Made by a program: the position numbers and the translations under genes. A DNA stretch of 63,194 bases, the filler included, from Octopus bimaculoides (lineage: Eukaryota), in assembly GCF_001194135.2 (NCBI RefSeq). It is 7 parts of 7 records of this genome, joined end to end, with 100 filler letters (N's around TTAATTAATTAA, not from the genome) between each part and the next. Parts side by side here need not be neighbours in the genome. Positions count along the whole stretch, not along the records: positions 24,857 to 42,984 come from NC_068990.1; 6 more parts are not named here. One strand, written 5' to 3'. The notes under the pieces are model-generated. The model searched no databases. It was not told the DNA's origin and saw only the letters and a program-made list of their open reading frames with translations. Positions 1 to 63,194 of the stretch are shown here, in pieces (position 1 is the first letter of the stretch; each line of letters begins with the position of its first letter).

Positions 1-11998: not shown

Positions 11999-12046
<48 letters not shown>

Positions 12047-12971
12047 AGTACCATCAATTCAGCGCTACATAATTCAGTGCATAAACAATCTAGCGCATAC
12101 ACAATTCAGGGCATGTAATATAAGTAATTTATTATTACATTATATTGGTGTTGGTTGTATATCTAAAAGACACGCACATGCAACCTACAGACAAAACAGT
12201 TATAGAATAAGTTAACCTTACAGAAACAGAAAGCATATACGTACATGAAACAGACATCAGCAAGGAAACGTAAACATATATACATACGCCCATACGAAAC
12301 TATAATTACACGTCTTGAATCTCCCATGAAAATTTAACTAGCTAACTACTGGTTGAAACTAGTTCAGTATTTATTGCTTTTTAAACAGTTTTGTTCAATA
12401 GACTGAGACTGACGGTGAATCAGTAAAATTTAAAAATTAGTCGGACACTAACACCAAGGTTGAATAAGATGCCCTGCACTGAATTGTCGCGTAACGATAT
12501 GTGTGTTTGTGTGTGTGTATAACGTGTGCATATATTGTCTACCCATGCGGGCATATATATATATGGGGAATATGATGAATAAAATCATAATTAACTGATA
12601 CTCCGCTATTTTATTTTACCCAAAGCCAGGAACTTTCAGCACTCGCTCGTACATGAACTTTAGCGAAGTTATGGATGACTAAGCTCATGTAATGCCTGAG
12701 GAACTGAAATTTATGCAATATGATGTTATCTATTCGGACTGCATTAAATAAATTTCCAGTGAAATACTTGTCGCAAACTTAAACGCCATTCGTCTGTCGT
12801 TTATTATAATTTACGCCACATTAAAGATTCACTGATAAATCAGATAATTGGAAATTAATTCGAATAGTGAAATACTAAACAACAGTATTATGGAATATTT
12901 CTTCGTTTGCTCCGTGTGATTATATTCAGCCAATTTGTGGCAACATATACATTGATGTATCTTGAAGTAAT

Positions 12972-13058
<87 letters not shown>

Positions 13059-14129
13059 CACATACATGAGTAAGCACATAAATACTAAGCAAAATGGGAA
13101 AAATAGTACTCGAATACAAAGGTGGAATAATATGCCTTTTTGATCACATCTGTCCGNNNNNNNNNNNNNNNNNNNNNNNNNNNNNNNNNNNNNNNNNNNN
13201 NNNNNNNNNNNNNNNNNNNNNNNNNNNNNNNNNNNNNNNNNNNNNNNNNNNNNNNNNNNNNNNNNNNNNNNNNNNNNNNNNNNNNNNNNNNNNNNNNNNN
13301 NNNNNNNNNNNNNNNNNNNNNNNNNNNNNNNNNNNNNNNNNNNNNNNNNNNNNNNNNNNNNNNNNNNNNNNNNNNNNNNNNNNNNNNNNNNNNNNNNNNN
13401 NNNNNNNNNNNNNNNNNNNNNNNNNNNNNNNNNNNNNNNNNTATGTATGTATGTATGTATGTATGTATGTATGTATGTATGTATGTATGTGTGTGTGCGT
13501 GTATGTGTATTTATATATATTCCAAACTTCAAACTGAATCGCCACGACGAACCTATAGGTGAATTGCATCTTATATAATCGGCATCTCAAAGAATCGATC
13601 CTATGTTTCCTCTGCGTGTCGAAAAACGCGATTCAACTGGTTGAGGTAGGGTTTGTACACCGACCCCGTCAAACCCTCCCCAGCAACCACCCGAGAAACA
13701 GGTCTACGGGGTGGAGGGTTATGGTCTGAGTGCTGCAACGTTGCCATCCTCAAGAATTAGAGAATCAGCAGCAAATGCTGGATGCAGCGAAGGATGTTAC
13801 ACGCTGTTTGTGCGTGTGATATGTGTGTGCGCATGTGTGTGTACGTATCTCTGTATGAATATATCTGTATATATATAATGAAAATTTAGAAAATGGAGAT
13901 GTAGCATTGATATATTTTATTATCCGCAAAAATTCAACATATTCGCTTACAGCTGTTTCAAATTAACCTCAAAGGGTAAATTACAATAATTAAATAATTG
14001 CATTAGGCAAAATCATCTCTGCTGAGATAATTTGAAAACACAACACCTAATAACCTAACGGTATATATTTTTCACTGGAATAGGATACAATTAGCTTGTG
14101 ACAAAGCGAACAGGGTGAACACGTTGTAT

Positions 14130-14720
14130 AAAATCAGCAAATATCAAGGAGTGATGTTTGTAGAGGTCAGAGCCCATGGTGAACTAGCCTGTAGACTTAG
14201 GAAGGCTATGAAGGAGATCACACTCAACATTAAGATTGTTGAAAAGCCAGGGAACTTTATCAGATCACAACTATTTAGCACGTACCACCTTTGAGGATAC
14301 CACATGCACCAATGATAACTGCATAGTATGTAGGATTAGCCCTGGCATTAACTGTAGAACTAGAAATGCAGTGTACAGCATAAGATGCATAGAAGGTGCT
14401 TGTAAAGACATGAACATGGCATACATAGGGGAAACATCTAGGAGCATTGCGGAAAGACTAAATGACATTTGAGACAATATAACGACTATAAACAGTCCTC
14501 CATACTCTATCAATATGCCAAGGACCAACATGGGAGGCAACCTGGGCCAACTTGACATCTGCATTTTATCCAAGCACCAAGAGGACCCAGAAAAATACAA
14601 GAGTACACCCTCATAAATGAAGCATACCCAGTACTAAATAGGAAATATACGTGGTAGATAATCACACCCCGTTACCCACAGTTTATATTTATATACAGGT
14701 AGAATAGTTAGTGGGCTGCT
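14130..14720 (+). mobile_element. Penelope-like element C-terminus: linker + GIY-YIG endonuclease (pseudogenised)
   Basis: KYQGVMFVEVRAHGELACRLRKAMKEITLNIKIVEKPG, then after a frameshift CTNDNCIVC...CRTRNAVYSIRC...YIGETSRSIAERLNDI*, then HGGNLGQLDICILSKH...INEAYPVLNRKY. This is the CxxC...VY..YIGET..R..(H) pattern of PLE GIY-YIG domains, with stops and frameshifts. Confidence 0.85.
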
Positions 14721-16451
14721 ATGTAGATAGATGTATGTACGTCTGTGTGTGTATGTGTATATGTATATGCACATGCATGTAGGCATGTGGATATGAATGT
14801 GAAAAGATAGACATACAGACGGATAGGTACATAGTTTATATGAACAGTGAAGCCCACATACATACACATAAAGAAATGAAGCTTGAAACACATGACCACA
14901 CGCACACACACACTTCACTTCATACAAGTTCACATATGGAGACACACGTCCACACATGAAGATGCACATCCATGCACACAGGCACAGTACATAGTCACAA
15001 AAACCCATACGCACACACACACAGACACAGTCAGACATGCACACACAAGGAGACAGAGGTTCAAACACACACACATGCAAACACACACATACACATAAAA
15101 ACACACAAGCATAAACACTCAAACACATGAATATGCAGAATACATACAAAGGTACACTCATACATATATACATACGCACACATACATACATGCATGCATG
15201 CATATACGCACCTAGGTACGTGCATGCATACATACACACATGCATATGCGCACACACATTGGCTCACACGCATGCACACAAACAAACAAAAGCAATGCAA
15301 CATAAATAACGAGCAGAATCAAAAACTATTGAAAAGGTTGCAAGATGCAACGAAAATTTTAGAAAGATAAATAATTAAATGAGTGGAAATTTTACCGCTG
15401 AGTATGTTAAATTCTAAGGCACTAAAAGGGACTGACTCTCCCCAGACAACAGAATATACTTCAACAGACGAACTCACATACAGAATCTTGCAACCTAAAT
15501 CCCAAAACAAAATTTTCTATTGGATTTTTGCAGATAATAAATCATATTAATGCTACATCTCCATTTTCTAAATTTTCTTTTGAATATTTATGAACCAAGA
15601 TTTATATGTAGACCTATTATTTTATGAATATAATTATTCACAAAAAATCCTAGGCATTCAGCGAGTAATTCATTGAATATTACTTATCGAGGCTATTTTA
15701 ACCTCTAATTGAATATATTTATATATGTATGTATGTGTGTGTACACACACACATATGTATGTATGTATGCATGTATGTATGTGAGTGTGTGTATATGAAT
15801 CACTACAATCGTTTTGACCCAACGTGCGTCGGTCCCTCTCGGATAAGATTCTGTACAACTGCCTGTGGTGCATCATTCGGTATAGGTGCGCCTCGTCACT
15901 TGACATTTTCAAAATATACTTACCTCATTAAACTCGGATTCGTTTAGTCCGAGTACTATATATTTCGCTATTTGCCTGTAGCTGATTGCGTACAGACGAA
16001 ATCATAGTTTAGAATTTCTTGCAAAAATACAGGTCATAAACGTGATACTATTAGGTGCATATACAAATAGATATATGCGTGTGTGTGTGTGTGAGAGTGC
16101 GTGCGTGTGTGTGCATGCGTGTATGTGTGTGTATGTGTGTGTATGTGTATGTGTAGTTATATATGTTTTATACTGGTCAGAGCCAACGCTTCCAATGCTC
16201 TGAATTTCGCAGTACTATTGTTCCAAACTAACAGTTAAATGCTATAAAAATATATGAAAAATCAAAATGACGATGATAAAATATGTATATTGTTATGTAT
16301 AAAATTTTACGATTGGGCGCAAAGCTTCTGCACATGTTTATTAATCGATTATATATGTTTGGAAATCTATCTATCTATCTATCTATCTACCTGTCTTTCT
16401 TTCTGTCTGTCAGTCTTTCTCTCTTTTCTATTTCTCTCTCTCTCTCTCTCA

Positions 16452-16539
<88 letters not shown>

Positions 16540-16609
16540 TGTCATGTCTATATATATAAGCATATATGCATATATCCGTGAAATATATATATATATGATA
16601 AATAATAAA

Positions 16610-16860
16610 TTAAATGCGCCCTTTTATAGCCTAGCCATGCTCATGGGCCCGGTTTCCCGATTTCTATGGCCTATCTGTTCCCCAGGTGGACGGGACTCCA
16701 GTCCATCGCACCGTTACTCATTTTTTCCAGCTGAATGGACAGGAGCAACGTGAAATGAAGAGTTTTGCCCAAGAACACAACGCGTCGCCTGGTCCAGGAA
16801 TCGAAACCACAATCTTACGATCATGATGCTGACACCCTAACCACTAAGTCACACGCCTCC
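16610..16860 (-). mobile_element. tRNA-derived SINE (second copy at ~29430-29590)
   Basis: The minus strand starts GGAGGCGTGTGACTTAGTGGTTAGGG (A box) ... GGTTTCGATTCC (B box), with a body containing GCGATGGACTGGAGTCCCGTCC and a tail AAAAGGGCGCATTTAA. Confidence 0.75.
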
Positions 16861-16869
16861 ACACACACA

Positions 16870-16920
<51 letters not shown>

Positions 16921-17039
16921 GTATATATATGTATATATATGTATATATATGTATATATANNNNNNNNNNNNNNNNNNNNNNNNNNNNNNNNNNNNNNNNN
17001 NNNNNNNNNNNNNNNNNNNNTATATATATGCGAGTAAAA

Positions 17040-17379
17040 ATAAATACAAAAAAGGTGGTTTTTTGTATGATTGTGTATAGAGGAATATATTAAAAGAGTT
17101 CCAACACTGTCTGTTTTTTATGTTTTATTTATATTCCTGCAGAACCAATGTGTGGTATAGAATATGGAATATACAATATATATAATATAATATACAATAT
17201 ATAATATAAAATAAAATAAAATAAAAATGGATGGCACCATGAAATAAAGTATTGAATGTAGATGAAATATTGAGTGTTCAATATAAAGGATCAAATATAT
17301 AACTATAAATATAAATATATAAAGGCGACTCGAGTTTCAGGGCTATTTCCCTTCGTCATGGCCGGTATGACAGACTTTA
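17040..17379 (-). mobile_element. Young ~340-bp AT-rich repeat carrying a minimal hammerhead-like fold (copy 1)
   Basis: Near-identical to 43085-43436 in the same orientation; both copies end at CAGACTTTA. Confidence 0.8.
17324..17363 (-). ncRNA. Minimal type I hammerhead ribozyme-like motif (variant core CAUGACGA)
   Basis: Minus: GGC-CATGACGA-AGGG(AAATAG)CCCT-GAAAC(TCGA)GTC^GCC. It has a 3-bp stem I, a 4-bp stem II, a palindromic stem III loop and a GUC cleavage triplet. There is one extra A between C3 and U4. Confidence 0.65.
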
Positions 17380-19260
17380 ACAGACTGTATATACAATAAG
17401 GTACGAAGCACGAGTACATGGAACAGGAACTATTCTTTGGAACAGCAAAGACACAAATGGAAAACAACGCAAACATAAAGAACGACCCGTAATCAGTTGT
17501 TGGCTGTTTCTCTAGTCTCGTATTTCGAGCACTTAGCAACAATATATGCTTTCGATAAAACAGTTGCTACCGCAAGCCAAATTAAACAATATTTGGGATT
17601 TGGGGGAACGTCAAAATAGAAAAACAGGGTAGTGAAAACAAATATGGAGGGCTGCTAACCCTAAACGAGGTTGTGGTGGCGAATGCGTAAATCAAGTTAA
17701 GACGGGAAACAAACAAGAGCACGTCTTCTTTGTTCCAGCTACAACGGAAAGGAAGAAAGATGGCCGATGGTCAGGTGAGAGCCATGTAAACAAGGGAGGA
17801 GGAGGAGGGGAGGGAGAGTGAAAGAGTAATAGGATAGAGTAGTGGGAGAAGAGGAGGTAAAAGAAAAAGAGAGAGAAAAATAAATGAGTAAAAAGATCGT
17901 ATAGAGTAAGCATCAGAATTATTAAGATAAAACTTTCTTGGAAGAGGATGCGTGCCGTTCAATCATATAATAATATAAATAATATATATACNNNNNNNNN
18001 NNNNNNNNNNNNNNNNNNNNNNNNNNNNNNNNNNNNNNNNNNNNNNNNNNNNNNNNNNNNNNNNNNNNNNNNNNNNNNNNNNNNNNNNNNNNNNNNNNNN
18101 NNNNNNNNNNNNNNNNNNNNNATATATATATATATATATACGTATATTTACATACTTACATACTTCGAAATACAAGACTAGAGAAAAGCCAACAATGAAG
18201 GGTCGTTCTTTATGTTTGTTTTGTTTTCCATTTGTGTCTTTGTTCGAAAGAATAGTTCATGTTCCATGTAATCGTGGTTCATAGTTTCTTGTACACATTT
18301 CATGACGCCCTGTGCCCGCATATGCATATATATGTATATACGTACAGATGTATGTACATACACGTATGCATATATGCATGTCTTCGTCTTTATGTTTTCG
18401 TTTCTCATTGTGTTTAACATTTTTTGTGATGTCCTGTACCAATATATGCATGTATGTATACATAGAGATGTAGGTATGTACATATATGTATGGATATATG
18501 TATATATTTGTATATTATTTATGTTATTATATGATCGAACGCCACGCAGTCTCTCCAAGTAAGTTTTATCTTAATAATTACTACTGCGCACTCTACTACT
18601 ATTACTATCACTTCCTTATCTATCCCTCCCCCTCTTTTGCTCTTCATGCTTTCTATTTTCCTCTCACAACCCTTCCCTATTCTTCTCTTCCTATCACCGT
18701 TCTCTCTCTCTCACTCCTTCACCTTGACCCTCTCGTCGCTGACACGTGACGAAAGGGATTCTTTCTTTCTATTTCCTGACTTCCAAAGAGAAGACGTGAT
18801 TTTTTGTCTCTTATCTAACTAGCGTTCAAAATAATAATTTTTTCTATCGTCTTGGCCTTACAACCTTTACCGTTTGTTTTCACTGTTCTGTCTTGTTTTT
18901 ACTGTCTTTTACTGTCTTGTTCTCACTGTCCTGTTCTTGTTTACACTTTCACCTTCCGCAAAAAATTCCAAATTTTATTTAATTTGCTTTGTGGGAAGGA
19001 CTGTTCCACGATGTCGCGTATTGTCCTTGCTTTCGAACGCGGAGTAGATGGAACAGGGACAACTGTCAAAGGGAAATATTCTTTATGCTGCATGTCTCGT
19101 TTCTTTGTTTGTTTTTTTCGTAGTTCGAAACAAAGTTCGTTTTCTGTCTTTATCGTTATGTTTTCGTTTCTCAATGTGTTTAACGTTTTTTGTGATGTCC
19201 TGTACCTATATATGAATGTATGTATGCATATAGATGTAGATGTAGGCATGTACATATATG
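17380..19260. mobile_element. Cluster of diverged, oppositely oriented copies of one repeat family (Penelope pseudo-LTR-like)
   Basis: 17400-17530 is the reverse complement of 18165-18275; 17900-17990 of 18490-18600; and 17560-17640 of ~18880-19010. The blocks 18390-18480 and 19155-19260 are direct copies. The PLE assignment is inferred. Confidence 0.6.
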
Positions 19261-20294
19261 CTTCGAGGGACTAAATAAGTCAAAAACTACCAAAAGAATA
19301 AGCAACATATTTACTGAAAGCGAGAGAATGCAACTTTTCATTTTGAGGTTTTTTCACGCTGACTACTTGATAGATTCTTATAAAGAATTTATCCTATATT
19401 ATATTATAAATAATTAGAATATATTCAGTGCTGAATATTATTCTGTATAAGCACATGTTACTGAGATGCAACTGGATAAATTCAAATCTCTTTCATGGAT
19501 ATATAATCATGAACGAAAGTCGTCGTACTGTGATGGCTACATCGTGGTAGGTTGATTCTTGTTTATTCTTTATGTATCTTGACCATACGTGTACTGATGA
19601 ACAAAAGAATACAGGTTACTTCACAGTTTTTCTGTATTTGATTGAGAAACCAGTGGTCTACCGTTGAGTTAAATGTTTTTAAGAGATAANNNNNNNNNNN
19701 NNNNNNNNNNNNNNNNNNNNNNNNNNNNNNNNNNNNNNNNNNNNNNNNNNNNNNNNNNNNNNNNNNNNNNNNNNNNNNNNNNNNNNNNNNNNNNNNNNNN
19801 NNNNNNNNNNNNNNNNNNNNNNNNNNNNNNNNNNNNNNNNNNNNNNNNNNNNNNNNNNNNNNNNNNNNNNNNNNNNNNNNNNNNNNNNNNNNNNNNNNNN
19901 NNNNNNNNNNNNNNNNNNNNNNNNNNNNNNNNNNNNNNNNNNNNNNNNNNNNNNNNNNNNNNNNNNNNNNNNNNNNNNNNNNNNNNNNNNNNNNNNNNNN
20001 NNNNNNNNNNNNNNNNNNNNNNNNNNNNNNNNNNNNNNNNNNNNNNNNNNNNNNNNNNNNNNNNNNNNNNNNNNNNNNNNNNNNNNNNNNNNNNNNNNNN
20101 NNNNNNNNNNNNNNNNNNNNNNNNNNNNNNNNNNNNNNNNNNNNNNNNNNNNNNNNNNNNNNNNNNNNNNNNNNNNNNNNNNNNNNNNNNNNNNNNNNNN
20201 NNNNNNNNNNNNNNNNNNNNNNNNNNNNNNNNNNNNNNNNNNNNNNNNNNNNNNNNNNNNNNNNNNNNNNNNNNNNNNNNNNNNNNNNNNNNNN

Positions 20295-20360
<66 letters not shown>

Positions 20361-21806
20361 ACACACGAACACAGACACCAGCACAGACACGGACACACAC
20401 ACGTGCACACTTATATACGTGAAAATATTGGAACATAAAAGTACGGGCCTACTTCTTTCTGTTGTTGACCTGAGATTTTATTTTTTTTGTCATCATGTGA
20501 ATATATGTATATCATGTCACTGATAAAAATATTATATAATAAAAAAGCAACAACACAAAAATCGAAACAATCAGCTTTAAATAAATGATTCAATAAATAT
20601 ATAAGTAAATTACGATGTGTGTGTCTCCTCGCAGATCGTTGCAACGTAGCGAATCCCTTTGCTGAACAAATTACAGGCAGCGCTAACTATATCGAATTTG
20701 TTTACGTTCAGCTTTGCCATTCCTACATCAACATTGCTAGGTGTAACATCTTAAACACGCGTATCATGTGAAAGTGTATCTGTTTAGAATATCAATAAGT
20801 GTTTCAGTCTCTTAATTTTGTTTACTTTTTAGCTTTGACTCTTCTTTTTCTTTGTTTATTGTGTGTCTTTTTAATGCCTTTAAATTAGCCTGTTCAGGAT
20901 TGTAAACTATTAACTGGAGAAGCTACAACAAAGCGCCGCACAAGAACGAACGATAAACATACAAGCAGGCATACACGCTCTCTTTCTTTTCCCTCTCTCA
21001 CTCTTACTCTCACTCACTCACTCTCGCTCTCTCTATGTCTCTTTCACTCCCACGCACACGTACATTTATTCACAAACACGCGCACATGCATTCCTAAGCA
21101 ATCGCACACACACACGTACACATCATTTGCCGAAATACACAAACAAGCAAGCATATACGAATACATAACTATATCTATCTATATATGTGCGTGTGAGTAT
21201 ACGTTTAAGAACTATCCACCTATCTATATAATATCTGTATCTCTCTATATATTTATATGTATATATAATCCTCCTATACAGGCACGCATAGAACACACAC
21301 ACACACACACACACATACACACACATGCACGTATAAATTCTATCACACTAACAAAAACATGCGTTCGATGTGCACGCGGTGTGGTGCAAACAAGTTACTT
21401 GGAGGAGAGAAATTACAATGAAAGGTATTTCCCTACTTTTTAACTTTTTCTATGCAAATCATTTAAGCGTTTATCAACTTACTGTCCTTGTTTCCATGTT
21501 AATTTCTTGCTTTCTTCCTACTATTACAAACCCCATCCTCTAAATTTATTTATCTTAATTTTCCAGTTAATTCATTCAGGTTTTTAACTACTTAGGCCTG
21601 TTCATAGTTTGTATAACTTAAATCGACGAAACAAAGAGTTGCAGTACACATTTATTTTTTTATTAGAGAAATTTAACTATTCACTCCATATTGAGTCCTT
21701 TAACCGTTGAACGTTTGTTGGCATATATCAATTAATATATCTAGCATTTACACATACATTCATGCATGAAGACATACAATAACACTTAGATATTCATAGA
21801 TATGTG

Positions 21807-21868
<62 letters not shown>

Positions 21869-21913
21869 TACTTATATATTTGTATATTAGACTGTATCAC
21901 ACACACACCACAC

Positions 21914-21959
<46 letters not shown>

Positions 21960-22354
21960 ACAAATATATATACATTATAATAATGGATATATATATATGT
22001 ATATATATATGTATATATGTATATGTACATATACATGTGTATATACATATATATATATTTCTATGTGTATCTCTCAATATATATCTGCGTGTATCTCTCT
22101 CTCTCTCTTTCTATATTTCTATATTTCTAATATGTAGATATAAGTGCGTATGTATATATAAGTGCGCGCACGCACATGCAGAGAGAGTGACAGACAGACA
22201 GACAGACAGACACACACACACAGCTGCACACAACCACTTCACGCGCGCACACACATACACACTCAAATATATGCAATACATATATCATATCGAGGGAGGT
22301 AGAAGTGATTACCTTCGTATGATAAAAATTATAGTATATATATTGTTATTATTC

Positions 22355-23822
22355 TGCAGGCAGAATCGTTAGCACGCCGGGTGTTATGTTCTGAGTTCAA
22401 ATTCCGTTGACTTTGGCTTTCATCCTTTCGGGGTTGATAAATCAAGTACCAGTGAAACATTGAGGTTGATATAATCGAATTGTCCTCACCCCGAAAATTC
22501 AGGCCATGTGCCTTTAGCAGAAAGGATTATTATTAACATTATGAAGGCAGCGTGCTGGCGGGATGTTTAGCACGGCAAAATACTTGGCGGCATTAATCCA
22601 TCTGTACGTTCTCATTTCAAATCACTCCGAGGTCCACTTTGCTCTTCATTCATTCGGGGGTCGGTAAGATAGGTACCAATTGAATATTGGGATCGATGTA
22701 ACTGACTTACCCTCTCTCCCGAAATGACTGGCCTTGTGCTAAAGTCAGAAGCCATCATTAAATTGGCGAGCTGGCAGAAGCGTTTGTAAGTCAGGCAATT
22801 CGTCTGTCTCCACGCTCTGAGTTCAAATTCCGACGAGATCGATTTGGCGTTTCATCATTTCGGGGTCGGTAAAATAAGCACCAGCTGAGTACTGGGGTCG
22901 ATGCAATCAACTAGTCTCCCTGAAATGCAAAGCCTTATGTCTATAGTAGAAAGGATAATTTTTATCATAATTATTACAAAGTGAACAGGCAGAATTCTTA
23001 GCACTATGCACAAAAATGTTTCGCTGTAATTCTTGCGTCTTTATGTTCTGTGTTCAAATCCCGCCGAGGCCGTATTTGTTTTTTATCCTTTAGTGGTCTA
23101 TGAAATAAGTACCAATTGAGCACTGGAGTCGATTTAATCAACGAGCCCTATCTTCTAAAATTTCAAGCCTTGTACCTATAGTATAAGTTATTATTAAGCT
23201 GGTGTACTACCTGAAGTGTTACCTCATCCGACAAAACGTTTAGTAGCATTTTTTGAGGGTTTTTACGTTCCGAGTTCGAATTCCGCCCAGCTCAACTTAA
23301 TCTTTCATCCTTTTATGGATTGATAAAATACGTACCGTTCATGTACTGGGATCCACGTAATCATCTTCCTCTTGCTCTCAAAATTTCTAGCCATGTATCA
23401 AAATTATAAACTTTATTATTATAATAAAAACTTTGTTATTCTGCAGCATATATTGTTTTCAAAGTTTGGTACAATGCCAGCAATTGCGTGGGAGGGAGCA
23501 AATCGATTACACCGACACTAGCGCTCAACTGGTACTTATTTTATAGACTCCGAAAGGATGAAAGGAAACTTCAACACTGGCGGAATTTGAACTCAGAACA
23601 TAAAGATGGACAAATTGTGCCGTAAATATACTTCCCTACGCTAGGCACAAGGCTCGAAATTTTTGTGGAGGGTTCCAGTCGATTAGACCAACGCCAGTAC
23701 ACAACTTGTACTCAATTTATCCACTCCTAAAGGATGAAAGGCAAAGTCGATCTCGGCGGAATTTGAATTCAGAACGTAGAGACAGATGAAATAACGCTAA
23801 AAATTTCTGCCAGCTCGCCGCT
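22355..23822. mobile_element. Cluster of family-A SINEs: ~5-6 plus-strand units (22355-23400), then 2-3 minus-strand units (23455-23822)
   Basis: Repeated GGCAGAATCGTTAGCA / GAGTTCAAATTCC / CTTTCATCCTTTCGGGG motifs and their reverse complements. Confidence 0.75.
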
Positions 23823-24074
23823 TTTGTGCAGTAAACATTAAGTTTTGTTTAACTTCTGTTAGTATTTGAAATACATGTACAACATTATACGTAGCTGCTT
23901 TNNNNNNNNNNNNNNNNNNNNNNNNNNNNNNNNNNNNNNNNNNNNNNNNNNNNNNNNNNNNNNNNNNNNNNNNNNNNNNNNNNNNNNNNNNNNNNNNNNN
24001 NNNNNNNNNNNNNNNNNNNNNNNNNNNNNNNNNNNNTATATATATATGTATATATATGTATGTATGTGTGTCTT

Positions 24075-24735
24075 TAAACCCTCATCATCGCTTGACAACC
24101 GATTTTGTTGTGTTTACGTCCCCGTAATCTGGCGGTTCGGCAAGACGGCCGATAGAATAAGTACTAGGCTTGCAAAGAATAAATCCTGGGATCGATTTCT
24201 TCGACTAAAACCATTGAAGGCGGTGGTCCAGCATCGCCGCAGGCAAATGACTGAAAAGTGTAAAAGAATAAAAGAATACATATGGGTATAAATGCATAGC
24301 GTTCACATAAACGCGCGCGCACACACACACTCACACAAACTTATATATTCTAAATTTTTAAGAGAGGCTGTATGGTAGGTAGCTTGTTTCCCAACCACAT
24401 GACGCTGGGTTCAGTCCCACTGCGTGGCATCTTGGCCAAGTGTCTTCTACTATAGCGTCGGGCCGACCAAAACCTTGTGACTGGATTTGGTAGACGGAAA
24501 CTGAAAGAAGTCCGTCGCATATATGTATATATATGTGTGTGTCTATGTTTGCGTGTCTGTGTTTGCTTGACAATCGATGCTAGCCTGTTTATGTCTCCGT
24601 CACTTAGCGGTTCCGCAAAAAGGAACGATAGAATAAGTACTAGGTTTACAAAGAATAAGTCCCGGGGCCGATTTGCTCGACTAAAGGCGGTGCTCCAGCA
24701 TGGCCGCAGTCAAATGACTGAAACAAGTAAAAGAG
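24075..24735 (+). mobile_element. CORE-type SINEs (OR1-like): a 3' half (24075-24285) and a full copy (24365-24735)
   Basis: tRNA-like head TGTATGGTAGGTAG...GGGTTCAGTCCC, CORE-like CTTGGCCAAGTGTCTTCTACTATAGC, and a 3' part CCAGCATGGCCGCAGTCAAATGACTGAAACAAGTAAAAGA. Further copies at 8370-8450(-), 25792-26172, 26470-26710, 38395-38620(-) and 50215-50606. Confidence 0.75.
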
Positions 24736-24856
24736 TATATATATATATATATATATNNNNNNNNNNNNNNNNNNNNNNNNNNNNNNNNNNNNNNNNNNNN
24801 TTAATTAATTAANNNNNNNNNNNNNNNNNNNNNNNNNNNNNNNNNNNNNNNNNNNN

Positions 24857-25180
24857 TAGACAGTGTCACGTGACAACTAGCTGGGGCTGCCTGCTGGAGC
24901 CTAGCAGCAGATATAAAAAGGGGAACTTGACATGACGATCAGTCGGACGCTGACACTCGTTGATGCTGCATCGAAGAGGCCAGGGAATAGAAGAAAGAAG
25001 ACATACACCCAACACCGGAGCTGAAGACACCTCCGAAAGGAGGGGCCCCGCCACGTCAAAACGGTAGAAGAGTAGGGGCCGAAACCGGACGTGGTTCCTC
25101 CTGATGATGTCTTCAGCTAACTGGATCCTATAAAGGAGCTGTTGTGGTAGCAGACCACGAAACATGGTTGAAATTCCTCC
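24857..25180 (+). other. CpG/GC-rich island with E-box palindrome, TATA box and nested inverted repeats (retroelement terminal repeat or promoter)
   Basis: TGTCACGTGACA (24864-24875), TATAAAA (24912-24918), AGCTGAAGACA/TGTCTTCAGCT (25019-25029/25108-25118), CCTCC-GAAA-GGAGG, CCACGTC/GACGTGG and GGCCCC/GGGGCC. Confidence 0.5.
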
Positions 25181-25645
25181 TGTGGGGCAATAGTAGCAGA
25201 CAATAGAACATTTGATTGAGAAGTAAACTTCTAAATCATACAGCTTGACTTTGGTAGTTAGTGAAAATAATCACTTTAAAAATAGAAATTTTAGGCAATT
25301 TGTTTTGATTTCCAATGCCTCCATGAAAATGTGTGCAGAGATATATGTAAGTGTGTCTACATGTGAGTGTGTTTGTGTGACAGTCTTCTGTTTGTACCAT
25401 CTAACCAATTAAACAAGAATTGAAAATAGTAGTAATTGAATATGCTATCAGAAGTAAATCACATATCTGCACATTACATCACAATTACTATGAAGTGATA
25501 GACAACTATCATGAAATACAGATTCTTGATAATGTTATAAAAACTAAGTGTAAAATTTTCAATAGAATCGAAGCAATAAACAAGTGATATACAGAGGACA
25601 GAATAAAGAAGAAAAGAAGATACATACACACATAGACATACATGC

Positions 25646-25734
<89 letters not shown>

Positions 25735-26423
25735 GCAGGAAATAGAGTTTTAAGAATTATCAACATGAGCAATATTAGATGTTTACATTATGAGTAACCA
25801 TGGCTGCATGGTTAAGAAGCTGACTTTGCAACCTTTTGCAACCAAAAGATGGTTTTGGGTTCAATCCTAAAACATGGCACCTTGGACAAGCATCCAAGTG
25901 TCTTCTATTATAGTCCCCAGCCAGCTAATGCCTTCTGTGTGTGGAACTGTGGAAATTATACATATATGTGTGTGTGTGTGTATGAGCATTGTGAGTGTGT
26001 GTATGTGTACATCCAACTGTTTGACAACAGGTGTTGGTTTGTTTATGTTTCCCTGTAACGTAGCTGTTCAGCAGTCTTAACCAGTAAGTACCAGATGAAT
26101 TTGTTTGGCTAAACCCTTCAAGGCCATGTTCTAGCATGGCCTGAGCACAATGACTGAAACAAATAAAAGATAAATGATACCTAAAAAAATTTTTAAAAAG
26201 CGGCTGTGTGGTAAGAAGGTTGCTTCCAAACTACATGGTTTCTGGGTTCTCTCTTACAATGTGGTAATTTGGGCAAGAGTCTTCTCTACTAAGCCTTGGG
26301 CCAACCAAAATCTTGGGAGTGGATTTGGTAGACAGAATCAGATTGGAGCCTGGTGTAGCCATCTGGCTCACCAGTCCTCAGTCAAATTGTCCAACCTATG
26401 CTAGCATGGAAAGCGGACGTTAA

Positions 26424-26455
<32 letters not shown>

Positions 26456-28583
26456 AGAAACACATATAAGTGTGTGTATTTATTATATGTGTGTGTGTCT
26501 TTGTATCTGTGTCCCCCCCCCCCCAACACAGCTTGGGATGGGTTTTTACATTTCCATAATTTAGCAATTTGGCAAAAAGAGGTTGATAGAATAAGTACCA
26601 GGCTTTTAAAAAAAATAAGTATTGGGTTTGATTCATTCAACTAAAAATTCTTCAAGATGGTGCCCCAATATGGTTGCAGTGAAATGACTGAAACAAGTAA
26701 AAGATAAAAGAATAGAAAGAAGGAAGAAATAGTTGAAGATTGATAAAAATAAAAATAACTGTATATAACCTAATGTGGAGCTTACATGGTTCGGTTCCAA
26801 CCTGCTTCTCTAATATTCTCTATTATTCTCAAAAGTTTTTTTTTATCTTTCTAATGTATCACATTTATAATAAAATCTTCTCTATGTCTCCATAATTTTC
26901 ATCTTGCATTTTTTATTTTAGTCTTTTACATATTTCAGTCACTGAACTGTGGCTATGCTGGGGCACTGCCTTGAAGGGCCTAAGCCAAACAAAACAAATC
27001 AATGTAAGCAAACTATACCAGGTAGTATAGCACACAGACACAAAATCATACACACGCACATTTCAGTTTAATGTTTGGTAAATATACATAGTAGAGGAAT
27101 AAACAGAAGCATCTATTTTAAAAGTTATACACAAAAATTGAAAATAAGAGAATACCATCTAAAATTCATCGAACAATTTGCAAATGGCTCACCAGATTTT
27201 AATGCAGCAAATCAGTGAGAAGAATAACTGAATTAGTTTCATAATACTCCATGAATTTATGAAAGGACTTGAAAAGGTGACAGAGAAATATGTATAAAGA
27301 TCAGAACTGATGAACATCGGAATCATATAGATTTGGTTTACAAAAGAAACAATGAACTGAGAAACAGCAGAAAATAGAATATTTATAGGAAAATAGAAAA
27401 TTGTCATGGAATTTTATTCTTTTTATATGAAAATAGAAAAAATTTTTTGTATGAAAATAGAAATCATATGTTATTATGGGTCATAAAAGACAACCATCCC
27501 TCCAAAAATATTAAAAAAAAAGAACCGTAATGGTAAGTGAAAAGATGTCAGAAGCAGTTCAGTTGATAGAATACTGCTAATATTGGGAATCAAATCAGTT
27601 AAGTCTCACATAAAGTTCAGCTGAATATGAATGCTCTTACAGAGATGGGTTTATGTTCCATTAATGTTGACACATATATGTTCTGTATATGTTACAAATT
27701 AAGCTTTTTCAGTTTATTTGTAGTCTGAGAGTATGATGACTGGAGCCTGAAAGTGACTGTAGAGGTTATTGATAAAAACACAGAATATGATGTTTCGTTG
27801 TCTGATCCTGTAATAATAATTCTTGTCAGGCACACTGAGATGAACAGCTAAAAAAAAATTTTAATAAATTATATTTTCTTTATAAAACAATGACAGTTGT
27901 AGCTTGACTCCCCATCTACTACTCCCGATACAATCTTTCAACACCCCACATACGACTTCTACTCACCCCATGCCTTGAGAGGTCATCTGGGTACCTCATC
28001 TCCACTATTTGTCTCTTCACTGCTCATATCATCTCCCTCTCTTACTAAATATGAGTAACCATGCAGTTTCTTCACCTGAACCTGCTCTGTTGTTACTTTC
28101 TCATACTTTTACCCGTCATCTTCTAGCATAAAGCTATCTTTTCTTTTGGTTGTTATAGTCTTGCAAGCTGCATCACGACCTCACTAGTGATGGTGACACG
28201 AAGATCACACCCATGCTGTAAAACGGTTGGCATTAGGAAGGGCATCCAATTGTAGAAACCATACCAAAGCAACCATCAAAGCATGATGCAGTTCTTGGAC
28301 CCATTAGGTTGTGCCAAACCATCCAATCACGGAACATGGACATTAAATGTCATCATGGAACATGGACATTAAATGGCGATGACAATGATGACGATGGTGG
28401 TGTTGCAGAACAAGCAGCAACAGGAAATTTAGTTTAAGCCAATCACTGGAGCTTCTACACTATCACTTGATCTTGATCTGTGCAATGCAAGGCCATAAAT
28501 ATCCTGCAACAGAGACTTTGCTACCTGTAAAATGGGGATCACATTTGTGAAGTTTGAAATGTTTGGATTTAAACCTCTCCTTA

Positions 28584-29031
28584 ATCCCTTTGATATTAAC
28601 CCACCTCAGACCACCTCTGCTTATAAACTTCCACTTTTAGAGTGATTTAAATTTAAACCTTACTGTAAAATTTCATGTTAATTTATGAATCAAAATTCAG
28701 CTTAATAATTGCTTCAAATTTTAGTCCAAGGCCAGCAACTTTTAGAAAACTGGGGTTAGAAAATTATGTTAACCCCTGTACTTGAGTGATACTTTATTTT
28801 ATTGATCTCAGAAGGATAAAAGTAATGTTGACCCTGATAGAATTTGAACTCAGAGTGCAAAGTGTCACATGAAATATCATTGGGTATTTTCTCCAATTCT
28901 ATGACACTTCTATCAGCTTGCTGCCTTCAAATTAATGACAACAATTATTTTTAATAAATTCTTCATCATTTTCGAAATTAATTGGGACAAAGACAAGGTG
29001 TTTCAACAGAAATATAGTAAAACATGGGCTA
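28584..29031. mobile_element. TTAA/CCCTTT-ended (piggyBac-like) MITE interrupted by a family-A SINE (~28716-28930); an inverted second copy starts at ~29150
   Basis: Left end TTAATCCCTTTGATATTAACCC, degenerate right end ATGGGCTAA. The two halves match the reverse complement of 29150-29340. Another AAGGGTTAA end lies at 29697-29705. Confidence 0.5.
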
Positions 29032-30420
29032 AAGATATGATGACCTAATGCAAATTATTAATGTTAATTAATCATCTACTAATGATCCATGGCATTGCTT
29101 AAGCAGTACTAACATCACTACTCACCCACATATAAACACTGCAATAGATCAACCATTTTGTTATTGTATTTCTGTTGAGACAATACTTCTGATTCAATGA
29201 ATTTCAAAAATAATGAAGAATTTAGTAAAACAGCTTTGTAATTGGAAAATTGAAGTTAAAAAATATATTAACATGAAATTTTGATGGTAAGTCTTAAGTT
29301 GTATTACTTGAACACTTTAGTATCTAAACTGACCATGTCAGGCCCAAATATTGTACCTGTTTTATGTTCAAATCAGTCAGGTCTGGCTAAGATATAGTTA
29401 CTTTCTCAAGTCATGCTGACTCATAACAGCTGGTTTCCTGGTGTCCTCATTTTTGTCAGCTGAGTGGACTGGAGCAATGTGAAATGAAATATTTTGCTCA
29501 AGAACACATGTTGCATGGTCCAGGAATTGACACCACAATCTTATGAACATGAGTCCAATACCCCAATCACTATACCACACACCTCCTCCACCTGGCTCCA
29601 GCCTACAAATTTCAAAGCTACATGATAACACATGATTAATTCAAAACAATTTGATTGTATAAGCATTACACATTTGATAGAGCAATCTATATGCTGAAGG
29701 GTTAAGCAGAAAGTTTGTCATAGAGAAAAAGGTAGTTTTCGGTGGTTTGGTATCATGAGGGTTAAAATATGAAAGAATTTCAGGTCAGGAAAATATTAAA
29801 CAATGATAAAAAAGATACAAATCTGAAACATTTAATAGGTTAATGAACCAGGCTTCTTTCTGTAACATGTCCCTCACAATCCTCTTCTCATAGGATTGGG
29901 TCAGCTTCAAGCTGTAGCAAAAGTCACTTGCCTGAGGTTCCACAGTGGGACTGAACCCAAGATTACATAGTTGGGATGCAAGCTTCCTAACCATACAGCA
30001 ACAAAACATTTACACTTCCATCACCATCTACTAATAATATAATGTACTAATAATATAATACACAACCATAGCTGCCCACCACAATCACACATAAGACATC
30101 ATCTACTACTGTGCTCTATGATCTTAAATGCTAACAAAATTATCTAATTCTGTAACCTTCTCTATTAATTATTATCACAGGAAAAAAGTAACATTTTAGT
30201 TATTTTTTCTTTCATTCTTTTGGTGGTGTTTTTATTTCATTTAGATTGCTACTTTTTAATAGGATTATGCAATGTTTGTGCAAAAATAGCTTAGGCAAGT
30301 TTTTCTAAACAGATTAGTAAATAATAAAGACATTGCTGTGTGTCTTTAAATGGAATTACTTGATTAAATTGCTTAATTTTTGCCACAATGTATATTTAGA
30401 AAATTATTCATACACATGTG

Positions 30421-30465
<45 letters not shown>

Positions 30466-30682
30466 NNNNNNNNNNNNNNNNNNNNNNNNNNNNNNNNNNN
30501 NNNNNNNNNNNNNNNNNNNNNNNNNNNNNNNNNNNNNNNNNNNNNNNNNNNNNNNNNNNNNNNNNNNNNNNNNNNNNNNNNNNNNNNNNNNNNNNNNNNN
30601 NNNNNNNNNNNNNNNNNNNNNNNNNNNNNNNNNNNNNNNNNNNNNNNNNNNNNNNNNNNNNNNNNNNNNNNNNNNNNNNNNN

Positions 30683-30741
<59 letters not shown>

Positions 30742-30755
30742 TACACACATGCACC

Positions 30756-30802
<47 letters not shown>

Positions 30803-31584
30803 ATATGCATACATACATATGCACCATGTGTATATATGTGTGCATGTATATATATATGCGTGTGTGTGTGTGTGTGTACACTCCCACATACGCATGCTAA
30901 GAGACACATACCTACACACAAATATAGAGTGTGTAAGTGTGTCTTTTATAAATGTTTATAAATAGAAAAGTACAAAAACACATATATGTAGCCTAAATAG
31001 AAACATATATAATTCTGCACATATTGCCATTATGTGTGTGTGTGTGTATGTGCATGTGTGTGCACATGTGTGTGTGTGTGTGTGTGTGTGTATGTGATTA
31101 TCATTTTTACATCCAATTTTTCCACGCTAGTATGGAGTGGATGTGATTTATTAAGGTTGTATTTTATGATTGTGTTCACTTACTGCCACCAATTCTTACT
31201 GTCTTTCAAGTAAAGTTTAATGTTAAATTACTGAGCTGTGGGCTGTAAACAATTTTGTCACTACCCACGCTATGTCAATGGAAACACATATGGCAACCAA
31301 CACATCATCATCATCGTTTTTAATCTACACGTTTTCATGCTTGTTGAAGCAGACAGTATTCACTGAAGCAGGTTTTCTCTAAACGGACAACATTCTTGTT
31401 GCCATTGCTCTCCTTTTCCCCAAGCATATTTCCTTGTGGTAGGATGTTTCCATGGGAAAATAGAAGCAACACCGCTTTTAGGATAGTGATACTTGTTTAC
31501 AGCTGTGGTGTGATGTCAAGACAAGGACATACACACACACACACACACACACATCGTCGTTGCTTTAACATCCAAGCATCAGGT

Positions 31585-32075
31585 GTAGTGTGCAAGAGAG
31601 AACACTGCACTTGTATGGTTATGTGATGCATATGGACGAGGACAGCTGTGTAAAGAAGTGCCAGATTCTAACTGGGGAGAGAACCTGTAGAAGAGGTAGA
31701 CCCGGGAAGACATGAGATGAAGTCATGAAGCATAATCTTTGAATGTTCAGTCTCATGGAAGTTATGAAAAGTGACCAAAACTCTTGGTGATTTGCTGTGC
31801 TTGAGAAGACATGTGAAGCCAAGTGAAATCGTATTTGTGGCTAGTGCTGGTGACACATAAAAAGCTTCTGTTCCAGGGATATGTAAAAGGCATCTGTACC
31901 ATTGACATGTAAAAGGTACCCACTGCAAAAAAGTGGCTGGTGTTAGGAAGGGCATCCAGATGTTGAAACCAAACCAAATCAGACTGGCGCTTGGTACAAC
32001 TCTCTGGCTTACAAGTCCCAGTCAAGCCATCTAACCCATGTCAGCATGGAAAATGGATACTAAATGCTGATGATG
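31585..32075 (+). mobile_element. RTE-clade LINE 3' end plus (ATG)n-tailed 3' UTR shared with a SINE family
   Basis: Translates as ..QERTLHLYGYVMHMDEDSCVKKC....TCRRGRPGKT*DEV..DQNSW*FAVLEKT, matching the RTE C-terminal RRLRWxGHVxRM..GRPRKTW pattern. The same 3' tail ends SINE copies at 1-60, 26200-26452, 28150-28400 and 33190-33510. Confidence 0.7.
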
Positions 32076-32635
32076 ATTTTCCAAACTCACACAAGGCAGA
32101 TGAATTTTACCGCAGCAATTTTTTTATGGCTGGATGATGCCCTTCATTAACCTTTACCTGTTTCTAAGCAAGGTAATATTCTTCCATTGCCAGACATGCC
32201 TATGCAGAACATTGGAAATGAATGACAGTGCTCCTATGAGACTGGAACTCATTTACAAATTACAAATCACATGATGTCAAGACAAGGTGACACAAACACA
32301 AATATACAATGGGTTTCTCCTCAGTTTCTGTATAGCAAATCCATTCACAAGGCTTTGGTCAGCCTAGGGCTATGGTAGCAGACACACCTCCAAAGTGCTA
32401 CATACAGGGACTGAACCTAAAACGACATGGTTCGGAAGCTAACTTCTCAATCATATATATTGATGGATGACTGTTTGAAGTTTCAGCTCTCACTGAAATT
32501 TTGAAGTCACCCATCGTCTCATAAAAACTTACCCATCGTCTCATATAACTAGTATATACTCTACAAAAGGTATTGAGTAATTCTTCACTTTAATGTTAAA
32601 TTATATTTATTATAATTCAACAGAAAGACACAACA

Positions 32636-32671
<36 letters not shown>

Positions 32672-32894
32672 CGCACTTATGTATGTATGTATGTATGTTT
32701 ACTGTTTTATTCTTTTATGCATTTCAACCCATGCTGGGGCACCACTAGTTTTATCACCCTTTTAATGGCCATTCTTTTTTGACTGGCTGGGAAATCATTA
32801 GGGTCTGTGGCTGAGTTTAAGCTCATTTCAATAAGATTGTTTGGTAATGATCCTTTCATGTAAGGAGCTTTGTTTTTATTTCTTCATCAGCCTT

Positions 32895-33105
32895 AATTTC
32901 TGGTCTTCTAATTTCCTTGATTGTAATCCCATGGATTACTAAGCATGGAGCACATTTGAGTTGCTTTGCCTGCAACACCAAGGCTGAGCTGGTGGCTGAG
33001 ATCAAGGAGATGTTCAAAGACATTCTCAGGGGTATAGTAAGGAATGCATGCAGTAGGTTCTAGAGCCATCTTGAGGATGTGATGGATGCTGAGTAGACTT
33101 TAATA
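32895..33105 (+). mobile_element. Tc1/mariner (maT-like) transposase C-terminal fragment
   Basis: FWSSNFLDCNPMDY*AWSTFE...CNTKAELVAEIKEMF...VRNACSRF*SHLEDV, i.e. the WPPNSPDCNPxDY..W motif family. Confidence 0.7.
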
Positions 33106-34206
33106 TTCAGGCCATAATCTATTTGAAATATTTTGATTGTTTAAAATACTTTCATATTTGGATGGTATATATATATATATATATATATATCAAGCCAGTG
33201 GAACATAAAAGGCACCATTCGAGTGTGACCAATGCTAGCGCCGCCTGACTGGCACCCATACCGATGGCATGTAAAAATCACCATTTGAGCATGGTCGATG
33301 CCAGCATTGCCTGACTGGCTCTCGTACTGGTGGCATGTAAAAAGCACCCACAACTCTCTCAGAATGGTTGGCATTAGTTAGGGCATCCAGCTGCAGAAAT
33401 CTTGCCAAATCAGATTGGAACCTGGTGCAGCCTCCTGACCTGCTAGTCCTCAGTCAAACTGTCCAACCCATGCCGACATGGAAAGTGGACACTAAGCGAC
33501 GATGATGATATGCATACACATATACCTATGACAATCATCTTTCCTTTTCTGTTTACCATATGCACTCATAAGACTTTGGCTGGCTTGGATCTAAAGAAAA
33601 AGACACATGCTGAGGATGCCACATAGTGGGATTGAACCCAAAGTCAGAACATTGTGAAGTACACTTCTTAAACCACATAGCTGTAGAATTCATAACCTTT
33701 CCTATCGCCTTAACATTATCATTATTTTCTCATAACTTTGAAGTCATTGGTCATATTAGAATACAATGCCAGCTGCAATACATTGTCTATGTGTCAATTA
33801 ACACTACATTATCTTAACTTAAAATAGTAATTCCATTCGTGTAATCAAAGAAATAGTTCATGACTGTACATGAGGCAAAACGCAAAGAAACTTTTGGATC
33901 TATCACCTGTGTTGCCAAAATATGTTTGTCTATAACAGCTGCATCTGAAGTGAGTATATGTTTTCAGTGCACATAAAATATACATTAATGTAGTGAGATA
34001 TGTGTCTGTGTATGTGTGTGCATATGTCTAAGATTATGTATAAAAATATAGATTTGCATAGGTGTATGTATTTGGTTGTGTGCATGTCTATCTATCTATC
34101 TCCCCATCTATCTATGTGTGTGTGTGTTAATATAAATGAAATTACGTAGATATACATATGTGAATATATATACATGTGTCTCTCTATCTACCTACCTCTC
34201 TCTCTC

Positions 34207-34277
<71 letters not shown>

Positions 34278-35329
34278 ATATATATGAATATACATGGATA
34301 TACATGTGTATAATATATATGTGTGTGTCTATCTATCTATCTATATGTCTGCCTGCCTGACTGTCTATCTCTCTATCAATACATATATAGGCAATAGTTA
34401 AAGGATGAAAAATGCTCCAATTTTTCTTCTGTTCTAATTCATATTAACATAATTGAAAAGTCTGTATGTGTCAACAAGTAACTTGTTTTTAATCTTAGTC
34501 TTTATGCCAGTTTTTACATGTTATCCAAAGCAGAAACTAGATTTCTCTCTACACTGAGCTCTATCACTTTAAAAAACAAATTTCATAAAAAAAGATTAAA
34601 ATAAAAAAAAAATAAGAACAAATGTTAAAATTCTAGATAGTTCATAACACAACATTCCTCCTTCTGCAACACATCTGAGAGAATAAAGTCATCTGAGAAT
34701 AATGAAAAACATCAGATGGCACAGCCAAGAAAAAAGAAGGAATGCTCTCTGAGGACAAAAAATTTAGAGGAGCTAGAATTGTTAATGATCACTGAGGTAG
34801 GAGAAGGAAGATGAAAAAGGGAAGAGTAGGCAGAGGATTATAATGAGGGTGAAGAGAAAGTGACAGAGGAAGTAGCAAAGGATAATGAACAGGAAGATGA
34901 CAATAATGAAGAAGTGGAGCCAAAAAAGGAAGAAGAGAGTAGCTATCTCGTTTTATGTGTATCAGAGTGGAAGTCCTAGATTCTGAAAGAAGGGAGCTGT
35001 TGACATGTTTAAGAATGTGAACTGGCATGGATTAAGGGGTGGGAGAAGATTTGGGGAGATTAACAACCATTTTGTAAACTGTCTTGTCAATGCAGAGACT
35101 GAAGATCTCAACCCACTCCACACATAAGACAGAATAGAAACACCTTTTCACCTAGTTTCTGCTCTCTCCTCCTATACAATATGTCCTACAGTTAGTCAAC
35201 ACAACAAGCTTATTTAGTTGTGCCAGGTCAGCAGCAAGTATTTGGCCACATCTGTGGATTTTGGTGTTGTGTTATTTTTCTTTGCCATCTCTCTCATCAT
35301 TAACTTCTTTCTTAACAAATAACTTTTAT

Positions 35330-36745
35330 ATGTAGAATTTCACAACTATGCAGAATTTCATGACTGAGATTCAGACAGAAATTTACAACTGTGAAACTTA
35401 GGCTGAATTTCAGAATGTGAAATTTATGCAGAATTTCAGTGTTGCAAATCTTAAGCTCAAATTTATAACTGAATTTTTAGGCTTTATCTCACAGCTGTGA
35501 ATTTCAGGCAAAGATTCACAACTGAAATTTAAGTAGAATTTCACTCCTGTGAAATTTAGACATAAATTCATATCTGTGAAATTTAGAGAAAGTTTCCCAA
35601 CTGTGAATTTTAGGCAGAATTTCACAACTACAAACTTTAGGAAGAATTTGTAGGCAACCTTATTTGAATCCAGTGTCGTCATGTTTTAATGAGAGTCATC
35701 TAGAGTTATCTCCCCCGTCACATCATTAACAACTAGGTGGTGCTTGTTAGATAGATATAAAAAGACATGCACAGCCAAGTAACATCCTCTTCTCCTCTCC
35801 CACGTGGCCTGAAGCTAACTACGTCTTCTACATCTCTGTTCCTGCTACAGGACAACCCTGCGTTGATTTGAATTTTGTTAAATCCTCTTTACCATTCATG
35901 GAAGGCAACAAGACAAAAACCTTTTCTTATTCAACTTCCATTCTGTTCTGTTGAATGTTAATATACAAGCTGTGTAAAATGTTCTCATCCCAGATCAGAA
36001 TAATTACTCCATGTACATGAAGTCTTCAAAAACTCATACGAGTTGTTGTTGTTTAAAGAAACTAGCTAGTGGATAGTTTCTGACGTCAGGGTCACCACTT
36101 TAGCGAGCTTTTAGCCCATTAATTTAATATAATGTTCGGTCATCCTTCGATAGCTGTAGGAATTAATCCAATGAGGAACAACAACAACTTGTATGAGTTT
36201 TCAAAGACTTCATGTACATGGAGTATTTCTTCCAATCAGGGATGAGAGCGTTTTACACAGCATGTATATTCACATTCAACAGAACAGAATGGAAGTTGAA
36301 TAAGTAAAGGTTTTTGTATTGCTGCCTTCCATAAATGGTATAGAAGATTTAGCAAAATTCAAATCAATGCAGGGTTGTTCTGTAGCAGGAGCAGAGATGT
36401 AGAAGACGTAGTTAGCTGCAGGCCACGTGGGAGAGGAGAAGAGAATGTTACTTGGCCGTGCGTGTCTTTTTATATATATCTCTAAAGAGTGCTACCTAGT
36501 TGTTAACGATTTGACAGGGGTGATAACTCTAGATAACTCTCATTAAAACATGACGACAATGGATTCAAATAAGGTTGCCTACAAATTTCACAACAGTGAA
36601 TTTTAGGCAGAATTTAGCAACTGTGTATTTAGGCAGCGTTTCACAAACATGAATTTTAGGGAGAATGTCACAATTATGATTTTTAGGCAAAAATTCACAA
36701 CTCTGAAATTGAGATAGTATTTCACAATGGGGATTTTTTGGCAGA
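35330..36745. repeat. Degenerate ~28-bp minisatellite (GTGAAATTTAGGCAGAATTTCACAACT), split by the foldback element
   Basis: Units run through 35330-35648 and resume at 36584-36745. Confidence 0.7.
35649..36583. mobile_element. Non-autonomous foldback DNA element (935 bp) with ~405-bp TIRs; termini and TSD are Ginger-like
   Basis: Arms 35649-36053 and 36177-36583 are reverse complements, with scattered mismatches and a 123-bp spacer. Ends are TGTAGGCAACC...GGTTGCCTACA. The 4-bp TSD AATT lies at 35645-35648 and 36584-36587. Confidence 0.9.
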
Positions 36746-38710
36746 TATTGAATGAATATAAGAATATCGTTAGTTTATGAGAATATTTCAATTATGATAC
36801 ACAAATGGAAAATAGAAAAAAAAATGATTTTGTAGTTGCATGTAGACATAGAGCTAAGCAAGAATACAATATAGAAATGTGCAACATACATACTCACATT
36901 CATATGTAGATTTCTGTACAAATATAAACTGAAAACTACATGAATACAAAGACAGACACATTCATGGTCAGTTTGATAGATACACATCTGTAGGGTCCTA
37001 TGTATGCTCATGTAAAACACACACATATACGCAGGTTTGTAAATCTCAACATATATACATGCATGTACCTACATTCACACACACAAATAAATACACAAAC
37101 TTCCAGAAATATTCCAATANNNNNNNNNNAATAAAACTAATATATATGCATATTATTTACAGATATTTATGTACATAAAGAGATGTATAAAAATAGTTCT
37201 TCATACTCATAGAAATACATATGGTTGTATGTATTTTTACATATGACATTATGTTACCCCCAAAAATGTTTTCTCCATAATACAAACCCAAGAACCAATA
37301 ATAAAAAATAGCAAATACTAATATAATTTTCCTTTTTTTTTTTTACTTCAGTTTTGGAATAAATGCAAGCATAAATAACATGAGGATTGTATGAGCATAT
37401 ATGAAAGAACTATACATACCAACACACAGGAAATATGGATATATATATATGGCAATGCATGAATACAGTGAAAGATGAATTTCAGGTGAACATGTTGTAG
37501 GACATATGAATAGAAACAATTGCAAACAGTTGCCATTCCAAGATGGAAAATATGAATACAAGTTGACTGAAAATATGCAGTTATATTATAAGGTGAAAAT
37601 AGCAATGTATATCAACAGGAGATATAAATGATATGGTTCAATAAATATGTAAGAACAGACAGAAACCACATAATATGAAGTTATTATATATATATATATA
37701 TATATATNNNNNNNNNNNNNNNNNNNNNNNNNNNNNNNNNNNNNNNNNNNNNNNNNNNNNNNNNNNNNNNNNNNNNNNNNNNNNNNNNNNNNNNNNNNNN
37801 NNNNNNNNNNNNNNNNNNNNNNNNNNNNNNNNNNNNNNNNNNNNNNNNNNNNNNNNNNNNNNNNNNNNNNNNNNNNNNNNNNNNNNNNNNNNNNNNNNNN
37901 NNNNNNNNNNNNNNNNNNNNNNNNNNNNNNNNNNNNNNNNNNNNNNNNNNNNNNNNNNNNNNNNNNNNNNNNNNNNNNNNNNNNNNNNNNNNNNNNNNNN
38001 NNNNNNNNNNNNNNNNNNNNNNNNNNNNNNNNNNNNNNNNNNNNNNNNNNNNNNNNNNNNNNNNNNNNNNNNNNNNNNNNNNNNNNNNNNNNNNNNNNNN
38101 NNNNNNNNNNNNNNNNNNNNNNNNNNNNNNNNNNNNNNNNNNNNNNNNNNNNNNNNNNNNNNNNNNNNNNNNNNNNNNNNNNNNNNNNNNNNNNNNNNNN
38201 NNNNNNNNNNNNNNNNNNNNNNNNNNNNNNNNNNNNNNNNNNNNNNNNNNNNNNNNNNNNNNNNNNNNNNNNNNNNNNNNNNNNNNNNNNNNNNNNNNNN
38301 NNNNNTATATATATACAAACATATATACATACATACATACATACATAATTCATACCTAAATACATAAATATAACATATGCATATATAAACCTTTTACTCT
38401 TTCCAAACATTAGACTGTGGACACGCTAGAGCAATGCTTTGAAGAATTTTAACTGAAAGAATCGACCCCAGTACTTCGTTTTTTTAAAGCCTTGTACTTA
38501 TCCTATCGATCTCTCGATCTCTGTTGCTGAACCACTAAATTATGGGGATGTAATGTAAACACACCAACATTGGTTGTCAAGTGGTGATGGAGGACAGGTA
38601 CAGACACAAAGATGTATGCATGCACATACATGTGTGTACATACACACACTTACACACATATGTGTATATAAATATACAACAATTTCATGTATATATATAT
38701 ATATATATAT

Positions 38711-38745
<35 letters not shown>

Positions 38746-38793
38746 NNNNNNNNNNNNNNNNNNNNNNNNNNNNNNNNNNNNNNNNNNNNNNNN

Positions 38794-38867
<74 letters not shown>

Positions 38868-39038
38868 ATATAAATAGTGAGGGATGTTTATATGCAATTT
38901 TACAATCAAAAGGCAGAAATATATACATCCCTAAAATGACTGAGGGCACTAACCAGCACCAGTATTGCTAGAAATAACAGTTAAAACTACACATATCCAC
39001 GAGAAATATAAATATATTGTGGTTATATGGTGTGTACA

Positions 39039-39112
<74 letters not shown>

Positions 39113-39189
39113 TACATATATATATATATATATATTGGTTTTGATGTTTGAGGCTCTAACAACAAACTCTTTCTTTGTCAGTCATAGTG

Positions 39190-41950
39190 CTTATGTTGAA
39201 TGTGATATTTAAGTCCCACAAATGTTGCAAGTATGAGGATTACAAATCTGTGCAGGTGGTATATTTGCAGCTGCTTTTCTTCTTTGCCATGCACACCAAA
39301 ACCTGTTAATGCTAGTTGCAACAAAGTTTTCAATACCATTTTGACACAACGATCTCAATATTGTTTGTTCCAAGGCTGTTTGCGCAAAAGTGTTGTGAGC
39401 TATCTTCATCTCTAAGAGGTTACTCTTCAGCTTGTCCTGATATCTGAGCCATGATCTATCAGCATTCCTGTGCCCACTTTCAAGCTGGCCATACATGTGG
39501 ACTTTGGGTATTCTTTCGTCACTCATTCTGATGACATGGTCAGCACAGTGCAATTGTGATTGTATAAGAAAGCTCTCAATTCCACCAATCTCACACTAGC
39601 TAAACAAGTCGGCATTACAACATTTGTCTTTTAGTGAATAACCACAGATTCTCCTCAAACAGTCTTTGCGGAAGATGTCTAGTTGGTTAATGTGTCGTCT
39701 ATAGGGTATCCACGATTTTGAGCTGTACAAGAAAGTAGTTAAAATGGCTGCTTCATAGACTTGTACTTTGGTGTCAAGTTTGATGCCCCTTTCATTCCAT
39801 AGGCGATGATGGAGTTTGCCAAATGTGTTGGTTGCCCTTGCAAGATGGTTGATGATTTCATCATGAAGGGAAGGGCTCAAATTCACTTTACTACATGTAA
39901 ATGACTTCACATAATTTAGGCTTTTCCTGTCAACCTGTATAGGAGTGTCAGAAAAACTGTGAACTGGTGGCCTTTGCTTGACACCTCAAATTTGCTTAGG
40001 AGTAGGGCAATGTTGGTAGATTACTTCCATCTTCTTTATGCTGATGGTCAAATCAAAAGCTCTACATGCAGCAGAAAACCAGTCTAGAAGTTCCTGAGCT
40101 TCCTATAAGGAGGTCATCAGCAAAAAGTAGATCATGAATGATACTAGTGTATAGAAGTTCTGGCTTTGAAATGCTGATGATTGAATAGCCCACCACTTGT
40201 TCAAAACTGGAATTTGACACCACTTTGTATGTCACCGAAAGCATACCTAAGTATCACTGAAAAGAAGAGTGCGAACAAAAGAGGGGTCATAACACAACCA
40301 TGCTTTTGTAATGTCAAAGGAAGCCGAAGATTCCACACCAGACATGACAGCAACCTTCACTCTCTCATGAAAGGAGATGATAACACTCACCATCTTGTCA
40401 GGTATACCAAGCTTTTTCATAACTTTCCATAGTGCTTGCTGGTTAACACTATTGAAGGCCTTAGTAAGGTCAATAAATATCAAAAACAACTCTTGATTTT
40501 TCTCACATACCCTCTCCATGACCTGTTGGAGGGAAAAGATCATGTCAATAGTGCCATGACCAGAGTGTGATTCTGGATAGATGTCATTTGTAACATGTTT
40601 GATGATCCTGGCAAGAATGAGTCGATCAAGAATCTTACCAGCAATAGACAGAAACGATATTCCATGATGATTATCACAGACACTTCACTGCACAGCCAGC
40701 TGTTGGACATCTGTGCTGTTATTGTTGAACCAATCTTGATGTTTATGAACAGGAAGTCCAAGAACCTTTACAGATGCAGAGTGCATTGTATCACGCAGAG
40801 CCTTCAAGATAATTCTATGTCATCATTGATATCAACAGTGTTGAGTGCAGTGTCCAACTTGATAGAGAGCTCACTCTGCTTTTCAACAGTTTTCAAAGGT
40901 AGAACATTAATGCGCTTAGGCACAGATGACTTTTGTAGTCTTGTGTATTTCAGATAGAACATAGCCTTACTAGAGTGAAGAGAATGGTCAGAGAGACATC
41001 AGGCCTTATGAAAGGAATGTGTAATGTTAAAGTTCCTAATATCTCATTTCTGAGTGATAATGTAGTTCATGAGATGCCAATCCTTAGATCTAGGATGCAC
41101 CCAGGTCATCTTGCAACAATTTCGCTGTTGAAAAAAGATATTTGTGATGCTTAGACTGAATTCATTCAACCTACACCATGGCAACTAATTTCACCCTCCC
41201 ATGCCTGGTAGTCAGTACCAACACAAGCGTTAAAGTTGCCCATAAGGATAAGTTATCCTTATGGTGACAACTGGAGCTGGTTGTAAAATTCATCCTTTTC
41301 CTGCTCAGTGCTGGTCATAGTTGGGGCATAGCAACTGGCAAGTATAGCATGAGTGTTGTGATCAAGTTCCAACATTAGTGTCATGATATGTCAGAAATAC
41401 CTTAGGGTAGAGAAAGAAGGGATCTAGCTATTTCTGTTTTGATGGCAAAACCAACACCAGACTAGTATGGCACATCTTCATTTCTTCTACACCAGAAAAA
41501 TATGTATCCATCTTTACCTTCTTCTAACTGTGATGATCCTGCAAATGAGTTTCACTAAGTGTAGCTATGTCAATGTTGTATTTCTTTAGTTCAAGGGCAA
41601 CCAATGTTGTTTTTCACTCTGGTGCTGAGTGACTGTCTTGGAGAGTGTGCACATTCCAAGAACTAAGGTTAATATTCTTAGATTTCTTCGTGTTCCATCT
41701 GCATTACAGAATAACCAGACAGCTGCAGTGGGCTGACAAGTTTAAGGTGAGTAAGCAAAGTTTTTGTTCTTTTCTCATCCATCCCCCTGTTGGGGAAAGC
41801 AGTGCTGTATCTAAATGGACCTGCTTTGTCACCACTGGAGGACAAGGACAACACAGTTACTCGTAAGTTCTGTGCTGGAACAGCCATCACCCAATGGTCA
41901 CCAACTGTGCAGAAATCCAGCAAGAGACTTCCAGTAATATCCTTTACCTG
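39190..41950 (-). mobile_element. Near-full-length decayed RTE (BovB-like) LINE
   Basis: Endonuclease start SWNVHTL..KKYNIDIATLSET (~41675-41550); RT FIDLTKAFNSV and DLLFADD (40133-40113); TFGKLHHRLWNERGIKLDTKVQVY; HVIRMSDERIPK..YGQL; C-terminal CNICG. Many stops and frameshifts. Confidence 0.9.
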
Positions 41951-42398
41951 TCCCTACTGCTTTCACTCTCCCACCAGAGGAATTTTTGATATTTTGCAAG
42001 TTGAAGCTGTGCCATATTGAATGAATAAATGCAAGTTGTAAGAAAAACTACAAATATGATTTGATTTGAGTGTTGAAGGCTTGTGTAGAACCAGCCACAC
42101 TTTTTAGAAGTGATGATAGCAAGAAAAAAGTGCACATAGGTGCCACAATATCAAGAAGAACACACCTAAGGCTTTTTCTTCGGAGGTTTCCATCTCCTAG
42201 ATGAGCTGCCATAAACATGCTGGAGAGCCTAGTCTACCCAATGAGTCAGAGTTTGCTGATTGAACAGACTTGTTAAGGAGACTCACAGCAACCAAAGACC
42301 TGGTTTCATATCAGAGTTTCCCTCTCCTAGATGGGATGCTTTCACTATAGTTAAGGAGCTCCATCTTCCCCCTAATATATGGAATTAAATACATTAGA

Positions 42399-42499
<101 letters not shown>

Positions 42500-42722
42500 T
42501 GTACATATATAGTTGGATGGCCATTGACTACTCCTGAGTTCCTCTGCCCTTTATGATAGGTTTTATTTTTCCTCCAGCAGGGTGTCCAACTATCACTCTC
42601 CTTACCAAGCAAGCTTGGTGGTGACCCAACCATGTAATAGATTGTACTGGGTTACATGTTACCAGTATTGAACAAGAGTGACTAATATATATATATATAT
42701 TTATACACACAAACACACACAC

Positions 42723-42757
<35 letters not shown>

Positions 42758-42761
<4 letters not shown>

Positions 42762-42930
42762 AGGGTTGGACAAAATAATGGAAACACCTAGCATCATAGC
42801 ATCATAATTTTGAAATATCAATAAAACCATCAAAAGCTTGTTTATTTTTGTTTTTTGATTTATTATTAGTGTTGCTTAAATATGTTTTGCTAAAATTGCT
42901 GTTCCTTTTCAGTAATAGCTTATTGATATG
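42758..42930 (+). mobile_element. Probable Tc1-type left end (TIR), truncated
   Basis: CACAAGGGTTGGACAAAATAATGGAAACACC next to (TA)n resembles Tc1-family TIRs. No matching right end is present in the window. Confidence 0.4.
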
Positions 42931-43084
42931 TGTGTGTGTATATATATATATAATAATAATAATAATATTAGGGACAAAATCCAANNNNNNNNNNNNNNNN
43001 NNNNNNNNNNNNNNNNNNNNNNNNNNNNTTAATTAATTAANNNNNNNNNNNNNNNNNNNNNNNNNNNNNNNNNNNNNNNNNNNN

Positions 43085-43436
43085 AAATAAGTACAAAATA
43101 GGTGTTTTTTTTGTATGATTGTGTATAGAGGAATATATTATTTTGTTTAAAAGAGTTCCAACACTGTCTGTTTTTTATGTTTTATTTATATTCCTGCAGA
43201 ACCAATGTGGGGTATAGAATATGGAATATACAATATATAATATAATATACAATATATAATATAAAATAAAATAAAATAAAAATGGATGGCACCATGAAAG
43301 AAAGTATTGAATGTAGATGAAATATTGAGTGTTCAATATAAAGGATCAAATATATAAATATAAAAATATAAATATATAAAGGCGACTCGAGTTTCAGGGC
43401 TATTTCCCTTCGTCATGGTCGGTATGGCAGACTTTA
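43085..43436 (-). mobile_element. Young ~350-bp repeat with hammerhead-like fold (copy 2; motif at 43381-43420)
   Basis: Same sequence as 17040-17379 apart from a ~9-bp indel, simple-repeat length differences and a few substitutions, one of which breaks the middle pair of stem I. Confidence 0.8.
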
Positions 43437-43957
43437 TACATACATACATACATACATATATATGCATATACTTATATGTGAATATATAGGTATGCACATA
43501 CATGTATACATTACGTGTATGCGTGTATGTAAGTGTGTATACTGTAGCTAGGATACTAGCATTACAAAACCACAATAAATAATACATATATAAGTAAGAA
43601 GAAATAAAAACGCCCTCCTGGAATCAGTGTTGCTTGGTGAGAAGCTGTGCTCATTACTGGGTGAGCCGTAAATCACAGTAATTAAAGTTTGATAATTAGG
43701 CTGTTAATAAGGCTAATGACGCCGAGTATCGTTCGAAGTTTCTCAGGCTTCTGGAAAGTTGGTCTTTAAAGTTCACAAGACGGTTTATGGTGAGAAAGAT
43801 GGCAACGAGGTCAAGGTCAGTTCTTTTATGTTGCTGCTGCTGCATGGATTGTTGCTTACCTTTTAGTCAGTTGTAATCAAGCGTTCCAGTCGTGCCCGTC
43901 CTTTCTTCTCAAGATATAGTATATATAAAAACTTCACTATATGGTTATTATAAATTA

Positions 43958-45545
43958 GCATCCCTCCGATGGTGTGTCTGGAAGAAGACTAACATTTCTT
44001 TAAAGACCAAGAACCGACTTTTCCATACGCTGGTCCTGCCTGTCTTCCTATTCATGGACCATCCTCAAACAAGGCCTAAACAAGATCGGATCATCCTCAA
44101 ACCTGGACCATCCTCAAATCTGCCTGGACTATCCTCAAACGAAGCCTGAATAAGCTCGGACCATCCTCAAATCTGGACCATCCTCAAACAAGGCCTGAAC
44201 AAGCTCGGACCATCCTCAAACCTCGACCCTCTTCAAACATCCTCAGACCTGCCTGGACCATCCCCAAACGAGGCCTGAACAAGCTCGGACCATCTTCAAA
44301 CCCGGACCATCCTCAAACGAGGCCTGAACAAGCTCGGACCATCCGCAAACAAAGACCATCCTCAAACCTGCCAGGACCATCCTCAAACGAGACCTGAACA
44401 AGCTCGGACCATCCTCAAACCTGGACCATCCTCAAACGAGGCCTGAACAAGCTCGGCCCATCCTCAAACATCCTCAAACAAGGACCATCCTCAAACCTGC
44501 CTGGACCATCCTCAAACGAAGCCTGAATAAGCTCGGACCATCCTCAAACCTGGACCATCCTCAAACAAAGCCTAAACAAGCTCGGATCATCCTCAAACCT
44601 GGACCATCCTCAAACCTGGACCATCTTCAAGCCTGGACCATCCCCAAACCTGGACCATCCTGAAACCTGGGCCATCCTAAAACCTGGNNNNNNNNNNNNN
44701 NNNNNNNNNNNNNNNNNCAAACAAGGACCATCCTCAAACCTGCCTGGACCATCCTCAAACGAAGCCTGAATAAGCTCGGACCATCCTCAAACCTGGACCA
44801 TCATAAAACCTGGACCATCCTCAAACAAGGACCATCCTCAAACCTACCTGGACCATCCTCAAGCGAGGCCGGAACAAGCTCGGATCATCCTCAAACCTGG
44901 ACCATCCTAAAACCTGGACCATCCTCAAACATCCTCAAACAAGGATCATCCTAAAACCTGCCTGGACCATCATCAAATGAGGCCTGAACAAGCTCGGACC
45001 ATCTTCAAACCTGGACCATCCTAAAACCTGGACCATCCTCAAACATCCTCAAACAAGGATCATCCTGAAACCTGCCTGGACCATCCTCAAACAAAGCCTA
45101 AACAAGCTCGGATCATCCTCAAACCTGGACCATCCTCAAACATCCTCAAAGAAGGACCATCCTGAAACCTGCCTGGACCATCCTCAAACAAGGCCTGAAC
45201 AAGCTCGAGGTGTTCCAAATGCGATGTCTCCGTCAGATCCTTACTGTCTCTCTCTACGCGACCAGATCTCAAACGACAACATCCGAGAACAATGCCAGCA
45301 GCTGCCAACCAGTGAAGACCAAGTCCGGCAGTGCAGGTTGCAGTGGTTTGGTCACGTCTGCAGGATGAGCATCGGAAGACTGCTACACCAACTTTTGTGA
45401 CGGCAGTGACCCGCACACTGGAGAAACCAGCGCAGAAGACTTGGGTGAAACAGATTGAGGAAGACCTGAAGTTACAACGCCCCAACCGCGAACATTCTAA
45501 GGTCAGCGCCATGGATCGGAAAGCGTGAAATATCATCATCAGTAT
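43958..45545 (+). mobile_element. RTE-clade LINE 3' fragment interrupted by an internal tandem expansion
   Basis: Left: ASLRWCVWKKTNISLKTKNRLFHTLVLPVFL. Right: WTILKQGLNKLEVFQMRCLRQILTVSL..DQISND..RLQWFGHVCRM...KTWVKQIEEDLK...AMDRKA*. Confidence 0.85.
44055..45207 (+). repeat. Complex minisatellite built on GGACCATCCTCAAAC with variable extensions
   Basis: The 15-bp core is followed by CT, AA, CTGCCT or (G/A)AGGCCTGAACAAGCTC in recurring order. A 30-N gap lies at 44688-44717. Confidence 0.9.
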
Positions 45546-45666
45546 CTAAACCATTGACTACATCAGGGTACTAAACATACGAACTATACAAACTACTGAC
45601 ACAAGAGCGAAGCCTTAATGACGAGGTCATTCATGTTTTATATAGTAACTTATTGAACAACTTCTG

Positions 45667-45713
<47 letters not shown>

Positions 45714-45846
45714 TCATCCATCAAGTGTAGACATGCACACACACACGCACATACACACACACGCACACACGTATCTATAAATGTTTATATGGTATGTGTT
45801 TATATCTAAATCTTTCTATTTCTGTCTGTTTGTCTGTCTGTCTCTC

Positions 45847-45884
<38 letters not shown>

Positions 45885-46316
45885 NNNNNNNNNNNNNNNN
45901 NNNNNNNNNNNNNNNNNNNNNNNNNNNNNNNNNNNNNNNNNNNNNNNNNNNNNNNNNNNNNNNNNNNNNNNNNNNNNNNNNNNNNNNNNNNNNNNNNNNN
46001 NNNNNNNNNNNNNNNNNNNNNNNNNNNNNNNNNNNNNNNNNNNNNNNNNNNNNNNNNNNNNNNNNNNNNNNNNNNNNNNNNNNNNNNNNNNNNNNNNNNN
46101 NNNNNNNNNNNNNNNNNNNNNNNNNNNNNNNNNNNNNNNNNNNNNNNNNNNNNNNNNNNNNNNNNNNNNNNNNNNNNNNNNNNNNNNNNNNNNNNNNNNN
46201 NNNNNNNNNNNNNNNNNNNNNNNNNNNNNNNNNNNNNNNNNNNNNNNCTTACATATCTCAAGCTTTCGTACAAACTTACAAAACATGCAAACATACCTCT
46301 TACATACTTACTTTAC

Positions 46317-46361
<45 letters not shown>

Positions 46362-46466
46362 TATGTGTGTATGTATATATATATATATAATATATATATA
46401 GAGAATTATATATAGAGAGAGAGAGAAAGAGAGGAATTTATATATACATATATATGAATACATGTG

Positions 46467-46469
<3 letters not shown>

Positions 46470-46499
<30 letters not shown>

Positions 46500-46518
46500 G
46501 CCTGCCTGTCTGTCTGCC

Positions 46519-46591
<73 letters not shown>

Positions 46592-46613
46592 GCCTGCCTG
46601 TCTGTCTGCCTGC

Positions 46614-46669
<56 letters not shown>

Positions 46670-46690
46670 GTCTGTATGTCTATCTATATA

Positions 46691-46729
<39 letters not shown>

Positions 46730-46803
46730 TCACACACATACACGCATATATGAATCTCATGGTATAGATACATATGTATGCGTATGTGTTTGTGTGGGCG
46801 TTC

Positions 46804-46840
<37 letters not shown>
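46470..46840. repeat. Compound (TCTA)n/(TCTG)n/(CA)n/(TG)n microsatellite, representative of dozens of (AT)n, (AC)n, (AG)n, (ATAG)n and (TACA)n tracts across the window
   Basis: Directly visible. Most N gaps are flanked by such tracts. Confidence 0.95.
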
Positions 46841-46845
<5 letters not shown>

Positions 46846-47036
46846 CAATGATCTGAGAGAAACATACGGCCTCCCATTATTCTATTATTAATATGAAGAC
46901 AGGTAAGACAAACAAATACATAAATGGAAAAAAAGTAAAACAATATAAAATAAAAATTAACAAAGACAATATCGCTGGAACCGGTTGTTGTTTGGTTAAC
47001 AATGCTAAGACGAACAATAGATACAACAACAACGAA

Positions 47037-47068
<32 letters not shown>

Positions 47069-48731
47069 GCCAAGGAGAGAGCCCCTATGTGGTAATCTAT
47101 TCTGCTAGAAATACAAGTCAAATCTGACTCAGGTAATACCTTGTCGTCGTAAAAATATTTGAACGATTGCCTCGGATGATATAGTGTTATATATATTACT
47201 TGAAATAAAGAGAAAATGGCCACCGTTGGGATGTCTTTAATCATAGGCTTGTTCACTGAGAATTCGCCTGGAGCTAAGCAGCAGTAGCAACAACAACAAC
47301 AACAACAATAGTAGTAATAATTTTAACAATAAAAATGAAAACAAACAAGCGAAGGAAGACACCAGGCCGTCAGCTAAGAAATAAAATAATAGTTTGTTAG
47401 AAATCCAAGTTGATAATACGAAGTAGTGCGCATGTCAAAATGACATTGGCCGACATATTTTTTAAAATGATAGCTTCAAGGCAAAGTTTTGCGTTTTAAT
47501 AACCATTATTTGTCACTTTTGATTCATGGGTGAAAAATGACACACACAAAAAAAATAGAAAACAGAAAAGAAAAAGAAGTGGTATGGAAATAACAACGTC
47601 GCTATAAGCCATTGGAGCTGTATTAAATTAAAATAGTTATCTATGTATCATATTCAATGCATACACACTGTCAATACTCTAGTCACTGCGATAACATCTT
47701 TTATAGAGGTGGTGTAATGAAAACAATAAACATAAGGGATAAATAGATAGAGGGAGATGGGGCGGGATTCGCCCCGACAACGGTCAGCGACATCGTCAGA
47801 TGTATTGCGGTCATTTTGGGCCTTTTCAATAGTCGTATGTTCGGACGAGAATTCGTCGTCTTTGATATAGGAAGAAGTGAATGAAATATTCACTGATGTT
47901 GCAAATAACCGCTCGGCTGAATAAATATCCGTCATACGCAATTGAGGCGGTATTAAATCAAAATAGCTATCTATGTATCATACTTAGGATATATATATAT
48001 ATANNNNNNNNNNNNNNNNNNNNNNNNNNNNNNNNNNNNNNNNNNNNNNNNNNNNNNNNNNNNNNNNNNNNNNNNNNNNNNNNNNNNNNNNNNNNNNNNN
48101 NNNNNNNNNNNNNNNNNNNNNNNNNNNNNNNNNNNNNNNNNNNNNNNNNNNNNNNNNNNNNNNNNNNNNNNNNNNNNNNNNNNNNNNNNNNNNNNNNNNN
48201 NNNNNNNNNNNNNNNNNNNNNNNNNNNNNNNNNNNNNNNNNNNNNNNNNNNNNNNNNNNNNNNNNNNNNNNNNNNNNNNNNNNNNNNNNNNNNNNNNNNN
48301 NNNNNNNNNNNNNNNNNNNNNNNNNNNNNNNNNNNNNNNNNNNNNNNNNNNNNNNNNNNNNNNNNNNNNNNNNNNNNNNNNNNNNNNNNNNNNNNNNNNN
48401 NNNNNNNNNNNNNNNNNNNNNNNNNNNNNNNNNNNNNNNNNNNNNNNNNNNNNNNNNNNNNNNNNNNNNNNNNNNNNNNNNNNNNNNNNNNNNNNNNNNN
48501 NNNNNNNNNNNNNNNNNNNNNNNNNNNNNNNNNNNNNNNNNNNNNNNNNNNNNNNNNNNNNNNNNNNNNNNNNNNNNNNNNNNNNNNNNNNNNNNNNNNN
48601 NNNNNNNNNNNNNNNNNNNNNNNNNNNNNNNNNNNNNNNNNNNNNNNNNNNNNNNNNNNNNNNNNNNNNNNATGGAATGTAGATCGGTCGTGTTGAGAGT
48701 CTCTACATTTTTAAACATACAAATTTGAAAC

Positions 48732-48778
<47 letters not shown>

Positions 48779-49174
48779 TGTCAATAGGCCAAATTACTGA
48801 AGTATTTGTCATGAGATAACGTCTCTTAAGGATGTGCTGTCTGAAAATACAATAAATATCAGAGGACCAAAATAGGCCGAAATGCACCTGACGTTTCGTC
48901 GGCTGATGAATTTTCGTCTTCGTCTGGCATATATTATGTTTTTAACACAGCATGTTCATAAGAGATGTTATCTTCGGAAAAAACACCACGGCAACTGGCT
49001 ATTCGACAGTTTATACATTAAGTATCATATATAGATGGCTATGAGTAACAATAAACCGTATCAAATCTATAGTCTAGTTTACTATTAGATCATAAATTTA
49101 GAGGCATTGACAAATATGTAGATAAGATGTTATTAACAATGAATCTCGAAGTGAATAGAGCTATGAATGATAAT

Positions 49175-50046
49175 TTCTGATTTAGGCACAAGGTCATCAG
49201 TTTCGATTGGTTGGGAAGTCGATTATATTGATCTCAGAATTTGACTTGTCCGTTATTTCTTCGACAGCAAAGTTGGCCTGGATGAGATTTGAACTTAGAA
49301 CATAATAAGCCGGAATCAATACCTCAAGGTATTTTTCGACGCTCTAACGAATGTGTTAATACATCACCCTATTTCAGCAATAAATATTGGTTTCAAATTT
49401 TAGCAGAAGACCTGCAGTTTCGTGGGGAGGAAGTAAGTCGATTAAGTCGACCCCAGTACTCAACTGGTACTTATTTTATCGATATCGAAACGATGAAAGA
49501 CAAAGCCGACCTCAGCGGAATTTGAACTTAGATCGTAAATACAGATGAAATGTTGCGAAGCTCGGTGTACTAACGATTCTGCCAGCTCACCGCCTTAAAT
49601 ATAGATTTCAAATTTTGACACAAAGCCAACACGTTCGGGTGAGAGAGTAAGTCGATTACATCGATACCAGTGCTCAACTGGTGCTTATTTCATCGAACCC
49701 GAAAAGATGAAAGACAAAGTCGACCTCGGTGGAATTTGAACTCATAACGTAAAGGCGGACGAAAATCCGCTTAGCATTTTCTCCGGTGTGCTAACGATTC
49801 TGCCACTTCGCTGCCTTAAATGGTTTCAAATTTTGGCACAAGGCCAGCGGTTTGCGAGAGGTGGTTAAGTCGATTATATTGGCCCCAGTCCTCAAATGGT
49901 ACTTATCTTATCGGCTTCGAAAGGATGAAAGACAAAGTCGATCTCGGCAGAATTTCTACTCAGACAGTAAAGACGGACGAAATACCGCTAAGCATTTCGT
50001 CCGGCATGCTAACGATTCTGCCAGCTTACAGCCTTCACCGCCTTAA
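49175..50046 (-). mobile_element. Head-to-tail array of four family-A SINEs
   Basis: Units are joined almost without spacer, e.g. ...CTGCCACTTCGCTGCCTTAAA|TGGTTTCAAATTTTGGCACAAGG. A similar two-unit array lies at 59942-60352. Confidence 0.8.
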
Positions 50047-50949
50047 ATACTGACAAAAACAACAAAAACAACAAAACCTTAGGACTGAAGCGAGGCGAAA
50101 AGCTGCCTGTAGTTGTCATACCACATGTCTTTTGTAATCCAGTAATTTACCATTGTATATTGAATTAAATGAGCCTATACGCTGTCCCTAGAGACCATTG
50201 AAAAAATTATGATGTAGTCGCAGGTATGGCTGTGTGGTTAAGAAACTTGCATTGCAACTACTTGGTTTCGGGCTCGGTCCCGCGGCACGGCTTCTTGGGA
50301 AAGTATCTTTTACTATAGCTCAGGGCCGACAAAAGCTTTCTGGGGGAAATTTAACGGACTGAAACTGTGTGGAAGCCAGTTGCAAGTGTGTGTGTGCGTG
50401 CGTGTGTGGGTGTCCACGCGTGTCTGTGTTTGTCTCACACCATCGCTTGATACCCAGTGTTGGTTTGTTGACATCTCCATAACTTAGCGGATGGAATAAG
50501 AACCAGGTTTAAACATGTGCCAAGGTCGATTTGTCTGACAAAATGCTTCAAACTGGAGTCCCAACATGGCCGCAGTCCAATGACTGAAATAAGTAAAAGA
50601 TAAAAAGAGCAGTACCGTTCTTAATTCTTCTTTTAGGGTCTCCAAAAATGGGCTAGGATGAAGGAAAGGAGTTATCCTGAGATTGGCACCCATTTATCTA
50701 AAAACTTACAACAAAGTGGACTTCACTAAAGACACCCAAAGTCCACATGGGGATGCTAAATCGGGCGATAGATTAAATCTACATCCAAGAATAACAATGA
50801 GCTCTCCACGCAGTAGTTAATCTCCACTAATTTTCCTTCACAAGATTTTAGCTGATCTAAAATTATGGTAGAAAACATTCACTCGAAGTGCCGCCTAGTG
50901 GAATTGAACTTGAAACCACGTAGTTTACTTAGTAACCCTCTTCACAGAA

Positions 50950-63194: not shown

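What the first reader, a model, noticed from the sequence alone, without database searches (positions are those of the whole stretch)
35649..36583. 935-bp foldback element with TGT..ACA ends and an AATT TSD
About 87% of the element consists of two ~405-bp inverted arms around a 123-bp spacer. Removing it with one AATT restores the host unit GAAGAATTTCAC exactly, which fixes the boundaries. TGT..ACA termini, long TIRs and a 4-bp TSD fit Ginger-type (integrase-related) DNA transposons; AWWT TSDs also occur in Sola1, so the superfamily is inferred. If transcribed within an intron it would form a ~400-bp dsRNA stem, a strong candidate A-to-I editing or siRNA substrate in a lineage known for heavy editing.
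Basis: partly seen in the sequence, partly recalled or inferred. Interest (0 to 1): 0.7.

Follow-up and report, generated by a model that had tools for sequence, protein, structure and literature searches.

The report
Foldback DNA transposon in octopus satellite
This is a real but ordinary, non-coding "foldback" DNA transposon copy, 935 bp long with two ~405-bp inverted arms, inserted in a 27-bp tandem repeat of an octopus genome; its ends and target fit the Ginger2 group, but family membership and RNA editing could not be tested here.

Summary
Positions 35649-36583 are two inverted arms (405 and 407 bp, 90.6% identical, K2P 0.10) around a 123-bp spacer. The ends are TGTAGGCAACC...GGTTGCCTACA, and AATT flanks both sides. 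Subtracting 939 bp puts the host's 27-bp repeat back in exact register, so this is a clean insertion, not a local duplication or an assembly artefact.

One caveat: AATT is a palindrome. Duplications of 4, 2 or 0 bp all restore the same empty site, so one copy cannot fix the boundaries.

The element has no coding capacity and matches no Pfam or Rfam family. TGTAG ends (TGTNR), a 4-bp AT-rich duplication with G before and T after, and long inverted ends fit Ginger2/TDD. They do not fit Ginger1, which targets CCGG/CCGT. AATT also fits the Sola1 target AWWT.

I found no other copy and no autonomous partner. No searchable octopus genome was on hand, so the superfamily stays inferred.

As RNA the element would fold into a ~400-bp stem (-643 kcal/mol, z = -56). 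No exon was detected nearby. A published survey finds no endo-siRNAs in molluscs.

A SINE-like repeat in the window places it in Octopus. Verdict: a new member of a known kind, of low interest.

The parts
35645..35648 (.). Left copy of the AATT target-site duplication (host-derived)
   Evidence: Sequence read. The phase test shows that one AATT belongs to the host unit.
35649..36583 (.). The whole foldback element, 935 bp, non-coding, with ends TGTAGGCAACC...GGTTGCCTACA
   Evidence: The longest ORF is 40 aa. No protein, Pfam or Rfam match.
35649..36053 (+). Left arm (long terminal inverted repeat), 405 bp
   Evidence: 90.6% identical to the reverse complement of the right arm.
36054..36176 (.). 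Unique 123-bp spacer (loop); holds the short palindromes ACTAGCTAGT (36061-36070) and CTGACGTCAG (36080-36089)
   Evidence: It has no similarity to the arms or to the rest of the piece.
36177..36583 (-). Right arm, 407 bp (2-bp insertion relative to the left arm)
36584..36587 (.). Right copy of the AATT target-site duplication
35350..35644 (.). Host 27-bp tandem array, left part (interrupted target)
   Evidence: TRF reports period 27, the repeat finder families D1-D4, and the phase table.
36588..36727 (.). Host 27-bp tandem array, right part; continues in register once 939 bp are removed

Best explanation
The element is one old, immobile copy of a non-autonomous cut-and-paste DNA transposon of foldback shape: two long inverted ends, a short unique middle and no gene. 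It inserted into one unit of a 27-bp tandem repeat in an octopus genome. Shown: it is an insertion of foreign DNA with a net gain of exactly 939 bp, symmetric TG..CA ends and a duplicated AATT. Inferred: a DDE transposase of the retroviral-integrase type, encoded by an autonomous Ginger2/TDD-like partner elsewhere in the genome, bound the two identical ends and cut them out. It then joined their 3'-CA ends to a 4-bp staggered cut at G|AATT|T, and gap repair produced the AATT duplication. The foldback shape would come from an internal deletion of a partner with long inverted ends, or from joining two copies of one end. Since insertion the two arms have drifted apart by about 10%, partly at CpG sites, so the copy is probably dead. 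It has no demonstrated host function. If a transcript runs through it, the RNA would form a ~400-bp stem that ADAR enzymes could edit.
For: Insertion: the 27-bp array phase is restored exactly by removing 939 bp, and the arms have no similarity to the flanks or the rest of the piece. The inverted repeat is far beyond chance: E = 2e-160, and the terminal 24-mer occurs only at the two ends with 0 expected. Non-autonomous: ORFs are at most 40 aa; six-frame stretches of the element hit nothing among 5.8 billion proteins or in Pfam; no Rfam family matches. Ginger2 fit: TGTAG matches TGTNR; the duplication is 4 bp; the G-AATT-T target matches the R....Y flanks and the AT-rich core of RTATAY; AATT matches the WRTH consensus of Ginger2 MITEs; long TIRs (up to 297 bp) are usual in the group; and Ginger2 occurs in a mollusc (PMC2836005; PMC3845634). 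Decay: K2P is 0.10 between arms, and 7 of 38 mismatches are CpG to TpG/CpA. dsRNA potential: MFE -642.6 kcal/mol against -221 for shuffles, z = -56. Octopus shows the strongest hyper-editing signal among 19 species, and a palindromic repeat in frog is heavily edited (PMC5625713).
Against: Only one copy was seen. None is elsewhere in the 18-kb piece, in 46 kb of related contigs, or in the metagenome, viral or prokaryote collections. None of those collections holds an octopus genome, so multi-copy status, duplication length and target preference are untested. No integrase gene was found in the piece. The duplication is AATT, not the preferred TATA of Ginger2. The 405-bp arms exceed every TIR length reported for Ginger (45-297 bp). 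AATT is palindromic, so the duplication could be 2 or 0 bp, and the ends would then not start with TGT. AATT also fits the Sola1 target AWWT. No transcription or editing data could be obtained.
Confidence: 0.55

Rival explanations
1. It is the same kind of object, a non-autonomous foldback TIR transposon, but mobilised by another superfamily. Candidates are Sola1 or Sola2 (4-bp AWWT duplications), a family making 2-bp AT duplications or none (ends then TTGT.. or ATTTGT..), or an undescribed superfamily.
For: AATT fits AWWT, called a hallmark of Sola1 (PMC3845634) and also seen in Sola2-type elements (PMC3627910). The palindromic AATT leaves duplication lengths of 4, 2 or 0 all compatible with the empty site. 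The arm length lies outside the range reported for Ginger.
Against: TG..CA ends of the form TGTNR are the Ginger/LTR-integrase signature. The only Sola1 termini read here start with GGACCG/GACC. The 8-bp flanks differ (GAAGAATT against AATTTCAC), which excludes hAT, Merlin, Zisupton and Novosib. There is no TA or TTAA duplication, which excludes Tc1/mariner, piggyBac and Kolobok.
Confidence: 0.3
2. It is not a mobile element. Instead it is a local palindrome made in place by replication template switching or by break repair (an inverted duplication).
For: Only one copy is known. Arms of equal length around a short spacer are what fold-back priming produces.
Against: Neither arm resembles the surrounding 27-bp array or any other part of the piece, so the DNA is foreign to the site. 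The array continues in exact register once 939 bp are removed, with a 4-bp duplication at the joint. The ends are symmetric and of the TG..CA type.
Confidence: 0.05
3. It is an assembly artefact, a chimeric or fold-back read assembled as a palindrome.
For: The piece is a gapped scaffold. N runs lie at 30466-30682, 37120-37129, 37708-38305 and 38746-38793, the nearest 537 bp from the element.
Against: The arms differ at 38 substitutions and a 2-bp indel, with a CpG-decay share; an artefact would give near-identical arms. A unique 123-bp spacer lies between them. Both outer joints continue the host array in phase. There are no Ns inside the element.
Confidence: 0.03
4. The hairpin is a functional RNA gene or regulatory dsRNA, for example an ADAR sponge or target, or a hairpin-RNA small-RNA locus, kept by selection rather than being junk.
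For: The predicted stem is extreme. The first 24 bp of both arms are identical. Octopus has exceptional hyper-editing.
Against: The arms diverge at a neutral-looking 10%, including CpG decay, with equal numbers of G-U-compatible changes on either strand (12 and 12), so there is no sign of selection for pairing. No Rfam match was found. No endo-siRNAs were detected in molluscs (PMC12479628). There is no evidence of transcription or of a host gene.
Confidence: 0.04

Closest known systems
Ginger2/TDD DNA transposons and their non-autonomous derivatives (Ginger2-1N1_NV; Ginger2_NA MITEs of Bombyx and Rhodnius)
   Same: TGTNR...CA ends, a 4-bp duplication at an AT-rich site flanked by R and Y, long terminal inverted repeats, non-coding short derivatives, and presence in molluscs (Littorina).
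   Different: The duplication is AATT rather than the preferred TATA. The arms are 405 bp, against 45-297 bp reported. The inverted ends make up 87% of the element (foldback shape), whereas described derivatives are 252-651 bp with short TIRs. No integrase-encoding partner or second copy has been seen.
Ginger1 DNA transposons
   Same: TGTNR ends, a 4-bp duplication, TIRs of 40-270 bp, and presence in a mollusc (Aplysia).
   Different: Ginger1 duplications are CCGG (75%) or CCGT/ACGG (24%). AATT does not fit.
Sola1 (and Sola2) DNA transposons and Sola1_NA MITEs
   Same: A 4-bp duplication of the form AWWT; non-coding derivatives exist.
   Different: The Sola1 termini read here begin GGACCG/GACC, not TGT, and their TIRs are short (19-36 bp in Sola1_NA, 12-21 bp in Sola2-type elements).
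Palindromic or foldback repeats that serve as ADAR substrates (the palindromic Harbinger repeat of Xenopus; inverted Alu pairs)
   Same: A single transposon copy that can fold on itself into a long, nearly perfect dsRNA if transcribed.
   Different: Editing is documented for those repeats. Here neither transcription nor editing could be examined.
Drosophila Foldback (FB) elements
   Same: Very long inverted arms that make up most of the element.
   Different: From my own knowledge, not read here: FB arms are built of internal tandem subrepeats and make 9-bp duplications. These arms have no internal repeats, and the duplication is at most 5 bp.

Membership tests
Ginger2/TDD | Termini follow TGTNR at the 5' end (CA at the 3' end) | tested here: met
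   Both ends read TGTAG.... The criterion comes from PMC2836005. This holds only under the 4-bp duplication parse.
Ginger2/TDD | 4-bp target-site duplication in metazoans (5 bp in TDD-4/5) | tested here: inconclusive
   AATT/AATT flank the element and the net gain is 939 bp. Because AATT is palindromic, 4, 2 or 0 bp (or an asymmetric 5 bp) all fit, and one copy cannot decide.
Ginger2/TDD | AT-rich target, preference RTATAY (MITE consensus WRTH / KHTM / TATA) | tested here: inconclusive
   The target G-AATT-T has the R and Y flanks and an all-A/T core. AATT fits WRTH but not TATA or KHTM. A preference cannot be judged from one site.
Ginger2/TDD | Autonomous partner encodes an rve-type integrase (H2C2 zinc finger + DDE) and shares the same ends | not testable with these tools
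   No octopus genome could be searched. There is no integrase in the piece, and the O. bimaculoides proteins found have no DNA on record.
Ginger2/TDD | Terminal inverted repeats of about 45-297 bp | tested here: not met
   The arms are 405 and 407 bp, longer than any entry in Table 2 of PMC2836005. This is a descriptive range rather than a strict criterion.
Ginger1 | Duplication CCGG or CCGT/ACGG | tested here: not met
   The duplication is AATT. The criterion comes from PMC2836005.
Sola1 | 4-bp duplication AWWT | tested here: met
   AATT fits AWWT, with the same palindrome caveat.
Sola1 | Ends shared with a DDD-transposase-encoding partner | not testable with these tools
   No genome access. 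The Sola1 TIRs read here (GGACCG...) do not resemble TGTAGG. The defining paper (Bao et al. 2009) is not held.
MITE (generic) | Short (<800 bp), non-coding, with TIRs and a duplication, and high copy number | tested here: inconclusive
   Non-coding with TIRs and a duplication: met. Length of 935 bp exceeds the usual limit. Copy number is untested.
Drosophila-type Foldback (FB) | Arms made of tandem subrepeats; 9-bp duplication | tested here: not met
   The arms hold no internal direct repeats beyond two 8-mers, and the flanking duplication is 4 bp. The criterion is from my own knowledge.

The most novel reading that the evidence does not exclude
The copy belongs to an undescribed octopus-lineage family of Ginger2-derived foldback elements whose arms are longer than any reported Ginger TIR. 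Scattered through long introns, such a family would be a substantial source of the intramolecular dsRNA behind the exceptional ADAR hyper-editing signal of octopus.
Probability: 0.1. Interest if true: 0.45.

Novelty: new member of a known kind. Interest (0 to 1): 0.2.

Why it matters
On its own the element matters little. It is one decayed copy of a non-coding DNA transposon in a repeat-rich, apparently gene-free stretch. It is a clean textbook case: because the element interrupts a tandem array, the empty site can be read directly from the neighbouring units. If the family proves abundant in octopus it would add a Ginger-type family to cephalopod repeat libraries, where most repeats remain unclassified. 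It would also give a defined class of self-pairing repeats to test against hyper-editing maps. Both points need the genome and reads that were not available here.

Tried and rejected
I obtained no reads, no editing test, no small-RNA test and no presence/absence test.

2. Exact scans for the 22-nt terminus and for two blocks conserved in both arms found 0 hits in metagenome contigs, viral contigs and genome contigs. None of these collections is expected to hold octopus DNA.

3. I joined all open stretches of at least 28 aa from the six frames of the element into one pseudo-protein and searched 5.8 billion proteins, hoping for ORFs called in other copies. Nothing scored E <= 0.001. Pfam gave only a BAR_4 match at E = 0.13, which is noise.

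4. Exact look-ups of window ORFs found nothing on record: the 90-aa junction ORF and a 114-aa LINE ORF.

5. Relatives of the window's LINE led to ENA assembly ERZ25071792 (L001, L002) and Logan run SRR30931882 (L003). At 57-66% protein identity these are another organism, and they hold neither the element nor the window's SINE-like repeat. A paper search for ERZ25071792 found nothing.

6. The O. bimaculoides proteins found through the SINE-like repeat have no DNA on record, so no octopus genomic DNA could be fetched.

7. Rfam at gathering threshold gave 0 matches. At E <= 1 it gave only sub-threshold lncRNA/miRNA noise of 17-26 bits. ARAGORN found no tRNA.

8. Pfam on all non-repetitive open stretches of at least 50 aa in 24857-39200 gave 0 families, so there is no transposase and no exon evidence.

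9. I looked for other long inverted repeats in the piece. Everything except this element is microsatellite or N-run self-matching.

10. Bao et al. 2009 (Sola) and Yuan & Wessler 2011 are not held. The Sola criteria therefore come second-hand from PMC3845634 and PMC3627910.

11. Alternatives rejected: each arm is not an independent TIR element or a solo LTR, because the inner arm ends (...GTTGTTGTT) are not the reverse complement of the outer ends and do not end in CA. Superfamilies with 8-bp, TA or TTAA duplications do not fit the flanks.

Full report
**The observation.** The stretch 35649-36583 is a 935-bp unit built from two inverted arms. The repeat finder reports arm pairs 35749-36053 / 36177-36481 (305 nt, 91%) and 35645-35763 / 36469-36587 (119 nt, 88%), which are one arm pair split by a 2-bp indel. 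blastn joins them into 411 columns at 90.3%, E = 2e-160. A global alignment of 405 positions gives 90.6% identity, with 24 transitions, 14 transversions and K2P = 0.10. The spacer is 123 bp (36054-36176). The ends read TGTAGGCAACCTTATTTGAATCCA on both strands. This 24-mer occurs nowhere else in the window, even with 3 mismatches allowed, and 0 matches are expected by chance. AATT lies immediately outside both ends.

**It is an insertion.** The element sits in a degenerate 27-bp tandem array (TRF period 27 at 35350-35640 and 36584-36727; the repeat finder families D1-D4). I located the array's core motif GCAGAATTTCACAAC on both sides. After subtracting 939 bp from the right-hand coordinates, the units at 35614, 36580 and 36607 are spaced exactly 27 and 27 bp, and the joined flanks read ...GGAAGAATTTCACAAC.... 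So exactly 935 + 4 bp were added to a unit that already held one AATT. Neither arm nor the spacer resembles the array or anything else in the 18-kb piece.

These facts argue against an in-place inverted duplication. They also argue against an assembly artefact: the arms differ at 38 substitutions and one 2-bp indel, 7 of the substitutions are CpG to TpG/CpA changes, a unique spacer separates the arms, and there is no N inside the element.

AATT is its own reverse complement, so it also extends the inverted repeat. Three symmetric parses restore the same empty site: duplication AATT with ends TGT..ACA, duplication AT with ends TTGT..ACAA, and no duplication with ends ATTTGT..ACAAAT. An asymmetric parse with a 5-bp AATTT duplication works too. 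The host array fixes the net gain at 939 bp, not the boundaries. Only several copies, or an orthologous empty site, can settle this.

**What the element contains.** It contains nothing that codes:
- The longest ORF is 40 aa.
- I joined all open stretches of at least 28 aa from its six frames and searched them against 5.8 billion proteins. Nothing scored E <= 0.001.
- Pfam gives only noise.
- Rfam gives nothing at gathering thresholds and only 17-26-bit noise at E <= 1.
- There are no subterminal or internal repeats. The spacer holds two 10-bp palindromes, ACTAGCTAGT and CTGACGTCAG, which I take as chance.
- GC content is 38%, against 34% in the flanks.

It is thus a non-autonomous element that would need a transposase supplied in trans.

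- Ginger1: 4-bp duplications that are CCGG (75%) or CCGT/ACGG (24%), TGTNR ends, TIRs of 40-270 bp (PMC2836005). AATT fails this.
- Ginger2/TDD in metazoans: 4-bp duplications, TGTNR ends, a preference for AT-rich RTATAY targets, TIRs of 45-297 bp, and a family in the snail Littorina.
- Ginger2-derived MITEs of Bombyx and Rhodnius: ends start with TGTTACGG, and duplication consensuses are WRTH, KHTM or TATA (PMC3845634).

This element starts with TGTAG, which matches TGTNR. Its target is G-AATT-T, with R and Y flanks and an all-A/T core. AATT fits WRTH, though not TATA or KHTM.

Sola1 also targets AWWT, and AATT fits that. However, the Sola1 termini read here start with GGACCG, and Sola2-type elements have 12-21-bp TIRs (PMC3627910). 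The 8-bp flanks differ, and there is no TA or TTAA, so hAT, Merlin, Zisupton, Novosib, Tc1/mariner, piggyBac and Kolobok do not fit.

Ginger2 is therefore the best fit. The element differs in three ways: AATT instead of TATA, arms longer than any reported Ginger TIR, and a foldback shape. I rate the Ginger2 assignment at about 0.55, another superfamily at about 0.3, and all non-transposon readings together at about 0.1.

- Scans of the metagenome, viral and prokaryote collections for the terminus and two internal blocks found nothing.
- Window ORFs are not on record.
- The window's LINE led only to another organism's contigs, which lack the element.
- The Octopus proteins I reached have no DNA on record.
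Editing, small RNAs, transcription and presence/absence polymorphism are all untested.

**Host and surroundings.** The piece is AT-rich (35% GC) and full of microsatellites and scaffold gaps. It carries:
- A degraded non-LTR retrotransposon on the minus strand at about 39209-41900. RVT_1 scores 32.6 bits, above the cut-off, with a weak endonuclease match and several stops and frame changes.
- Four same-strand copies of a SINE-like repeat ending in (GAT)n.

Translations of that SINE-like repeat hit nine proteins, all from Octopus bimaculoides and all from unrelated families (TBC1D15, kinases, GalNAc-transferase, Ras-GEF, VPS41 and others). The matches are short internal stretches that map back onto the window's repeat copies at 45-87% identity. 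In other words, those gene models contain exonised copies of the same repeat. This places the window in Octopus, either O. bimaculoides or a close relative (taxonomy), and agrees with the octopus-specific SINE expansion noted in PMC13218726.

No Pfam domain was found in any non-repetitive open stretch of 24857-39200. There is therefore no evidence that the element lies in an intron, although short exons would be missed.

**Function.** As RNA the element folds into one almost continuous stem: MFE -642.6 kcal/mol, against -221 +/- 7.5 for shuffles, z = -56. Twelve of the 38 arm differences are G-U-compatible on either strand, which gives no sign of selection for pairing.

Octopus has the strongest hyper-editing signal among 19 species, and a self-complementary Harbinger repeat is the main edited repeat in frog (PMC5625713). 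The idea that a transcribed copy would be edited is therefore reasonable and of a known kind, but it is untested here. The siRNA alternative is weakened by a survey that found no endo-siRNAs in molluscs, including O. bimaculoides (PMC12479628).

If the arms were identical at insertion, each has since changed by about 5%, so the copy is old and most likely immobile. This last point is inference.

**Verdict.** This is a real and cleanly delimited foldback DNA transposon copy, probably Ginger2-type, in an octopus genome. It is a new member of a known kind.

Noticed in passing
window 26200-26460, 28200-28420, 31840-32110, 33270-33540 (all + strand): Four diverged copies of a SINE-like repeat that ends in ...CCAACCCATGCCAGCATGGAAAGTGGACATTAAATGATGATGATG, i.e. 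a (GAT)n tail. Their translations match short internal stretches of nine unrelated Octopus bimaculoides proteins, which suggests those gene models contain exonised repeat copies. No tRNA-like head was found by ARAGORN.
   Followed up: partly
window 39209-41900, minus strand: A degraded non-LTR retrotransposon: weak endonuclease match, reverse transcriptase (RVT_1 at 32.6 bits) and a C-terminal region, broken by several stops and frame changes. The closest proteins are 57-66% identical and come from another organism's contigs.
   Followed up: partly
window 35350-35644 and 36588-36727: The host of the insertion is a roughly 17-unit, about 30%-diverged 27-bp tandem array (consensus near TGAATTTTAGGCAGAATTTCACAACTG). 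Whether it is a satellite or the inside of a larger repeat was not examined.
   Followed up: partly
window 30466-30682, 37120-37129, 37708-38305, 38746-38793: Four runs of N (217, 10, 598 and 48 bp), mostly inside TA/TG/ATAG microsatellites. The piece is a gapped scaffold, and the piece holds many dinucleotide repeats.
   Followed up: no
window 36061-36070 and 36080-36089: The spacer of the element holds two perfect 10-bp palindromes, ACTAGCTAGT and CTGACGTCAG. The second contains TGACGTCA, the CRE consensus (from my own knowledge). This is probably chance.
   Followed up: no
L001 4849-6205 and L002 12201-15383: The contigs of ENA assembly ERZ25071792 that carry the LINE relatives are long (283-338 kb, 63x) and also hold Gypsy-like RT/RNase H/integrase ORFs. 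They look like an animal host genome inside a metagenome assembly. The organism is not identified, and it lacks the window's SINE-like repeat.
   Followed up: no
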